This document shows, piece by piece, positions 1 to 64,000 of a DNA stretch of 64,000 nucleotides. A program made the translations under genes and the position numbers. The stretch lies in the NCBI GenBank assembly GCA_044228505.1, contig JBGAUT010000033.1:646-64645 (forward strand). Direction: 5' to 3'. A model generated the notes under the pieces. The model was not told where the DNA came from, did not search any database, and was given only the letters and a program-made list of their open reading frames with translations. Within the stretch, counting starts at the first letter, position 1; each line of letters begins with the position of its first letter. Source of the stretch: Polyangia bacterium. GTDB lineage: Bacteria > Myxococcota_A > Polyangia > Palsa-1104 > JAEUJZ01.

Positions 1-1
1 T

Positions 2-1321
2 CTTTTCGGTATGTAGGCCGCGCAGCACATCGATCAGGTGTCCAGCTCCAAATCGCTGTTCGGTGCGAGCTACGGCACTCAGGGCTTTGCGTCCGAGCTC
101 TGTTCCGTCAAAGGCACGCGGTGGAGACAAGCAGTTGTCGCAGTTTCCACAGCTCTGTGGATGCGCTTCCCCAAAGTAGGCCAGCAGGTTCTGACGTCGA
201 CAAGCAACGCTTTCACACAGTCCAAGCAGAGAACCGAGCTTGCGTTGGCTGAGTCTTTTCCATTCCTCGGTCGCTTCGCTCTGTTCAATCATGCGGCGCT
301 GGCTCACCACATCACCCAAGCCGTACACCATCCATGCTTCGGCTGGCTCGCCATCCCGCCCGGCACGACCGGTTTCTTGATAATAGCTCTCGATGCTCTT
401 GGGTAGATCGATATGGGCAACGAAGCGAACATCGGGCTTGTCGATTCCCATCCCAAACGCGATCGTTGCACAGACCACCAGTCCTTCTTCACGCAGGAAT
501 CGATCTTGATGAAGTTGTCTGGTTTGGGAATCGAGTCCAGCGTGATAGGGAATGGCTGGAATACCTTGTCTACTGAGAAACTCGGCAGTCTCTTCCGTTT
601 TGCGGCGCGACAGGCAGTAGACGATGCCCGCCTCACCCGAATGTCGACCAGCGATGAACTCGAGGAGCTGACGGCGCGCTTCGTGCCGCAAGGTGATCTC
701 ATAACGGATATTGGGACGATCAAAGCTCGAAGCAAACAGCGGGTCTTCGGTAAGCCCTAGCCGCGTCCGGATTTCTTCGCGGGTCAACGGATCTGCCGTT
801 GCGGTGAGCGCAAGCAGCGGCACCTTTTCATGCATGGCCCGGAGCTTGGCAATCTCTAGATAGTCGGGCCGGAAGTCGTGTCCCCACTGGCTGACACAGT
901 GCGCTTCATCTACTGCAATCAGGCTGAGGGATAGTCGCCGCGCAAAGTCGGCAAAAAACTCGGTGTTCAGGGTCTCGGGAGCTACGTATAGCAGATCGAG
1001 CTTACCGGCCAGTGCGGCAGCTCGAATCTGGGACTTTTCGTCGCCACGCAGAGTCGAGTTGTAGACTACCGCACGGACCCCAACCTGTCGTAGGGCCTCT
1101 ACTTGATCGCGCATCAGTGCAATCAGTGGAGAGATCACGAGCGCCATTCCAGAGCGACAGAGTGCGGGCACCTGATAGCATAAACTCTTGCCTCCACCCG
1201 TCGGCATCAGCACCAGAGCGGAGCCTCCCGCGATCACATGATCGATGACCTCGGCTTGACGACCCCGAAAGGACGGATAGCCAAAGATCTCTTGCAGCAC
1301 CGAAAGCGGGTTCCGACTCAT
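2..1321 (-). CDS. recQ: DNA helicase RecQ (3' end runs off the left edge of the window)
   Basis: Manual minus-strand translation from ATG at 1321: [118 protein letters not shown]. Absent from the ORF track because no stop codon lies in the window. Confidence 0.95.
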
Positions 1322-1380
1322 CCCGATGCATGTAATCACTGCTCTGCGATTTGCACACGCGGAATCGCCTCTGTGAACTG

Positions 1381-2097
1381 CTATTGAAGGTGCTTGTCAA
1401 AGAACCCGAAAATGGTCTCCCATGCCTGATCCGCAACCGCAGGGTTGTATTTGACGTGCAGAAGGGGCTGACTAAGGAAGCTGGCAATCGGGTGGTTGCC
1501 GTTGGTGAGGAAGGCGTGTCCAACCTCCGGAAAGACGTGGGTTTCGACCGGAATGTTCAGAGCCGTCAATCGCTCCTTGAGGACTCCTGCCTTGTCGCGG
1601 AACGGCTTGTCTTTGCCACCGTAGCAGCCAATGACGGGAGCGCAGCCTCGCAGGACTTCAGTCGGTGGAACCTCTCCATAGTTGGTGGAGACCGCTCCCC
1701 AGCCTTTGCCAGCCGCAAGCGCAAAGCCTCCGCCCATGCAAAACCCAATGACACCGACGTGCTCAGGGGTGATTCCTGTCTGTTCACAGAGCCACTTACG
1801 AGTGGCCACAATTTGTTCAATCTGTGGACCCTGACCGCTGGCGATTGCACGGAATGCACGTACCAAACACAGGAACTTGGGCGCACTTGCGAGCAGGTCT
1901 GGTGCGACAGCAGCATAGCCTCTTTCGGCAAAGCGATCCACCACTGCATCGATCTCCGGTTGCCGTCCAAAGATCTCGTGAATTACAACCATGCCACGGC
2001 GAGGATTGGCTGGGAGTCTGGCGTAGATCGGAGTCTTGAGAATCGGTGTTTGTACGGGCAACAGTCCATCGATGGTCTTCACGGTAGGCACGGACAT
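1381..2097 (-). CDS. Dienelactone hydrolase family protein
   Basis: [14 protein letters not shown] nucleophile motif, FPEVGHAF His motif; probable start MSVPTV at 2097. Confidence 0.9.
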
Positions 2098-2299
2098 GGG
2101 GGCTCCCTTTGATGCAAACCATGTACGGTGACATGAGTACCGGCCGTTGCGCAATCGACTTTCGCTCGCCAGCATACGTTGGGCTGGATGGAGTGTGAGT
2201 GGGGGAGTCGAAATGCAGAGGGAGTTCGGTAGGGGGCCACCATGGGGAGGGGCTCCATAGGGAGCCCTTGGCGGCTGTGGTGACTACGCGAGGCGTTTG

Positions 2300-3885
2300 T
2301 TAGTTCGTGTAGGCTGCTGGGGTGGTCGTGCCGGTGAGGGCTGCACCGGCCCGGACCTGAATTCTGCCAACTCCACCAGCCCCGCCCGGGTATCCCCCGC
2401 CGCAGCTTCCGGCCGCTCCTCCACTGGCACCGTTTGCGGTCACGCGGTTCGACCCAAGCGAGACAGCGTCCGAGGTCACGATGCGTACCGCGCCGCCAGC
2501 GCCGCCGCCGCCATTGCCCATGCCGCCACCGCCGCCGCCACATGGACCGCTATTGGAGCCGCTACCACCAGCTAAGCCGCTGACGTTGATCGTGCCAGTT
2601 GCCGGATCGACCGTAACGGACTTGCCGAACAGAACGACCATGCCGCCGCCGTTACCACCGGGGCCGGGGTAGGCTCCGTCCTCATCGGGACCTCCTTCAC
2701 CACCGGCGCTACCAAGGAAGATCGACTGGGTCAGGTCCTGGCCGCCCACTGCGGTTCCGGCCACACCACCACCGTGTTGTCCTCCCACCGCGATGCAGGC
2801 CCCAAGGCTGCCGTCCGCGCCAGCGGTACCTACAGATCCATAAGAGCCGCCACCGCCGGCTGCACAGTCCTGACCACGCGTGCCGCCACCGCCGCCGCCG
2901 CCGTTGTTGGCTCCCTTCGACTGTCCGTTGAGCGTTGAGAACGCCGATGGACCCGTTGAGGACTCACCGGTTCGACCGTGGTTGAGCATGCAGCCAGGTG
3001 CGCCGGGGAAGCAGATTCCCGCTACGCCTGCGCCTCGGAATCCCTTGCCTGCCATGGTGAGTGCGCCCGCGATGACCACATCCCCCTTGGCCTGGAACAC
3101 CAGGATTCCGCCTTTCTGGCCGTCCCACGCTGGAGCCGTCAGCGTGCCGGTGCTGGCGACGTTGACGTTGCCATACTGCGGAACCACGATGACCTGTGCA
3201 CCAGCTACATAGTCATACTTGAGCGGAGTCTTGAGCGTCAGCATTGTGCCGCTCACCGAAGCAACCCGGTTCATCTCATGCTGACCCGCACCGGCACCTT
3301 GCGTTTGGTGGATAAAGACGACCTGGTCGGTCGCAAATCCAGCACCGTCCCGAACCGTCAACGTGGTTCCGGTGGCAGCTCCGGTCCCGCTGGTCGCAAC
3401 CGCGTTGATGGTCTTGGTCATGCCAGCGGGTACGGCAAGATCCAGATCACTGCCATTGCCAAGCGCGCAGACCGAGGTCTGTCCCTCAGGAACCGGGCGA
3501 CCACAGGTGTACGGGGCGCAGTCTCCATCAGCAAGGCAGGTTTTACCAACCGCGCATGGGGAGCAGGTTCCGCCGCAGTCCAGATCGCTCTCTGTTCCGT
3601 TCTTGATTCCATCTGTGCAAGACGGAGCGGCGCACTGTCCGCTGACGCAGTTTGCGGAGGTGCAGTCTCCCGCCACGTTGCAGGTCGAGTTCGGATCGCA
3701 TTTGATGCAGGAGCCGCCGCAGTCTTTGTCGCTCTCATCACCATCTTTGATTCCATCGGTGCAGGACGGTGCCGCACAGACGCCTGACGAGCAGACCAGG
3801 CCCGACAAGCAGTCGCTGCTGGTGGTGCACTTGGCCATGGCTTGGCACTTGGTCGAGCACGATCCACCACAGTCCACATCGGACT
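2300..3885 (-). pseudogene. 3' part of a split gene for an exported Cys-rich-repeat/Gly-rich protein
   Basis: ORF starts mid-repeat (GTG read as M in ..SDVDCGGSC). It carries repeats SCTDGIKDGDESDKDCGGSC and SCTDGIKNGTESDLDCGGTC and a long Gly-rich C-terminus. It joins in frame to the fragment at 8903-9071. Confidence 0.85.
3871..3885. repeat. Left copy of 15-bp direct repeat AGTCCACATCGGACT (att-like or target duplication)
   Basis: Identical to 8903-8917; internal dyad AGTCC-N5-GGACT. Confidence 0.9.
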
Positions 3886-4007
3886 GTTTCTTTCGTCGAG
3901 AAGGCCGGGAACGGCTTCCCTGTTATCGATTGAGGAGGTGAGGGAAGTTAGGGAGGCCTTCCGGACCGGCTCTCTGAAACGCGGCGAAGTCTGTCGTGCA
4001 CTGTAAA

Positions 4008-4985
4008 CTAGGTCCAGGATCCGGTCTTTAGGGCGTGGGGCGAGTATTCGCCAAACCGAAATCGCAGCGACAGCGCACCGCGACGCCTCACCATCTGCTC
4101 CACCCGGAATCGCCACAAGCGCTCGGCCCCCTGAAACCGCGAGATCTCATCTCCTTCAAGCACCAACTCGGTTGACCCGGTCAGTTGCAGTAGATCTCCG
4201 CTGCGGAAATCGATGAACAGAAGGCCTGCGCGTGGGTTTACCATCAAGTTGCCGAGCGTATTGAAGTAGCGATTTCCCGCGAAATCCGGAATCGTCAGGA
4301 CTGGACCATCGATGCGGACAAAGCCCGGCTTCCCGCCACGATGAGAGAGATCGACGCCGCGCCGCGCCGGATTCCCATCGACATCGACATAGCTTGCGAT
4401 AAAGAAGGTATCAGCCGCCGCAATCATTCCCCGAGCCGCGTCATCGAGCATCGTCGCCCGCTCCATCGGCGTATCGAGTCCCGGGCGCGACGGCAAGGGC
4501 ACAGAGAGCTCACGCATCTGGATATACTGCGGGCAGTTGCCAAACGCGTGCTCCACCGTCACCGCAAATCCCTCCTGATTCAGCTCGGTCACCGTCCCGT
4601 TTGCTCGATTTCTCCGACGGGTGTGAAGCTCGATACCGAGGATTCCCACGGATGCTCCCGCAGCGAAAGCGTGGCTTACCGGATCAGCACCAGCAGGCCG
4701 CGTGGCAATCCGCAGCGTCGTGGGATCGGGGGAAGAGACAAAGCCCGGCTGACCCTCCAGCACTGTCGCCCAAGGGGCCCCTGATGGATCAACCGCGCCA
4801 ACCAGAAGGAAGGGTAGCTGCGCATAGAACAGTCGATGTTGATCGGGCATGAAGTCTCGGATGACTCGAAAGCCATGGCTCTCCATCTTCTCCGCAACGC
4901 CAAGTCGCTGCTGCAAGATGCGCTCTCCTTTGTGCCAGGGACCAGCAGACACAGAGGTAGGCGGCGTTCGATCGGATTCAGACAT
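4008..4985 (-). CDS. Pyridoxamine 5'-phosphate oxidase-like FMN-binding protein (tandem PNPOx-like domains)
   Basis: WHKGERILQQRLG, MPDQHRLFYAQLPF, HAFGNCPQYIQ, DLSHRGGKPGFV, PDFAGNRYFNTLGNL. Confidence 0.85.
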   Translation of the reverse strand: MSESDRTPPTSVSAGPWHKGERILQQRLGVAEKMESHGFRVIRDFMPDQHRLFYAQLPFLLVGAVDPSGAPWATVLEGQPGFVSSPDPTTLRIATRPAGADPVSHAFAAGASVGILGIELHTRRRNRANGTVTELNQEGFAVTVEHAFGNCPQYIQMRELSVPLPSRPGLDTPMERATMLDDAARGMIAAADTFFIASYVDVDGNPARRGVDLSHRGGKPGFVRIDGPVLTIPDFAGNRYFNTLGNLMVNPRAGLLFIDFRSGDLLQLTGSTELVLEGDEISRFQGAERLWRFRVEQMVRRRGALSLRFRFGEYSPHALKTGSWT

Positions 4986-5056
4986 GGTGGATGCTCCCTT
5001 TACCTAGTGCGGACCCATACGCAGGGTCTCTGTACAGTGGTCTCTGTTCGGTCATA

Positions 5057-5527
5057 CTAACGAACGGAATCCATGCTGCGATCCTCGTGAGGTCGTGGCC
5101 CTGGTGCCGACCAGTGAAACGTGCGCTCCGACTCCGTGATCGCCAAGTCGTTGATGCTGGCCTCTCGCCTTCGCATCAGCCCATCACTTCCAAACTCCCA
5201 CAACTCGTTGCCATAGGCACGAAACCACTGTCCCGTTTGATCATGATACTCGTAGCGGAAGCGCACTGCGATTCGGTGGTCGGTAAAGCTCCACAGTGCT
5301 TTGGCCAATCGATACTCGAGTTCTCTATTCCATTTTTGCTTCAGAAATTCGATGAGCTGCTCTTGCCCTTTCAGGAAAGTACTCCGGTTGCGCCACTCCG
5401 AGTCGTGCGAATAGGAACGAGCCACTCGCGCCGGGTCGCGTGAGTTCCACGCATCTTCGGCTGCTCGAACCTTGGCGAGCGCGGTTTCTTGGGAAAAGGG
5501 AGGCAGGAGCACGGCTGGGGGGGACAT
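5057..5527 (-). CDS. SnoaL/NTF2-like protein (DUF1348 family)
   Basis: [61 protein letters not shown]. Confidence 0.9.
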
Positions 5528-5563
5528 CTTGGACTCCGCATCGGGTTAGACCTACGGAGCCAC

Positions 5564-5580
5564 AGCAAGCCCCGCACCAG
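5564..5580 (-). promoter_or_regulatory. Sigma-54 (-24/-12) promoter for the DUF1348/PNPOx-like genes
   Basis: Minus strand CTGGTGCGGGGCTTGCT fits YTGGCACGRNNNTTGCW with GG-N10-GC spacing, 37 bp upstream of the ATG at 5527. Confidence 0.65.
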
Positions 5581-5650
5581 GCGCGAGTCCTCACGTTCCT
5601 TCCGACGAAAGTTTGGACGCTTGAGGCTCACCGAGCGTCCGCTGCCAAAT

Positions 5651-5704
5651 CACGAAGGATCGTGTTCTCACGAAGTTTCGTTGATTTTTTCACGAAAAAT
5701 CGTG
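5651..5704. promoter_or_regulatory. Three palindromic CACGA-N4-TCGT(G/T) sites, putative enhancer (UAS) for the adjacent activator
   Basis: CACGAAGGATCGTG (5651-5664), CACGAAGTTTCGTT (5669-5682), CACGAAAAATCGTG (5691-5704). Confidence 0.65.
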
Positions 5705-5716
5705 GATCATCAACCG

Positions 5717-7321
5717 ATGATGGACTCTCATGAGGCAGGCGGACTTCTGATGGATCCGCGCCGTCTGCTCTTGGATATGGCGCTACAGAGGAATGCCTCC
5801 GAGCTGCTGTGGCTCATCGTGCGGCGGCTTTGCGAAACCTCCCGCGTGGCGATGGCGAGAATCTGGCTGCTTCGTCCGGGACAGGGATGTCCAACTTGCC
5901 CGATGCGGACAGAGTGTCCTTCTCGGACGAGCTGCCTACACCTAGTCGCCAGCGCCGGGAGTTCCATGGTTCATCCGGGCGAGTACTACGCTCGGACAGA
6001 CGGAGCCTTCCGACGCTTCCCACTAGGGATTCGTAAGGTGGGACGGATTGCCGCGACCGGTGAGCCGGTAGAAGCTCCCGATCTGGCCAGTTTGCCCGAT
6101 TGGATCGTACATCCAGAGTGGGTACAGTCCGAGGGAATCAAGGGCTTTGGGGGCCAGCCACTCGTGTCCAGAGGGAACGTGCTCGGTGTGCTCGGGGTCT
6201 TCAGTCGCGTAACCATCGATGCGACGAGTCTCGACTGGCTACGAATGATTGCGGACCACGCAGCGAGTGCGCTGGCCAATGCGCTGGCCTGGGAAGAGAT
6301 CGCGGCGCTCAAGGGGCGGCTGGAACTCGACAACGCCTACCTACAAGAAGAGGTGCGAGGCGGTGGATCGTTTGGGGACATGATCGGAAGGAGCCCGGCG
6401 CTCGATACCGTAAGCCGCCAGATTCAGCTCGTGGCAGAAACGGACGCCACGGTGCTGCTGCAAGGTGAGAGCGGAACCGGAAAGGAACTGGTGGCTCGCG
6501 AGATCCATCGCCGCAGTCACCGCGCTGAGCGACCCCTTATCAAGGTCAACTGTGCCGCGATTCCGCGCGAACTGTTCGACAGTGAGTTCTTCGGTCATAG
6601 CAAAGGAGGATTCACGGGCGCGGTGCGCGATCGCCTTGGCCGCTTTGAACTAGCCGACGGTGGAACTCTGTTCCTGGATGAGATTGCGGAGATTCCCTTC
6701 GACTTGCAGAGCAAGCTACTCAGGGTCCTTCAGGAGGGCGAGCTCACACGAATCGGAGAAGAGAAGACCCGCAAGGTGAACGTCCGCATCATTGCCGCCA
6801 CCCACCGCGACCTGCGAACAGAGAGTGTGGCCGGACGTTTCCGTAGCGATCTCTACTATCGACTGAGTGTCTTCCCGGTTTCGCTCCCACCGCTGCGTCA
6901 GCGTAAGGAAGACATTCCTCTTCTGATAAAGTATTTTCTGGAGCACATTTCTCAACGACTCGGTCGGCCCACTCCCAAACTGACGTCGACCACTCTGGAC
7001 GAGCTTGTGGCGTACGACTGGCCGGGAAACATCCGCGAACTGCAGCATGTGATCGAGCGCGGGATCATCATTTCACAAGGCGGTCGGTTGCAAATCGAAC
7101 TAGCGTCTCCGCAGAAGCTCACCGGGACTCCTAGCCCTGTTCAGGACTCCCCCTCTGCAATCATGACCGACGCGCAACTGCGCACGCTGGAGGCGGCCAA
7201 CATCTCTTTGGCGCTACGACAAACAAGCGGCAAGATCTACGGACCTCGCGGGGCCGCGCAACTCCTCGGTCTGAAGCCGACGACACTGGCATCTCGGATG
7301 AAACGACTCGGCATCAGCTAA
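5717..7321 (+). CDS. GAF-domain sigma-54 enhancer-binding protein (FhlA/NifA-like, Fis-type HTH)
   Basis: N-terminal GAF region, Walker [15 protein letters not shown] (GAFTGA-loop variant), [15 protein letters not shown]-terminal [21 protein letters not shown]; start at ATG 5717. Confidence 0.9.
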
Positions 7322-7382
7322 ACCCCACTGCAGAGAGCGTAGAAACGTGGCGCAAAGTCGAGGAAACGCCTTCCTCTGCGCG

Positions 7383-8783
7383 TCAAACAGGAAGAGTCGG
7401 ATCTTCGGTGACCTGCGTGAGGAGTGATTCAAAATCCTTCGAAAGACCGGAGATGGCCGCTGCGTCGAAAAGGTCGGTGCTGTACTCGAAGCATCCGTAT
7501 AGTTCACGGCCGCGTTCACAGAACTGCAACAGCAGATCGCAAGTGGCAAAGTCGTTGTAAAGCGACATGCGATCAAGACTCCAGCCGGCAGGTAGCGGCG
7601 GTGAGGGCGGATCGAGCAGAAAGCTCACATTGAAGAATGGCTCCGCTTTCGGATCGGTGGAATATAGCTGCTGCAACTTGACGAGCGGGACGTCGGGATT
7701 GCTGACCGCCCCGAGTACCTGACTCCGAACGTGCTGGAGAATGTCACGAAAGTTAGCGGATTTGGAGAGATCGACCCGGATGAGAACTTGACTGACAAAG
7801 ACGCCGATGATTCCGCGAAGCTCTGGACGTTCCTGATGGGACAGAGCCGTTTCCACCGCAACGTCGCGCTGTCCAGTTGCGCGGCCAAGCAGCGCCAAAA
7901 ATGCCGCCATCAGTGTCACATACAGCGTGACTCCTTCTTGACTTGCGAGGGCCCGGAGGTTGTCGGTCAGCGCTTCTGAGCAGTGGAACGCATGACGGGC
8001 ATAGGCAGCAAGCCGCTTGTCACCCGGACGTACTTCGTGAACCTGCACCACGCAAGATTTGACCGCAGGATGGGTCAGAAGCGCGGCTTCGATTTCACCG
8101 AGTTCGATGCGCAGTCCACGGAGTTTGATCTGATTGTCTTGCCGACCCAAGAACAACAGGCTGCCATCGGGAAGTTGTCGCCCGATGTCACCACTTCGAT
8201 ACAGACGGGAATCTCCGTCCTTCGCAAATGGATTGGGAATGAATCTCTCTGCATTTAGTTCGGGCTGATGCAAGTAGCCGCGAGCAATTCCGACACCACC
8301 GATGTAGATTTCTCCGCTTTCGCCGATAGGAACCGGATGCATTTGCGCGTCGAGCAAGTACACTTGAACATTTCGGATCGGGTAACCAATGTTGGGAGGC
8401 AACCTGTCAGAAGTGCAGTGGAGCAGTGTTGTGCAAACGGTGGCTTCGGTGGGACCATATTCGTTATAGAGCGCGCCTCTTTTTATCCAGGCCTGTGCGA
8501 TGGGGGCCGGGCATACCTCTCCGCCCACAACGACGGTCGTCAGATCAGGCAGTTGCTTTTCGTTGAGCGCCCCGAGGATTGTGGGCGTCATCGAAGCGAA
8601 ACTGATTCTGGCCACTTTCATGAAGTGCTGAAGCTCGACCGGATCTTGTGCTTGCTCTGTAAGTGGAATGCACAGCGTTGCGCCGCTGCACAGCGCCAAA
8701 AACAGGTCCGATCCGGCTGCGTCAAAGCTGATGGATGCAAGCTGCAGAACTCGGCATCCTGGTTCGATTCGCGCGGTCTGCAT
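7383..8783 (-). pseudogene. Chimeric NRPS remnant (partial adenylation domain fused to the C-terminal half of a condensation domain)
   Basis: A-domain motifs SISFD, NEYGPTEATV, YRSGDIGR, GRQDNQIKLRGLRIELGEIE. No A3 (YTSGSTG), no PCP and no HHxxxDG. Second half resembles a C-domain (VTLYVTLMAAFLALL, IGVFVSQV, FEYSTDLFD). Confidence 0.8.
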
Positions 8784-8902
8784 GCGCTGCTCCGTTCAAT
8801 GTGCTACTCCGCTAGACCACAAGTTGCCGACATAGGAGTGTCCCGCTGACTTCCCGCGGATCATGAGCAAGTCCGTGTCTCGACGGTGAAATTCCGACAG
8901 AT

Positions 8903-8917
8903 AGTCCACATCGGACT
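8903..8917. repeat. Right copy of 15-bp direct repeat AGTCCACATCGGACT
   Basis: Identical to 3871-3885. Confidence 0.9.
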
Positions 8918-9071
8918 CTGTTCCGTTCTTGAGCTTGTCGGTGCAGGTCGGCATGATCGTGCAGTCATTGCCGCTGCCACACTCGGTGGTGTTTGCCTCG
9001 CAAAACGGGAATACAAATCCGGCAATTCCGGCCAGCAAGATCGGATAGAAACGCTTAAGTGTACTCTTCAT
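8903..9071 (-). pseudogene. 5' part of the split Cys/Gly-rich exported-protein gene
   Basis: MKSTLKRFYPILLAGIAGFVFPFC (signal-peptide-like) followed by TCTDKLKNGTESDVD, the first half of the repeat unit whose second half (CGGSC) is at 3870 and below. Confidence 0.85.
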
Positions 9072-9184
9072 AGGTTCCCCCTGTTGCTCAGAGCGCAGTC
9101 GATAGGTGACCGCGCCATAAAGTGTAGAGTAGGGAGCTTGTTTTCGCCTGAAAAAGTACCGATTTCCGTCCGAAAATTATGGAG

Positions 9185-9754
9185 CTAGAGACTATTTGTC
9201 CACGCCGCTTGTGTGGTTACGTATAGGACATGGCGACGCAAAGGATGCCCCTCTGGAAGACGAGGATGCTCGAAGGTACCATCGGTACTGTAGCGAAAGT
9301 CAGGACGAAGACCGATCCGTTGCATGACGCGCAGTGATCGCACATTGGCTGGAACCGTGCAGGCATAGATTTCGTCCAAGCAGAGCTTTGTGAATCCGTA
9401 AGCGAGGGCGGCCCGGGCTGCTTCCGTCGCAATTCCTCGGCCCCAGGTGGCTGGGGCGAGTCGCCATCCGATCTCTACACAAGGGGTGAAGGCAGCGGTC
9501 CAGGTAGGCCGAACCAGACCCACACATCCCACGAAGGACCGCTCACCGGGAATCTCGACGGCCCATAGTCCAAAGCCGTGCTCGACAAAGTGGGCACAGA
9601 TGCGATCCATCAACGCATCACTTTCCGCTCTGGATAAAGTCCCAGGGAGATGCTCACAGACCAGAGGGTCGGAGTTTATCGCAAAAAAATCGTCACGATC
9701 CTCTTCCCGAAGCGGCCGCAGAAGGAGTCGCTGAGTGAGCAACGTACTATCCAT
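9185..9754 (-). CDS. GNAT N-acetyltransferase (RimJ/RimL-like)
   Basis: TQRLLLRP, VEIGWRLAPATWGRGIATEAA, NVRSLRVMQRIG. Confidence 0.9.
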   Translation of the reverse strand: MDSTLLTQRLLLRPLREEDRDDFFAINSDPLVCEHLPGTLSRAESDALMDRICAHFVEHGFGLWAVEIPGERSFVGCVGLVRPTWTAAFTPCVEIGWRLAPATWGRGIATEAARAALAYGFTKLCLDEIYACTVPANVRSLRVMQRIGLRPDFRYSTDGTFEHPRLPEGHPLRRHVLYVTTQAAWTNSL

Positions 9755-9775
9755 GCGCTGCCTACCTACCATATC

Positions 9776-11371
9776 TTAACGTGCGACCTGTTCTGGAAAA
9801 TGATGAGAATTGGTGGTCTGCTGCATCACCGGTCGCTGCATCTGCCGTTGCTGCGTCTGCCGTTGCTGCATCATGGGACCATTCCCACTGCTGGGAATGG
9901 TCGTAGATGGTTGTAGTTCGTGGGGCTTGATGTCTCCCCAGCGAGCATCTGTATCATGGACGTTTCGTGACCGTAGGAAGACGCCGAACTTTTCATCTAG
10001 CTCAGTGACATTCACTTCCATTGCTGCCGCTACTACCGGGCCAGATGGCTTGTTGGGAGACGAACGAAGGGTCGCGTAGACTTTTTGCAGGGGACTCCTT
10101 TCGCCACTGCCATACATCCACAGCGCGGCGTAGCGTGACAACGCATCACGGAGCCGAGGATTGCTCGGGGGGGTGTCGTGTAGCAGACCACTGAGTGACA
10201 GAACTGGAGCGGATTTTTGCTCGACCAGCAAATCGTACAATCGATAGTTGTCGATGGGCTGTCCTTGCTCATTCTGCTCCTCGAATAGCGAGGCAATGCC
10301 TTCGTTGAGCCAGTGCGGAGTCCTCGGTGCATCGCTATCGATCAGTGCGTGAGCCAGTTCGTGCGCCGCCGTGCCGAGATACAGCTTGCCATTTACGTCG
10401 AGAATCCCTTTGCGCAGGACCACACTGTGATCGAGCGGAGAGTAGTAGCCCTCCCGGTTGGATGAAGGTCTGCCGTGAACCGCCAGCGACAGAGCGTTCG
10501 CCGATTCCTCCGAATACTCTGTGTCCAGGTTGGCGTAGACTACGACCAGTGGGGGCTTGTCCTTGCGACCTAGAAGCTCTGTCCATAGCCGCTTCTGAAT
10601 GGCGGACAATTGTTTCGCGACGCGTATCGCATCCTCCTGCTTGCCGAGGGTTGCGATGACTATCTGCTCATGGACCGCAGTCGTCGGAGGTGTACCAAGT
10701 GGGGTGAGCAGATTGACGGCCAACGCCTGCGCAGATTGCGGGAATCGAGTCAGTCCGACCCGAGCCATCAGCTTGGACTTTTCTTCACTGGTAAACGGTG
10801 TCTCGGGTTCAGGTGCGCGTGCCCGATGAATTCCTCCTTTGGAGCTGTGCGCCCACAGTCGCATGCCTCCTTCTGGGACGCTTCCTTCGCTTCGCGCTGG
10901 TTCGTCTCTAGCGTCGCTGGCTGCTGAAATTCGAATGCCGGAAAAGCTGCGGAGGTGGCTGGCGATCGGTTGTCCCTTCCAGACGGCTGTAGCGCTCCCA
11001 AGCTGTGGATGACGCTGACACTCGTTGAGGATCACTTGAGCGTCAGCGGCTGCATCGGACAGATACAGGTATAGGCCGATCCGAAACAGGTAGACCGGAT
11101 AGAGGCCGCTTGTTTCGGAAACGCTTGGGAGCTGCTGGGCCAGTCTGCGTGCGGCCTCCGCAAAGGCCGCAACTCTATTTTCGCGCAGTGCAGGCTGTCG
11201 CTTTTCCTGCGCAAGCAGCGTCTCTCCTTTGCTGACCCACTCTTCGGTGTCGGCGCTGACTTGTGCTGTGGCGCTGAGTGGCAGCAGCGTCACAGAGGAA
11301 AGGAGTCCCAAGCCGAGCCACATTCCCACAGCGCGAGCAGACCGGGGCTTCCAATGCTGAGAATCGATCAT
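9776..11371 (-). CDS. Exported protein with a HExxH zinc-metallopeptidase-like motif
   Basis: N-terminal signal-like segment, AHELAH followed by PHWLNEGIASLFE, Gln-rich tail. Confidence 0.6.
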   Translation of the reverse strand: MIDSQHWKPRSARAVGMWLGLGLLSSVTLLPLSATAQVSADTEEWVSKGETLLAQEKRQPALRENRVAAFAEAARRLAQQLPSVSETSGLYPVYLFRIGLYLYLSDAAADAQVILNECQRHPQLGSATAVWKGQPIASHLRSFSGIRISAASDARDEPARSEGSVPEGGMRLWAHSSKGGIHRARAPEPETPFTSEEKSKLMARVGLTRFPQSAQALAVNLLTPLGTPPTTAVHEQIVIATLGKQEDAIRVAKQLSAIQKRLWTELLGRKDKPPLVVVYANLDTEYSEESANALSLAVHGRPSSNREGYYSPLDHSVVLRKGILDVNGKLYLGTAAHELAHALIDSDAPRTPHWLNEGIASLFEEQNEQGQPIDNYRLYDLLVEQKSAPVLSLSGLLHDTPPSNPRLRDALSRYAALWMYGSGERSPLQKVYATLRSSPNKPSGPVVAAAMEVNVTELDEKFGVFLRSRNVHDTDARWGDIKPHELQPSTTIPSSGNGPMMQQRQTQQRQMQRPVMQQTTNSHHFPEQVAR

Positions 11372-11377
11372 TGTTCA

Positions 11378-12190
11378 TTACCTAACGATGGGTAGTTGTT
11401 CATTGGTCGGAGTGCGGACAGAGTGCGTGTCTGGCTTATTGGGAATCGGTAGGACAGCGGCAGGAAGCGGCGCGGTGGCAGCCGGAATCGTCTGAACGAT
11501 AGGTTGGACGGACCCGGATGAGGTCGTGGGAGGACTCGCTGGTGTTGCCAGTTGAATCGGTGCTGCATGTGGGGCCGCAGTGGTGGTTCCCCCTGCCAGC
11601 CGTTTGAGCACAGATTCGGCGGCTCGCTCCCCACTTGCTGCCGACGGCGCTGCTTGTTCCATTCGGTAGTCGAAGGGAGTCCGATGCGTGACGCAAACTC
11701 CAACGAGTAGCAGCGTTGCGGTCATCACGAACACACCCGGTGACATCCGCGCCACCTTGAAGCCAAACGTCTCTGTACTCCCGCTGGCTTCAATCTCACC
11801 TTTGACACCAATGAGAAACAGTCCGAATCCAAGGAAGCCGAATGCCATTGCAACGAATACTCCGCAGGACAGCAGTGCCAGGCGGGCTGAAACCAGGGCT
11901 GCGTTGATCCCGAGTTGAATCAAGACCTCGGTGACTCCGGGGGTTCCTGCACGGGCCAAGAGTCCATCGATCTTGGTCATGGTGGTCGACAGAAAGGTGT
12001 AGAGATACAGAGTCGATGACGCCAGACAGACCGCTGCCAAGATCAAAGCGAATATGAATCCCACATTAAGAATTCGTCCTGAAAACTTGTGACCAGCGCT
12101 GGGACTGTCGCTGGGGAGCGCTCTTGGCGTCGCGGCGATGCTGGCGGGATCAGTAGATGACAGTTGGGGCGGTGTGTCTGCGGTGGCCAT
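11378..12190 (-). CDS. Hypothetical membrane protein (about 3 TM segments, Pro/Ala/Thr-rich tail)
   Basis: Long ORF with three hydrophobic stretches; stop lies 7 bp from the next gene's start. Confidence 0.6.
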   Translation of the reverse strand: MATADTPPQLSSTDPASIAATPRALPSDSPSAGHKFSGRILNVGFIFALILAAVCLASSTLYLYTFLSTTMTKIDGLLARAGTPGVTEVLIQLGINAALVSARLALLSCGVFVAMAFGFLGFGLFLIGVKGEIEASGSTETFGFKVARMSPGVFVMTATLLLVGVCVTHRTPFDYRMEQAAPSAASGERAAESVLKRLAGGTTTAAPHAAPIQLATPASPPTTSSGSVQPIVQTIPAATAPLPAAVLPIPNKPDTHSVRTPTNEQLPIVR

Positions 12191-12332
12191 GGACGGAGCC
12201 TCACTTAGAGCCCTGGGCGGCTGATGATGCAGAGCTGCGCGCTGATGGTAGCACGTCAGCGACGGCATGTGTCGATAGCGAACCCAGCTTTTTCTTAGAC
12301 CCTGTGGTCATCTTGGGGCGATCTGTGCATAG

Positions 12333-12950
12333 ATGCGCCGCATGTCGTTGTTAGTTCTGGCTTCTGCATCTCCTCGTCGGATCGATATGCTTGCTGCGGC
12401 GGCGATCCCGCACGCGGTGTGGCCCGTGGATATCGACGAAACACCACGGATTGGTGAGCGTCCGGAGTCCTTGGTGGATCGGCTCTCTCAGGAAAAGGCC
12501 GACGCGGCCGCCAAGCTGTGCGCACCTGGATCCCCGATCCTCGCGGCCGACACCATTGTTACGGTGAATGGTACGATCCTAGGTAAGCCTCCGCATGAGG
12601 GGGCAGCGCGGCAGATGCTGACTCTGCTATCAGGAAAGACACACGCAGTGTTGACCGGATATCACTTGCGTTATGTCGATGCAAAAGGACAGATTTCGCG
12701 GCAGAGTAGGGTGGTCTCGACTACGGTTACGATCCAGCCACTGACCGACGGAGACATTGCCGGCTATCTGCGTAGTGAGGAGTGGCGAGGGAAGGCCGGA
12801 GCGTACGCGATCCAAGGTCGCTTTTCTGCGTTTGTGCGCGGGATCGAAGGAAGCTACGACAACGTGGTAGGACTGCCGCTCTGTGCAGTGATCGAGGATC
12901 TACGGAGTCTGGGGCTATTGCCTTCAGACTGGCCAAGCTGGACTCCGTAG
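12333..12950 (+). CDS. maf: Maf/YhdE nucleoside triphosphate pyrophosphatase
   Basis: LVLASASPRR, LAADTIV, ILGKP, KAGAYAIQG, NVVGLP. Confidence 0.92.
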   Translation: MRRMSLLVLASASPRRIDMLAAAAIPHAVWPVDIDETPRIGERPESLVDRLSQEKADAAAKLCAPGSPILAADTIVTVNGTILGKPPHEGAARQMLTLLSGKTHAVLTGYHLRYVDAKGQISRQSRVVSTTVTIQPLTDGDIAGYLRSEEWRGKAGAYAIQGRFSAFVRGIEGSYDNVVGLPLCAVIEDLRSLGLLPSDWPSWTP

Positions 12951-12962
12951 CTGCCGCGATCG

Positions 12963-14054
12963 CTACTCTTTTTCGTTGTGTACGTCGGTCGATAGGAGCG
13001 CCATCAGCGCATCTTTGGTATCGAACTTGCCGTGTAGTAGCTGATACAGCGCCGATACAATCGAGGTCCGTACGTGGAACTTATGTCCAAGTAGATGAGC
13101 TTCCCGAACCATGCTCGGACCGTCGCAGACTCGGCCCACTTGCTTGAGCGCTTCTGCAAGTGGAATCCGCTGTCCAAGGAGTCTGCCCAGCTCGAAATCT
13201 GCCGAACCACGTCGTTCGGTCGCGGCCACAAACTCACCGACTCCGGCCAGCCCGAAGAAGGTTCGTTCCTCTGCCCCGAGTTTGACCGCAAGGCGTGCAA
13301 ACTCAGCCGCACCGCGTGTGATCAAGATCGCCCGAGCTGGAGTTCCCAAATCGAGGATATTGGCCACTCCTGCGGCCATCGCAATCACCGATGAACCGGC
13401 GCGAGCCAGCTCGACCCCGATGAGATCACGAGTGGTGTAGACAAGTAGGGAATGTCCAGACAGGACTTGAATCGCTTGCGCACCAACCTCATCAAAGCGA
13501 CTGCCACAGACCAGCGCAGCGGGAGCAAACTCCTCTAGATCAGGAGCCAGGGCGGGACCGGCCAAAACGCCGATCTTGCGAATCGGAGTCACTTCGCCCA
13601 CGGCATGCGAAATGAGCGTCGTGTGGGGACACTCCTCGCTGGCCGGAATGACGCTACCAATTGCGTGAATGAGGGTTTGCGCTCCGTGCAGATGCGGAGC
13701 AGCGAGTCGCAGAACCTTGCGCACAGAGGGGGCCGGAACTGCCAAAAAGATGATGTCCGCCTGGGATAGATCCGATAGAGCGATGGCGGTCACCTGCTTG
13801 CGTTCCGCCTGCTGCGCAGAATCAACAGCGCTGACATCGGGCACTTCTCCGGCCGCCGCCGGGATATCGGTGTGCGCGTGGTCTGCTTCGCTGCGGTTGT
13901 CTTCCTGAACGGCCCGCACCAACTCACGCGGGGGACGGTAGTGAAGCACCTTGGCGATGCGGTCTTGCGAACGGCGCTGGTTATGAAGAAGAAATCCTGC
14001 GAGTGCGCGTGCCCATCGGCCACCGCCGATGACTGCAACAGTAAGGCCGGTCAT
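12963..14054 (-). CDS. GpsA-like glycerol-3-phosphate dehydrogenase homologue with degenerate active site
   Basis: Overall GpsA layout (LAGPALA, DLIGVEL, LITRGAAEFARL, TFFGLAGVGE), but the conserved KN and SRN motifs are replaced by SS and SAD. Confidence 0.8.
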   Translation of the reverse strand: MTGLTVAVIGGGRWARALAGFLLHNQRRSQDRIAKVLHYRPPRELVRAVQEDNRSEADHAHTDIPAAAGEVPDVSAVDSAQQAERKQVTAIALSDLSQADIIFLAVPAPSVRKVLRLAAPHLHGAQTLIHAIGSVIPASEECPHTTLISHAVGEVTPIRKIGVLAGPALAPDLEEFAPAALVCGSRFDEVGAQAIQVLSGHSLLVYTTRDLIGVELARAGSSVIAMAAGVANILDLGTPARAILITRGAAEFARLAVKLGAEERTFFGLAGVGEFVAATERRGSADFELGRLLGQRIPLAEALKQVGRVCDGPSMVREAHLLGHKFHVRTSIVSALYQLLHGKFDTKDALMALLSTDVHNEKE

Positions 14055-15691
14055 TGCTCATCCCCCAACGATTCGACTCGGTTTTGGTAGTAGTACAGGA
14101 GCTGTCTATCTCCGATGGTCACAGCCTGAGAAGGAGTTCGCAGCGCTGCGGGTTCGGTGTGATAGCTCGCAAAGGCCGCGAGCCCTGCTTCAATGACCTG
14201 CTCCGGGGTTCCATCGGCGCGAGGTCCAAGGTGATGCCGCCTGTGGCGGAGGTGGGTCTGCAGTCGCTCGACATCAGCGACGAGTTCGCTATGCGGTACA
14301 TGCAAATCGATGGGCTGGCGCAGTCGTCGATACAGATCCAGTCCCGGTAGCGCTTGTCCAAGCCGTCGCCACAGCACCGAAGCCAGCAAGTGGGTCGGCA
14401 TCAGCACCGTCTCCCTACGGTACGCTCGACTGAGCGAGGCTGCGGTCTGCTGCATGTACTCGCCATCGCGCTGGGCCAACGCTTGCGGCTTGCCGCTTAC
14501 CCAGAAGTAACGCGCCAGATCGACCGGCTGACCATGCGGACCGATCGACTCGAACGCCTCACTGAGCGGGTGCCCGAGCACATCCATCGGTTCGCCGAAT
14601 CGAATCACGATGGCACCGGTGTGGGTCATCGTCGATCGCATAAAGTCGACCACCCGTCTCCACTGAGCGGACTCGTCGTCCTCGATGATGAAGCGAGCTT
14701 TGCCCGTTTCCTTTAGGTAGTCGGCGATGAGCGTCTCTGCTTCGAGCACCAGTTGCTGATTGATCGTCACTGGCACGATAAAGATCGGTCGCACCGGTGC
14801 GCCCGCGGACACTCCGGCTTGGCGCCGGTAGCCCTCGATGGTGGCCGTCAGTGCTGTGCCGAGCAACCCGAGCTTGATTCGTCCCTCGACCCGTCCCGAG
14901 CGTGACCGTGTACCACCCGGAAAGAACATCGAGTGATAGCCGCGCTCCAAAATCACCTGAGAGTAGGTTTTGAGGACATCCTTATACAGCTCGTGGCGAA
15001 TCCGGCGGTCGACCCGATAGGCACCGCAGTTGCGCATAAAGAAGCCCAGGATCGGGTTTGTAAACAGGTTCTTGCCCGCGCCATAGGTCGTGGGTGGCAA
15101 TCCCGCGGCTTGCAGCGCATAGCCCATCGCCGGTGAATCCAGGTTTGATAGGTGCGTGGGCACACACACCATCGTTCCAACCTGCGCCAGCTTGCGCAGA
15201 TGGTCGAGGGGACCATGAACTTGCAGCCGCTCGCCGAGCGCTTCGAGAAGCTTGTGGGGCTGCAGCATGTGAAACGGCAGGCGCAGCGGGCTTTCGGGCG
15301 TCAACAAGAGCGATAGCGCAGGGGGCACCACTCGCGATGCCACCGTGTAGACCTGCTTGTTGAAGCCACCGGCCACATCGTTGGCATAGTCGCCAATCAG
15401 CGCCTGGAGGTCGTGCTCCAGCTCGCGTCGCGACTTCCCACCGAGCGTTCGCCACAGCCTTTTCCACTCCGAAAGCTCTCGCACTTCCTCCTGCGCAGAG
15501 CTCTCTGACAGACGGCGAATCTCTTGCAGGCAGGCGTCGTTCAAGATGTACTCAGGAGCACTCGCAGAGAGCACCACCTGAAGTGCGCGCTGGGTCGTTT
15601 CAGAAACGATGCCCTGACGCTCACGATGAAACCGCAGCAGCGGATAGTCGGTGACCGGCTGAAATCCTGGCACGGAAACGGATTGTATCAC
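14051..15691 (-). CDS. PlsB/PlsC-family glycerol-3-phosphate acyltransferase
   Basis: PTHLSNLD (HxxxxD), GAYRVDR, FFPGGTRSRSG; 4-bp overlap with the GpsA-like gene. Confidence 0.85.
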   Translation of the reverse strand: MIQSVSVPGFQPVTDYPLLRFHRERQGIVSETTQRALQVVLSASAPEYILNDACLQEIRRLSESSAQEEVRELSEWKRLWRTLGGKSRRELEHDLQALIGDYANDVAGGFNKQVYTVASRVVPPALSLLLTPESPLRLPFHMLQPHKLLEALGERLQVHGPLDHLRKLAQVGTMVCVPTHLSNLDSPAMGYALQAAGLPPTTYGAGKNLFTNPILGFFMRNCGAYRVDRRIRHELYKDVLKTYSQVILERGYHSMFFPGGTRSRSGRVEGRIKLGLLGTALTATIEGYRRQAGVSAGAPVRPIFIVPVTINQQLVLEAETLIADYLKETGKARFIIEDDESAQWRRVVDFMRSTMTHTGAIVIRFGEPMDVLGHPLSEAFESIGPHGQPVDLARYFWVSGKPQALAQRDGEYMQQTAASLSRAYRRETVLMPTHLLASVLWRRLGQALPGLDLYRRLRQPIDLHVPHSELVADVERLQTHLRHRRHHLGPRADGTPEQVIEAGLAAFASYHTEPAALRTPSQAVTIGDRQLLYYYQNRVESLGDEQ

Positions 15692-15733
15692 CCCGCGTAT
15701 CCGTAGTGGGCGCTAACAATTCACGCGGGCTAT

Positions 15734-15751
15734 TGAAACATTTTTGTTTCA
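15734..15751. promoter_or_regulatory. Palindrome TGAAACA-N4-TGTTTCA, putative activator binding site
   Basis: Perfect 7-bp inverted arms about 90 bp upstream of a sigma-54 promoter; a second TGAAAC..GTTTCA pair at 15755-15780. Confidence 0.55.
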
Positions 15752-15837
15752 CGTTGAAACTATGGCAGACGCTGGTTTCAGTCGAGCGGTACCAGCGGTT
15801 TGGTGGATGTCAGACGAATCGATTGCGGTGAAGACGA

Positions 15838-15854
15838 TTGGCATTGGGCTTGCT
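15838..15854 (+). promoter_or_regulatory. Sigma-54 promoter of the TauE-YeeE-YeeE operon
   Basis: TTGGCATTGGGCTTGCT fits the -24/-12 consensus, 50 bp upstream of ATG 15904. Confidence 0.7.
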
Positions 15855-15903
15855 CAATCCTTGGCATAGGCGGCGAAACAAACCGTTACAAGGACATCGA
15901 ATC

Positions 15904-16674
15904 ATGCTGGAAGTTGCGCTCGTACTTGCTCTACTCATCGGAGTCCTCCTGGGGATGCTCGGTGGGGGAGGCTCAGTGCTGCTCGTGCCGGTGCTCCTGT
16001 ACGTGTTGAAGCTAGAACCCAAGGTGGCGCTGGCGACCTCCCAAATGGTGATGGCGGCGACGACGGCAGTGGCGGTGCTGCTGCATGTGCGGGCTGGGCG
16101 AGTGGTGTTTTCGACAGGCGTCATCTTTGGCGTGAGCGGCATGCTTGGGTCCTATTTGGGGGGGCGCATTGCCCACTTCATCCCATCGGTGGTTTTGCTC
16201 TCTGGATTCATTGGGTTGATGGTGGTAAGCGCAGTGCAGATGCTGCGGGCGAAGCGACGCCCTACAACCAGTTCGGACCCTGGAATGGACGCTGCTGCGC
16301 AGGGAACCCGGCCGCAGCCGTGGATGGGCGCAGTGGTCGGTTTTCCAACGGGACTTACCGCTGGAATGTTGGGTGCCGGAGGTGGTTTTCTGGTGGTGCC
16401 TGCGCTGACTTTGTTTGGCGGTCTATCGATTCAGCAAGCGGTGGGCACGTCGCTGCTTGTGATTGCAATGCAGTCCTTTGCGGGCTCGATGGGATACCTG
16501 GGGCATGCGGCGGTGGATTTCCGGCTGGTCGGCATGCTGGCACTGGCGATGGGGGTAAGCAGCGTGCTCGGAGGCGTTCTGTCGCAGAAGGTTCCGGCGT
16601 TGACGCTGCGCAAGCTGTTTGCCGGGTTGCTACTGGCGGTGGCATTGCTGATGCTGCTAAAAACCTTCGTCTAG
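15904..16674 (+). CDS. Sulfite exporter TauE/SafE family protein
   Basis: GMLGGGGSVLLVPVL, GMLGAGGGFLVVPAL, AVGTSL; multiple TM segments. Confidence 0.9.
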   Translation: MLEVALVLALLIGVLLGMLGGGGSVLLVPVLLYVLKLEPKVALATSQMVMAATTAVAVLLHVRAGRVVFSTGVIFGVSGMLGSYLGGRIAHFIPSVVLLSGFIGLMVVSAVQMLRAKRRPTTSSDPGMDAAAQGTRPQPWMGAVVGFPTGLTAGMLGAGGGFLVVPALTLFGGLSIQQAVGTSLLVIAMQSFAGSMGYLGHAAVDFRLVGMLALAMGVSSVLGGVLSQKVPALTLRKLFAGLLLAVALLMLLKTFV

Positions 16675-16713
16675 CAGGTACGAACCAAACCACTCAATAA
16701 AGAGGAGCTTCAT

Positions 16714-17145
16714 ATGCATCATTTTACTCCTATCTCGGCGCTGATCGGTGGTCTCCTCATCGGAGTCGCAGCTTCGCTGATGCTACTCCTTAAGGGACGG
16801 ATTGCCGGGATCAGCGGCATCATTGGTGGGCTCCTCCATCCGTCGGCGGGTGATGCTTCCTGGCGGGCTCTGTTTCTCATCGGAATGATGACCGCACCGC
16901 TGGGCTATCTGCTGTGGACTGGGCGACTCCCAGAGATCACCTCGGACGTTTCCAATCGCACCCTGATCGTATCCGGTCTGCTGGTGGGCTTTGGGACTCG
17001 TCTTGGGAGTGGTTGCACCAGCGGTCACGGAGTCTGCGGTATGGCCCGTCGCTCACCGCGTTCCTTGGTTGCGACGTTGACCTTCATTCTAAGCGGAGCG
17101 CTGGCTGTGTTTGTGTCACGCCACCTCATCGGAGTCACCCCATGA
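16714..17145 (+). CDS. YeeE/YedE family sulfur-compound transporter subunit
   Basis: GRIAGISGI, GFGTRLGSGCTSGHGVCG, RSLVATLTF. Confidence 0.92.
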   Translation: MHHFTPISALIGGLLIGVAASLMLLLKGRIAGISGIIGGLLHPSAGDASWRALFLIGMMTAPLGYLLWTGRLPEITSDVSNRTLIVSGLLVGFGTRLGSGCTSGHGVCGMARRSPRSLVATLTFILSGALAVFVSRHLIGVTP

Positions 17146-17576
17146 GCGCCAAGCAAAGTCTGTCTTCCCTGATCCTCGGTGCGCTATTTGGCTCGGGTCT
17201 GCTGATCTCGGGCATGATCCATCCACAAAAGGTACAGAACTTTCTCGACGTGGCAGGAAGCTGGGATCCCAGCCTGAGCCTGGTGATGGGAGGGGCTCTG
17301 TTGATTTCAGCGATAGCCTTTCCCCTGATCCTCAAGAGACGCGAGCCGCTGTTTGCGCACAAGTTCCATGTGCCCTCGGCGAAAAACATCGATGCCAAGC
17401 TGGTGGTGGGATCCGCGCTATTTGGGATCGGCTGGGGACTTGGCGGATTCTGTCCGGGGCCGGCGATTGTCGGGCTGGTGAGCGGGTCGTCGGCTTCGCT
17501 TCTGTTTGTGGTGTCGATGCTCTTGGGGATGGCTCTCCATCGCACCTATCACGATCTGCGGAGTCCGCCTACCTAA
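17142..17576 (+). CDS. YeeE/YedE family sulfur-compound transporter subunit (partner)
   Basis: GLLISGM, KVQNFLD, WDPSL, FGIGWGLGGFCPGP; ATGA overlap with the upstream gene. Confidence 0.92.
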   Translation: MSAKQSLSSLILGALFGSGLLISGMIHPQKVQNFLDVAGSWDPSLSLVMGGALLISAIAFPLILKRREPLFAHKFHVPSAKNIDAKLVVGSALFGIGWGLGGFCPGPAIVGLVSGSSASLLFVVSMLLGMALHRTYHDLRSPPT

Positions 17577-17618
17577 GCGCGGTTGACAGTCCGGATTCGC
17601 TATGTCTCTCTGTAGATC

Positions 17619-18434
17619 ATGACTGCGCGGGTCTGTGGATGGCTGTGTGGACTTTGGCTGCTGGCGGTGGTCACTCCGGAGGGACGGGGGGCTCCCCCGG
17701 TTGCGGCACCCAGCGTCGCCAAACCAGTGGAACCCAAGCCCGCGGACCCTGCGAAGGTTCCGAGCAAGCCCATTGATCTGCTGCTGACCGATCCGCGACT
17801 GGCCCCCCGCGACACGCTGATGTCACCGGCAGATTGGGGTGCCATCCGGCGAGCAGCCACGACGCGGTTTCATCCGACCCGCGATCAGATTACGGAAGAA
17901 CCGAAACCCAAGGCGCTCTTGCGACAGTTGGCAAATCCCGCTGTGCCGACCTTGGATCCGGCTGGAGGCAAGGTAAGCACCGACGAACACCTCGAACTGC
18001 AAGAATCGGTGGATGCCACGCAGCGTGCCTATGAGCGTCCCGCTTCTTCGCGTACGGTGGAGATCACGGTCAAGACCTCGGAAACGGGTCAGGTGTTGGG
18101 AATGGCGGTGAGCTTGCCATCGGGCAGTCCGCGCTTTGATGAAGAAGCGATGCTCTGTCTCCGCGATGCGTTTGCTTCCTATCCACCCACCGAAGACCGC
18201 CGCCCCATGGTCAGCCGCTGGCGGGTGCGGGCGGGCTATGCGGTCACGTTGCCCAAAGCGATGGCACCGATGGTGGAGAGGACACCAAACGGGAGACTGC
18301 CTTCTCGTGGGATTCCGCTGTTGGCACCGATCTGGGGGACATTTGATGAGACGCGTGGCACCGCGAAGACCCATCATGCGTTCGCCGATAAGATCGAAAC
18401 GCAAATTGAGCTGCTGTCCCGTACCCCGGACTAA
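17619..18434 (+). CDS. Exported Pro-rich protein with TonB C-terminal-like domain
   Basis: Signal-like N-terminus, Pro/Lys-rich linker, VEITVKTSETGQVLGMAVSLPSGSPRFDEEA. Confidence 0.5.
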   Translation: MTARVCGWLCGLWLLAVVTPEGRGAPPVAAPSVAKPVEPKPADPAKVPSKPIDLLLTDPRLAPRDTLMSPADWGAIRRAATTRFHPTRDQITEEPKPKALLRQLANPAVPTLDPAGGKVSTDEHLELQESVDATQRAYERPASSRTVEITVKTSETGQVLGMAVSLPSGSPRFDEEAMLCLRDAFASYPPTEDRRPMVSRWRVRAGYAVTLPKAMAPMVERTPNGRLPSRGIPLLAPIWGTFDETRGTAKTHHAFADKIETQIELLSRTPD

Positions 18435-18549
18435 CCGACAGGACTGGTCGACGGAAAATCTGTGCTATGGAGCGGATTTGAAATTCTGCACTGCGTAAAA
18501 TTGATTCGTGTACGATGCCGCCAATTCCTGAAATTTTGGAGGCTTCGTC

Positions 18550-19212
18550 ATGTCGATTCGCGCAAAGTTATTCGGTACGGCACTGCTGGCTCTGTCCTGC
18601 GCAGCGGTCGTCTCGGCCCCCTCATCGGCACTTGCGAGTAACCCAGCGGCGAACTACGCGGTTCCCACCAAGCTGGAGTTTTTCCCCGACGAGGCGAAAG
18701 CCACCAGCGTGGTCATTCACGGCTCATTTTTCTTCTACCAAAACGGTGGTTCGTACGGCACGCCATCGTGCGGCTACATGTATTTCAGTTGTCCTGCGGG
18801 CAGCGAAACGATGTGTCGCATGCAGTGGACCGACATCAAGAACGCGATTGGGCAACCGCAGTGCGTCGGATTCGGACCGCAGAACATGGTGTCGAAGGCA
18901 ACCTTGCGCAGCGAGGGCACCACACCGGCCAATCCTGATACCTGGGATCTGGGAATCGGAGTCTCACCGGGCTCGTTTGTGGGTGGTCAGTGTGCGCCCG
19001 CGCAGGCCTTGAAGTGCCCGTTGCCGCCGCCTCCTGACATGGCCACGCCGCCTCCTGCGCCGGATATGACCGTGGTTCCGATGCCGAATCCGCCAGGTCC
19101 GGGGAGCAGTTCGGGCTGCTCCATGGGTGGAGCGGAAGGAGTGGTCGGCGGTGTCGGCTTGCTGTTCGCCTCGGTCGTTACCGCTGTCCTGCGACGAAGA
19201 CGCCGTCGCTAG
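18550..19212 (+). CDS. Cell-surface protein with MYXO-CTERM-type sorting signal
   Basis: Signal peptide, Cys-containing domain, Pro-rich linker, C-terminal SSSGCS-hydrophobic helix-RRRRR. Confidence 0.8.
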   Translation: MSIRAKLFGTALLALSCAAVVSAPSSALASNPAANYAVPTKLEFFPDEAKATSVVIHGSFFFYQNGGSYGTPSCGYMYFSCPAGSETMCRMQWTDIKNAIGQPQCVGFGPQNMVSKATLRSEGTTPANPDTWDLGIGVSPGSFVGGQCAPAQALKCPLPPPPDMATPPPAPDMTVVPMPNPPGPGSSSGCSMGGAEGVVGGVGLLFASVVTAVLRRRRRR

Positions 19213-19239
19213 CCAACGCTTGGTACTCCCCTCAAGAGC

Positions 19240-20511
19240 ATGAACGGCTCGCTCCTCCGCCACTCGTCCCTGGATGTGCTGCTGATCGGAATGAGTGTGT
19301 TCCACGCAGTGCTGTTGGGGGCGCTGTTTTGCCTACCCCCCCAACCAGGGGTGCTCTTGTCTGGCTCCCTGGGATTTGCGGGGATTCTGTGGTGGAACGC
19401 CAATACCGTTTCGCACAATCATCTGCACAATCCGCTGTTCCATTCGCGGTGGCATAACCAGGCGTTTTCGATTTTCCTCACGCTGCTTTCGGGCGTGCCG
19501 CAGACGATGTGGAAACGGCGACATCTGTGGCACCACGCAGGTGAACCAGCGACGAAAAAGAAGTTTCTTGGGCGTGCCGAATTCCCAGAGTTGCTGCTGC
19601 TTGGCGGCTGGTGGATTGCGTTGTTTTTCATCGCTCCTTCGCGATTTCTCCTGACCTACCTTCCGGGCTATGGCTTGGGAATGCTGCTGTGTCAGCTCCA
19701 AGGGCACTTCGAGCACGCGGGCTTGCCGGTCGTGGTGGAGCCGGGCATCAGCTACTACGGGCGACTCTACAATCTGCTGTGGTTCAACGATGGCTACCAC
19801 GCCGAGCATCATCGTTATCCAGGGACACACTGGTCCAAGTTGCCGCTGCGCAAGCTGCAGAGTCCTCTGCCCACTGTGAGCACGCTGCCCCCCCTTCTTC
19901 GCGGCTGGGAGTCCTTTCGGGCGAGCCTGAACCAGATGCAGGCCTACTGCTTGGTGTTGCTGGAAGGGCTGGCGCTCCGCCCGGGACCGATCCAGCGCTT
20001 CATGCTATCGACGCATGAACGCGCCCTGGCAAGGCTGCTCAAGCATCCGATCCTCTCCGACGTGCATCGCTCCGAACCGCCGCCACGGATCGGCATTGTA
20101 GGGGGCGGGCTCTTTCCGCGTACGGCACTCCTCTTGGCCAAGCTGGTGCCTTCCGCTCATCTTACGATCATCGATGAATGTGCCGCTCATGTGAGCTGTG
20201 CGAGATCGACTCTGTTGCAACATGGAGTCCGTTCTGATCGGCTTGCATTTATGGTTCAGCGCTATTGCGAAGAGCGACACCGCGACTTTGATCTGCTGGT
20301 CTTTCCGCTGGGCTACCTGGGGAATCGGGAGGCGCTGTACCGAGTTCCTTTCGGAGATCCTCCCCGGCTGATCCATGACTGGTTTTTTCGTCGAGACGGA
20401 CAGATCGGAGTCAGCATCTCACGCTGGATCGGGAAGCGGCTCAACCTGGCTTGTTCTCCCTCCCAGGTTTCTGTGCAAACCGATTCTGAATCGGTGCGGT
20501 GTGCGTCATGA
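19240..20511 (+). CDS. Fatty-acid desaturase family protein fused to a Rossmann/methyltransferase-like domain
   Basis: His boxes HNHLH, HLWHH and YHAEHH with TM segments; C-terminal IGIVGGGLFPRT..LTIIDE. Confidence 0.75.
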   Translation: MNGSLLRHSSLDVLLIGMSVFHAVLLGALFCLPPQPGVLLSGSLGFAGILWWNANTVSHNHLHNPLFHSRWHNQAFSIFLTLLSGVPQTMWKRRHLWHHAGEPATKKKFLGRAEFPELLLLGGWWIALFFIAPSRFLLTYLPGYGLGMLLCQLQGHFEHAGLPVVVEPGISYYGRLYNLLWFNDGYHAEHHRYPGTHWSKLPLRKLQSPLPTVSTLPPLLRGWESFRASLNQMQAYCLVLLEGLALRPGPIQRFMLSTHERALARLLKHPILSDVHRSEPPPRIGIVGGGLFPRTALLLAKLVPSAHLTIIDECAAHVSCARSTLLQHGVRSDRLAFMVQRYCEERHRDFDLLVFPLGYLGNREALYRVPFGDPPRLIHDWFFRRDGQIGVSISRWIGKRLNLACSPSQVSVQTDSESVRCAS

Positions 20512-21356
20512 AAATTCATCAATCTGCCGCCTTTCTGCGTGCCTACCACCTGCTGCCGCATCGGCTGCTGAACCAAGCATGTGCGCGGCTGATGACAGCG
20601 AAGACTCCGGCGTTTGCGGTTCAGGCGGCGATTCGATGGTGGATTCGCAGTGCTGGCATCGATATGTCGGACTTTGCGAGCGTTCCGTACCAATCGATTG
20701 AAGAGTTCTTTTTGCGCGAGCTCCAAACGGGAGCCCGACCGATTGCGGAAGGTATCGTGTGTCCCGTTGATGGCGAGGTGTTTGCGACTGGAACGATCGC
20801 TGCTGATTCCCGACTATCGGTCAAGGGTCAGGTGCTGTCTCTGTCTCGGCTCGTGAACGGACAAGGACATTCGGCATCTCTGTCGGAGTATGAAGGCGGA
20901 TGCTACGTTGCCATTTTTTTGAGCCCACGCGGCTACCACCACATCCATGCTCCCGTCGCGGCAGAGCTTGTACGCAGGCAGTGGATTCCCGGTCGCTACT
21001 TTCCGCAAAACGCCGTGGCCTTGCAACACATTCCTGCTGTCTACGAACGCAACGAGCGCGCCGCGCTGTTTTGGCAAACCTCGAAAGAACAAGGAGCGCA
21101 GCGGCTGATCACGGTCTTGGTCGGTGCCAGCATGGTCGGAGGAATTGAATTGGAAGAGCTGCCACAGTCCGCGTGGCAGACCGCGCACGGAACCGATTGT
21201 TCACGATGGTATGAAAAAGGGCAGCGGTTCGCTCACTTTCGGTTTGGTTCTACCGTGGTCGTCCTGTTTTCCCAAGGGTTGGTTGAGCGGCTGCTGGTGA
21301 AGGTGGGAGATGCGGTGCTGATGGGACAGCGGTTGGCGGAGCCTAGTGCGCGGTAA
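20508..21356 (+). CDS. psd: Phosphatidylserine decarboxylase
   Basis: EFFLREL, CPVDG, LSPRGYHHIHAP, NER, VGASMVG, FRFGSTVV (GS cleavage site); ATGA overlap with the desaturase gene. Confidence 0.9.
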   Translation: MKIHQSAAFLRAYHLLPHRLLNQACARLMTAKTPAFAVQAAIRWWIRSAGIDMSDFASVPYQSIEEFFLRELQTGARPIAEGIVCPVDGEVFATGTIAADSRLSVKGQVLSLSRLVNGQGHSASLSEYEGGCYVAIFLSPRGYHHIHAPVAAELVRRQWIPGRYFPQNAVALQHIPAVYERNERAALFWQTSKEQGAQRLITVLVGASMVGGIELEELPQSAWQTAHGTDCSRWYEKGQRFAHFRFGSTVVVLFSQGLVERLLVKVGDAVLMGQRLAEPSAR

Positions 21357-23286
21357 TCAAGAGCCGCTGGCGATAGAACCAGGCCCGAAGATGGGCTCTG
21401 TAGCGTTCCACTAGCTCGGGATGCAGCGATGACAGGTCGGTCTGTTCTTCGGGATCGCGTACCACATCAAAGAGCTGCGTACGCCCGGTCTCGGATTCAT
21501 CAATGAACTTCCAGGGACCATGACGTAGGCCGACTTGCTCCAGTGTGTGATCGGTCAAAAAGCGCGGCACAGAGTCCTCGGACCTACTGCGCAGAAGTGA
21601 GTGTCCCTGATACTCTCTCGGTATCGGCAGTCCCGTGAGATCCAGCAGAGTCGGAGCGATATCCATGATGCTTCCCGGTTGATCGAGTGGTTCGGGAAAC
21701 ACGGTTTCTTTCTGATCAGTGATGCCCGGAAGACAAATGAACAGCGGCACGCGCAGATTCTCGTCGTATAGGTGCAGCGTGTGGCCAAAGTTCCCTTCGT
21801 GCTGATGGAACGCTTCGCCGTGATCAGCGGAAACCACGAGCAGTAACTTCGACATCCGTCCGCGTGCGCGCAGTCCGCGAAGTAGCTCGCCGAGCGCTTC
21901 GTCGCCTAGATGCAGATCGTTGCGATACTGATCAAGCTCGGTTCGTGGCAAAAATGGCTGCGAGCGATTCTTGGGACCAGGCGAGTGATACGGATGGTGT
22001 CCCGTGATCGGTAGATACATGACAAACGCACGCTCGTTTTGCGACAGCGAATCAAAGAACGCGAGCACACTCTGTACGCTTGACGCTTCATCGACTCCAA
22101 AGCTGGTTGCGTACCCACCTCCGATCGCTTGGGCGTCTTTGGCCAGTGTGAATCCGCGATCGGCAACGATGCCGTCCATTCCCAAATACAGAAACCAGCC
22201 GGAGTGAACCATCGCGGTGCGATATCCGGCCTGTTGAAAGCGCAGTCCAATACTCGGGCAAGGTAGGCGGGCCTGGGTATAGCGCGCCGCAGTGGTGTGA
22301 GCCGCCGGGTTCATGGAGCACAGCGTAGAAAAGAGTCCTTTGATGCTCTCGGGATACGCGGCGTAGATGGAATCAAACCGGAGACTGCGTGCGCCGAGCT
22401 CACTCAGGTTCGGCATGGGATCTTCGGCTGCGCCATAAGGCCGAAGATAGCGTGCAGCCGTCGATTCCAGCACGATCCACAGCACGCTCCGATCTTTTGC
22501 CGCACCCAGAAGTGACGATAGATCGGGACGATGACGGTCGGTGACTTCGGAGTGTCCACGGAGCAGTGTCGGTAGTGGCGGTACCTCGATCGCGGATGCT
22601 GCACCATGTGCGTCACGCTGTAACAGCGTCGTATAGAGGAGTGCGGAGAGCGCGTTGCGGGACAGCCCACGCAGATTCACCCATGGGCGTGCCACAAACC
22701 CGAGCCCCACCACGGCTACCGCCAGGGACCAAAACGCAAGTCCAGTGGGAAGGAAGCGGGGTCGATGCAGTCGCACCGTTAGAAACGGAAACAGTAGCGC
22801 GAAGATCAGCACGGTTCCGATTCCCACGACGTTACCGCCAGTGACATAGACAACCAGTGAGTCCGCGAGCGCGGTATCGGCGGCGTGCAGGATCGGAAAC
22901 GTGAGCGGAGTCCCGAACATCCGCATCACCGGAACGTTGCTCGCAACATAGCTCGAGGTGACGGCGTAGAGCAGCCAGTGCATCCGCTCGCCACGGCCGC
23001 GAAGCGCACGTAACACCAGGGCATCCACCAAGGTCCACAGTCCCGCAAAAGCAAGATCTTCTGCAAGCAGGACCGGGATGGAAAACAGACCCAGCTTGAT
23101 GCGGCTGCCATCGATGGCACGCAAGGTCAGGACCACCAGTTTGCATACCACCATCACGCCAAGGAGTGCCAGCCCACGTCGAGCAGCTCGGAGGGATAGG
23201 TCGCAGTTTGTACCCCTTTGGTACGGAGGCGAAGGAGACGCTGCCATCGAGTTGATAGGATTCCTGTGCCGAGACGCCGGGTTCAC
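21343..23286 (-). CDS. LTA synthase/sulfatase-superfamily membrane protein
   Basis: N-terminal TM helices, WIVLEST, TGHHPY, VSADHGEAF, HEGNFGH, SIMDIAPTLL. Confidence 0.8.
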   Translation of the reverse strand: MNPASRHRNPINSMAASPSPPYQRGTNCDLSLRAARRGLALLGVMVVCKLVVLTLRAIDGSRIKLGLFSIPVLLAEDLAFAGLWTLVDALVLRALRGRGERMHWLLYAVTSSYVASNVPVMRMFGTPLTFPILHAADTALADSLVVYVTGGNVVGIGTVLIFALLFPFLTVRLHRPRFLPTGLAFWSLAVAVVGLGFVARPWVNLRGLSRNALSALLYTTLLQRDAHGAASAIEVPPLPTLLRGHSEVTDRHRPDLSSLLGAAKDRSVLWIVLESTAARYLRPYGAAEDPMPNLSELGARSLRFDSIYAAYPESIKGLFSTLCSMNPAAHTTAARYTQARLPCPSIGLRFQQAGYRTAMVHSGWFLYLGMDGIVADRGFTLAKDAQAIGGGYATSFGVDEASSVQSVLAFFDSLSQNERAFVMYLPITGHHPYHSPGPKNRSQPFLPRTELDQYRNDLHLGDEALGELLRGLRARGRMSKLLLVVSADHGEAFHQHEGNFGHTLHLYDENLRVPLFICLPGITDQKETVFPEPLDQPGSIMDIAPTLLDLTGLPIPREYQGHSLLRSRSEDSVPRFLTDHTLEQVGLRHGPWKFIDESETGRTQLFDVVRDPEEQTDLSSLHPELVERYRAHLRAWFYRQRLLITAH

Positions 23287-23527
23287 TCCTTGCTGATATC
23301 ACGTAAGGCAGCACAGTGGTCACAGTTGCTGCGGTTGGGAATCGTGTACCGATTGGTACGGAATACCTGTGCGCGGTCCTAAGTATGTAGCCGCGAGGGT
23401 GGTTGAGTCGGGAATTTGCAAGATTCCCAGATTTTGTTGGATCGGAATTGTCCCCCTGGTGATACATTAGAAGTGGGCTATGAGTGGTTGCCTCTTCGAC
23501 GGAGAGTTCTCCGAAGAGAGCCAAACA

Positions 23528-24232
23528 ATGGCAATCGCACTGGCACCACGGAGTTACGGAGACGCAAGGGGGGTTCGTATGCGATACGATCTTGCGACTG
23601 CTCGTCTGTCGAGGGAATCACGCTCTGGAGTTGCCTTCGCTCTGGGTTTTATCCGAGTGCGATCGTGGCTATGGGGGCTGCTGGTAGGGTTGTGCATTCC
23701 TATTGGAATGCACACCGTGGCACCATCCCCTGTAGGAGCAGAAGAGCGTCGCAGTCCGGAGCGGATCTCGACCGTCATTGGGAGCTGCGGTTCGAAGGTC
23801 AAGTCGACTGCGATCGCTGATGTCCCTGCCGTGCTGCGGAGTGCTCTGCTCAAAGAACTGCGGACCCTGGCGGCGATTCGAGTATTTGAAGACTCGCGCA
23901 ACGCCAGCTTGATCGGCTCTGGCTACAGCATCGATGGCAGCGTCACCCAACTGTCACGTCGCATCAATGCCCAAGGCGACATCGAAGTCAGTGCCGATGT
24001 GAGCTTGATAGTCTCGGCCTTACCGGGGAAACGGGTCGTGGGCATGGTGTCGGCTGGCGCGACGGTGATTGGATCGGCCACAGCCGACACTCGGTTCGCC
24101 AGTCTGCTTCTGCAGAGCCTGCAGCAGGAGGCGATCCAGCAAGCGGTTCAGCAGGCCACGGTGAGCTGGGTCGAGTCGCTGGAGCGAAAGAACCAGCGCA
24201 AGGCGAACCCAAAGCTAGTGGCGATGCGCTAA
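23528..24232 (+). CDS. Hypothetical exported or membrane-anchored protein
   Basis: ORF with a hydrophobic segment and a beta-rich domain; start codon uncertain. Confidence 0.55.
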   Translation: MAIALAPRSYGDARGVRMRYDLATARLSRESRSGVAFALGFIRVRSWLWGLLVGLCIPIGMHTVAPSPVGAEERRSPERISTVIGSCGSKVKSTAIADVPAVLRSALLKELRTLAAIRVFEDSRNASLIGSGYSIDGSVTQLSRRINAQGDIEVSADVSLIVSALPGKRVVGMVSAGATVIGSATADTRFASLLLQSLQQEAIQQAVQQATVSWVESLERKNQRKANPKLVAMR

Positions 24233-24298
24233 GCGAATTGGCGGCAGAGCAGGGCAGATCACACACTCAATATGAAGCAGATGAATGGCTTCATATTG

Positions 24299-24685
24299 CT
24301 ACTTGTGGCAGACCGCTTCGATGTTGTTTCCTTCGGGGTCTAGTACAAACGCTCCGTAGTAGTTCGGGTGATACATCGGTCGCGGTCCGGGGGCTCCAAA
24401 GTCGCGTCCGCCAGCGCTGATGGCAGCCGCATAAAACGCGTTGACCGTGGCATGGTCGGGGGCGGTGAACGCGATATGGGTCGGAGTGTTCGCAGTCTGC
24501 CCTTCCTTCCAGAAAGACATCGGGCCGCAGCCGATCCAAAATTCAGGCTTGCCCTCTCGACCGAACCCACAGGTATTTGGGAATTCCATCACAATCGTGA
24601 TGCCGAGCGGTGCGAGCGCACGTTCATAGAATGCTTTGGCGGTGGCATAGTTAGCGACGGGGAGAGTGATATGATCGATGATCAT
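24299..24685 (-). CDS. VOC/glyoxalase family protein
   Basis: IDHITLPV, FYERALAPLG, HIAF, YYGAFVLDPEGNNIEAVCH; AGGAGG RBS upstream. Confidence 0.92.
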   Translation of the reverse strand: MIIDHITLPVANYATAKAFYERALAPLGITIVMEFPNTCGFGREGKPEFWIGCGPMSFWKEGQTANTPTHIAFTAPDHATVNAFYAAAISAGGRDFGAPGPRPMYHPNYYGAFVLDPEGNNIEAVCHK

Positions 24686-24793
24686 CGGGAGTCCTCCTGT
24701 GCAGAGGCTTAGCATGGAGCAGAGGGCCGGCTCTAGTGAACTTTTTTGGCTGACCCAACCGCTCATTCAGAGCAGTGTCCAGGGACGGAACAG

Positions 24794-25831
24794 CTAGGCG
24801 CGCCAGACTGCAGAGGTCGGCAGCCGTGCGTCACCTTCCGGGTCAATCGAAGAGGGGGGGACATTGTCCGGCATGCCGCGGCGGAGTGTCTGAAGTGCCA
24901 GTCTCGCGGCGTGATAGTAGCGGGACATCGGACCCTGTCCGGCCTTCGGCTCCGGAAACAGTAGCTCGCCGGTCGCCGATAGCAGACGCGATGCCAGCGA
25001 CTCCTCTGCGGGATCGACTTGTCCTTGTTCCTTCCATAGCATCTCGAACACCAGGGCTTGCTTGGTGGTCCCGAGCAGATACACCTGACGAGGATCCACC
25101 CCGAGCACCCGCATGTGCGGCTCCATGGCCTTGAGTTCCAGCAGCGCCGCCGCCAGGAGCTGCACCTGGAACGCAATCATTCGCCGCTCTTTCCAGCGCG
25201 ATAGGGTGGCGAGCTGCGTCGGCAAATACTGAAGTCCCAGCCCCACGTGCCGCGCTTCATCCTTTTCGAAATACAGCAGCAGCTCACACAGCACCGGCTC
25301 TGCTTGTGACTCCCGAATCGCCTGAAAAATCGTGAGCGCCAGCGCTTCGATCATAAGCTGCATGCCCATGACTTTTAGTAGCGGATCGTCGGTGAACAGC
25401 ACTCCGTCAATCAGCACCCGGGTCGGTCGGTCCAGCGGCTGCGGCGTATGTCCCAGCTCACGTAGATAGTCATGCAGGACATAGAAGTGGCGCGCTTCGT
25501 CATGCGCTTGAGAGGTCGCGGCCAACTTGGGTGCGAGCGGAACAAAGGAATCGGCGAGCTGGCTGGCAATTTTCCAGGCCGCCAGCTCTCCCCACATCAG
25601 CACCTGGATGATGTAGCCGACCGCCTGGCGCTGCTCGGGGCCGAGCTTGATCCCGCCATGTTTGTGGAGCAGCTCGGCCAGCACCTTCTGCCCATCCCAT
25701 GCGAGTGCTTGCCCTCGATGGTACAGACTCGTCAGCTTCTCTTGACGTTTCGCCATATCGGCATCAGCCGCCAGCGAAAACATGTCGAACGGGAGTGGGC
25801 TTTGGCTAAGACCTGCGATTCGCATCGCCAA
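24794..25831 (-). CDS. Ferritin-like di-iron carboxylate protein
   Basis: WGELAA..HDEARH..MIEALA..KDEARH, i.e. two E...ExxH sets. Confidence 0.75.
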   Translation of the reverse strand: MAMRIAGLSQSPLPFDMFSLAADADMAKRQEKLTSLYHRGQALAWDGQKVLAELLHKHGGIKLGPEQRQAVGYIIQVLMWGELAAWKIASQLADSFVPLAPKLAATSQAHDEARHFYVLHDYLRELGHTPQPLDRPTRVLIDGVLFTDDPLLKVMGMQLMIEALALTIFQAIRESQAEPVLCELLLYFEKDEARHVGLGLQYLPTQLATLSRWKERRMIAFQVQLLAAALLELKAMEPHMRVLGVDPRQVYLLGTTKQALVFEMLWKEQGQVDPAEESLASRLLSATGELLFPEPKAGQGPMSRYYHAARLALQTLRRGMPDNVPPSSIDPEGDARLPTSAVWRA

Positions 25832-25845
25832 CCTCCAGGGGGGTC

Positions 25846-27276
25846 TTACTTGGTTTCGCGCAGCGCGGTCAGGATGGCGTCCACTTGCTTTTTGGCGTCT
25901 CCGAACAGCATGCGGGTGTTGTCGCGGAAGAACAGCGGGTTTTCGATTCCGGCATAGCCCGAGGCCATGCTGCGCTTCATCACGATGCTGGTCTTGGCCT
26001 TCCAGACCTCAAGGACCGGCATACCGTAAATCGGGCTCTGTGGATCATCGAGCGCCGAGGGATTGACGATGTCGTTCGCGCCAATCACCAGCGCCAGATC
26101 CGTGCTCGGGAAGTCTTGGTTTATCTCGTCCATTTCGAGCACGATGTCGTAGGGAACCTTGGCCTCAGCGAGCAGCACGTTCATGTGACCGGGGAGCCGA
26201 CCCGCGACCGGGTGAATCGCAAAGCGGACGTTGGTCCCGCGTTCCCGAAGCAGCTTGGCGATTTCGTACAGCGGATACTGCGCCTGCGCGACCGCCATGC
26301 CGTAGCCGGGGATGATGATGATGCTCTTGGCCTCGCGCATCAGCTCGGCGGTGGCTTCACCGGTTACCGACACCACTTCGCGCTGCTCGGCACCGGCCTC
26401 TTTGGACTTGGCGGGGGCTGCTCCCTCATCGGCACCGAAGCCACCGAAGATGACGTTCCAGATCGAGCGGTTCATCGCCTTGCACATGATGTAGCTCAGG
26501 ATTGCGCCCGATGAGCCCACCAGGGCACCGGTGATGATGAGCAGGTCGTTTGACAGCATGAAGCCCGCCGCTGCTGCTGCCCACCCGGAGTAGCTGTTGA
26601 GCATCGAGACCACCACCGGCATGTCCGCGCCGCCAATCGCCATCACCAGGTGAATGCCGAGGACGCAGGCCAGCCCCGTCATGATGAGCAGCTCCATCGT
26701 CGCATCGGGAGACGGCACCGCCAGAAAACGAACCAGCAGGTAGGCCGATGCGGCGAGCAAGCTCAGGTTCAGCACATGTCGACCGGGAAGCAGCAAGGGT
26801 TTGCTGCGGATCGTCCCGCGCAGCTTTCCAAACGCGACGATCGAGCCGGTAAATGTCACCGCGCCGATGAGTACACCGAGGAAAATTTCGATTTCGTGGA
26901 TGGTTGCCTCGACGCCAGTGAGCTGTGCATCGGGTGACAGATAGCTGGCGATCCCAACCAGAACCGCGGCGGCACCCACGAAGCTGTGCAGGATCGCGAC
27001 CAGCTCCGGCATGTGGGTCATCGCGACGCGTGCGGCGAGGACTGCACCGATGGTCGCACCGACGGCCACTGCACCGGCCAGCATGCCAATCGAATGAAGC
27101 TGGGTCGTGACGGTGGAAAAGGCGTTTAGCGCGGTGGCGACGATCGCCAGCAGCATGCCGATGATGCCAAAGGCGTTGCCGCGTCTGGCCGAGGACTGGG
27201 TCGACAAGCCCCCGAGGCTCAGGATAAACAGCACACCCGCCGCAAGATAGGAAACAGTGACGAGACTCGTCTGCAT
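25846..27276 (-). CDS. pntB: NAD(P) transhydrogenase subunit beta
   Basis: [59 protein letters not shown]. Confidence 0.97.
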
Positions 27277-27283
27277 GGGGCAC

Positions 27284-28855
27284 CTACCTGCGGAACATTT
27301 TGAGCATGCGCTGGGTGACCAGGAAGCCGCCCGCGATGTTGATGGTTGAGAGCAGCACCGCCACCGCCGCCAGGATCGTGGCCGGGGCCGTGGGCAGACC
27401 GCTGACTTTGAGCATGCCGCCGAGGATGATGATGCCCGAGATGGCGTTCGTGACGCTCATCAGCGGTGTATGCAGCGCTGGGGTCACGTTCCACACCACT
27501 TGCCAGCCCACAAAGCAGGCCAGCACAAACACCGTCAAGTGAGCCAGGAACGCGGGCGGCGCAAACAGACCGATGCACAGGAAGGCCGCTGCCATCAGCA
27601 GCAGGGCCATCACTTGGCCGCGAGGGTTGACCTCGCTGTCATGTCCGCCCTTCGACTCTTTGCCGGCGGGCTTGGCCGGTGCCGGCTGTGGCTTTTTCGC
27701 CTGATCCGGTGGTGGCGCTTTGGGCTTCGGCGGTGGCGCGAGGATCTCGCCATCGTGGATCACCAGTGCGCCGCGCACGACCTCGTCTTGCTGGTTGACC
27801 TGCCACTTGGCCGCGCCGCCCATGTCGGTGAGAAGGTGGACCAAGTTGTTGCCGTACAGAGAGCTGGCTGTGGGGGCAAGCCGACTCGGCAGGTCGACGT
27901 AGCCGATGATCGTAACGCCCCGGTGATTGATGACCTCGCCGGGACGGGTTAGTTCACAGTTTCCACCCGCTTCGGCGGCCAAGTCGACGACCACGCTGCC
28001 GGGCCGCATCTGCTCGACGTGGCTACGCAGGATAAGCTGCGGTGCGGCACGTCCGGGGATGAGCGCGGTGGTGATGATGATGTCGACCTCGCGAGCCTGC
28101 TTTTCAAACAGCGCCATTTCAGCGGCGATGAAGGCTGGGCTCATCTCGCGGGCGTAGCCACCTTCACCGGTACCGTCCTCGACCAGCTCAACTTCGAGGA
28201 ACTCTGCGCCCATGCTCTGCACTTGCTCACGGACGACCGGGCGAGTGTCGAAGGCGCGAACGATGGCACCCAGGCCACGCGCCGCACCAATGGCCGCGAG
28301 TCCGGCCACGCCCGCACCAATGATCATCACCTTGGCGGGTGGAACCTTGCCAGCGGCAGTGACTTGACCGGTAAAGAAGCGTCCGAAAAAGCTTGCTGCC
28401 TCAATGACGGCGCGATAGCCGGCGATGTTGGCCATCGAGCTGAGCGCGTCCATCTTCTGCGCCCGCGTGATGCGAGGGATCAGGTCCATCGCCAGCACCG
28501 TCGCTTGGCGCGTCGCCAGCCGTTCCAGCAGCTCGCGATTCTTCGCGGGCCACAAAAAACTGACGAGCGTTGCTTTTTCGCGTAGCAGCTCTGCTTCGTG
28601 ACGGCCTAGCTGAGGGTGCATATCCGGCGGCTGGACCTTGAGCACGATGTCCGATCCGCCCCACAACGCCGCAGTGTCTTTGCCAATTTGCGCGCCCGCG
28701 TTTTCGTAGTCCTCATCGCGGAACGAAGCGCCGTCGCCTGCTCCCGACTCAACCGTTACCGCAAAGCCGAGCTTGATCAGCTTACCGACCGTCTCTGGCG
28801 TCGCAGCGACTCGTCGCTCGCCAGGCTTTATCTCTTTGATGATGCCGATGTTCAT
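27284..28855 (-). CDS. pntA: NAD(P) transhydrogenase subunit alpha (single-chain type)
   Basis: [46 protein letters not shown]; start MNIGII at 28855. Confidence 0.97.
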
Positions 28856-29033
28856 GGTTTTGATTGCTGGAGCGGATGCTCCCCCGAATTGGCCCCGAAT
28901 TGCCACCAGAGAATAGGCCAATCCGTCGGCGAGAAACAAGCACACTGTGTGCCTAATAGGTTGCGACGGCTTTGTTGTCTGTTTGCGAAATCCGACGTTG
29001 TGCTGGTGCCTCGGTCGTGGATAGCATGACGCC

Positions 29034-30872
29034 ATGCAGACAGCGGATAGTCGCGACCTCGTCCTCGACCGGTTGTGGCAACATGCCCGCGCTAGGCCGA
29101 GCGAGCCGGTGCTTTTTCATCGACTGGCCAACGGAGAGTGGCAGTCGCTAACCTTTGCGGACTACCGTGATCAGGTTCACCGAGTGGCGAGTGCTTGTGT
29201 GGCTTGCGGTATGCCCGAGGGCGGCTCTGTCGGCATTTTCTGCGAAAATCGGGTTGAGTGGGTGCTGTCGGCACTCGGTGCCCAAGCCGCAGGCGGCATG
29301 GCGTCGGGTATCTACATGAACTCGACCGATGAGCAGGCGGTCTACATCCTGGCCCACAGCGAAGCGACGATTGCTGTGGTCGATGGTCCGCGCCAGGTCG
29401 AGTCCTTGCTGCCGCATCTGGCTCAGCTCCCGAAGCTGCGCCGGATTGTCGTGCTGACTGAACCGGACGTGGCCAGCTCGTTTGTTTCGAAGCTCGACTT
29501 GGTGGTGAGCTGGCAGGAGTTTCTCGACAGCGGCAAGGGCCACGAACACGCGGTCGACGAACGCTTTGCGCGGCTTCAGCCAGAGCAGGTGGCCTCGCTC
29601 ATCTATACCTCGGGCACCACCGGTACGCCCAAGGGGGTCATGCTGTCTCATCACAACTTGGCGTGGACGGCACGGGCGGGTCTATCGGGCTATCAGATCG
29701 ATCATCAAGACGTGATGGTGTCGTACCTGCCGCTGTCGCACATTGCCGAGCAGCTTCTGACCATTTACGTGGCGATTACCTCGGGCACCAAGGTCTACTT
29801 CGCCGGTGGCATCGACAAGCTGCGCGAGACGCTTTTGGTGGCACGACCCACGGTGATGTTCGGCGTGCCGCGAGTGTGGGAAAAGCTCCAGTCGGCGCTG
29901 TCCCAGAAGCTCTCGGAGCAAAAAGCCCTACAGCGGCGGATTGTGGCCTGGGCTCGCGATGTCGGTAGCCGGGTCGGTCACTATCGCTTGGAGTCCGGTT
30001 CACCGTTTGGTCTGCTCGCGATCGAGGAAGTCGTGGCCCGCAAGCTGGTCTTTCGCAAGATGCGAACCGCGCTCGGTCTGGAGCGATTGCGCTTCGCGGT
30101 GTCGGGGGCGGCGGCCATTCGCAAAGACGTTCTGGAGTTCTTTTTGTCCCTGAGCATTCCGATTCACGAGGTCTACGGCTTGTCGGAGAGCTCGGGACCA
30201 CTGACCACCAACGCACCGGTCGCAGGGCAGACCCGCCTCGGTAGCGTCGGTCGGCCCTTGCCGGGAACGGCGCTCAAGCTGGCCCCGGACGGAGAGATTC
30301 TGTTTCGCGGTCCAAACGTCGCGCTGGGTTACTTCAAAGAGCCCGAAGCGACCGCGCAGACGTTCCAAGATGGCTGGCTGTACACCGGCGACATTGGCGA
30401 GCTGGATGACGCTGGCTTTCTGCGCATCACCGATCGCAAAAAGGATCTGCTGCGCACCTCGGGTGGCAAGTTTGTCGCGCCGCAGCCGATAGAAAGCCAA
30501 CTGCGGGCCGTGCCGCTTGTCTCTCAGGCGCTGGTGGTGGGCGAAGGGCAGAAGTTTGTGACCGCGCTGCTGACGCTCGATCCCGAACGGGCGCTCAAGT
30601 ACGCCCAGCAGAACGAGCTACCGACCGTGATACCCGAGCTGATTGCGAACGAAAAGTTCGCCCGCTACATGGCCGATCAGATCGAGATCCTGAACGCCAC
30701 CTTGGCCCGCTTCGAGCAGATCAAGCGCTACACGATCGTGCCGCGTGAATTTTCCCTGGAGCGCGATGAGGTCACTCCGACCCAAAAGCTGCGCCGCAAA
30801 GTCATCACAAAAAACTACGCCCCCGAAATCGCTGCGATGTACGCGGATTCCGAGGGCGAAGACAGAGGGTAA
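29034..30872 (+). CDS. Long-chain fatty acyl-CoA synthetase (AMP-dependent)
   Basis: [55 protein letters not shown]. Confidence 0.92.
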
Positions 30873-30901
30873 GGACGAGTCGTCCTGCCCTGACACCGAG
30901 A

Positions 30902-31123
30902 CTACTTCTTGGCGTCGTCCTTCTTGGGCTCGTCCTTCTTGGCGTCGTCCTTCTTGGCGTCGTCCTTCTTGGCATCGTCCTTCTTGGCCTTGCCCTTCTT
31001 CGCGGCCTTGGCAGGCTTGGCGTCGGCGGCGGCCTCGGCGGGCTTGTCGCCCTCAGCGGCAAAGGCCATAGAAGAGGCGTTGAGGGCGAAAGCGGCGAGG
31101 GTTCCAAGGATGATCTTGTTCAT
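30902..31123 (-). CDS. Small exported Lys/Asp/Ala-rich protein with KKDDA pentapeptide repeats
   Basis: MNKIILGTLAAFALNASSMAFA signal peptide; 15-bp tandem repeats encode (KKDDA/KKDEP)x5. Confidence 0.75.
   Translation of the reverse strand: MNKIILGTLAAFALNASSMAFAAEGDKPAEAAADAKPAKAAKKGKAKKDDAKKDDAKKDDAKKDEPKKDDAKK
30905..30990. repeat. 15-bp tandem repeat CTTCTTGGCGTCGTC (coding)
   Basis: Five to six near-identical units visible in the sequence. Confidence 0.85.
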
Positions 31124-31294
31124 GGTCCGGCTCCTGTTCTGGAAGGATTGAAAACTGCCGCTGACCTTCAGCGGTTCAGGTGGGCGGAGCATCGAACAAA
31201 TTCCCGGCAATGTGCAAGAGGTTGCTCATCCCCAATCCATCCCTGCGCGAATCTGGGTGGCGTGCGCGGGCGGGGCAGCCGGGTGGGCGATGCG

Positions 31295-32422
31295 TTACAG
31301 CTTGGTCCAGCTTGTGCCGCTGATCGTCGGCGGTGGCTGTAGCGTCAGCGTATAGTCGGCACGGCGGTTGCGGGCTTCATCGACGTTGTCGCCCGTCTTG
31401 ACGCGGGGAGAGCGCTCCCCGTAGCCGACGAAAAAGACCGGCATACGGAAGCCTTTTTGACGGAAGTACGTCGCAATCGCCTTGGCTCGACCTCGGGACA
31501 ACGTGACATTGTCGCCATCACCACCAACCGTGTCGGTGTGACCGGTGACAAACAGCATCGGCTGCGGCAGTGCTCCCATCACCACGCCTTGCTCGGACCA
31601 CTTGAGCAGGGTTTTTTCGACGCGATCGAGCACGGTGGTAATCCGCTTCAGACTTTCATCGAGCTTGGCCTTTTCGTTATCGCGGACCTCCGACGATCCG
31701 GTATCGAAGTTGACGTCCTCGTGCGGGACCGAGACAAACCACGGATACAGATTGATGTGGGCGCTGGCTCCCTCTTTGTCGTAGAGCTTCACCGAGAGCC
31801 GCAACACCACGCTGTCGTTCGGTGATGACGAAGTTCCTTCCCATGGAATCCGCAGCCAGGTACCCGGCGCTTCACCGGCAAACCCCGCCTTGCCTTCGCC
31901 CATCTTGACGCCTTCATCGGAAAAAACCTCCATCTCGGCCCGACCCGCCGGAGAGGACAGCGTCAGCTCCACGAAGCGCTGTTCGACGTTTAGATGCGGC
32001 GAGATGTAGTTCTTGTCGTAGCCAATCTGGAGCGTCCTTTGCAGCACCGTGTCGAACGTCACGGGCCGCTTCCACGCTTGGCCATCGACTTGCGCCGAGA
32101 TCATGCCTTCCCAGTGCGTGGCCCCGACCTTGCCTGTGCCGAGCTTAAACGTCGCTTTTTGCCCCGCGCCGAGCTTCTTCGATTGGAACTTGTATTCGCC
32201 GCTTTCGCCACTGGCCGCCCCGAGTGCCGGGTCCGGCTCTTTGGCCACGATCGCCACCGACAGACCCGAGATCGCTTGATCCGCAACGATGGTCAGCGTC
32301 GGCTGATCCGGCTGGGGCACCGGAGTTTTCAGCGAAAACCGCACCGGGTCGCCCAGCGCCACCAGCGGTAGGGCCAGCAGCGACAGCGAGACTGCGACAG
32401 CTTGGGAGAGATATCGCCTCAT
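31295..32422 (-). CDS. Exported protein with C-terminal OmpA-like peptidoglycan-binding domain
   Basis: Signal peptide; VNFDTGS, VTGHTDTVG, NVTLSRGRAKAI, GYGERSP, RNRRAD. Confidence 0.85.
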   Translation of the reverse strand: MRRYLSQAVAVSLSLLALPLVALGDPVRFSLKTPVPQPDQPTLTIVADQAISGLSVAIVAKEPDPALGAASGESGEYKFQSKKLGAGQKATFKLGTGKVGATHWEGMISAQVDGQAWKRPVTFDTVLQRTLQIGYDKNYISPHLNVEQRFVELTLSSPAGRAEMEVFSDEGVKMGEGKAGFAGEAPGTWLRIPWEGTSSSPNDSVVLRLSVKLYDKEGASAHINLYPWFVSVPHEDVNFDTGSSEVRDNEKAKLDESLKRITTVLDRVEKTLLKWSEQGVVMGALPQPMLFVTGHTDTVGGDGDNVTLSRGRAKAIATYFRQKGFRMPVFFVGYGERSPRVKTGDNVDEARNRRADYTLTLQPPPTISGTSWTKL

Positions 32423-32478
32423 CCGTGCAGCCTAGCGCGCTGCCTCGTCGGCGTAAACGGAGGAAACGGACGACAGGA

Positions 32479-33342
32479 CTACTTCTTGCCCTTTACGGCC
32501 TTGGGCGGGGGGGCTTTGGCTTTTTCGATGTCGGCTTTGATCTGGTCGAGCGTCTCGCAGGACTTCTTGCTGCCCATCTCGCAGGCCTTTTGGAAGAACT
32601 GCTGCGACTTGTCGATGTCCTTGGTGACGCCGTTGCCGCTGCCGTAGATCACGCCGAGGTTGAAGCAGCCGTCGGCATTTTTGCCATCACAAGCCTTTTC
32701 AAAGTTGGCCTTGGCCTTCGCTTTGTCTTCCGCGCCGCCCTGTCCGCCCAGGTACATCGCCCCACCAGCCACGCACGCTTGCAGGTACGCGCCCGAGCAG
32801 GCCATGTCAAACAGGCTCCGCGCCTTCGGCTTGTCCTCGGGTCCGCCATCACCGCTTAGCAACATCGTGGCGGCGTTGTTGCAGTTGTCGAGCATCTCCG
32901 GGCCGCAGGTTTTTTCAAACAGCGTCCGGGCTCGCGGCTTGTCCACCGTTACGCCGCCTTCGCCGCTGTAGCGCATGCTGGCTTCGTTGGCGCACGCGAC
33001 CAGGATTCCGCCATCACAGCCGCGCTTGTAAAAGTCGGTCGCTTTCGGCAGATCCACCGGCAGACCCTTGCCTTGCGCGAGGATCTCGGCGGCGATGACG
33101 CAGGCTTTGCTGTCGTGGTCACAAGCGCCCGGCAGAAACTTCATCGCCTTGACGTTGTCCTTGGCTTGCAGCGCGAGCGCCGCCTTGTTGTAGCAGTCCT
33201 TCGGAGCGCTACAGCTATCGGCATCTTTGGCCGCCGCCGCCGCCTTGGCCGCGTCATCGGGCACCGCCTGCGCCGTCGGGCCTCCGCAAGCGCTGAAGAG
33301 GCCCAGGGTCGTTCCCACGAGTAGCGAGCGAAACGTCAACAT
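32479..33342 (-). CDS. Sel1-like repeat lipoprotein (Cys-bridged SLR type)
   Basis: Lipobox FSAC; repeats KA..LFEKAC..G...AC..LG..Y..G.GV. Confidence 0.85.
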   Translation of the reverse strand: MLTFRSLLVGTTLGLFSACGGPTAQAVPDDAAKAAAAAKDADSCSAPKDCYNKAALALQAKDNVKAMKFLPGACDHDSKACVIAAEILAQGKGLPVDLPKATDFYKRGCDGGILVACANEASMRYSGEGGVTVDKPRARTLFEKTCGPEMLDNCNNAATMLLSGDGGPEDKPKARSLFDMACSGAYLQACVAGGAMYLGGQGGAEDKAKAKANFEKACDGKNADGCFNLGVIYGSGNGVTKDIDKSQQFFQKACEMGSKKSCETLDQIKADIEKAKAPPPKAVKGKK

Positions 33343-33458
33343 CAGTTCATCCCTTTACGTAATTGGTCGGTGAGACGAGGGGGTTTACGACCCGCGCCCC
33401 ATCTTTGTCAATCGCGTCTGCCTGTCCTCGTGTAAGAGGTGGAGTCGCAAGGTCTGCC

Positions 33459-35060
33459 ATGGATACTCCCAACTCTCCAGTAAGTGGTTCCCCGGGGCTT
33501 AGCTCGCCGGGCCTGTCCCCGACATCCTCGCAGTCACTGACCAAGCAGATCGTCGTCGCTTCGGTGGTGTCGATTGTCGCGCTGGCGATCGTCTGCGGGC
33601 TCGGGCTCAGCTCGCTGCGGCGGCTGTCCCTCCAAAACGATGCCGAGATGGCGCAGCGACTGGCGCTCCTCGATGAGAGCGAGGTCTTTCAGCTCCTGCT
33701 TTATCAAAAGGGCTTTGCCGTCGACTTCATGTTTACCGGTGATGAGCGCTGGCTGCGCGAGCTCGACCAAGGTCGCCGCGAGTTTTCCGACTGGCTGACC
33801 CAGGCCGACCGCACCGCTGACACCGCAGAGGAGCGCCGCTTGCTCGAGCGGATTCGTCGCGACTACCGGCAGCTCGATGACGAGCACGCCGCCATGATCA
33901 GTAGCTTTCGTCGCGGCGAGCAGTCCGAGGTGCGCCAGCGTCATCAGCGAATCTACTCGCAGCTCAACGATCTGGTGCGGCTGTCCGAGGAGTTTGTGCG
34001 GACCTCGTCCACCCAAGCCCGGCAAGAGCGGGCCCTGGCCCAGCGGGTGTTGCGACGCGACACCACCTTGCTCCTCGGTAGCAGCCTGCTCGGCATGGTG
34101 ACCAGCCTGGTCGTCGGATTTTTGGTGGCGCGGCGGGTGGCACGGCCCATTTATGAGCTGCAACTTCAGGTGGCCTCGGCGGCCCAGCGCACCCGCATCG
34201 AGGTTCCTGCGGGCCGGGCGGGCTTCGAGGCGCTCGGCGATCACATGGCCGCGATCTTGCGCAAGATCGAAGCCACCGATGCGGCCATTGCCGAGCAGCG
34301 CCAGCGGCTCATCCAGAGCGAAAAAATGTCGGCGATCGGTGAAGTGTCGGCCAAGCTCGCGCACGAAATCTTGAACCCGCTCACCGGCATCAAGGCGGCG
34401 GTGCAGCTTCTGGCGCGAACCCACAGCCAAACCCACGACGAAGGCCCCACCGCCGTGGCGGTACGGGACACCGCGCAGCTCATGAGCCAGGAAGTCGCCC
34501 GCGTCGAGCAGCTCGTGCGCAGAATGCTGACCTATGCCAGGCCGCTGGCGCCGCGACTGGAGCCATGCGAGGTGTCGCGCCTTGTGTCGATGGGCTGTGA
34601 CGCGTCCCGACCCGCATGTGAAAAGGCCAAGGTCAAGCTGCTCCGTCACGAAGAACCGGGACTGCCACAGGTGGTCGTCGATCCGATGCTGGTCACCCAA
34701 GCGCTGTCGAACCTGCTCGTGAACGCCGCCCAGGCCAGCCCACCGGAAGGGGTGGTGACGCTCTCGGCGAGCCTGACCGATGTCGAGGGCAAGCGCTATC
34801 TGGCGCTGCGGGTCACGGACGAAGGGCAGGGGATTTCGGCGGCCGCGCTGCCCAACCTGTTTCAGCCGTTTTACACCACCAAGCCGCGTGGCAATGGCCT
34901 GGGACTCGCTCTCAGCCAGAACATTGCACGCGAGCACGGCGGCATGATTGTCGCCCAAAACCGGACGGACCGCTCCGGGGCCGAGTTTTCGCTGCTCTTG
35001 CCGATCGAGCCGCTGCCCGCAGGTCCGCCGAGCCTTGGTTCCGGGCCCATTAGTGGGTGA
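33459..35060 (+). CDS. Membrane sensor histidine kinase
   Basis: Two TM helices around a helical sensor; AHEILNPL (H-box), NLLVNAAQA, DEGQGI, FYTTK, GNGLGL. Confidence 0.93.
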   Translation: MDTPNSPVSGSPGLSSPGLSPTSSQSLTKQIVVASVVSIVALAIVCGLGLSSLRRLSLQNDAEMAQRLALLDESEVFQLLLYQKGFAVDFMFTGDERWLRELDQGRREFSDWLTQADRTADTAEERRLLERIRRDYRQLDDEHAAMISSFRRGEQSEVRQRHQRIYSQLNDLVRLSEEFVRTSSTQARQERALAQRVLRRDTTLLLGSSLLGMVTSLVVGFLVARRVARPIYELQLQVASAAQRTRIEVPAGRAGFEALGDHMAAILRKIEATDAAIAEQRQRLIQSEKMSAIGEVSAKLAHEILNPLTGIKAAVQLLARTHSQTHDEGPTAVAVRDTAQLMSQEVARVEQLVRRMLTYARPLAPRLEPCEVSRLVSMGCDASRPACEKAKVKLLRHEEPGLPQVVVDPMLVTQALSNLLVNAAQASPPEGVVTLSASLTDVEGKRYLALRVTDEGQGISAAALPNLFQPFYTTKPRGNGLGLALSQNIAREHGGMIVAQNRTDRSGAEFSLLLPIEPLPAGPPSLGSGPISG

Positions 35061-35109
35061 GCCCGAGAGCATCCGCGACACCTGGATGGGCGCGTGGTAG
35101 AAAAAGTCC

Positions 35110-36483
35110 ATGTCCGCTCATGTCCTAGTGGCCGACGATGAGGCCCTGATCCTTCAGTCCCTGCGCGGGGTGCTGCTTCAGGAGGGCTTCGAGGTCACGG
35201 CGGCCAGCTCGGGTGAGCAAGCCTGGCAGACCTTTGTGGCCACGCGACCCGATGTGGTGCTGCTCGACCTGGTGCTCGGCGACATCAGCGGCATCGAGGT
35301 GCTCCGCCGCATCCGCCAGCTCTCGCCCGAAACCAAGGTGATCCTGATCAGCGCCCACGCCACGCTGGAGCAAGCGGTCGAGGCGATGAAGCTTGGCGGC
35401 TACGACTTTATCCGCAAGCCGTTCGAGCTAGAGGAGATCGTCACCACCGTTCGCAACGCGGCGCGGACCAGCGAACTCGAAGGGCGCGTCGATTATCTGG
35501 CGCGGCGGGCCCGGCAGCAGCACGACAGCGGTGGACTGCTGTATTCCTCGGCGGTGATGGTCGGCAAGCTGCGGGAAATCGAGCTGATTGCGCGCAGCCC
35601 GGTGCAGACGGTGCTGATTCAGGGCGAGAGCGGGACCGGCAAGCAGCTGGTGGCGCAGCTCCTGCACGAGCGCTCGCCGCGACGCAGTGGCCCGTTTGTG
35701 GAGCTGAACTGCTCGACCCTTCCCGAGACGCTGGTCGAGAGCGAGCTGTTCGGTCATGAGCGCGGCGCGTTTTCCGATGCCCGTGAGCGCAAGCTCGGCC
35801 TGGTCGAGATTGCCGACACCGGGACGCTGTTTCTCGATGAGATTGGCGACTTGAGCCTCAGCGCGCAGGCCAAGCTTTTGACCTTTTTGGAGCAGCGGAC
35901 CTTTCGGCGGGTCGGTGCCACCGCGCTGCGCAAGGTCGACGTGCGGGTGGTTGCGGCCACCCATCGCGATCTGCGAGCGATGGCGGCCAGCAAAGAGTTT
36001 CGTGGCGACCTGTTGTTTCGCTTGAACGCGATGACGGTCGAGCTGCCACCGCTGCGCGAGCGACCCGACGACATCGTGCTGCTCGCCGAACACTTCCTGG
36101 TTACCGCAAACCACGAGTATCGCAAGACCTGGCAGGGGATTTCGACGGAGGCCAAGTCGCTGCTCACTGGCTATGGCTGGCCCGGCAACGTGCGCGAGCT
36201 GCGGGCGATGATCTCGCGGGCGGCGCTGCTCTACGACGATGCGCTGCTCAAACCAGAGCACCTTCCGGCAGAGCTTGCCCCGGTGCCGACACGTTTGCCA
36301 AGCAGTCCGGCCAGCCAGCCGACCGAGGGTCACATTGCCACCCTGGCCGAGGTCGAGCTAGCCCACATCCGTCGCGTACTCGCCCTGTGCGGCGGCAATC
36401 GAACCGTCGCCGCCCAGCACCTCGGCGTGACCCGGCAGACCTTGTCCCGTCGTTTGGAAGAATCAGGCCCGTCTTCGACCTGA
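35110..36483 (+). CDS. NtrC-family response regulator (REC-AAA+-HTH)
   Basis: VADDE, VLLDL (phospho-Asp), [41 protein letters not shown]. Confidence 0.93.
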
Positions 36484-36508
36484 GCGGTGGGCCATCCGCA
36501 GAGCGCGG

Positions 36509-39500
36509 TTAGCCGTTCATGCGGTAGTAGTACAGGGCTTTGTCCGCATTGATGATGGCGAGGTCGATCTGGCCCGGTCGCGACGAACATACGGCGGGTT
36601 TGCAGTTCATCGGCATCGGACCCAGCCGCTCCCACGGTAGCCAGCTTTCCCCCATCTTGCGGCGATGCCACAGGGCGCGGTCACTGCCCAGCGCAAACAC
36701 GTCAATGCGAGACGGGCCTACCGAGATCGCGACCGGATCGCTGCCGAGTGCGCCGGGATTGGCGCTGCCTTGACCGGCGAGCAGCGTCCAGCCGCCCCAC
36801 GCGTTGTTGCGGAAGCTGCGCGTCCACAGCTGGGTGTCGGTGCCGCGTGCGAACACGTCCAAGCAGCCCGCCTCGGTGGTGACCGCCGTAGGCTGACCGG
36901 ACAGACCGCCGCTTAGGAACTGCCAGCCCGACCACTTGCCGCCGGTGAAGGTGTTCTGATACAGGCACTGATCGAGCCCTCGGGCAAACAGGTCATAGCG
37001 AGTGTCCCGACAGACCGCCGCAGGCGGGTCGAGCAGTCCCCCGCCGAGCGAGATCCATCCGCTCCAGCCGTTGTCGGCGTAGCGGTGCCAGATCGCCTTG
37101 TCCGTGCCGAGGATGAAGATGTCCCAGCGACCGCGCCGTGGCGAGACCAGGACCGGGCTCCCTGCCGACTGGCCCCCGAGCGAAACCCAGCCGCCCGAGG
37201 TGCTGCCATCCCACCACTTCTGATAGATCGCGTTGTCGCGGCCTCGGCTGAGCACATCCAACCGGCCTGGGTACGGCGACAGCGAGACCTGATCGTTCAA
37301 AAAGACCCCACCGTGAGCGATCCAAGGGTGCCAGGTTCCGTCCGACCACATCTGATAGCTGCCGTCATCGAGTCCCTTGGCAAAGATGTCGAGCCGACCC
37401 GGTGCGAAGCTGGCGATCGTCGGGAGCGAGCTGAGTCCTCCGCCGAGCGCGGTCCACGGCGAGCTTTGACCCGGCGAAGCGAGGGTGAGCTTCCAGCGCT
37501 GGTTGTCGCCGCCGGTGTACGGCATCTGGAGCACGCGAGCCCCGCTGGCTGCACTGGCACTTTCAATGGTCAAGGCCAGGCCGCTGTGCTTGGCGGTGAT
37601 GACGTAGTAGCCGTCTCCGGTGGGGACGAGAGAGAAGCGCTGGTTGTCCCCGGTGTGCAGCGGCCACTGCAGCGCGATCGCCCCGCTTGCGGTCTGACCC
37701 CCGGCAATGTCGATGGCGCTGTTGGTCTGCCGGTTTTGCAGCGTGAACCAGCCACTTCCCGCGTGGGTGAGCGTCCACTTTTGATGGTCCGCTTTGATGA
37801 ATGACCCCTGGCACAGGCCGCGACCGTTGTCGGTGTAGCCGCAGGGAACCTCGAGCGCGTGGCCGCTGTGCTTGGCGACCAAGAACACCTGGCGACCGCT
37901 GAGCGTCGTCAGATCGTCTTCGACTTCCAGCACGGTCAGGTTGCAAAAGTTGACCAGCGCTCCCAGGTTGAGCGACGGCTGACCGGGAATCGGGAGCGTG
38001 GTGGTCGGTGGTTTGAAGCCCCCGATGGACGACTGGGGCACGCCGCCGCTGATTCCCAGGCTGCTCAGGCTGGCACCGCTTATCGCCGACCGCAAACGGA
38101 TGATCTGCGGCAGTACGGCGGGATCTCCCTCGACCTGCATCGTAAACAGCTCACGCGGGCCGACCTGGCTGCTCAGACATTGCAGCGCGGTATTGGACGA
38201 ATCGACGCTGACAAAGCGGCGACCTTGGGACCGCAGGGCAATCTGTCCGGTGCACAGCTCTTGTAGCTCAAAGGACTCCCAGCCGCCGACGCTGGCACCC
38301 GTCACAGTCACTGGCTCGGCGGGCGCTGGGGCGACTCCGTACAGCGCCGCGAGGCCACCGCCGTTGCGCGCTTGCAAGAACTTGCCACTTACCCCTCGGA
38401 GCACCACTTGCCGACGCCGCACCGGCCAATAAATCGGTCCGGTGGGGGACGACCAGACCATCTCGCCGGGTTCTTCCGGGGTACCGCGCAGCAGCATCGC
38501 CACGCCCAGGTTGGTGACCGCCAAGAAGCAGGGACCGGCGCTGCCATAGACATCGCTTTGCCACAGGATGGCACCAGCTTGGCTGGGATCGGCTCCGGCC
38601 CGCACCGCCAGCCGACCGTCCGAGGTCAGCGTCGCATGATAGGCAGCCGCCGCAGCGGGCGCGGGACTGCCCCACATCCAGTACGTGTTGGCTTCATCGC
38701 CCTGGATGACGCCTGGCTGGTCATAGGCGAGCCAAGTGGTTGGTGAGCTGAGCGGACCGCTGCCTCGGCGACGCATCAGCAGCCGTCCGCTGGGCGTGAG
38801 CAGGAGCGAAAACAGACCATTGGGGCTGCGCTTGCTCTCGCCCGCTCGCAGAAACTGTCCCGGTCGCAGCACCGAGCTGGCCGAGTCCGGCTGCGTCATC
38901 GGTCGGTCGAGCAGGAAGGTCGCGTCCGCCGCCGTTGCGCTTTCGGTGAGGTTGCCGCCCACGGTGGTGGCGCACAGGATCGGTGTCGGCGAGACGATGC
39001 CACCAAACACGCGGGTCGCTACGACAAAGCGGGGGTTTGCCACCGGGTCAGAGGCCACCGCCAGCGACACGCCAGTACCCGACAGCCCGCGCACCATTCG
39101 GAAGGTGGTGCCGCGCAGGTCGGTGTTCTTGTCGTACGGGATGAGCTTGATGTTGCCGTTTGCGTCGGCGCAGACGTACAGGGGCGGCTCTCCCACCACT
39201 TCGAGGGACACCATGGTGGGGTCGGTCAGGCCCGAGACGATGCAGATCGTCGGACGGTCTCCGGGGGTGCCGAGCCCCATCGTGCCTTGGCTGGTCCCGA
39301 CAAGCGCCACGCCAGCAGCAGTGCGGATGGTGCCGTAGTAGCGGGGCTTAAATGGCCCACTTGCGGCGGCCAGCGCGGTGGCCTGGATGCGGTCGGTGCT
39401 GCTGGGGTCGGCTTGGGCGCGCAAGGCGGCGTCAAAGTGGGTGGCATGTACCGACAGCCCGCCCACGACATCGTTCCAGCCTAGCTCGGTCAGGTTGGTC

Positions 39501-40456
39501 GCTTCGGTCCCGGCGGTCTGCACGAGGTTGCCGTTTGGCGAAGGGAGCGTCGTGCTCAGCTTCCACTTGAGGTTCTTTGGGTCGGGGGCCTGGTCGCGGG
39601 TCTTGCCAAACAAGCTGAAGTCGAGCGCCATCGCGTAGCGCAGCCCCAGAAACAGCGGCGGCATGCTCGCTTCCATCAGGACCACGCCGCCAATGTTTAC
39701 GCCGACGGCCTTGGTCGGGCTGGCCTCCATGCCCAGGCCAAATTTGATCGCCTTGGCCTTGCTGGCCCGCGACACCGGACCAAACACCATCGTGACTTGT
39801 GCGGACACAGACGGCGTCAGCACTCCTGGTGCGGCCAGCTTCTGGATGATGTTGTCCTTGGTCGGCAGCTCCGGGCCCGCGAAAAAGCCCCAGCCATCGC
39901 CGCAGACATACACGCCGATGCTGATGGGGATGACCAGCCTGATGGTGATTCCGAAGGTGATCACCGATCCGGCGGCACTGGCGGCGGACTGGAGCCCTCC
40001 GGCCACGGCCTCGGTGAGCAGGTACCCGGCGAGCTCCTGGGCGCGGGCGTCAATTGGCCCCAGCTCCGGCAGCGTTTCATAAAAGAAGCTGGCGAGCTGC
40101 TGGTAGACCCAGACCATCCCGGCCTCGACGGCGCTGCGGGCCACATTGAAGTTATTGACCGTGAAGCTGGCGACGTCTCCGGCGGCTTGCTCGGTCCAGG
40201 CCCGGACATCGGCAAACGAGGTCTTGCTCCAGCTAATGGCATCGCCGGTGGCGGTGATGCCCCACTTTTCGATCCCGGTGCCCGCAGTGACAACGCCATC
40301 GCCAATGAACGACGCGCCATCGACAATTCCATCGCCGACGATCTCGGCGACTGCCATCGCGTCGCGGGCGACTTTTTCCGCCTGATCTGCGACAGCATTG
40401 GCGGCATCGACAAAGGGATCGCCCCAGCTAGAGGGGTTGGTAATGCTAAAGCCCAT
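36509..40456 (-). CDS. 1315-aa multi-lectin protein (AbfB/CBM42-like, bulb-type, fascin-like, ricin-B, PLL-like 7-blade propeller)
   Basis: Ricin QxW-type repeats (HQKWTL, NQRFSL, NQRWKL); bulb lectin LRPGQFL..SPNGLFSLLL; seven W..LGG..P......RLDIFARG.D blades at the C-terminus. Confidence 0.75.
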   Translation of the reverse strand: MGFSITNPSSWGDPFVDAANAVADQAEKVARDAMAVAEIVGDGIVDGASFIGDGVVTAGTGIEKWGITATGDAISWSKTSFADVRAWTEQAAGDVASFTVNNFNVARSAVEAGMVWVYQQLASFFYETLPELGPIDARAQELAGYLLTEAVAGGLQSAASAAGSVITFGITIRLVIPISIGVYVCGDGWGFFAGPELPTKDNIIQKLAAPGVLTPSVSAQVTMVFGPVSRASKAKAIKFGLGMEASPTKAVGVNIGGVVLMEASMPPLFLGLRYAMALDFSLFGKTRDQAPDPKNLKWKLSTTLPSPNGNLVQTAGTEATNLTELGWNDVVGGLSVHATHFDAALRAQADPSSTDRIQATALAAASGPFKPRYYGTIRTAAGVALVGTSQGTMGLGTPGDRPTICIVSGLTDPTMVSLEVVGEPPLYVCADANGNIKLIPYDKNTDLRGTTFRMVRGLSGTGVSLAVASDPVANPRFVVATRVFGGIVSPTPILCATTVGGNLTESATAADATFLLDRPMTQPDSASSVLRPGQFLRAGESKRSPNGLFSLLLTPSGRLLMRRRGSGPLSSPTTWLAYDQPGVIQGDEANTYWMWGSPAPAAAAAYHATLTSDGRLAVRAGADPSQAGAILWQSDVYGSAGPCFLAVTNLGVAMLLRGTPEEPGEMVWSSPTGPIYWPVRRRQVVLRGVSGKFLQARNGGGLAALYGVAPAPAEPVTVTGASVGGWESFELQELCTGQIALRSQGRRFVSVDSSNTALQCLSSQVGPRELFTMQVEGDPAVLPQIIRLRSAISGASLSSLGISGGVPQSSIGGFKPPTTTLPIPGQPSLNLGALVNFCNLTVLEVEDDLTTLSGRQVFLVAKHSGHALEVPCGYTDNGRGLCQGSFIKADHQKWTLTHAGSGWFTLQNRQTNSAIDIAGGQTASGAIALQWPLHTGDNQRFSLVPTGDGYYVITAKHSGLALTIESASAASGARVLQMPYTGGDNQRWKLTLASPGQSSPWTALGGGLSSLPTIASFAPGRLDIFAKGLDDGSYQMWSDGTWHPWIAHGGVFLNDQVSLSPYPGRLDVLSRGRDNAIYQKWWDGSTSGGWVSLGGQSAGSPVLVSPRRGRWDIFILGTDKAIWHRYADNGWSGWISLGGGLLDPPAAVCRDTRYDLFARGLDQCLYQNTFTGGKWSGWQFLSGGLSGQPTAVTTEAGCLDVFARGTDTQLWTRSFRNNAWGGWTLLAGQGSANPGALGSDPVAISVGPSRIDVFALGSDRALWHRRKMGESWLPWERLGPMPMNCKPAVCSSRPGQIDLAIINADKALYYYRMNG

Positions 40457-40642
40457 CCGGGAACTCCTGTTTGTGGCAAGCAGCGGTCGCTGCGTGTCCG
40501 AAACGTGGCGGATGCAGGCTCTCAGTCACGCACAAGCAGACCCCCTGGAGTGGTGACCCAAGCCCTCCGCACAGAAGGTTATTTTGGCCTACCTCTCAGC
40601 CGTGCGCAGCACCATTTTGAAGCTGCGGTGGCGCTGGTGACG

Positions 40643-41060
40643 ACGGCCAGTGACCCACGCGGTCCCCACAAACGCTCGGATCCGGCGGCCACCGGCACCG
40701 AAATTCGACCAAAGAGCGCGGGACGAGCAGCCGCCCCCTGTTTGAACTTTCCATTCCCTCACGGAGAGCGCAGCCAACCTCCCTGGTTCGTTTTTGGCCC
40801 TGGGCTGGCGGAGCAGCCGCACCGCTTTTGCATCCAATTGTGTTGGCTGCCCCAACGGCCACCCGGTTTTTGCGCGTTTTTGCGCGGGCCACCGCAGCAG
40901 CCGGGCCCTTTTGAAACATTTTGCAGCGCCTGGCCGCGCAGCCGCCCCCTGTTTGAACTTTTTGTCCGGGCCAGGAAGCTGCCGGAGCACGCTGTGATTT
41001 TGCATTCGCGTGATCCAGCGGAGCAGCCACCCCCCCAAAACATTTCACAACCCCCCCGGC
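40643..41060. repeat. Non-coding degenerate tandem array with ~42-bp period
   Basis: RC(A/G/T)GCC hexamers at 40643, 40685, 40727, 40770, 40813, 40855, 40897, 40938, 40978 and 41023; exact 24-bp duplicate GCAGCCGCCCCCTGTTTGAACTTT at 40727-40750 and 40938-40961. Confidence 0.65.
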
Positions 41061-41163
41061 AGCGCTTCCCGCATGAATGGGGAGATTTTCGCGCTTTAGG
41101 GCCCAAAACCCCGCGCAGCCACCCCAACCCCTGGCCGTTCGGGCTGGGCTGCCGGGCTACGGA

Positions 41164-41703
41164 TTACGAAAGATTCGGACTTCGCGGCAGGTTCCGCACC
41201 GTGATGCCAAACCTGTTTTGAAGCTGGTCGCCATTACCGACCCAGGCATGGGCTTGATCCAGCCAGCGGATGCGACCCTTGAGCTGATCGGTCAACGAGA
41301 GCAGCGCAATCTGCGCACGATCTTTTGGCAAAAAAGAATGCTCGATCAGTGCCAAGACGCGGATCGACTGGCTACTATCAGCTAACTTTTGGGCATAACG
41401 CTCATAGCTGGAGATCTGTTTGCGGAAGTGGCCAGCGAGTAGTCCCGCCACGGTGGCAACGACCTTTTTGCCAATCGAGCGAGAGAGCTCGCCGCTCGTG
41501 ATCTTTTCGCGGTTTTGGCTGGAGTAGCCGCGAAAGTCTTTGACCTCGATGAGCAGGAGCTGATCTTGCGGACTGATGGCCACAAAGTCGACCGCTTCAT
41601 GCTCACCTAGATGCTGGGTGCGGAAGTTGTCTTCATCGTAGTGAAGCACTTCCCAGCCATCCGGAAATAGCAATTTCTGATCTTGCTCTTGGAAGGTCGG
41701 CAC
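41164..41703 (-). CDS. Small protein with PD-(D/E)xK nuclease-like motif
   Basis: AVDFVAISPQDQLLLIEVKDFRG (D-x11-E-x-K); 5 bp downstream of the ATPase gene. Confidence 0.65.
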   Translation of the reverse strand: MPTFQEQDQKLLFPDGWEVLHYDEDNFRTQHLGEHEAVDFVAISPQDQLLLIEVKDFRGYSSQNREKITSGELSRSIGKKVVATVAGLLAGHFRKQISSYERYAQKLADSSQSIRVLALIEHSFLPKDRAQIALLSLTDQLKGRIRWLDQAHAWVGNGDQLQNRFGITVRNLPRSPNLS

Positions 41704-41708
41704 GGCTG

Positions 41709-42381
41709 CTATTCCTGGTTGGCGGCAGATGTACCGGCAAACAGTCGGGCTTCGCGGTCGTAGTGGGCGGCGAACTCTTCGACGATTGGGTTGTGCTGAA
41801 GATCAGCCAATACCGCGCCGCTTTCGACCGTGACCGGATCGGTGCTCTGCTCTTTGTTCAAGCAGAAGAAGCGGACCAAATCACGATCGGCACCGTATTC
41901 GGACACCAGCGACAGCTCGCGGCACAGCAGATAGTCGTGGGTGGCAATGAATACTTGCACCCCGGCCTTGGCGAGCCCGATCAGAAAGTCCTTCATCACC
42001 ACGACCAGCTTCGGGTTCATGTTCGCCTCGGGCTCATCCCAAAACAAACAGCCGCCCGGCTCGATCGAGCCATTCGCAATCAACTGCAAAATCTGAGCAA
42101 ACTTCCGCAGCCCCTCGGCTTCCAAGTGGATGTCTAGCTCGCCATCGTCCCGCTCAATCACAAAGCCATTGCCCTTCAGGACGACCTGACCCCCAAGTAC
42201 AGCTTCCAGCGGCTTCGCCAGGTCTGCAAATATTGGTGGCACCTCACGCAGTAGTGGTCCCGAGAGCAATCTGCATAAATCATAATAAGTGCGATCAAAA
42301 GGAAGCCGATATTTGACGTACAGTTCGACAAATCCGGAATACATCGACAATACTTCGCGAGGAGGAATGTACAACGCCGGG
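41709..42381 (-). pseudogene. 3' part of IS-interrupted ABC/AAA (AAA_15/AAA_21-like) ATPase
   Basis: YIPPREVLS, signature-like EAEGLRK, Walker B LFWDEPE, H-loop IATHD. Confidence 0.88.
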
Positions 42382-43733
42382 GGTTCATCCGAGTATTCCG
42401 TGGGCAGCGGACAGAACTGTGGAAAGCGCGCTCATGTAGAGAAGTGATTTGATACGATATGGAGGCTCTGTAGTGTACGGGGATGCGCGATACGGAGCTG
42501 TACTTTCACTTGTTGGGACTGGTAAAGCCGTGGACGGTAGGGAACGTCGAGCTGTCGATTCCGAATCGGCGTGTCGATGTCGCGGTAGAGCATCCGGTGG
42601 GACTTTTGTGGCGCTGTCCGCAGTGTACCTTTGAGGGTTCTCTGTACGATCACAGCGACGAGCGGACATGGCGACATCTCGATAGCTGCCAGTTCCTAAC
42701 GTATCTGCGGGCACGGATTCCGCGCATCAAATGTCCGACGCACGGAGTACTCCAGGTGTCTGTCCCGTGGGCTGAACCGCACAGCCGATTCACACTCCTG
42801 TTTGAGCGGCTTGCCGTCGAGATCTTGCTGCAAAGCACGGTGCAAGGTGCGGCCCAGATCTTGGGACTGAGTTGGTTTGAGGTGATGCATTTGATGGAGC
42901 GAGCGGTGGCGCGAGGACAGAAAAAGGAGTCCGCTGCGCAGCTCCCAAAGACCATCGGTATCGACGAGAAATATACTCCTTGTGGCGTGCTGACGCTGGT
43001 CAACGACCTAGACACTCCGCGTGTGGCCAAGGTGCTGGTTGGAGTCAAGAAGGAGCCACTAAAGGAGTATCTTGGGAGCTTTCCGGAACCACAGAGGGAG
43101 TCCGTTCGCGCCGTCGCTCTCGACATGTGCGATACGTTCTATGCAGCCATCGCCGAGGTGATTCCGGAATCGTGGAACAAGATTGTCTACGACCGCTTTC
43201 ATGTCATGCAGCACGTCAGCAAAGCCGTCGAGAAAGTACGCAAACAGGAGCATGCATACTTGCTCCGCACAAGCGACCAGAGGCTAACAGGAACCCGCTT
43301 TCTGTGGAGCTACAGCGACGAAAATCTACCAGAACACAGGCGTGAGCAACTAGAGAAACTCAAAGCCGACAAGCTTGTGACTGGGCGGGCCTGGGCGCTC
43401 AAGGAATTCCTACGCACACTCTGGAATTGCCCCAGTCGCTCGACGGCAATAGAGGTCTGGAACAAGTGGTATTGCTGGGCGCAGCGCAGCCGTCTGGAAC
43501 CGATGAAAGATGTCGCACGACGACTCCGCGCACGGCTGTACAACATCCTCACCTTCATCGAGCACCGCATTACCAACGCCGCAAGTGAGGGCCTCAACAG
43601 CGCCATCTCCACACTCATCCGCCGCGCCTACGGATACCGCAACCTGCAAAACCAAATTACCGCCATTTACTTCTACCATGGCGGCCTCAACCTTTTGCCG
43701 GAGCCAGTGACCCACGGAGAACTGGGATGAACC
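42382..43733 (+). mobile_element. ISL3-family insertion sequence, 1,352 bp
   Basis: Left IR GGTTCATCCGAGTATTCCGTGGG (42382-42404) versus the reverse complement of the right end GGTTCATCCCAGTTCTCCGTGGG (43711-43733): 20/23 identical; 8-bp TSD ACGCCGGG at 42374-42381 and 43734-43741. Confidence 0.95.
42483..43730 (+). CDS. ISL3-family transposase
   Basis: Zn finger [38 protein letters not shown]. Confidence 0.95.
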
Positions 43734-44205
43734 ACGCCGGGCCAGTGAGTTGTTCTTTTTGGGGAATGTTTGATAATGAAGTTGTTAGGTCAGTCAGCGC
43801 TAGGGTAAATGGAAATATGGCAGAGCGTAGAAATATGGATAGCAATGTGTCTGAATTTTCATTGGTTGATTTTCTGCGACTCCGTTTTTTGAAAGAACTG
43901 TAGTCGACTGTAAAGGTTGTGCTGAATACGCCAGACAAAAATGCGAGTATTGCGATAGTTTCTGGAGGGATGGATGGAGATGATTTGTGGACCTCTTTGG
44001 CTCGGCTCAGCAAAGATTGGCCGTGCCCATAGTCGATATCCAAATGGGCTCGGCGGCAGCCTTCGGTGAGTCCGTAGAGGGCTTTGAGGACGTGGGTCTT
44101 GCCGGTGCCGTTTTTGCCGATGAGGACGTTTACGCCGGGGCTGAAGGTGAACTCGGCGTGGTCAAAGACGGTGAAGTTCTCGAAGCGGGCGCTGCGGATG
44201 GACAT
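43734..44205 (-). pseudogene. 5' part of IS-interrupted ABC/AAA ATPase
   Basis: [35 protein letters not shown] (Walker A); rejoins 42373 in frame (..QLTGPA-LYIPPRE..). Confidence 0.88.
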
Positions 44206-44305
44206 GGGAACCTGGACCACCTGGGGAAAGTGGTTGGCATCGTGACCAGGGCGGTTGATGGTGTCAAGAACTGCGCCGGGCAGGTGGGCGGCTTGGGCAG
44301 CCGGG

Positions 44306-44935
44306 TTACTCCAGGGCGCGGAGGCGGGCTAGGTCGGCGGCGGAGGAGAGCTGGACGTCGAGGTCGCGGATTCGGCCATCGCTGAGGTCGTAGATCCAGC
44401 CGTGAACGGTGACGGGCTGGTTGCGGGCCCAGGCGGCTTCAAGGACGGTGGTCTCGGCGACGTTTAAGACTTGGTCGATGACGTTTAGCTCGCACAGGCG
44501 GGCGGCGCGGGCGTCGTCGTTTGGGAGCGCGCTGAGCTCGTGCTTGTGGTGGCGGGCAATGTCTTGGATGTGCCGGAGCCAGTTTTCGATGAGCCCGAGC
44601 GGCTTGGCATCGAGGGCGGCGCGCACCCCACCGCAGCCGTAGTGGCCGCAGACGATGATGTTGCGGATTTCCAGAACCTCGACGGCGTACTGAAGCACCG
44701 ACAGCATGTTGAGGTCGGTGTGGATGACCAAGTTGGCGACGTTGCGGTGGACGAACACGTCCCCTGGGGATAGGCCGGTGATTTGGTTGGCGGGAACGCG
44801 GCTGTCGGCGCAGCCAATCCACAGGTAGTGCGGTGACTGCTGGTGTGCGAGGCGGTCGAAGCACTCGGGATCACGCTCGACCATTTCTTTGGCCCATTGC
44901 TGATTCTGATCGAGCAAGTGCTGTAGCGAAGACAT
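44306..44935 (-). CDS. can: Beta-class carbonic anhydrase
   Basis: [34 protein letters not shown]. Confidence 0.95.
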
Positions 44936-45080
44936 GGTGTCCACCCCCCATCACAGAGCATAGCCAATGCGGCGGCTCACCGGGACGGCGGCGGATAGAG
45001 ACCAGAAACGATGAAGGAAACCGATTCCGGCGCGGCTGGGGCCTATTTTTCAGCCGGGCGGAGCCTGGTTTCGGTCCAGG

Positions 45081-46328
45081 TCAGAGCTGAAGCTGTCCTT
45101 GCAAGGTGAGTCCGTGCGAGGCGGTGGAGGGCACGGTGGCATCGCTGCTGCTGGTGTTGCCGTAGGCGTAGCGAAGCAGCAGCTTGAGATGGTTGCCGCG
45201 AGCGTAATAGACGAGCAGGGCTTCGGCCTGGGACTTGATGACGGCGTTCGTCTGGACATTGGCGTCGATGACATCGCCCCGGGCGGCGAGCTGTAGGTAG
45301 CGCCGATAGACAAAACAACCACCGTGGAGGTAGCCGCCAGCCGCCCACACCGTGGTGCCGCCGGAGAGCTGTTGCCAGCGGGCGTAGCCTTCGCTCTGAA
45401 GCACGCACGCGCCTCGGCTGAGGGCTAGGTCGAGACCGACGGTGGCATAGGGGGCAATCTCGGCCTGCGCGGTCGGCAGCGCTCCGGCATCGAGCGGCAG
45501 GTCATGCCGTCCATAGGTCCCGTTGATGCCGATGGAAAACTGCGGCTGCGTATCGTCGAACTGCGGCGTCTCGGTGTAGACCGGCTTGCCGCGCAGGTTG
45601 GCCGCGAGCCGGGCAATCGCCATGATTCGTCCGCCGCCAGGGACTTGATTGATGCCGTTGCCGTTAAAGACGCCCGCGTAGTACTCCAGGTGGCCGTCGG
45701 CTGGCATGCCGAACACCATCGCTCCGAGATCGCGGTTGTCGCGGAAGAACACGTTCGAGGGCGCAAAGTCGGGGAACAGCAGCCGGAACGGCGGCACCAG
45801 AAACTCACGGGAAAACGGCGTGAGAAACTGCCCGACCCGTACCCCAATGGCGGGATGGGGCTGAATCGTGATCTCGGCATCGAGCAGGGTGGCGCTCCGA
45901 CCGGCCAGCTCGGGCTGGACAAAGTACTGAATCCACGGACGCAGTAGCTTTCCGCGCAGCACCGGTCGCGCCATGGCCACCTTAAATTCCGGGACTCGGA
46001 CGGTGTCGGCGATGACCTCATCGAGGCGAATCTGCGTAAAGAAGTGCAGCTCGGCCGAAAAAGATGCATCAGCCGTAGAGACGCCGACGCCCCGATCCAA
46101 AGAGGCAAAAAAGATCGGACCGCTTGCGTCCGGTGGCGGCGGAGCGGGCGGAGGTGCGGGCGGTGTGGGGACCACGGGAGTCGGCGGTGGGGCAGGTGTC
46201 TGCTCCGGTTGCGGACTCGCGGGATCGGATGCCGAAACCGGGACAGTTGCCGTGGACGGACTCTGCGCCGGCAGGTCCGTCACCGCAGCCTGCGTGAGTA
46301 GAGACAGACAGATTAGGCTCGACAGCAT
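45081..46328 (-). CDS. Outer-membrane porin (phosphate-selective porin O/P-like)
   Basis: Signal peptide, Pro-rich linker, RVGQFLTPFSRE, RDLGAM, YAGVFNGNG, terminal beta strand LTLQGQLQL. Confidence 0.75.
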   Translation of the reverse strand: MLSSLICLSLLTQAAVTDLPAQSPSTATVPVSASDPASPQPEQTPAPPPTPVVPTPPAPPPAPPPPDASGPIFFASLDRGVGVSTADASFSAELHFFTQIRLDEVIADTVRVPEFKVAMARPVLRGKLLRPWIQYFVQPELAGRSATLLDAEITIQPHPAIGVRVGQFLTPFSREFLVPPFRLLFPDFAPSNVFFRDNRDLGAMVFGMPADGHLEYYAGVFNGNGINQVPGGGRIMAIARLAANLRGKPVYTETPQFDDTQPQFSIGINGTYGRHDLPLDAGALPTAQAEIAPYATVGLDLALSRGACVLQSEGYARWQQLSGGTTVWAAGGYLHGGCFVYRRYLQLAARGDVIDANVQTNAVIKSQAEALLVYYARGNHLKLLLRYAYGNTSSSDATVPSTASHGLTLQGQLQL

Positions 46329-46348
46329 GGAGTGCCCCGATGCCTGCG

Positions 46349-47965
46349 CTAGTGGGTGGAAGGGCTGACGGTCATGGGTTTGCGGCGGGCCGCTAACTCG
46401 TGGGAGGCGAGCGGAGTGTGATCGTGAAGGCCAATGATCTGCAGCGTGCGTCCCTCGCGCCGCCAGTCATCGGCCATGTGGCGTAGCTTTTCAATCACGG
46501 TGTGATCGACAAGTCGAGTCGCGTTTAGGTCCAGCAGCAGCTTGGTGATGCTGGTCGGAATCGAGTCGAGCCGTCGCTTGAGAGACAGGTAGTTACTAAA
46601 CACCGCCGCATCGTACACTCTGAGCCGCAGCGTGGTGTCGTCGAGTTCTTCTTGTTCGATGCGGCTTGCAAACAGGCCCCGCAGGGGCGCGCCGTGACGC
46701 AGGTGGAGCAGCATCTTGAGCACCACACCGGCCCCGACTCCGATCAGCAGATCGGTTGCCAGCGTGACCAGCAGGGTGGTCACAAACAGCAGGAGCTGCT
46801 CATGGCCGATGCGGAACACGCGCACAAACTCGGCAGGGGAGGCCAGCCGAATGCCAGTGTAGATGAGCATGGCCCCGAGCGCGGCCAAGGGGATTTTCTG
46901 AAGCAGACCGGGAAGCAGTGCCACCATCAGGAGCAAAAACAGGCCGTGGAAGAAGTTGGCGTAGCGGCTTTTGGCTCCGTTATTGATGTTGGCCGAGCTG
47001 CGGACAATCTCGGAGATCATTGGCAAGCCGCCGAGCAGACCGGCGACCACGTTGCCGACGCCGGTGGCAAACAGATCGCGGTTTAGGTCGCTGTGGCGAT
47101 GCTGGGGATCGAGCGCATCGACGGCCTTGGCGCTGAGCAGTGACTCGAGCGAACCGACCAAGGTGAACATCACGATGTACTTGATGGAAATCCAACTGAG
47201 CAGGTGCGAAAAGTCGGGCCACGAGTGGGACTGAGCGAGGCTGCCGGGAAGCTGAACCAGATACTGCGGACCGACCTTGTAGTGATGCAGATGGAAGTCA
47301 TAGGTGTGCTCGTGGCTTAGATCGAGGAACATGCCGAGCGGCACGGTGATGAGCAACACCACCATCGGTGCGGGAACTTTCTTGGCCCAGGAAAACGGGA
47401 GCTTGGGAATCCCAAACAGGAGCACCAGGCTGAGGATGCCGATGAGGGCGACCTCGGGGTTCATGTTGGCCAGGCTGTGCGGAATTTCAGCGAGGAGTTT
47501 GAGCGGCTCGCGGGCACTCGGAGCTACGCCAAGCGCCGTGTGAGTCTGTTTGGAAACGATGATGACGCCAATGGCGGCGAGCATTCCGTGCACGACCGCC
47601 GAGGGAAAAAAGTCGCCAAGCTCTCCGGCACGCAGACGGGACAACAGAACTTGCAGGACTCCGGCGATGACGACCACGGCGATGGTGCGGTGATAGCCAG
47701 CAACGGCGTCACCCGCGCCGAGCTCTTGGACGGCCCCAAGCGCGATGACGATCAGACCGGCGGCGGGGCCCTTGATCGTAAGTTCCGCGCTGCCGACAAA
47801 CGTGGCAATCAGGCCTCCGACCACCGCAGTGACAACACCGGTGACCGGGGGGAAGTTGCTGGCCATCGCGATTCCCAGACACAGCGGGAGGGCGATGAGA
47901 AACACGAGAAAGCCAGACACAAGGTCGGCCTTCAAATCTGGTGTGTAGGTAGCTTGGCGGCTCAT
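46349..47965 (-). CDS. SulP-family anion (bicarbonate/sulfate) transporter with STAS-like tail
   Basis: DLVSGFLVFLIALPLCLGIAMAS, GPAAGL, GMLAAIG, GLPMISEIVRSSAN. Confidence 0.92.
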   Translation of the reverse strand: MSRQATYTPDLKADLVSGFLVFLIALPLCLGIAMASNFPPVTGVVTAVVGGLIATFVGSAELTIKGPAAGLIVIALGAVQELGAGDAVAGYHRTIAVVVIAGVLQVLLSRLRAGELGDFFPSAVVHGMLAAIGVIIVSKQTHTALGVAPSAREPLKLLAEIPHSLANMNPEVALIGILSLVLLFGIPKLPFSWAKKVPAPMVVLLITVPLGMFLDLSHEHTYDFHLHHYKVGPQYLVQLPGSLAQSHSWPDFSHLLSWISIKYIVMFTLVGSLESLLSAKAVDALDPQHRHSDLNRDLFATGVGNVVAGLLGGLPMISEIVRSSANINNGAKSRYANFFHGLFLLLMVALLPGLLQKIPLAALGAMLIYTGIRLASPAEFVRVFRIGHEQLLLFVTTLLVTLATDLLIGVGAGVVLKMLLHLRHGAPLRGLFASRIEQEELDDTTLRLRVYDAAVFSNYLSLKRRLDSIPTSITKLLLDLNATRLVDHTVIEKLRHMADDWRREGRTLQIIGLHDHTPLASHELAARRKPMTVSPSTH

Positions 47966-48168
47966 GGCAGCATCCTCCGGTGCGAAGACGTCGTTCTTGC
48001 CGGGATGACATTGCCAGCGCTGTGCCAGGGCCGAGGATGCACGCCGTTCGCGCATCGCCGTCGAACACACCGCATCTGGGGGCGTGGTTGTGCAATCGGA
48101 CGGATCCGGTGCCGTTAAGAAATCGAACGGCGGTCGGTCCAGATGGTCGATTCTGTAACGTCGGCGAT

Positions 48169-48786
48169 CTACCAGCGCAACGAATAGACCGCAGAGTTAT
48201 ACGGCGCGGTGAGACTTACATCGGGGGGAGAGACGGTTCCCCGGATGCCGAGGAATCCGAAGATGGCACCGAGTCCTCCCGCAACCGACACAAACACACA
48301 GTAGGGGACGAGGGAACAGCGGGAATAGCGCACCGTCATCCGTCCGGACTTTGGGCCCAGCACGACATAGTCGTACTCGACCCCGCGGACGGAGGTGCTA
48401 CCGATCTGCCCCATTCGCTCAAAGATCGTTGTGGGGGACGTGCCAAACAGTCGCAGCATGCCCTCGGCCATGGCGCGTAGCACCGTGGTGCCGGCAACCT
48501 CTGAGGTTTCCCGACTACAGCGAGCACAGATATCCGAGCCGCGCAGATCAAAAATTGCGGCATCCAGTTCAACGATGGCCTGTCCGGGAACCCAGTTCGA
48601 TGACGGCGGCGGTTCATCCATCAGCTTGCGCGTGGCGTCTGAAACCAGACCTCGCAACTCACGAAGTGGCACGTGTGCGGCAGCGGCCCGCAGGCGTCCA
48701 TTCCATACGGTGCCTTTGATCTCGAACTGGAGGCTGGCTTGCTTTACCAGTTCAACCTGCGTGGACATCGACTGTTCACTGCCCAT
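48169..48786 (-). CDS. Hypothetical protein
   Basis: 205-aa ORF filling the gap between SulP and the lipoprotein genes; no motif I can name with confidence. Confidence 0.6.
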   Translation of the reverse strand: MGSEQSMSTQVELVKQASLQFEIKGTVWNGRLRAAAAHVPLRELRGLVSDATRKLMDEPPPSSNWVPGQAIVELDAAIFDLRGSDICARCSRETSEVAGTTVLRAMAEGMLRLFGTSPTTIFERMGQIGSTSVRGVEYDYVVLGPKSGRMTVRYSRCSLVPYCVFVSVAGGLGAIFGFLGIRGTVSPPDVSLTAPYNSAVYSLRW

Positions 48787-48944
48787 CTTCTTTCAGCTGG
48801 GCTGTGCGCTGCAAGGTCTGTCTGTACGCGCTTCCCGTGGACTTAGGCGGATAGGTGCTTGTCGATGCCGCGCTTCCACGTTACCGTCGTAGGGTCCATA
48901 GGAATCCAAAGTTCCTGCATACTTAACGCATCGAGGAGGAAATT

Positions 48945-49910
48945 ATGAAAATTCGGAACCTAGCTTGGACCGCATCCCTGTGTCTGGCATCAGCCCTTAT
49001 CGGCTGTGATTCGTCCAGCACCATGATGACCGACATGTCGCCACCCGTGGTGATCACTCCAGAGCAGGCCTGTCCTGCGGTGATCAAGGCGTACTGTGCC
49101 AAGGCGAAGGAGTGCTATCCGTTTATCTGGCAGCTCTCTTGGCCCGATGCGGCGACCTGCGAGGCTCGGCTCAACCTGACCTGCCTGCCGCTCGCCAAAG
49201 TCACTGGCAGCAGTGTGACCGGAGCGGACCTGCAGGCCTGTGCGGCGAAGTTTAATAGCCTGACCTGCGATGAGTACTTTTCCTTCTCGAACCCGATTCA
49301 AGCGTGCGGCTTTAAGCCCGGTACCCTGACCGAAGCAACCGCCTGCGGTGAAGATGTCCAGTGCGCGAGTCTGTACTGCAAAAAAGACGTGGGAATGGAC
49401 TGTGGCAAATGCACCGTGATTGGGAAGTCGGGCAGCGTGTGCGTGAACAACAGCGACTGTGACAAGGGACTCACTTGCGTGGGGGCTGCTGGGGCCCGGC
49501 AGTGTACGGCATACCTAACGATGGGCGCGAGCTGCAGCACCGCTGCGAACAGCGTCCCGTGTCTTGGCACCTTGGCGTGTCGAAACGGCACGTGCTCCAC
49601 TCCTGCCAAGTTGGGAGAGACCTGTTCTACGACCGCGCAAGACTGTGACAAACCGAGCGGACTAAACTGTCCCGTGGCGGGCAAGTGTGTGGCTCCGGCG
49701 ACTGCTCAGCTTGGTGGTGCGTGCGGTCAGCAAGGCACGACCTACATCCTGTGTACGGGCGGCAGTTCGTGTGATCCGGGGACCAAGAAGTGCGTGGCAT
49801 CTTTGGCTGATGGGACAAGCTGCAACGCGGGGTCCGGAGTCGGCTGCCAGGCTCCTGCCAAGTGTACCGCCAGCGTCTGCAAGATTGCCGATCCGACGGT
49901 CTGTAAGTAA
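48945..49910 (+). CDS. Cys-rich lipoprotein
   Basis: GAGGAGG RBS, lipobox LIGC, more than 35 Cys in repeated C..G..C modules. Confidence 0.8.
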   Translation: MKIRNLAWTASLCLASALIGCDSSSTMMTDMSPPVVITPEQACPAVIKAYCAKAKECYPFIWQLSWPDAATCEARLNLTCLPLAKVTGSSVTGADLQACAAKFNSLTCDEYFSFSNPIQACGFKPGTLTEATACGEDVQCASLYCKKDVGMDCGKCTVIGKSGSVCVNNSDCDKGLTCVGAAGARQCTAYLTMGASCSTAANSVPCLGTLACRNGTCSTPAKLGETCSTTAQDCDKPSGLNCPVAGKCVAPATAQLGGACGQQGTTYILCTGGSSCDPGTKKCVASLADGTSCNAGSGVGCQAPAKCTASVCKIADPTVCK

Positions 49911-49984
49911 CTGCCAGCGGTTGGGACGTCCTCCCAATCGCGATTGCGCTGGGTGAGCTTGGGGGGGAGAAACGGAATGCTGTG

Positions 49985-50626
49985 ATGAAGGCCTCTGTAC
50001 TTGCTTCCTTGGTTCTCCCTGTTCTCGCTGGTTCCGTCGTCACTGGGTGCGGCGGAACCGATCCAACACCGACTACCTCCAAATGGTACTTCACCTGCGG
50101 TGATCCGGTCTGTCGTGGCTACACCGCACCAGCGGGAGTGCCAAAATGTACGACGGAAAAGGCGGGGGATTCTTGCGCGGCGGGGGCAGCAGAGTGTGAT
50201 CCGGTGGATTCCTGTAATCGTCGGCTGCGCTGCGCGACCAGCGATCCGACGATGCAACCTGGCGGCTGTCCGATTTCGCGGCGATCTGCGAAGACCGATA
50301 TTCAGTACTTGAGCGCCACCGACCTGCAGCGCTACGCCGATGAGGTGATGAAGATGAAGCTTGCCACGTTCAAGTACCGAGCGGGCGGGCCGCAGCGACT
50401 TGGCTTCATGATTGACGACCAAGGAGACGGAACCGGAAAGAGCATGAGCGTGGATGCTGAGCGCGACATGGTCGATCTGTACGGCTTCACGAGTATGGCG
50501 GTGGCGACTCTCAAGGTGCAGCAGCAGCAGATCCAGGGACTTGAACACAAGCTGGACGAGCTGAGCAGCCAACTGCGTTCGTGTCAGCCAACGTCGCCTG
50601 CTCGCAAAAAGTCCAAGTCACGATAA
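49985..50626 (+). CDS. Lipoprotein with C-terminal peptidase S74/intramolecular chaperone-like domain
   Basis: Lipobox VTGC, short Cys-rich region, SRRSAKTDI, FKY..LGFMID..VDLYG, terminal coiled coil. Confidence 0.65.
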   Translation: MKASVLASLVLPVLAGSVVTGCGGTDPTPTTSKWYFTCGDPVCRGYTAPAGVPKCTTEKAGDSCAAGAAECDPVDSCNRRLRCATSDPTMQPGGCPISRRSAKTDIQYLSATDLQRYADEVMKMKLATFKYRAGGPQRLGFMIDDQGDGTGKSMSVDAERDMVDLYGFTSMAVATLKVQQQQIQGLEHKLDELSSQLRSCQPTSPARKKSKSR

Positions 50627-50719
50627 GTACGGTGCGACGGTGAAGGGTAAGTACGTGCGTTGGGATAGAATTCCGTCCGGGCCTATCGCCGGACGGCTGG
50701 TTTGACGTACCATGGTTTG

Positions 50720-51886
50720 ATGCGATCCCTTGCGTTCCTGCCGGTCATTCTTTCCGCCGTTTCGGCCAGCCTCACCGGCTGTCATTCCCCAGCGGTTCCG
50801 GCCCGTATTCCTGCGGATCTTCGCAGTCCGTTTGTCGGCTATTCCAGCGAGACATACGCTCGGGACGAGATGTGGCTCTGCCGACCTGGCAAACCAGGCG
50901 ATGTCTGCGCGTCGGATCTCACTGCGACCGAGATTCATTCCGATGGTTCTCGGACGGTGGTTGCGCACCAAGCGATTCCAGACCCGAAGGTCGACTGCTT
51001 CTATGTCTATCCCACTGTTGATGCGCAGCTCACGGCGGCCAACCATACCGACTTTTCTGATGTGGTGCCGATGCGAAGCTCGGTCCTTGCTCAGGCCGCT
51101 CGTTTTGGTGAGGTGTGCGCGGTGTATGCCCCCTTGTATCGGCAAGCGACGATTGGCACCTACTTTGCCGGGAAAGAGCGCCGAGAGGGCTTCCTACAGA
51201 CTGCCTATTCCGACGTACTCGATGCATTTTTGCACTACATGGGACAACACAATCGGGGTCGCAAAGTCGTCCTGATTGGCCACTCCCAAGGTGCCGACAT
51301 GATCTCTCGGCTCCTACGGCAAGTGTTCGATCACGATCCCGCAATGCGTGAAAGGCTGCTGCTGGCGATGCCGGTAGGGGGACCAGTCGAAGTGCCCAAA
51401 GGGAAGCTGACCGGAGGCTCCTTTGACAACATTCCGCTGTGCAGCCGCCCAGATGAAACAGGCTGCGTGGTGGCGTTTCGGACCTATCGCATGGGTGCGG
51501 ACACCAGCAAGGCCATCTTTCCTCCTCCTCCTGGGCATGAACCGGCGTGTGTGAATCCTGTTGAACTGGGCAGCTCGGAGTCGAAGCGGCTATCACGGAC
51601 GTACTATCCGGTGGATGGACGGACTCGAAAGCTGATGGCAGGAGTGGACGACGTGACCACTCCGTTTGTACTGTTCCGGGGTTACTACGATGCGGCGTGT
51701 ATGACGAGTCCGGATGGCTATCGTTATTTGGGAATCTCCGCTGCGGCTGCGCCGGGCGAGAGACGGATTGCGCCGGTCAACCTAGAGGATCGGCGATTGA
51801 ACCGTAGCTTTGGGACTCACGTTCTCGACATGCAGTTTACCCAAGGTGACTTGGTAGACTTGGTGGGCAAGCGCACCGGTCAGTAG
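50720..51886 (+). CDS. DUF3089-like alpha/beta-hydrolase lipoprotein
   Basis: Lipobox LTGC, DCFYVYPT, APLYRQAT, LIGHSQG, HVLD. Confidence 0.85.
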   Translation: MRSLAFLPVILSAVSASLTGCHSPAVPARIPADLRSPFVGYSSETYARDEMWLCRPGKPGDVCASDLTATEIHSDGSRTVVAHQAIPDPKVDCFYVYPTVDAQLTAANHTDFSDVVPMRSSVLAQAARFGEVCAVYAPLYRQATIGTYFAGKERREGFLQTAYSDVLDAFLHYMGQHNRGRKVVLIGHSQGADMISRLLRQVFDHDPAMRERLLLAMPVGGPVEVPKGKLTGGSFDNIPLCSRPDETGCVVAFRTYRMGADTSKAIFPPPPGHEPACVNPVELGSSESKRLSRTYYPVDGRTRKLMAGVDDVTTPFVLFRGYYDAACMTSPDGYRYLGISAAAAPGERRIAPVNLEDRRLNRSFGTHVLDMQFTQGDLVDLVGKRTGQ

Positions 51887-51950
51887 AGACGCAGATCCTG
51901 AATCGATACTCTGTACAGATGTGATTGGCGTGCTGTGGGAAGGGAGGACG

Positions 51951-52439
51951 ATGGAGATGCGGCGGTTGATCTCTGGACAAGCAAACGGAGCGTGGTTGAC
52001 GAGCGTTGTTTGGGCGATGACGATGGTTGGGTCAGAACAGGTCTTGGCGGACAGAGTACCGCCGCCGCGCATGACCTTAACCACAAGCCCCGCAGCGGGA
52101 TGTCCAAAGCCTGCTCTGGGCGATGCGGTGGAGTCCAAACGAGATGACGTGTGGGAGTGTCTGTCCAGCGGCTATGTTCAAGGGACGCTCACGCTGAGCT
52201 GTCGGTTTGCCGATTCCGGTCGCGTAAAGGGGTGTACGCAGGCACCCGGCAGCAGCGGCTTTAAACCAAAGCAGATCAGTTGCCTGTCGAGACTGTTTGC
52301 GACTCTGTCTCTGCCTACGAGCGCTTGGAATCAGCAGCGCCCGAGTCTGTGCGGTGCGCAGATCGAGATCACAATGCAATTGACTCCGCGTCGGCGACCA
52401 GGACCACGGCCAAGTGAGGTTATGATACCGGACTTCTGA
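51951..52439 (+). CDS. Hypothetical exported protein
   Basis: Signal-like N-terminus and several Cys; no confident family. Confidence 0.5.
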   Translation: MEMRRLISGQANGAWLTSVVWAMTMVGSEQVLADRVPPPRMTLTTSPAAGCPKPALGDAVESKRDDVWECLSSGYVQGTLTLSCRFADSGRVKGCTQAPGSSGFKPKQISCLSRLFATLSLPTSAWNQQRPSLCGAQIEITMQLTPRRRPGPRPSEVMIPDF

Positions 52440-52454
52440 TCCGGGTCGGGGCTC

Positions 52455-54623
52455 CTACAGCCCGCGCTGCTTGATCTCGTTGATGGCCGCCTGCAGCGGG
52501 TTGCCTCGGCGTAGACAGCTCCAGCAGTCCGTTTGGCCTCCGGGCCCGCAGCCGTTTGGCACCTGAAGCTTGAGGAGCAGCTCATGCGTACGGCGTCCGC
52601 CTTGCTTTCCCGCTTTGCCAAGGAGTGCTCGCTTGGCTTCGCAAGAGCTGGCGCTGCGCAGGTCGAGAACGATCAGACCGTCCGCTGATGCCAGCCGGCG
52701 AACGCTGTCTTTGGCGAGACTCTGGAGCAGCCGACCGCGATACGGTTCCATCGTGGTGCGATCGGCCAGGTCGATCAGTGTGTCGACTCCGTATTCTCCC
52801 ATTTGCTGTTCCAGAAGCTGCATCGCTGGCTCCGAGGTCTGCGGTTGGAGCGCTGCATCCGCAACGATACGAAGAATCTGTTCGTCATAGGCCGCAGCGG
52901 GATCGATCTGAAGCAGCGGCGTGATCGCTTGCAGGGCGGAACCAAGCTCTCCGTTTTTGCCATAGGCCTTGACCAGAGCGCGATGAGTCCGCGAGTCGTT
53001 CGGATACTTGTTACGGAGCTTGAGCAGCGCCGCTGGACCTTTTTCGACCGCCTTCTGCATGTCGGAGTCGGTTGCGTAGCCGACCATTCCTACGACGGCT
53101 GCTTCGCCATCGTCATCACCGCTGAGCAGGATTCCGAACACAAAGAACACTGGTAGCAGCAGCACAGCGGCCACGGCGGTTCCGAGCGCCCACTGCGAGA
53201 TCCCGCGTTGCTTTTCTGGGAGCTTGGAACGGACCCACGCGAGCAGTTGGGTCCACTTGGGTCCCAGTACTGCACCAAGCTTGGCGAGCCGTTCTTGAAA
53301 CTTTTGGGTGGTCGCGGTTGGTAGTGGGGCAGGGGTCTCACCGCTGGAGGAGGCCATTGCCGGAACGGTTGCAGCTACACCGGCTGCTCGGTGGGCTTCC
53401 GCGCTCGCCGCCGCGTCCTTGTGAGGAGAGTTGGCCAAGTTTTTGCCGCTGCCATCGGCTCCTTTGAGCACCGGTACGCCACCGGTTCCTTTGGGAGCGG
53501 CTGTTGCGGGAAGGCTGCCGCCACGATTCGACTCACTACTGATGATATCGATCTGCGCCATTGACTCCCCAGTACCTGCTTGGCCGGGGTAGTCTTTGTC
53601 TCCCATCACTGTCGGACGATTGTCGAGATCTCGCACACCAGAGTTGGGAATGTTGAGGCGACCAAGCGGCGATGAGGGCTCGTAGCGAAGTCCTTCTGCC
53701 GCCGCCAGCTCCGCGAGTGCATCAAGCAGATGCCGCGCATCTTTGTAGCGATTGTCCGGGTTCTTTTCGAGCAGCTTCATGACCATCGCATCAAGCGCTG
53801 CCGGCACTTTGACCGAGGGTGCCTTTTGCGACATCGGAGGAACCGGCGCAAGAATCTGCTGCCGCAAAATCACCGATGGATCATCTGCATCAAAGGGCAC
53901 CCAGCCGGTCAGCAGCTCATACATCACTGCTCCGAGTGCATACAGGTCCGTCCGGCCATCGACTTCACCACCTGCGGCTTGTTCCGGTGCCATGTAGGCC
54001 GGAGTGCCAAAGATCGTGCCGTACTTGGTCAGCGTTTCCGAGCGCTGGCTAATGTCATCCACCAGCGCTTCCAGCCGAATCTTAGCGAGCCCAAAGTCTA
54101 GAACCTTCACGAAGTCGGGATCGCCATCCCGGTTCATGATCATGACGTTCTCTGGCTTCAGGTCACGATGCACGATTCCGACGGAGTGGGCTCGTTGCAG
54201 GGCAGAGCTTATCTGACGGGCGATGTGGATGACGCGGGCCGAGCTGATGGGTCCGAAGTTGAGCACTTCGCGCAGCGACTTGCCATCGATGAACTCGAGG
54301 ACCAGAAATAGAGCCCCTTCATCGGTAAAGCCCAGGTCGGTAGCCGCGACGACGTTTGGGTGCTCAAGGTGCGCTGCCGCCATGGCTTCACGCTCGAAGC
54401 GGGCCACCATTTCACGGTTCTTGGATAGCTCGGCGTTTAGCACCTTGAGCGCCATGCGTTTGCGCATGAGCATGTGCTCGACGAGATACACCGCGCCCAT
54501 ACCACCTTCGCCGAGCAGCGATGTCACTTTGTAGCGTCCGCCTACCGTCGTGCCAACGAGCCGCTGGGCCCCTTCGCTCGTCTCCGAGCCAGAGGTCGGC
54601 TTCGCAGATTCGGCCTGATCCAT
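52455..54623 (-). CDS. Membrane Ser/Thr protein kinase (Pkn type)
   Basis: LGEGGMGAVY, ALK, HRDLKPEN, KVLDFGLAK, GTPAYMAPE, one TM helix, C-terminal extracytoplasmic domain. Confidence 0.95.
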   Translation of the reverse strand: MDQAESAKPTSGSETSEGAQRLVGTTVGGRYKVTSLLGEGGMGAVYLVEHMLMRKRMALKVLNAELSKNREMVARFEREAMAAAHLEHPNVVAATDLGFTDEGALFLVLEFIDGKSLREVLNFGPISSARVIHIARQISSALQRAHSVGIVHRDLKPENVMIMNRDGDPDFVKVLDFGLAKIRLEALVDDISQRSETLTKYGTIFGTPAYMAPEQAAGGEVDGRTDLYALGAVMYELLTGWVPFDADDPSVILRQQILAPVPPMSQKAPSVKVPAALDAMVMKLLEKNPDNRYKDARHLLDALAELAAAEGLRYEPSSPLGRLNIPNSGVRDLDNRPTVMGDKDYPGQAGTGESMAQIDIISSESNRGGSLPATAAPKGTGGVPVLKGADGSGKNLANSPHKDAAASAEAHRAAGVAATVPAMASSSGETPAPLPTATTQKFQERLAKLGAVLGPKWTQLLAWVRSKLPEKQRGISQWALGTAVAAVLLLPVFFVFGILLSGDDDGEAAVVGMVGYATDSDMQKAVEKGPAALLKLRNKYPNDSRTHRALVKAYGKNGELGSALQAITPLLQIDPAAAYDEQILRIVADAALQPQTSEPAMQLLEQQMGEYGVDTLIDLADRTTMEPYRGRLLQSLAKDSVRRLASADGLIVLDLRSASSCEAKRALLGKAGKQGGRRTHELLLKLQVPNGCGPGGQTDCWSCLRRGNPLQAAINEIKQRGL

Positions 54624-54704
54624 CCAGACTAAGATATCCGATTTGATCTGGCTCACTCCGTAAAACTGTGGTGGCAACTACAAAATCTGCGGCGACTGTT
54701 GCGG

Positions 54705-55850
54705 CTATCGAGCGCAGAAGGCGTGGTAATCGCTGAGTTCAATCGGGCGGGTCGGGTCGCTACAGACCGTGCAGTCGGGGGAGCGACGCAGCTTCATCTC
54801 GCGGAACTTGGCCGACAGCGCCTCATAAATCATGAGCCGCCCCGATAGTGACTCACCGATACCGAGCAACAGCTTGATGGCCTCCGTCGCTTGAAGGACA
54901 CCGATCACGCCCGGTAGCACCCCAAATACGCCCGCTTCGTGGCAAGACGGTGCCAGGTCGGGCGGCGGTGGCTCGGGGTAAAGGCAGCGGTAGCACGGAC
55001 CCTGCCACGGCAAAAACGAGGTGAGCTGTCCCTCGAAACGAAAGATGGACGCATGCACCACTGGAATTCGCAAAATGAGCGAAGCGTCGTTAAGCAGGTA
55101 GCGGGTTGGGAAGTTGTCCGCACCATCGACGATCAGGTCATATCCGCGCAGCAGTTCGAGCGCGTTGGCTGGGCCGAGTCGGACGCGCTGGCCGAGCACC
55201 TGCACGTCAGGGTTTAATTCGCGCAGGGTCTGCTGGGCGGATTCCACCTTGGGACGACCTAGGCGAGTGGTGCTGTGCAGGATTTGTCGCTGCAGGTTCG
55301 ACTCATCGACTACATCATCGTCGACGATTCCGATGGTGCCAACGCCCGCTGCCGCCAAGTAGTACCCCGCAGGTGAGCCAAGCCCTCCCGCCCCAACGAG
55401 AAGCACGCGACTGTTCAGCAGCTTGGCTTGGCCGGACTCCCCCACTTCGGGAAGCATGATGTGGCGGGCATAGCGATTCTTTTGGGCGGCCGAAAACACC
55501 AGCGGCTTTTCAATGGCACCACCGGCACCTCGCCACGCCGTCATTCCTCCCGCCAAAGAGGCCACGTTGGAAAAGCCCATGGTTCGTAGTGTGCTCGCTG
55601 CCAGCGCTGAACGACTGCCCCCCGCACAGTAAAGGACTATGTCCAGGTCGCGACTCGGGGCCAGCGCTTCGATGCGGCCTTCTAGCAGCCCTCGGGGCAC
55701 GAGCATCGCACCGGGGATGGTGCCTTGCTGCTGCTCATCAGGCTCCCGTACATCGATGAGCACTGCTGGCGGCTGTTTCTGAAGCTGCAAGGCGGAGATC
55801 TCGCGGATCTGGGCCCTGACCTGTTGGAGATAGTCGAAGTAGCTCGGCAT
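54705..55850 (-). CDS. moeB: Rhodanese-MoeB/MoeZ ubiquitin-like-protein adenylyltransferase
   Basis: N-terminal rhodanese (LYCAGGSRS), RYARH, GAGGLGS, SNLQRQ, CYRC..CTVC. Confidence 0.9.
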   Translation of the reverse strand: MPSYFDYLQQVRAQIREISALQLQKQPPAVLIDVREPDEQQQGTIPGAMLVPRGLLEGRIEALAPSRDLDIVLYCAGGSRSALAASTLRTMGFSNVASLAGGMTAWRGAGGAIEKPLVFSAAQKNRYARHIMLPEVGESGQAKLLNSRVLLVGAGGLGSPAGYYLAAAGVGTIGIVDDDVVDESNLQRQILHSTTRLGRPKVESAQQTLRELNPDVQVLGQRVRLGPANALELLRGYDLIVDGADNFPTRYLLNDASLILRIPVVHASIFRFEGQLTSFLPWQGPCYRCLYPEPPPPDLAPSCHEAGVFGVLPGVIGVLQATEAIKLLLGIGESLSGRLMIYEALSAKFREMKLRRSPDCTVCSDPTRPIELSDYHAFCAR

Positions 55851-56295
55851 GGGCTTGTGGTTTCTTCGCAAAGGCGGTGAGGTTGGATGGGTTCGTGAGC
55901 AACCTTGACGCTGCCTGCTTGTGACCATAATCTAACGTTACGTCAGCTTTAGTGGTGGACCTGGACTCCGTTTTCGCGGATAACCAGGCTGCACTACGTC
56001 GAGGAGCGGCACAAGATAACGTCCTTCATGAGCAAGCGTCGGCAGCCAGTTTACGGCGAAGCAAAACATGCGATGACCACCAGTTGGCAGGAACTTATGT
56101 CACTGCGCCAAGTCGCTCGCCGTCAACGAGATCATGGTAGAAAGCCGACGATGCTTTGGGGTGGCGTGGAGCGGGCGCAACCGAGCCGCTCTACTTATCG
56201 AGGATCGCTACCAGTCACAACCAACCGATGAATAGCCGAGGATCTGCGTTGCGGCTCCTTGGCACAGCGAACTACAGAGCTTTTTGGAGGAACCC

Positions 56296-56697
56296 ATGTC
56301 TGTGATTACCACCAACATTCGCAAGCCCGACGCCGCTCCTGATCAGGTGCCGGTTGCTCCCGCTGCCACGTCGCCGATCTCTCTTACCGAGGTCGCCGCC
56401 AAGAAGGTCAATGAAATCCGCGAGCAGGAGAGCATCGAAGAGAGCATGTTCCTGCGAGTCCGCATCGTCGGTGGTGGCTGTTCTGGCTTTTCCTACGATC
56501 TGTACTTTGACTCGATCACCCCGATGGACAAGCAGCTTGTGTCTCATGGTGTGACGATCATCGTCGACCAAATGAGCCTCCAGTACCTCCGTGGCACCGA
56601 GATCGATTACCTCGAAGGTCTGCAGGGCGCGGGCTTCAAGTTCCACAACCCCAATGTCAAATCGACCTGCGGCTGTGGTTCGAGCTTCAGTGTGTAG
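56296..56697 (+). CDS. HesB/IscA/ErpA-type Fe-S cluster carrier
   Basis: GGGCSGFSY, FKFHNPN, TCGCGSSF; GGAGG RBS. Confidence 0.93.
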   Translation: MSVITTNIRKPDAAPDQVPVAPAATSPISLTEVAAKKVNEIREQESIEESMFLRVRIVGGGCSGFSYDLYFDSITPMDKQLVSHGVTIIVDQMSLQYLRGTEIDYLEGLQGAGFKFHNPNVKSTCGCGSSFSV

Positions 56698-56717
56698 CCC
56701 GCTTTCGTTCGCTTCCG

Positions 56718-57101
56718 CTAACTAGCTGGGAGCGAACGCTCGATGGCGAACGCGAAGTCTTCGCCGCCTTCGTAACTCATCGTTCCTACATCGACGGCTG
56801 TGTGCGCATGCCGGGTTAAGGCCTGGGCGAGCTTGTGCGCAAACGCCGAGACCTCGGCGTCTGCGATGGGCTCATCAAAGCGCGTAAACAGTCGCACAAA
56901 CACGGGCGCGGCAATCTCTAACTCACCGTTGCGCAGCGCTCGGGTCAGGTTTACCCGAAGCGGTAGCTCCAGCGCCTCGCCCTCACACCACTCGTTCAGG
57001 CTTTCGCTGTCGTAGGTGATGGGACCAACCAGCCCCGTTTCCTCCACGGCCTGCGCGAGCCAAGAGAGCTGACCGGGGAAGTACAGCCGAAGATCCTGCA
57101 T
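56718..57101 (-). CDS. Hypothetical protein
   Basis: ORF directly downstream of the ArsA-like gene; start uncertain. Confidence 0.55.
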   Translation of the reverse strand: MQDLRLYFPGQLSWLAQAVEETGLVGPITYDSESLNEWCEGEALELPLRVNLTRALRNGELEIAAPVFVRLFTRFDEPIADAEVSAFAHKLAQALTRHAHTAVDVGTMSYEGGEDFAFAIERSLPAS

Positions 57102-57163
57102 AGCCGCTAAGTGTCCCTTATCTGCGGGCAGCAATCAAAACACATCGGTTGGTCGAGCGCAGA

Positions 57164-58348
57164 TCAGGTCGGCGGCGGGATCAGGTGTCGGCTTACGGCC
57201 GCAATGCTTTGGGCATCATGGACGTCTTGCGGCAAGAGCGGGATTTGGCACAGAGGCAGCGGGATCTTCTGGGCCAGACGTGCAATCGACGCTGCATCTG
57301 TGGCGGCGAGCACTCGCTGTTCGGCATAGGTGCGGCTGAGCTGCTCGGCGAGCTGCTGGAGATCATCCGGTGCAAACCCCGATAGCTCGGGTCGCTCTTG
57401 CAGCAGCGGCATCAAGTCGCTTGGCACCTCGCGAGTGTGGCTGTGGACTCGATTCACGATGCAGCCGCCAATCGGCATCTTGGCGCGGGAAAGCCGTTCG
57501 TAAAAATACAGCGCTTCGTCAATGCTGAGCGACTCAGGGCTACACGCCAGCAGGAACGCTACATCGGATTTTTGCAGAAGCTGGGTGACCTTTTGGGCTC
57601 GCTCGCGGAAACCGGCCAGCACCGACTGAAATTCGACGAAGAACTCGGCAACTTGGGTCAAAAAGGCCGAGCCCACAAACCGTGCGAGCCCGCGTATCAC
57701 GATCGCACCGCCCATTCCCAGCAGCCGCAGCGACAGACTTCCCGCCTGCTGCAGGTACGGCTTCATGATCCACTGGATCGCGTCGGAGTCGACCGCCCGC
57801 GACATCCTTTCCGGTGCATCGAGGAAGTCGATCGCATTTTCCGTTGGTGGTGTGTCCATCACCAGCAGGTCATAGCGGTCGAGCTGTGACAGCTCATACA
57901 GCCGCGACATCGCTGCGTACTCGTGCGAACCAGCCAGCGCCGACGAAATCTGCTGATAGATCTGGTTGCGCAAGACCCGTTCGCGCAGCGTCGGATCGGG
58001 GGCATACCGCTTCACCAGATCATCAAAGGCCCGCTTCTGATCGAGCATCATCGCATCGAGCACGCCACCGGGAACCGGCACCTCACCGCGTGCTGCTGCC
58101 AGGATTCGTAGCCGATCCTCGGGGACTTTCTGGATCTCGTGGCTGAGTGCCGATACCGACAGCGCATCAGCGAGTCGCCGGGCCGGGTCGATGGTGAGCA
58201 CCAGCACTCGTTTGCCTCGCAGCGCCGCGAGCAGTCCCAGCGTGGCCGAGGTTGTGGTCTTGCCCACACCACCTGACCCGACGACCAGCATGATCCGCTT
58301 GCGAGCAATGACTTCCGATAAGGTGCCTTCGCTGTGCTTGGGTTCCAT
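57164..58348 (-). CDS. ArsA/Get3-family ATPase
   Basis: GSGGVGKTT, TIDPARRLADAL, DTPPT, NRVH. Confidence 0.9.
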   Translation of the reverse strand: MEPKHSEGTLSEVIARKRIMLVVGSGGVGKTTTSATLGLLAALRGKRVLVLTIDPARRLADALSVSALSHEIQKVPEDRLRILAAARGEVPVPGGVLDAMMLDQKRAFDDLVKRYAPDPTLRERVLRNQIYQQISSALAGSHEYAAMSRLYELSQLDRYDLLVMDTPPTENAIDFLDAPERMSRAVDSDAIQWIMKPYLQQAGSLSLRLLGMGGAIVIRGLARFVGSAFLTQVAEFFVEFQSVLAGFRERAQKVTQLLQKSDVAFLLACSPESLSIDEALYFYERLSRAKMPIGGCIVNRVHSHTREVPSDLMPLLQERPELSGFAPDDLQQLAEQLSRTYAEQRVLAATDAASIARLAQKIPLPLCQIPLLPQDVHDAQSIAAVSRHLIPPPT

Positions 58349-58399
58349 TGCGCTCTGCGTCCGGCTGCGACTTTCGAACTGTTCGAGAAAGTCTGGCGA

Positions 58400-59746
58400 T
58401 TAGGCCAGGATTTCGTCGAGCCCTCGCTCTGCTTCTTCGATCATTTGGCTGTTGTTCAGCGTGCCGCCGAGGATGCGCCCGGTGTTTAGCAGGTACAAGC
58501 GGCGTGGCACAAGCGGAATAGGCAGCCTCAATTTATCGTAACCCACCACGGCGATCGGACTGACAAAGCGACTGCGGAACATTTTGGTCAGCAGAACCTC
58601 GTCTCGACGGAATCCGCGGCGAGTGCCAATGCGCTCGAGCGCAGAGAGAAACGGCTCAGTGAACGCCTCGTCGGGCTTGTCAAAGTCGGGATCATCGTCG
58701 GGAAGATAGCGCGGCAGATAGACCAAGTGATGGCCACCGGTTTCGCTTGGGTCGACCAGGGTGGTCAGTCCGATCACTCCGGTAAATGGCAGCCCCGGAT
58801 CGGTCAAGTTCAGGACGTAGTACGGGCTAAACGCACGCGTCAGCTTCACCACCATGCACAGCACGCCGAGGTATCGAATCGAGCGAGCGCGGGTGAGCAG
58901 CTCCTCGGGAATCGACACACCAGCGCACAGCCTGGGCAAAAAGCGTGAAGGGCCCGTGTAGATGACCCGATCGGCAAGGATCTCACTGCCATCGCGAGTG
59001 CGGACTCGGGTGCTGCCATCGGGACCATCGGCGATGTGCTCGACTGGCGACGACTTGCGAACCTGAACCCCGAGCTTGGTCAGATACTGTTCGGCGACGG
59101 AAAAAACCGGCGCATAACCGCCCGAAATATAGCCAAACGCCTCGCGACGTCCCTCGGCTTGGCGGGTGGCGTAGAGCCTGCGAATCGTGGACCAAATGAA
59201 CGTGGCCGCGACCTCGTTGTGGGCGCTGCCGAGCTTGGCGCGGAGCAGCGGCTCCCAGAACTTGCGATAGACCTGCTCTCCTGCGATTTTGCGGAGCCAG
59301 TCGCTGGCGGTGATGTTCCACAGGGGCGTGCCGTCGCTCACCCGCGATGCGTACAGGATGCTGGCGGCCAGGCGGCTTTTGTCCAGCAGGTCAAGCGGCG
59401 GGAAGCGCAGAAAGTCGAGCGGAGTGTCGAAGCGATGCAAGGTGCCATCGGCATAGAAACCGGTATGGGCTCCCCTCCAGCGCAGCCTGCCTTCGACGCC
59501 AAGACGCTTCAGCCAGTCGATGAGCAAGCCGTCCTGCGGCGTGACCACGTGATAGAAGCGATCCCAACCGATGGGATCGGGCTCGCTTCGTACCGACAGT
59601 CCTCCGAGCGTGCTGCTTCCCTCGATCAGGGTGACCTGGCTGTCCGGGTGTCGCTGGCGAATGCGCTCGGCGAGCACGCAGCCGGTGACGCCGCCGCCCA
59701 CCACCACGAATCGCTTGCCGAATCGGACCTCACTTTCGTTTGCCAT
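58400..59746 (-). CDS. FAD-dependent oxidoreductase (amine oxidase/protoporphyrinogen oxidase-like family)
   Basis: VVVGGGVTG..IE..LGG, DRFYHV, FGYISGGY; start MANESE at 59746. Confidence 0.8.
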   Translation of the reverse strand: MANESEVRFGKRFVVVGGGVTGCVLAERIRQRHPDSQVTLIEGSSTLGGLSVRSEPDPIGWDRFYHVVTPQDGLLIDWLKRLGVEGRLRWRGAHTGFYADGTLHRFDTPLDFLRFPPLDLLDKSRLAASILYASRVSDGTPLWNITASDWLRKIAGEQVYRKFWEPLLRAKLGSAHNEVAATFIWSTIRRLYATRQAEGRREAFGYISGGYAPVFSVAEQYLTKLGVQVRKSSPVEHIADGPDGSTRVRTRDGSEILADRVIYTGPSRFLPRLCAGVSIPEELLTRARSIRYLGVLCMVVKLTRAFSPYYVLNLTDPGLPFTGVIGLTTLVDPSETGGHHLVYLPRYLPDDDPDFDKPDEAFTEPFLSALERIGTRRGFRRDEVLLTKMFRSRFVSPIAVVGYDKLRLPIPLVPRRLYLLNTGRILGGTLNNSQMIEEAERGLDEILA

Positions 59747-59824
59747 CGTGGGCCAGAGTATAGCTGCTCTCAGACGGATTTGGCTCCGATAGACCTTTGC
59801 TGCGCTGGGTGATATTTCAAGCCA

Positions 59825-62104
59825 ATGAACATCGTCTGTTTGGGTGGCGGTCCTGCGGGACTTTACCTGGCGATCTTGATGAAAAAGGCCGATCCGGCGC
59901 ATCGCATCACGGTCATCGAGCGCAATCGACCGAGCGACACGTTCGGGTTCGGGGTGGTCTTTTCCGATCAGACGCTGTCTTACCTGCGAGATGAAGACGC
60001 CGAGAGCTACGACGCGATCGAGCGCAGCTTCTACCACTGGGACAACATCGACATCTTTTACCGCGATCAGGTAATACGGTCCTGTGGGCACGGCTTTGCG
60101 GGACTGGGCCGGAACGATCTGCTTCGCATCTTGCAGCAGCGGGCTTTACAGCTCGGCGTCGAGATTGTGTTCGAGCGCGAGATTCAGTCGGGCGATGTCG
60201 ATGCCTACCTCAATGCCGATCTCGTGGTCGGTTCCGACGGTCTGAACAGCGTGGTTCGTGCTCGCTTCGCGGACTCGTTTCAGCCGCAGATTGACTGGCG
60301 ACCGAACCGATTTGTGTGGCTTGGCTGTACCCAGCCGCTGCCTGCCTTTACGTTTTACTTCGACGAAAATGAGCACGGGCTATGGCGAGTTCACGCCTAT
60401 CGCTACACCCAGAATGCTGCGCCAGGCGAGCCGCAGTCGACGTTCATTGTGGAGTGCACCGCCGAGACATTCCTTCGTTCCGGGCTAGATTCCGCTGACG
60501 AGGATGCGACGGTGGCCTACTGCGAAAAGCTGTTTGCGCCGCGCCTCGATGGTCACAAGCTGTGCAAAAACCGCAGCCTGTGGCGAAGCTTTCCGACCGT
60601 GAGCTGTGCCAAGTGGAGTCACAACAACGTGGTGCTGCTCGGGGATGCCGTTCATACGGCGCATTTTTCGATCGGCTCCGGCACCAAGCTCGCGATGGAA
60701 GATGCGATTGCGCTGGTGAAGGCGCTCCGCGCAGGTTCGAGTTCCCTTCGTGAGGCACTGACAGTCTACGAGTCGGAGCGGCGGCCCATCGTCGAGAGCT
60801 TGCAGCGGACGGCGCAGACCTCGCTCGAGTGGTTCGAGCACAGCGAGCGCTTCATGGAGCTTCCACCGTGGCAGTTCGGGTTCAGCCTGCTGACGCGGTC
60901 GCTGCGCCTGACCCATGAAAACCTGCGTCTGCGTGACCCGAACTTCATTGCCGAGGTCAACGATCACGTCGCGGCCCAATCGGAAAAGCAGGCCGGTATC
61001 AAGGTGCCTCGACATCCTTCACCGCCGCCGATGTTTACTCCGCTGCGGATCCGCGATCTCATCTTGCCGAATCGCATCGCGGTGTCTCCGATGTGCCAGT
61101 ACTCCGCAGAGGACGGCACGCCCAATGATTGGCATCTGGTTCACCTGGGAAGTCGTGCGATTGGTGGCGCGGGGCTGGTCATTGCCGAAATGACCGATGT
61201 CTGCCGTGAGGGTCGGATCACCCCCGGCTGTGTCGGCATGTACAAGCCCGAGCACATCCCAGCGTGGCGACGCATCGTCGACTTTGTTCATACGCAGAGC
61301 GACGCCAAGATCGGGGTTCAGCTTGCGCACGCCGGGCGCAAGGCCGCTTGCAGTGTGCCGTGGCAAGGCGACAAGCCACTTCCCGAACACGAAGCGTGGC
61401 CGATCATCGGTCCCTCGGCGATTCCTTGGGATGAGCACAGCCAGATCCCGCGGGAGATGTCGCGTCGAGATATGTTGGATCTCATCGCTGACTTTGTGGC
61501 CGCAACGGAGATGGCCCATGAAGCAGGCTTCGATTTGCTCGAACTGCACATGGCGCACGGGTACCTACTATCGAGCTTTATTTCGCCGCTTAGTAACCTT
61601 CGCACCGATGAGTACGGCGGGGCGTTGGCCAATCGGATGCGCTTCCCAATCGAGGTGGCTTCAGCGGTTCGGGCGGCGTGGCCGGAGGAAAAGCCGATTT
61701 CGGTCCGAATCTCGGCCCATGACTGGGCACCGGGCGGACTGTTGCCTGGCGATGCGGTCGAAGTGGCGCGGATGCTCAAGCTCGCGGGCATCGACATTGT
61801 TGATGTGTCGTCCGGTGGCACCGCGTACGAAGGTCGCCCCTCCTATGGTCGGCTCTATCAGACCCCGTTTTCCGAGGAGATCCGGCTTCAGGTCGGCATC
61901 GCCACGATGGCGGTCGGCAACATCTCGTCCTATTCGGACGCCAACAGCATCATCGCGGCGGGGCGGGCCGACTTGGCGCTGCTCGCGAGGGCTCACCTGT
62001 TCGATCCCTACTGGACTCGCCATGCCGCAGTCGAGCAGGGCCAGCTGATGCGCTGGCCCGATCAGTATCTGTCCGTCGCCAAGTATCGACCTCGGCTCAA
62101 GTAA
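59825..62104 (+). CDS. Bifunctional anthraniloyl/salicylyl-CoA monooxygenase-reductase (AbmA-like)
   Basis: GGGPAGL, TFGFGVVFSD, GDAVHTAHFSIGSGTKLAMED, and a C-terminal old-yellow-enzyme domain (VSPMCQYSA, HMAHGYL, RISAHDW). Confidence 0.9.
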   Translation: MNIVCLGGGPAGLYLAILMKKADPAHRITVIERNRPSDTFGFGVVFSDQTLSYLRDEDAESYDAIERSFYHWDNIDIFYRDQVIRSCGHGFAGLGRNDLLRILQQRALQLGVEIVFEREIQSGDVDAYLNADLVVGSDGLNSVVRARFADSFQPQIDWRPNRFVWLGCTQPLPAFTFYFDENEHGLWRVHAYRYTQNAAPGEPQSTFIVECTAETFLRSGLDSADEDATVAYCEKLFAPRLDGHKLCKNRSLWRSFPTVSCAKWSHNNVVLLGDAVHTAHFSIGSGTKLAMEDAIALVKALRAGSSSLREALTVYESERRPIVESLQRTAQTSLEWFEHSERFMELPPWQFGFSLLTRSLRLTHENLRLRDPNFIAEVNDHVAAQSEKQAGIKVPRHPSPPPMFTPLRIRDLILPNRIAVSPMCQYSAEDGTPNDWHLVHLGSRAIGGAGLVIAEMTDVCREGRITPGCVGMYKPEHIPAWRRIVDFVHTQSDAKIGVQLAHAGRKAACSVPWQGDKPLPEHEAWPIIGPSAIPWDEHSQIPREMSRRDMLDLIADFVAATEMAHEAGFDLLELHMAHGYLLSSFISPLSNLRTDEYGGALANRMRFPIEVASAVRAAWPEEKPISVRISAHDWAPGGLLPGDAVEVARMLKLAGIDIVDVSSGGTAYEGRPSYGRLYQTPFSEEIRLQVGIATMAVGNISSYSDANSIIAAGRADLALLARAHLFDPYWTRHAAVEQGQLMRWPDQYLSVAKYRPRLK

Positions 62105-62135
62105 CAGCCAACGTGGGTTCGGTCTGGAGCGTGGG

Positions 62136-62987
62136 CTAGAGCAGCCCCCGCGCATGGTGGCGCAGGTGTTCCTCGATCATCGTCGCGATGAAGTAGTAGC
62201 TGTGATCGTAGCCGTCGTGTAGACGGAGCCTCAGCGCTTGTCCTGCCTGTGCGCAGGCAGCTTGCAGTCGCTCCGGTCGCAACTCGCGCTCGAGGAACTT
62301 GTCGGCGGTTCCTTGATCGACCAGCAGCTCCCCAGCAAAGCGATGGCCGTCTGCGAGCAGCGCACACGTGTCGTATTTTCGCCACACTGCGCGATCGCTT
62401 CCCAGGTAACGGCCAAGCGCCAGCTCTCCCCAGGGGACTTCGCTGGGCGCACAGATCGGAGCCAGGGCCGAGCAGCTCTGGAATACGCCGGGGTTTGCCA
62501 GCGCCAAGGTCAGCGCGCCGTGACCGCCCATCGAGTGTCCAAACACGCCCCTTCGATCGGTCGCAATCGGAAAGTTTGCCTCGATGACGGCGGGTAGCTC
62601 GGACACGACGTAGCTGCGCATGCGATAGGCCGAGGACCACGGAGCCTCGGTGGCATCCAGGTAGAAGCCTGCACCTTGGCCAAAGTCCCAGCGTTCGTCA
62701 TCGCCCGCAAAGCGCGCCGACCGAGGACTGGTGTCGCACGTGACCAGGGCCAACCCCAGCTCTGCCGCCAGCCGCTGCGCACCGGCTTTGATGACGAACG
62801 TCTCTTCGGTGCAAGTGAGTCCTGCCAGGTAGTACAGCGCCGGAACTGCGGACGATGGGCCGGCATTCGGCGGCAGATAGACCGCAAAACGCATCGGCCC
62901 GCCGCACTCGCTGCTCCGGTGTTCGTAAAAGCCCTGCATCCCGCCGAAGCACTTTTGCTCGCTGCGGGTGGTGATGCCGTGGTTCAT
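62136..62987 (-). CDS. frmB: S-formylglutathione hydrolase
   Basis: YLAGLTCTEE, GHSMGGHGAL, GYDHSYYFI; TGATG overlap with frmA. Confidence 0.95.
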   Translation of the reverse strand: MNHGITTRSEQKCFGGMQGFYEHRSSECGGPMRFAVYLPPNAGPSSAVPALYYLAGLTCTEETFVIKAGAQRLAAELGLALVTCDTSPRSARFAGDDERWDFGQGAGFYLDATEAPWSSAYRMRSYVVSELPAVIEANFPIATDRRGVFGHSMGGHGALTLALANPGVFQSCSALAPICAPSEVPWGELALGRYLGSDRAVWRKYDTCALLADGHRFAGELLVDQGTADKFLERELRPERLQAACAQAGQALRLRLHDGYDHSYYFIATMIEEHLRHHARGLL

Positions 62988-64000
62988 CAGAACTCGACCA
63001 CCGTGCGAATCGAGGTGCCCGCGTGCATCAGGTCGAACGCTTCGTTGATGCGCTCGAGCGGCAGCTTGTGGGTAATCATCGGGTCGATCTCGATCTTTCT
63101 GTCCATGTACCAGTCGACCAGTCGGGGGACATCGGTGCGACCGCGTGCGCCACCAAACGCCGAGCCCTTCCAGACCCGACCCGTGACGAGCTGGAACGGT
63201 CGCGTGGAGATTTCCTGACCCGCACCCGCGACCCCGATGATCACCGACACGCCCCAGCCGCGATGGCAGCACTCCAGCGCTTGCCGCATGAGCTGGACGT
63301 TGCCGACGCACTCGAAGCTGTAATCCGCGCCACCCCCGGTGAGTTCGACAAGGTGCGCGACCAAGTCACCGCTGACCGTGTGAGGATTCACAAAGTGGGT
63401 CAGTCCGAACTTGCGAGCCATGGCTTCACGCGCCGGATTGATATCGACGCCGATGATCTTGTCCGCGCCAACCATTCGCGCACCCTGAATGACGTTGAGC
63501 CCGATGCCGCCAAGTCCAAAGACGACGACGTTTGCCCCCGCTTCCACCTTGGCCGTAAACAGCACCGCGCCAATGCCGGTGGTGACGCCGCAGCCGAGGT
63601 AGCAAATCTTGTCAAACGGAGCGTCGGGCCGAACCTTCGCCAGCGCAATCTCGGGCAGCACCGTGTGGTTTGCGAAGGTCGAGCAGCCCATGTAGTGGTG
63701 AATCGGCTTGCCCTTCAGTGAAAAACGACTGGTCCCATCCGGCATGAGACCTTTGCCCTGCGTGGCGCGGATGGCGGTACACAGGTTGGTTTTGCGCGAC
63801 AGGCACGACTTACAGGTCCGGCACTCCGGGGTGTACAGCGGGATCACGTGATCGCCGGGCTTTAGCGTCGTCACGCCCGGGCCGACTTCTACGACGATGC
63901 CGGCACCTTCATGTCCAAAGATGACTGGGAACAGTCCCTCGGGATCTGCACCCGAGCGAGTGAACTCATCAGTGTGACAGACGCCGGTCGCTTTGATCTC
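62987..64000 (-). CDS. frmA: S-(hydroxymethyl)glutathione dehydrogenase / class III ADH (5' end beyond the right edge)
   Basis: [52 protein letters not shown]. Confidence 0.96.

Follow-up and report, generated by a model that had tools for sequence, protein, structure and literature searches.

A probable non-autonomous, CIME-like cassette of a tyrosine-recombinase element family splits a secreted-protein gene in a Polyangia bacterium

In the 64-kb window (the whole stretch of DNA analysed here), a gene for a secreted Cys-repeat protein lies on the reverse strand in two pieces. The N-terminal part (51 codons, 8918..9071) encodes a signal peptide and the start of repeat 1, and the C-terminal part (528 codons, 2300..3885) encodes repeats 2-3 of the Cys-rich CTDxxKNGxESDxDCGG type together with an AgmC-N-like, Gly-rich domain; the product matches the NCBIfam model NF047640 gliding_AgmC_N with 101 bits, which is under the curated cut-off of 275. 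The open reading frame listed at 8796-9071 (reverse strand) reads MKSTLKRF...TCTDKLKNGTESDVD and then unrelated sequence, as it continues from the split gene into the right arm of the insert, and the frame at 2300-3877 (reverse strand) starts with VDCGGSC. The same 15-mer, AGTCCACATCGGACT, is present at the left-arm junction (3871..3885) and at the right-arm junction (8903..8917). A whole-genome search finds only these two copies in the 6,776,125-bp assembly, with not one further identical base beyond either edge. Joining 2300-3885 to 8918-9071 gives 1,740 nt and a single open reading frame of 579 aa in which a third xCTDxxKNGxESDxDCGGxC repeat is present, and the first-pass annotation, which had described both the repeated 15-mer and this reconstruction, is borne out by the occurrence of exactly this protein on the JGI contig Ga0209174_10018543. 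An intact 579-aa orthologue with a single 15-mer copy is found in G003, a same-genus MAG ('uncultured Myxococcales bacterium'); it is 95% identical to the C-terminal 525 aa of the split gene. A search for the general pattern AGTCC-N5-GGACT, proposed earlier as a route to other such segments, returned 7 sites genome-wide where about 6.5 are expected, and thus no enrichment.

The insert carries genes for a PPOX flavoprotein, a DUF1348 protein and a sigma-54 activator as well as a non-ribosomal peptide synthetase (NRPS) remnant, and has no integration or transfer genes. Pfam searches identify neither an integrase nor a transposase in it, in agreement with the earlier description, and a replication gene is also absent. 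At its left end are a two-domain PPOX/PNPOx-type flavoprotein of 325 aa (4008..4985, reverse strand; Pfam PF01243, TIGR04025-like) and a DUF1348/SnoaL-like protein of 156 aa (5057..5527, reverse strand; Pfam PF07080, E=8e-63). Upstream of this pair, a pattern match marks a putative sigma-54-type promoter-like site, TGGTGC-N5-TTGC (5565..5579, reverse strand), and three CACGA-N4-TCGTK palindromes (5651..5704) are candidate enhancer sites for the divergently transcribed GAF-domain sigma-54-dependent activator of 534 aa (5717..7321, forward strand; Pfam PF00158, PF13185 and PF25601, and NCBIfam). In the NRPS remnant (7383..8783, reverse strand; positions 202-384 of Pfam PF00501 and 226-440 of PF00668) an adenylation domain, of which only the C-terminal part is left, runs straight into the C-terminal half of a condensation domain, and a PCP domain is absent; the remnant has no orthologue in the relatives, with at most 50% identity to any of them, and was also compared by tblastx. 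The cargo would thus be a self-contained sigma-54-regulated module (GAF activator, DUF1348 protein and PPOX flavoprotein) beside a dead NRPS fragment. In G003 the same trio, 87% identical, is part of ordinary chromosomal DNA adjoining a kinase gene.

Public assemblies contain three forms of this DNA – empty, integrated and head-to-tail – all at more than 99.6% identity, and of the two forms that the first-pass annotation had proposed to look for, the empty site is among them, while the circular 5,032-bp form has its counterpart in the head-to-tail contigs. The integrated form, with its split junction, recurs in at least 13 contigs produced by independent runs and different assemblers, which excludes misassembly. 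Exact empty sites, at 99.8-99.9% identity, are present in Ga0209174_10018543 and Ga0075163_10032556, each with one copy only of the 15-mer; on the former the gene is uninterrupted, and the DNA matches both flanks of the window, with the flanks overlapping by exactly the 15-mer. The head-to-tail form, closed through one 15-mer copy and 5,032-5,035 bp in length, was recovered by three assembly pipelines: in JGI contig Ga0075163_10051647 (5,069 bp with a 34-nt end overlap), in Logan contigs from SRR35242003 (5,065 bp, 30-nt overlap) and SRR32051696 (5,062 bp, or 5,032+30), and in ENA ERZ27258521 (a MEGAHIT k141 contig). Three Logan unitigs of 5,047 bp span exactly 3871-8917, as we would expect, by our own graph reasoning, of a k=31 graph in which chromosomal and head-to-tail junctions are both present.

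The same surface-gene site is occupied in an 87%-identical relative by a different cassette of 6,899 bp, whose attP has the same core and whose three called genes (for a CotH-LTD protein, a 341-aa protein and an esterase) include no integrase. This 6.9-kb sister cassette behaves in the same way as the 5-kb one and occurs at two sites.

The head-to-tail contigs are compatible both with a free circle and with a tandem copy in the chromosome. The latter, to which we assign a small but real probability, would have arisen by unequal exchange between the 15-bp repeats followed by RecA expansion, and would produce head-to-tail junctions without any free circle, the insert still being a family member as described below. 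Tandem arrays and a mixture of circles and integrated copies should contain the same k-mers (again by our own graph reasoning), so that the 5,047-bp unitigs and the closed cycles of a de Bruijn graph fit either reading; the cassette has no replication function, and amplification is plausible for a regulatory or enzyme module under selection for dosage; abundant free circles would moreover require frequent excision, since no replication gene is carried. However, the two Logan head-to-tail contigs form isolated cycles, from which no branch leads into the chromosomal flanks, one JGI sample yielded both the uninterrupted gene and the closed cassette contig (Ga0075163_10032556 and Ga0075163_10051647, with the common prefix Ga0075163), and the sister cassette, present at two sites, shows this behaviour too. 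We infer that the head-to-tail form is probably a free circle and not a tandem copy.

The idea, put forward with the original description, that precise excision switches the surface protein back on holds in part. Precise empty alleles exist, and one of them, on contig L075, has the same flank SNP haplotype as the filled contig L051; switching that is regulated, or frequent in a single cell line, would be a further, hypothetical step, and an empty allele could be an ancestral polymorphism and not an excision product.

Both ends of the insert have the structure of attachment arms. The left arm (3886..3966, forward strand) consists of an 8-bp spacer, CGTCGAGAAGG and then GGGAA/CTTCCC blocks, and an nhmmer profile of left arms from 11 other loci finds its sole match in the window at 3958-3894 (envelope to 3966, E=3.5e-8), with the CTTCCC ... 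GGGAA ... TTCTCGAYG blocks inverted; its homologues are the left arms of G004:C85 and of the G003 circle. The right arm (8815..8902, forward strand) reads GTCCCGCTGACTTCCC ... ATCATGA ... TCTCGACGG followed by a 16-bp spacer, contains the family blocks TTCCC-N-C-NN-ACTTCCC ... TTTCTCGAYGG, and is matched at 8827-8886 (envelope from 8815, E=2.2e-6) by a profile from 8 other loci. Both profiles were built without the present element, and their matches in the window are confined to the insert ends; genome-wide they match 29 and 28 places, whereas a shuffled genome gives no match to strict arm patterns. Each arm is an imperfect inverted repeat of the other, and the 8-bp subterminal inverted match at 3894-3901 and 8878-8885, noted before as weak, proves to be real and to be the most conserved block of the family arms. 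Joining the insert ends through one 15-mer creates TCTCGACGG-N39-CGTCGAGAA, and the same N39 spacing was counted in the attPs of G000:C2, G000:C68, the G003 circle, an independent family member E', and G004:C85.

These arms bear directly on the origin of the insert. A single illegitimate or microhomology-driven insertion of a random genome fragment, the other route considered in the first-pass annotation, or an assembly artefact, might account for a cargo trio that is ordinary chromosomal DNA adjoining a kinase gene in G003, at 87% identity, and for the broken NRPS gene at one cargo end, and by our own estimate a 15-mer common by chance to a 5-kb circle and a genome of 6.8 Mb is no rarity, with tens expected. 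It fails to explain why the insert ends match the family arm profiles and form the exact N39 when joined, why an unrelated cassette occupies this site as well, why precise empty and head-to-tail forms exist, and why the junctions recur in many independent assemblies, and we regard it as almost certainly wrong.

The cassette belongs to what is apparently an undescribed, large family of tyrosine-recombinase elements, present in multiple copies in this Myxococcota genus. In autonomous members the gene for a PF00589 tyrosine integrase directly adjoins the right arm: the arm lies about 45 bp past the integrase stop codon in G000:C17 and C2, immediately after it in G004:C113, and behind a C-terminal integrase fragment at the start of contig C51. 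The present genome, G000, contains at least 11 full-length or near-full-length integrase paralogues, 33-54% identical, none of which is on the window's contig, where no homologue of the family integrase was found. Against curated models, the family integrase gives only generic, sub-threshold Xer/XerA matches and matches no integron-integrase model. Most of the family members seen split Ser/Thr kinase genes at HRDLKPxN codons (found in G000:C51, C9, C30 and C31 and in G004:C113 and C85), and their cores differ, each being matched to its own target. The cassette described here interrupts not a kinase gene but one for a secreted Cys-repeat protein, at its ESDVDC codons; it has a perfect 15-bp core and is represented by all three DNA forms at strain-level identity. 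Its arm subtype was otherwise seen only in the G003 circle and as a 36-bp relic on C18, with no instance beside an integrase gene, and its right arm, of a divergent subtype, scores only 23.5 bits compared with 50-60 bits for integrase-adjoining arms; for these reasons the copy in the present genome could be stranded.

At G004:C85 a 2.6-kb cassette without an integrase splits a kinase gene, and the repeat that flanks it is an imperfect 23 bp (10 bp of it perfect) composed of attP-derived and attB-derived halves, a pattern expected of an attP x attB hybrid and not of a target duplication. This is relevant to a further candidate, a non-autonomous DDE-type transposon (MITE- or MIC-like, with cargo) with imperfect terminal inverted repeats of about 80 bp and a 15-bp target-site duplication, which would form copy-out circles whose ends lie one duplication copy apart. 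The inverted similarity of the arms and the presence of an ISL3-like transposase in the genome speak for it, and circle junctions of the IS3 or IS30 type likewise consist of the ends and one repeat copy. We nevertheless rejected it as highly improbable: the arms of autonomous members adjoin tyrosine integrase genes and not transposases, the G004:C85 repeat is a hybrid, the G003 circle bears the core even though the surface-gene site of G003 is empty, and two different cassettes use the identical site and core. We know of no transposase with a fixed 15-bp stagger, casposases excepted.

We consider it very likely that the insert is a non-autonomous, CIME-like integrative cassette belonging to this tyrosine-recombinase family and moved in trans by a family integrase, and the earlier proposal of a non-autonomous cassette served by a trans-acting site-specific recombinase is upheld, as the ends are family arms and the autonomous members encode the integrase. 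The reading is based on the occurrence of the DNA in three forms, on arms that are homologous and fixed in their geometry, and on integrase paralogues that are present elsewhere but not within the insert; with no integrase in 3886-8902, the insert is a non-autonomous family member. The integrase-less element would comprise 3886-8917, 5,032 bp including one core copy, and as a circle would have one attachment site of about 170 bp made up of right arm, 15-bp core and left arm, with the inverted blocks TCTCGAYGG and CRTCGAGAA exactly 39 bp apart. An integrase encoded elsewhere in the cell would join this attP to the identical 15 bp in the ESDVDC codons, splitting the gene for the secreted AgmC-N-like protein, and each junction would retain one copy of the core; run in reverse, the reaction would remove the cassette precisely, restoring the 579-aa reading frame and releasing the 5,032-bp circle. 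Strand exchange probably takes place in the 7-bp CACATCG between the inverted AGTC/GACT. The resemblance of the 15-mer to a recombinase core, pointed out at the outset, is supported by the core of E', AGTCT-GCCCT-AGACT, which has the same AGTC-N7-GACT dyad; the crossover model rests on these two cores, since the dyad is absent from the kinase-targeting members. The cassette most likely goes back to an autonomous ancestor whose integrase gene was lost, and a possible vestige of that gene lies at 8790..8835 (forward strand), where the last ~14 codons, ..QCATPLDHKLPT*, end in CCGACATAG as in G004:C113, a suggestive resemblance in an alignment that is weak and not significant.

CIMEs are defined as elements flanked by attL and attR that lack integration genes (PMC5704250). 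Those of streptococcal ICE/IME systems stem from an ICE or IME and move in cis once accreted to a conjugative helper. Like them, the cassette retains attL and attR, with identical 15-bp cores and family arms inside, has lost integration and transfer genes, is presumably a decayed autonomous element that relies on the integrase of a related one, and belongs to a group that undergoes nesting or accretion with relatives, as at L093, where a decayed member of the family contains the sister cassette nested within its att site. Unlike them, it lies within a protein-coding repeat and inactivates the gene, rather than at a tRNA gene or the 3' end of a gene, and the cassettes of this family are small (2.6-6.9 kb), numerous, found head-to-tail alone and not only in tandem with a helper, and would be mobilised in trans and not only in cis.

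Integron cassettes, with attC sites and IntI acting in trans, offer a second parallel, as they too are circular, promiscuous and limited to cargo, have one structured recombination site each, depend on an external tyrosine recombinase and occur side by side or nested. Assignment to the integron gene cassettes was nonetheless rejected: exchange takes place centrally in a two-armed site of about 170 bp, where the core lies between arms of about 80 bp, whereas a folded attC recombines at its R' box; the cassettes contain several genes and bring their own promoters and regulator; insertion is into coding sequences and not into an attI platform; and the Xer-like matches of the family integrase are far under all curated cut-offs.

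The lambda att system has a 15-bp common core, arm-type sites and a 7-bp overlap that lies between short core sites in inverted orientation. The cassette resembles it in its 15-bp attP/attB identity, its large attP armed on both sides and its probable 7-bp overlap, but carries neither integrase nor excisionase gene, and in this family the cores vary with their targets and each genome has many paralogous integrases. Inspection of the junctions by eye revealed no evident dif-like 28-bp site of 11-6-11 structure, the kind that bounds XerCD/dif-dependent modules (IMEX, pdif modules). As a separate observation, the surface-gene site and the kinase sites have GTCCAC and ACT in common, a loose match.

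The 5,032-bp cassette at window positions 3886-8917 (counting one copy of its core) splits a surface-protein gene, and direct inspection bears out the first-pass annotation in its placement of the repeated 15-mer, its two ORFs, and the 579-aa product of their joining. The 15-bp core, AGTCCACATCGGACT, lies at 3871-3885 and 8903-8917, with identity extending zero bases beyond either copy, and it occurs nowhere else in the assembly (6.78 Mb, 106 contigs), in which the window is C33:646-64645. The reverse-strand ORF at 8796-9071 encodes a signal peptide and continues to TCTDKLKNGTESDVD before passing into unrelated sequence, and the reverse-strand ORF at 2300-3877 begins VDCGGSC; joining 2300-3885 to 8918-9071 yields a single ORF of 1,740 nt and 579 aa. 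Its product is a secreted Cys-repeat protein that is AgmC-N-like (NF047640, 101 bits; cut-off 275), and integration of the cassette inactivates the gene and precise removal restores the ORF. A genome-wide count of AGTCC-N5-GGACT sites, proposed earlier as a means of finding further segments bounded in this manner, shows no enrichment.

Uninterrupted forms of the gene are present in relatives and in metagenomes. A genome of the same genus, G003, encodes an intact 579-aa orthologue with 95% identity across the C-terminal 525 aa and one copy of the 15-mer, and its outer neighbours match those in the window, namely RecQ and, at the opposite end, a 525-aa protein. Database look-up of the reconstituted 579-aa protein, a check suggested in the first-pass annotation, identified the exact protein on JGI contig Ga0209174_10018543, which matches window 9507-8903 and 3885-917 with 99.8-99.9% identity, the two matches overlapping by exactly the 15-mer. 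A metagenome pattern scan revealed a second exact empty site (Ga0075163_10032556), as well as empty sites in ~90%-identical relatives; the scan is not exhaustive, as it missed a known contig with joined cassette ends (Ga0075163_10051647), and a sample without a filled-junction match is not informative. Orthologues in four other relatives (G001, G005, G006 and G007) have open, uninterrupted frames, and because the first repeat in G001 and G007 reads TETDID in place of ESDVD, the insertion site is confined to the clade of G003 and the genome studied here (G000). An empty contig (L075) and a filled contig (L051) share a flanking-SNP haplotype that differs from that of the window, and presence or absence of the cassette is therefore not a deep lineage split.

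Genes on either side of the split gene also vary. A dienelactone-hydrolase (DLH) gene (1381-2175) is absent from the G003 lineage and has no flanking repeats, and of a GNAT gene on the other side (9185-9772) only a 79-bp relic is left in that lineage. We considered both as further insertions and rejected them, since the relic marks the GNAT gene as ancestral and the presence or absence of DLH is not accompanied by flanking repeats; the changes are independent of, and unrelated to, the cassette.

The N-terminal fragment (91 aa) with the insert behind it occurs in no fewer than 13 contigs that derive from independent runs and assemblers, among them a 20-kb contig (Logan SRR35242012) collinear with the window from 881 onward and including the whole insert, ENA ERZ27257534, and WBZS01005008. 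Misassembly of the junction, raised earlier as a possible explanation, is ruled out by this recurrence. Look-up with the cassette's DUF1348 protein retrieved a further arrangement in which the left end (3886) meets the right end (8902) via one copy of the 15-mer; it is represented by JGI Ga0075163_10051647 (5,069 bp, with identical 34-nt ends), Logan SRR35242003 (5,065 bp, with 30-nt ends, k-1), Logan SRR32051696 (5,062 bp, or 5,032+30), and ENA ERZ27258521 (MEGAHIT k141). Because this head-to-tail junction is carried in a k=141 contig and was found by three pipelines, it must exist in reads. Three more Logan unitigs are each exactly 5,047 bp and span 3871-8917, the length that a k=31 graph should give when chromosomal and head-to-tail junctions are present together, whereas filled and empty alleles alone should yield unitigs of 5,077 bp. 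The sample prefix Ga0075163 is common to the head-to-tail JGI contig and one of the empty-site contigs. The cassette is thus recovered from public assemblies in empty, integrated and head-to-tail states at strain-level identity, evidence that shows the presence of the forms and not their proportions. The head-to-tail form may represent either a free circle or a tandem copy. Of the earlier proposal that excision would switch the surface protein back on, the structural part stands, in that precise removal restores the ORF and empty alleles exist; frequent or regulated switching is hypothetical.

The cassette ends relate it to a family of tyrosine-integrase elements with left and right attachment arms around a core. 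In an 87%-identical relative (L080, Ga0209174_10007770) the right junction falls at the same 15-mer and the last ~68 bp are common with the cassette, with a different interior. This end sequence recurs in G000 (on C51, and as a relic on C18) and in the relative G004, where on C113 it comes immediately after a tyrosine integrase (PF00589) stop codon and is adjacent to a kinase gene interrupted at the HRD/LKP codons. By tblastn, G000 encodes 11 or more paralogues of this integrase, full-length or nearly so, with 33-54% identity, none of them on the window's contig; against NCBIfam the family integrase has generic Xer-like matches only, all sub-threshold. On C17 and C2 of G000 the right arm starts about 45 bp past the integrase stop, and at G000:C51:231-330 it follows a C-terminal integrase fragment, all that is left at the contig start. 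Profiles of the arms, built from other loci with the cassette itself left out, place the right arm at 8827-8886 of the window (E=2.2e-6) and the left arm at 3958-3894 (E=3.5e-8), with only one other, marginal match in the 64 kb; across G000 they match 29 (right) and 28 (left) sites, and strict regular-expression patterns of the arms find 11 and 13 sites in the genome and 0 in a shuffled genome. The 8-bp inverted match described as weak in the first-pass annotation proves to be real, coinciding with the most conserved block of the family arms. The marginal match is to the right-arm profile (41647-41678, E=0.027) and lies near an ATPase gene.

An integrase gene beside the cassette's own arm subtype was not found, a search of 40 relatives giving only a sister-cassette form on G003:C194 (L090, the G003 circle) and a relic, and IMG/VR nothing. 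Window 8790-8835 is weakly similar to integrase C-termini and ends in CCGACATAG, as in G004:C113, which hints that an integrase gene once adjoined the right arm of the cassette. A solo 36-bp copy of the right-arm subtype (G000:C18:31990-32025, 94% identical, intergenic, and including CCGACATAG) is probably the relic of a related element. More arms in G000 abut kinase-gene sequence at HRDLKP codons (C51:231-330, C9:147260, C30:43578, C31:60931, C41:1127 and C103:2827). At G000:C38:41141-41310 a 31-bp kinase-like core lies between two left-arm-type motifs in facing orientation, in place of the usual right and left arms with N39, an odd site that looks unoccupied.

Joining the cassette ends via one core copy gives TCTCGACGG-N39-CGTCGAGAA, and the same 39-bp spacing was counted in five other attachment sites: those of G000:C2, G000:C68, the G003 circle, a decayed family member (E'), and the reconstructed joined form (attP) of G004:C85. 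The 15-mer takes positions 17-31 of the 39 bp and thus belongs, at a set position, to the attachment site of the element itself. The G004:C85 element (L092, about 9560-12150) is a 2.6-kb cassette without an integrase; it contains two genes whose functions are unknown and interrupts a Ser/Thr kinase gene at HRDLKPEN. The repeat on its flanks is an imperfect 23-mer (CACCGCGACCTCAAGCCGGAGAA versus CACCGAGATACTTAGCCGGAGAA) identical in the last 10 bp only, the pattern of attP/attB hybrids with crossover near the left arm. The E' core, AGTCT-GCCCT-AGACT, shares with the cassette's core an AGTC-N7-GACT dyad, which kinase-type cores do not have; the dyad in these two cores is limited evidence for a 7-bp overlap with a short inverted core site on either side. 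Orthologous E' elements on G000:C2 and in the G003 lineage (L093) have the same arm type and adjoining DNA about 88% identical, and clearly different cores (GGTCTACTCCAAACT and AGTCTGCCCTAGACT, respectively), a difference that would fit cores rewritten by the sites visited.

The L080 sister cassette is recorded at several loci (L095/L096, from Logan SRR35672367 and SRR35672341; G003:C194; L093, L094 and L102) and is assembled as a cycle of 6,899 bp. It encodes a 1,417-aa LTD-CotH protein, a 341-aa protein without a Pfam match, and a PHB-depolymerase-type esterase, with no integrase gene among these three called genes. In G003 the sister cassette presents right arm, AGTCCACATCGGAtg and left arm, and the surface-gene site of the same genome is empty. 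The 6,899-bp cassette is also inserted in the attachment site of E', whose integrase gene is reduced to its last ~50 codons, via a second, arm-less core, TGCCCTAGACTCTC.

Within the cassette there are four ORFs, and none is a recombinase, in agreement with the first-pass annotation: a two-domain PPOX-type flavoprotein (4008-4985, reverse), a DUF1348/SnoaL-like protein (5057-5527, reverse), a GAF sigma-54 activator (5717-7321, forward), and a 466-aa NRPS remnant (7383-8783, reverse) made of the C-terminal part of an adenylation domain joined to a condensation domain's C-terminal half. Pattern matching between the divergent genes gives a candidate sigma-54-like promoter at 5565-5579 and, at 5651-5704, three palindromes of the form CACGA-N4-TCGTK, which suggests a self-regulated module. 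The PPOX/DUF1348/activator trio consists of ordinary chromosomal neighbours in relatives, including G001, G008, G013, G016 and G018, and the NRPS remnant has no orthologue and no more than 50% identity to any relative examined; the cargo is thus a mosaic of captured chromosomal DNA. An 87%-identical trio on G003:C637 adjoins a gene for a 1,123-aa TPR Ser/Thr kinase, whereas at the G000 locus (C18:335325-340232) an ISL3-like transposase comes after the orthologous kinase gene and the trio is in the cassette only, a possible trace of cargo capture. The 466-aa ORF is in frame and open, without a PCP domain and with >99.5% identity in all copies, and is probably a dead remnant. Two alternatives were set aside: the cassette does not duplicate a locus that G000 still has, as the insert is single-copy there, and adenylation-domain homology does not run up to the junction, the last ~90 bp belonging to the right arm; just inside this arm there may be a vestige of an integrase gene's 3' end.

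Elements flanked by att sites and lacking an integrase are usually regarded as dead relics. The recovery of this cassette in all three states, the about thirty arm pairs and the integrase paralogues in G000, together with a sister cassette at the same site in a diverged relative, point to a cassette system in Myxococcota that is active, multi-copy and directed into coding sequences, namely the catalytic loops of kinases and, in this case, the repeat of a surface protein; full-text literature searches gave no description of such elements in Myxococcota. If confirmed, such a system would offer a route for chromosomal gene modules to become mobile, a heritable yet reversible form of gene inactivation in a lineage noted for its huge kinase repertoires, and compact attP/attB pairs with differing cores that are testable as orthogonal recombination tools. 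The cassette is best interpreted as a non-autonomous family member, nearest in concept to a CIME, in which att sites are retained and integration genes lost (PMC5704250); the cassette likewise keeps its att sites without integration genes.

A broader reading, which we offer tentatively and ourselves hold in some doubt, is that these myxobacteria run a tyrosine-recombinase cassette exchange comparable to integrons, in which core-rewriting, retargeting cargo circles act as reversible gene switches. Cargo-only circles of 2.6-6.9 kb would each have an attP of about 170 bp with two arms, and whichever site was visited last would rewrite its short core. This could redirect cassettes from the catalytic-loop codons of kinases to unrelated genes, the surface-protein repeat among them, and into each other, and insertion and precise excision would turn host genes reversibly off and on. 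One filled allele (L061, ENA ERZ27257534) has an A>G change in its left core copy, at the equivalent of window 3878, such that its two cores now differ; if overlap identity is needed, this copy of the cassette may be locked in.

What the first reader, a model, noticed from the sequence alone, without database searches (positions are those of the whole stretch)
41164..44205. Two-gene ABC-ATPase + PD-(D/E)xK-like nuclease module: candidate anti-phage or abortive-infection system
Removing the IS and one TSD copy restores a 378-aa ATPase (472+665 nt) with Walker [25 protein letters not shown], Walker B FWDEPE and H-loop ATHD. It is followed 5 bp later by a 179-aa protein with D-x11-E-x-K. Established knowledge: ABC-ATPase sensors paired with small nuclease effectors form Septu (HNH), PARIS (TOPRIM), AbiL/RloB-type and Gabija-like defences. 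The partner here looks like a restriction-endonuclease-fold protein rather than HNH or TOPRIM, so it may be a distinct, possibly undescribed type; I cannot confirm novelty without a search. The module has lower GC than its flanks and sits between unrelated genes, consistent with horizontal acquisition.
Basis: partly seen in the sequence, partly recalled or inferred. Interest (0 to 1): 0.72.

Follow-up and report, generated by a model that had tools for sequence, protein, structure and literature searches.

The report
IS-broken HEC-02 phage-defence gene pair
This is a copy of HEC-02, a two-gene anti-phage system (ABC ATPase plus small nuclease) already catalogued and tested in the lab, and here a jumping gene has split its ATPase gene, so it is real but not a new kind of system.

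Summary
On the minus strand, a 1,352-bp ISL3-family insertion sequence splits a 378-aa ABC ATPase gene at codon 157/158. The element has 23-bp inverted repeats and an 8-bp target duplication, ACGCCGGG. A 179-aa protein with D39-x13-E53-x-K55 follows 5 bp after the ATPase stop codon.

The pair is not an undescribed type. The rejoined ATPase matches PADLOC HEC-02A (E 1.6e-86, full length) and the partner matches HEC-02B (E 8e-16). HEC-02 is an ABC ATPase plus a NERD-like PD-(D/E)xK nuclease. Payne et al. (bioRxiv 10.1101/2024.01.29.577857) showed that it protects E. coli and needs both genes. This copy is therefore predicted to be inactive.

- Close relatives carry intact 378-aa orthologues, without the IS, at the same site.
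- 74 of 80 distant loci keep the same two-gene arrangement.
- The same genome holds a second, intact, divergent HEC-02.

New here:
- The site after the carbonic anhydrase gene is variable within the genus. It is empty in two species and holds other defence-like genes in two others.
- ATPase residues 51-157 (roughly "Insert 1") are a low-GC hypervariable segment, 40-73% nt identical between alleles whose remaining sequence is 88-95% identical.

Interest is low.

The parts
43734..44205 (-). HEC-02A ABC ATPase, N-terminal fragment (codons 1-157 plus one base). It carries Walker A, GKNGTGKT, at residues 30-37.
   Evidence: PADLOC HEC-02A match on the rejoined protein. Alignment to intact orthologues.
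43735..44055 (-). Hypervariable low-GC segment of the ATPase (residues 51-157, roughly 'Insert 1' of the ABC fold).
   Evidence: It is 69-73% nt identical among three alleles (about 40% to a fourth), where the rest of the gene is 88-95% identical. GC is 0.43-0.48 against 0.55-0.56. dN is 0.27-0.32 against 0.01. A fifth distinct allele is in L115. The model shows helices, a disordered loop and beta strands between helix 1 and the core.
43734..43741 (.). Target-site duplication, copy 1 (ACGCCGGG).
42382..43733 (+). ISL3-family insertion sequence, 1,352 bp, with 23-nt terminal inverted repeats at 42382-42404 and 43711-43733.
   Evidence: It is the only full copy in the genome assembly.
42483..43730 (+). 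ISL3 transposase gene, 415 aa, intact.
   Evidence: Pfam DDE_Tnp_ISL3 2.9e-59, HTH_Tnp_ISL3 and Zn_ribbon_ISL3. NCBIfam NF033550 5.3e-84.
42374..42381 (.). Target-site duplication, copy 2 (ACGCCGGG).
41709..42373 (-). HEC-02A ABC ATPase, C-terminal fragment (residues 158-378). It carries the EAEGLRK signature, Walker B FWDEPE and H-loop ATHD.
41164..41703 (-). HEC-02B, a 179-aa NERD/DUF6661-like PD-(D/E)xK nuclease. It is intact and retains D23, D39, E53, K55 and K80.
   Evidence: PADLOC HEC-02B 8.4e-16. Motif conservation in 79-83 partners. AF2 model with pLDDT 93.7. Pfam scan of the family.

Best explanation
The locus is a member of the HEC-02 anti-phage system: an ABC ATPase (HEC-02A) followed by a small NERD/DUF6661-type PD-(D/E)xK nuclease (HEC-02B). 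A recent ISL3-family insertion at codon 157/158 has broken the ATPase gene.

Shown here:
- Family membership of both proteins.
- The conserved two-gene operon across many phyla.
- Intact catalytic motifs in both proteins.
- The clean insertion with its target duplication.
- Intact IS-free orthologues at the same chromosomal site in close relatives.

Taken from the literature (Payne et al. 2024): HEC-02 protects E. coli against phages and needs both genes.

Inferred:
- The ATPase acts as the infection sensor or regulator. It is an SMC/Rad50/PtuA-like head without a coiled coil. Its variable Insert 1 would be the recognition surface.
- The ATPase controls the nuclease effector, which cuts nucleic acid once infection is sensed. 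This follows the logic of Septu PtuAB, its closest solved structural relative.
- The IS separates Walker A from the signature motif, Walker B and the H-loop, so no functional ATPase can be made. This copy should therefore give no defence.
- The insertion is recent. It is the only lesion, and the conserved part still shows dN/dS of about 0.04.

A second, divergent and intact HEC-02 elsewhere in the genome (contig C51) remains.
For: - PADLOC: ATPase to HEC-02A PDLC04213, E 1.6e-86, model positions 1-331 of 337. Partner to HEC-02B PDLC04228, E 8.4e-16, and PDLC04145, E 4.5e-14.
- Literature description and validation of HEC-02.
- Intact 378-aa orthologues at 87% identity, aligned across the junction without a gap.
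- Same synteny (porin, carbonic anhydrase, ATPase, partner, lectin) without the IS in L001, L002, L004, L105 and L106. Empty-site alignment.
- 74 of 80 loci from many phyla have the partner directly downstream on the same strand. One of the six exceptions ends at a contig edge.
- D39 and E53 are invariant; K55, K80, D23 and F13 are at least 90% conserved.
- Walker A, signature, Walker B and H-loop residues are invariant in 16 and in 98 homologues.
- The ATPase model (pLDDT 89.8) is closest to Septu PtuA (8eea, 8sux, 8ee4; E about 5e-13, TM about 0.5), then retron PtuA and SMC/Rad50 heads.
- dN/dS of the conserved part, window against L001, is 0.04. Between the intact alleles L001 and L105 it is 0.05.
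- A second HEC-02 lies at G000:C51.
Against: - No experiment exists on this copy or its lineage.
- Identity to the tested representative is not known here. The match is at HMM level only.
- The partner's Pfam NERD score (20.1 bits) is below the gathering cut-off (22.1).
- Foldseek against the PDB gives only non-significant hits (best E 0.027). Assignment of the nuclease fold therefore rests on the motif, the secondary-structure order and the literature.
- The mechanism (what is sensed, what is cut, the role of ATP) is unknown even for the tested HEC-02.
Confidence: 0.9

Rival explanations
1. The pair is a toxin-antitoxin or addiction-type module (the Pfam AAA_21 entry is labelled 'putative AbiEii toxin') or a mobile-element stabiliser, not a dedicated phage-defence system. 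On this view the IS knocked out a regulator of a toxic nuclease.
For: Pfam AAA_21 match, 5.5e-15. One divergent relative sits next to a phage-type integrase (L108). The nuclease gene is left intact after loss of the ATPase.
Against: If the ATPase were an antitoxin, breaking it should be lethal or should select for nuclease loss. The nuclease keeps all conserved residues. Payne et al. report phage protection that needs both genes. In this lineage the pair is chromosomal and syntenic, not on an obvious mobile element.
Confidence: 0.05
2. It is a housekeeping DNA-repair pair, with a RecF/Rad50/SbcC-like ATPase and a nuclease, not an immune system.
For: NCBIfam gives weak N-terminal matches to RecF and Rad50 (2e-8 to 3e-7, far below the cut-offs). 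Structural similarity to SMC/Rad50 heads.
Against: The matches cover only the Walker A region. The ATPase has no coiled coil. The pair is absent from the seven other species representatives of the genus. It has low GC and sits at a site that carries other defence-like genes in sister species. It has a hypervariable segment. The tested HEC-02 protects against phage.
Confidence: 0.03
3. The IS interruption is an assembly artefact or a minority allele, and the organism's real locus is intact and functional.
For: The genome is a 106-contig draft. Only one full IS copy is assembled. All other sampled alleles are intact.
Against: A perfect 8-bp target duplication flanked by proper inverted repeats is the signature of real transposition, not mis-joining. 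The IS lies inside a long contig, with 96%-identical collinear sequence on both sides.
Confidence: 0.07

Closest known systems
HEC-02 (Hma-embedded candidate 02; PADLOC-DB v2; Payne et al., bioRxiv 10.1101/2024.01.29.577857)
   Same: Both proteins match the system's HMMs. The architecture is the same: an ABC ATPase of about 340-380 aa directly followed by a NERD-like nuclease of about 170-200 aa carrying D...ExK. The ATPase shows the ABC fold in a structure prediction.
   Different: An ISL3 element splits the ATPase. The pair is not embedded in an Hma system but sits between a carbonic anhydrase gene and a lectin gene. This clade's ATPase is about 36 residues longer than the PADLOC model, and the extra length lies in a hypervariable low-GC Insert 1.
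Septu (PtuA ABC ATPase + PtuB HNH nuclease; PDB 8eea, 8sux, 8ee4)
   Same: It is the closest solved structure to the ATPase (Foldseek E about 5e-13, TM about 0.5). The logic is the same two-gene ATPase-plus-nuclease arrangement.
   Different: The partner is a PD-(D/E)xK/NERD-type protein, not HNH. PADLOC PtuA models match only the Walker A region (E about 1e-10, residues 1-43).
PARIS (AriA/AriB), Gabija (GajA/GajB), AbiL, PD-T4-4
   Same: They have related AAA_15/AAA_21-type ABC ATPases (AriA 7.7e-18, AbiLi 1.1e-12, PD-T4-4_A 2.8e-12, GajA about 1e-11). Sensor-plus-effector logic is proposed for them.
   Different: Their scores are 70 orders of magnitude weaker than HEC-02A. Their effectors are TOPRIM/DUF4435 or helicase-type proteins, not NERD.
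Pfam DUF6661 / NERD (PF20366 / PF08378), PD-(D/E)xK superfamily
   Same: 24 of 79 partner homologues hit DUF6661 (best 6.5e-103) and 14 of 79 hit NERD. The D...ExK motif and the order of helices and strands fit the restriction-endonuclease-like core.
   Different: The window's own protein is below the cut-off for both families (NERD 20.1 against 22.1 bits; DUF6661 17.3 against 27). Its similarity to solved structures is not significant.
ISL3-family insertion sequences
   Same: The transposase has a zinc ribbon, an HTH and a DDE_Tnp_ISL3 domain. The element is about 1.35 kb, with terminal inverted repeats and an 8-bp target duplication.
   Different: Nothing unusual. It is a single full copy in this draft genome, with only diverged relatives elsewhere (76% nt on contig C18).

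Membership tests
HEC-02 | HEC-02A-type ABC ATPase matching the PADLOC HEC-02A model over its full length | tested here: met
   PDLC04213, E 1.6e-86, protein residues 1-367 to model positions 1-331 of 337, on the IS-free reconstruction. In place, the two fragments match model positions 1-88 and 119-331.
HEC-02 | HEC-02B NERD-like partner matching a PADLOC HEC-02B model | tested here: met
   PDLC04228, E 8.4e-16 (residues 5-159 to model positions 4-186 of 199). PDLC04145, E 4.5e-14.
HEC-02 | The two genes are adjacent on one strand as an operon | tested here: met
   A 5-bp gap separates them. The same arrangement is found in 74 of 80 distant loci.
HEC-02 | ATPase motifs (Walker A, signature, Walker B, H-loop) and nuclease D...(D/E/Q)xK present | tested here: met
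   G30, N32, G35, K36, A243-E244-G245, R247, K248, D270, E271 and H303 are invariant in 16 homologues; in the 98-homologue alignment G30, N32, G35, K36, G245, D270, E271 and H303 stay invariant and A243, E244, R247 and K248 are at least 90% conserved. D39 and E53 are invariant, and K55 is 98% conserved.
HEC-02 | Both genes intact (both are required for defence) | tested here: not met
   The IS interrupts the ATPase gene at codon 157/158. The requirement for both genes comes from Payne et al.. This copy is a disrupted member, not a non-member.
HEC-02 | Confers phage resistance | not testable with these tools
   Only the literature result for another representative is available.
PD-(D/E)xK / NERD nuclease fold (partner) | Restriction-endonuclease-like alpha-beta-beta-beta-alpha-beta core, with the acidic residue at the start of one strand and ExK in the next | tested here: inconclusive
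   - The AF2 model (pLDDT 93.7) places D39 just before strand 40-43 and E53/K55 in strand 49-56.
- Foldseek hits to PD-(D/E)xK nucleases are weak only: Mus81 E 0.027, BstEII probability 0.85, plus HamA, FokI and EcoO109I. None reaches E <= 0.001.
- Pfam NERD scores E 9e-4 and 20.1 bits, below the 22.1 cut-off.
Septu | HNH nuclease partner (PtuB) | tested here: not met
   The partner has no HNH match. It matches HEC-02B, NERD and DUF6661.
PARIS / Gabija / OLD-type | TOPRIM (or DUF4435) effector domain | tested here: not met
   Neither protein has a TOPRIM match.
ISL3 insertion sequence | ISL3 DDE transposase, terminal inverted repeats, 8-bp target duplication | tested here: met

The most novel reading that the evidence does not exclude
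Within what looks like one species-level clade (flanks 95-97% nt identical), HEC-02A carries a swappable, low-GC hypervariable Insert 1 (residues 51-157).

Observations behind this reading:
- All five sampled lineages with locus DNA (window, L001 group, L105 group, L107, L115) carry a different Insert 1 allele.
- dN is about 30 times higher and dS about 2.7 times higher than in the rest of the gene.
- The segment varies independently of the nuclease's own variable C-terminus.

The reading is that Insert 1 is the phage-recognition surface, kept diverse by balancing or diversifying selection and by recombination among alleles. If so, the natural alleles would form a ready-made specificity series for testing what HEC-02 senses.
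Probability: 0.4. Interest if true: 0.4.

Novelty: new member of a known kind. Interest (0 to 1): 0.2.

Why it matters
As a system type it adds nothing new. HEC-02 is already in PADLOC and has been tested experimentally.

The locus is a tidy natural example of three things.
- A defence system inactivated by an IS, while a second HEC-02 paralogue in the same genome stays intact.
- A chromosomal integration site, just after a carbonic anhydrase gene, that holds different defence-like cargo in sister species.
- Very local hypervariability in the ATPase insert that Payne et al. proposed as the specificity determinant.

The third point gives a simple experimental handle: swap the natural Insert 1 alleles and test phage specificity. 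This bears on the still-unknown trigger of HEC-02.

Tried and rejected
- **Diversity-generating retroelement as the cause of Insert 1 variation.** Rejected. The 6.8-Mb assembly holds no second copy (template repeat) of the segment, even with blastn at word size 7.
- **Co-variation between ATPase Insert 1 and the partner's variable C-terminus (a cognate interface).** Not supported. In L115 the partner's C-terminal residues 121-179 are identical to the window's (P0121, 97% identical overall), yet Insert 1 differs.
- **Positive selection with dN/dS above 1 in Insert 1.** Not found. dN/dS is 0.45-0.51. It is raised about tenfold over the rest of the gene, and dS is raised too, which points to old or recombined alleles.
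- **RNA elements in or around the locus.** No Rfam match in 36000-48500 at E <= 0.1.
- **Promoter and terminator scans.** No more sites than in shuffled sequence.
- **Sequence search of the partner profile against the PDB.** Nothing relevant.
- **Link between the 42-bp-period arrays next to the two HEC-02 loci of this genome.** The neighbouring proteins are unrelated and the repeat units differ. Treated as a separate matter.
- **Truncated gene calls.** L003's 211-aa call and P0006's 255-aa call looked like further truncated copies. They are gene-calling artefacts over the low-GC insert; the frame is intact in L003.
- **Organism name.** Not obtained. The cluster look-up returned no names for the close relatives.
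Full report
**1. The observation**

- An ORF fragment starts at ATG 44205. It carries Walker A (GKNGTGKT) and runs into foreign sequence after 43734.
- A second fragment, 42373-41709, carries YIPPREVLS, EAEGLRK, FWDEPE and ATHD.
- A 179-aa ORF (41703-41164, GTG start) begins 5 bp after the ATPase stop codon.

Between the two ATPase fragments lies a 1,352-bp element (42382-43733).
- It has 23-nt terminal inverted repeats, GGTTCATCC..., that are 87% complementary.
- Perfect 8-bp direct repeats, ACGCCGGG, flank it.
- Its 415-aa ORF on the plus strand is an ISL3 transposase. Pfam gives Zn_ribbon_ISL3, HTH_Tnp_ISL3 and DDE_Tnp_ISL3 (2.9e-59). NCBIfam gives NF033550 at 5.3e-84, above its cut-off.

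Removing the IS and one repeat copy gives 472+665 = 1,137 nt, an open 378-aa frame. GC is 0.50-0.55 in the module against 0.62-0.67 in the flanks.

**2. The reconstruction is the real ancestral gene**

A protein search found intact proteins of exactly 378 aa at 87% identity and 100% coverage (P0001, P0002). They align across the junction (...EQLTGPA|LYIPPREV...) without a gap.

Contigs from other samples and one genome assembly (L001, GCA_964267885.1; also L002, L004, L105, L106) show the same gene order. That order is (SulP), porin, beta-carbonic anhydrase, 378-aa ATPase, 179/180-aa partner, 1,315-aa ricin-lectin/beta-propeller protein. None of them has the IS. A DNA alignment of the two window junctions with L001 shows the empty site.

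The flanks are 95-97% nt identical to L001. The IS is the only lesion in the gene. The conserved half still shows dN/dS of 0.04 against L001, and two intact alleles compared with each other show 0.05. The insertion is therefore recent. Only one full copy of the IS is in the 106-contig assembly; diverged relatives (76% nt) are on contig C18.

**3. What it is**

Against PADLOC-DB v2 the rejoined ATPase matches HEC-02A (PDLC04213) at E 1.6e-86 over the full model. The partner matches HEC-02B (PDLC04228) at 8.4e-16 and PDLC04145 at 4.5e-14. Models for AriA, AbiLi, PD-T4-4, GajA and PtuA match only at 1e-10 to 1e-18, mostly over the Walker A region. Some PADLOC models carry swapped A/B labels: PDLC04146 'HEC-02B' hits the ATPase and PDLC04145 'HEC-02A' hits the small protein. 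This probably reflects sub-types with the opposite gene order.

HEC-02 is described in Payne et al. (bioRxiv 10.1101/2024.01.29.577857). It is an ABC ATPase plus a NERD-domain PD-(D/E)xK protein. [quoted passage not shown] It reduced plaquing of at least two coliphages by orders of magnitude in E. coli, and both genes were required.

**4. Independent checks of membership**

- *Conserved gene pair.* A scan of one genome per species returned at least 414 relatives of the ATPase in many phyla, including Myxococcota, Planctomycetota, Verrucomicrobiota, Bacteroidota, Firmicutes, Cyanobacteria, Chloroflexota and Proteobacteria. In 74 of the best 80 loci, an iteratively built profile of the partner finds it directly downstream on the same strand. 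Of the six exceptions, one ends at a contig edge and five have other downstream genes.
- *Nuclease motif.* Across 79-83 partners, D39 and E53 are invariant. K55, K80, D23 and F13 are at least 90% conserved. The window's protein keeps all of them.
- *Partner fold.* An AF2 model of the partner is confident (pLDDT 93.7, pTM 0.90). D39 heads one strand and E53-x-K55 lies in the next. Foldseek against the PDB gives only non-significant hits. They are enriched in PD-(D/E)xK nucleases: Mus81 E 0.027, BstEII probability 0.85, plus HamA, FokI and EcoO109I.
- *Partner families.* Pfam assigns 24 of 79 partners to DUF6661 (best 6.5e-103) and 14 of 79 weakly to NERD. The window's own protein is sub-threshold for both. 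I therefore rate the nuclease fold as consistent but not independently proven here.
- *ATPase fold.* The rejoined protein is not accepted by the structure tool, so I modelled the 87%-identical intact orthologue P0001 (pLDDT 89.8). Its closest solved structures are Septu PtuA (8eea, 8sux, 8ee4; E about 5e-13, TM about 0.5), then retron-associated PtuA, then SMC and Rad50 heads. This agrees with Payne et al.'s assignment to the ABC clade.

**5. How it most likely works, and its state here**

- Shown here: the two families, the operon and the intact motifs.
- From the literature: defence needs both genes.
- Inferred: the ATPase is the sensor or regulator and the nuclease is the effector. This is proposed by Payne et al. 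From my own knowledge, it parallels Septu, PARIS and Gabija.

The IS leaves Walker A on a fragment of about 157 aa. The signature, Walker B and H-loop are on a separate 221-aa fragment. No functional ATPase can be made, so this copy is predicted to be inactive. The nuclease gene is untouched, which argues against it being a free-standing toxin. The same genome has a second, intact, divergent HEC-02 on contig C51. There the ATPase matches PDLC04214 at 2.3e-120 and the partner matches PDLC04224 at 2.1e-32. The two partners are barely alignable to each other.

**6. Context and acquisition**

None of the seven other species representatives of the genus has a strong HEC-02A match (best E 1e-6 to 3e-9, which are generic ABC hits). 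The state of the site after the carbonic anhydrase gene differs between species.

| Genome | Carbonic anhydrase identity to window | What lies after the carbonic anhydrase gene |
|---|---|---|
| G005, G006 | about 80% aa | Directly abuts the sigma-54 response-regulator gene, whose window orthologue is at 35110-36474 (84% aa) |
| Window lineage | (query itself) | About 8 kb in that gap: HEC-02, a 0.7-kb spacer and the lectin gene |
| G003 | 97% aa | A different ABC ATPase (PD-T4-4_A-like, 6.8e-37; AAA_15/AAA_21) plus a 207-aa protein, on the opposite strand |
| G007 | 79% aa | A C5 DNA methyltransferase (MTase_II, 1.4e-83), an overlapping 351-aa ORF, and another ABC ATPase with a 232-aa partner (weak HEC-01B match) |

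This supports horizontal acquisition at a variable site that repeatedly receives defence-type cargo. Within 10 kb of the window's module no other defence gene is evident from Pfam labels.

**7. A local hypervariable segment**

A sliding comparison with L001 shows two dips in an otherwise 93-99% identical region. One is in ATPase residues about 55-155 (down to 64% nt). The other is in partner residues about 121-175 (73%).

Identity and substitution rates by ATPase segment, compared among the window, the L001 group and the L105 group:

| ATPase segment | nt identity | dN | dS | dN/dS |
|---|---|---|---|---|
| Residues 1-50 | 93-99% | 0-0.022 | 0.06-0.30 | 0-0.10 |
| Residues 51-157 (Insert 1) | 69-73% | 0.27-0.32 | 0.58-0.65 | 0.45-0.51 |
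| Residues 158-378 | 94-95% | about 0.01 | 0.18-0.26 | 0.04-0.05 |

- Against the more distant fourth allele, L107, the three segments are 95-96%, about 40% and 88-89% identical.
- GC is 0.43-0.48 in residues 51-157 against 0.55-0.56 in the rest of the gene.
- A fifth allele (L115) has yet another insert, although its partner is 97% identical to the window's and has the same C-terminus. The two variable regions therefore do not co-vary.
- The genome holds no template copy of the segment, so a diversity-generating retroelement is excluded.
- The raised dS points to old alleles exchanged by recombination, not to recent point mutation.
- The segment corresponds roughly to 'Insert 1', which Payne et al. 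propose as a specificity determinant. The IS sits exactly at its 3' boundary, which I treat as coincidence.

**8. Verdict**

This is a new, IS-disrupted member of a known and tested system. Earlier notes of this scan reached the same conclusion for the C51 copy and for many HEC-02 pairs in other genomes. I re-derived the C51 result independently. Interest is low. The hypervariable insert and the variable integration site are the only points worth a follow-up.

Noticed in passing
G000:C51:38045-39064 (locus L096: ATPase 1492-2520 -, partner 862-1485 -): The same genome holds a second, intact and strongly divergent HEC-02 pair. The ATPase matches PDLC04214 at 2.3e-120 and the partner matches PDLC04224 at 2.1e-32.
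   Followed up: yes
window 35110-44944; loci L110 (G003), L111 (G005), L112 (G007), L114 (G006): The gap between the carbonic anhydrase gene and the sigma-54 response-regulator gene varies within the genus. It is empty in two species. It holds HEC-02 plus the lectin gene here, a PD-T4-4-like ABC ATPase pair in G003, and a C5 methyltransferase plus another ABC ATPase pair in G007.
   Followed up: partly
window 43735-44055 (-) and 41167-41343 (-): Two segments are hypervariable among near-identical relatives: ATPase Insert 1 and the C-terminus of the partner. All five sampled lineages with locus DNA have a distinct Insert 1, and its GC is only 0.43-0.48.
   Followed up: yes
window 46424-48163 vs L001 6361-6727: The SulP sulfate-permease gene (46349-48070) present in the window and in L105 is almost entirely missing from the otherwise collinear relative L001. 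Only short remnants (57 and 138 bp) align.
   Followed up: no
window 40643-41060 and L096 2608-2817: Both HEC-02 loci of this genome abut a non-coding array with a period of about 42 bp. The array here is degenerate and lies upstream of the lectin gene. The one on C51 is a clean 42-bp tandem upstream of a 280-aa gene. The units and the neighbouring proteins are unrelated. TRF does not detect the window array.
   Followed up: partly
P0019 (Logan contig, 2,083 bp): A 95%-identical allele of the ATPase C-terminal half carries a frameshift and reads on into the partner region. This is either another decayed copy or an assembly error.
   Followed up: no
L003 1325-1960; P0006: Gene callers truncate intact HEC-02A genes at the low-GC insert, giving 211- and 255-aa calls. 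Translation of L003:824-1960 shows the full 378-aa frame is open.
   Followed up: yes
L108 100-1287 (-): A 64%-identical HEC-02 pair (P0005) lies next to a phage-type integrase gene, which suggests carriage on an integrative element in that lineage.
   Followed up: no
G000:C18:339013-340287 and C9:155461-155656: Diverged relatives (71-76% nt) and fragments (81-88% nt) of the ISL3 element occur elsewhere in the genome. There is no second identical copy.
   Followed up: partly
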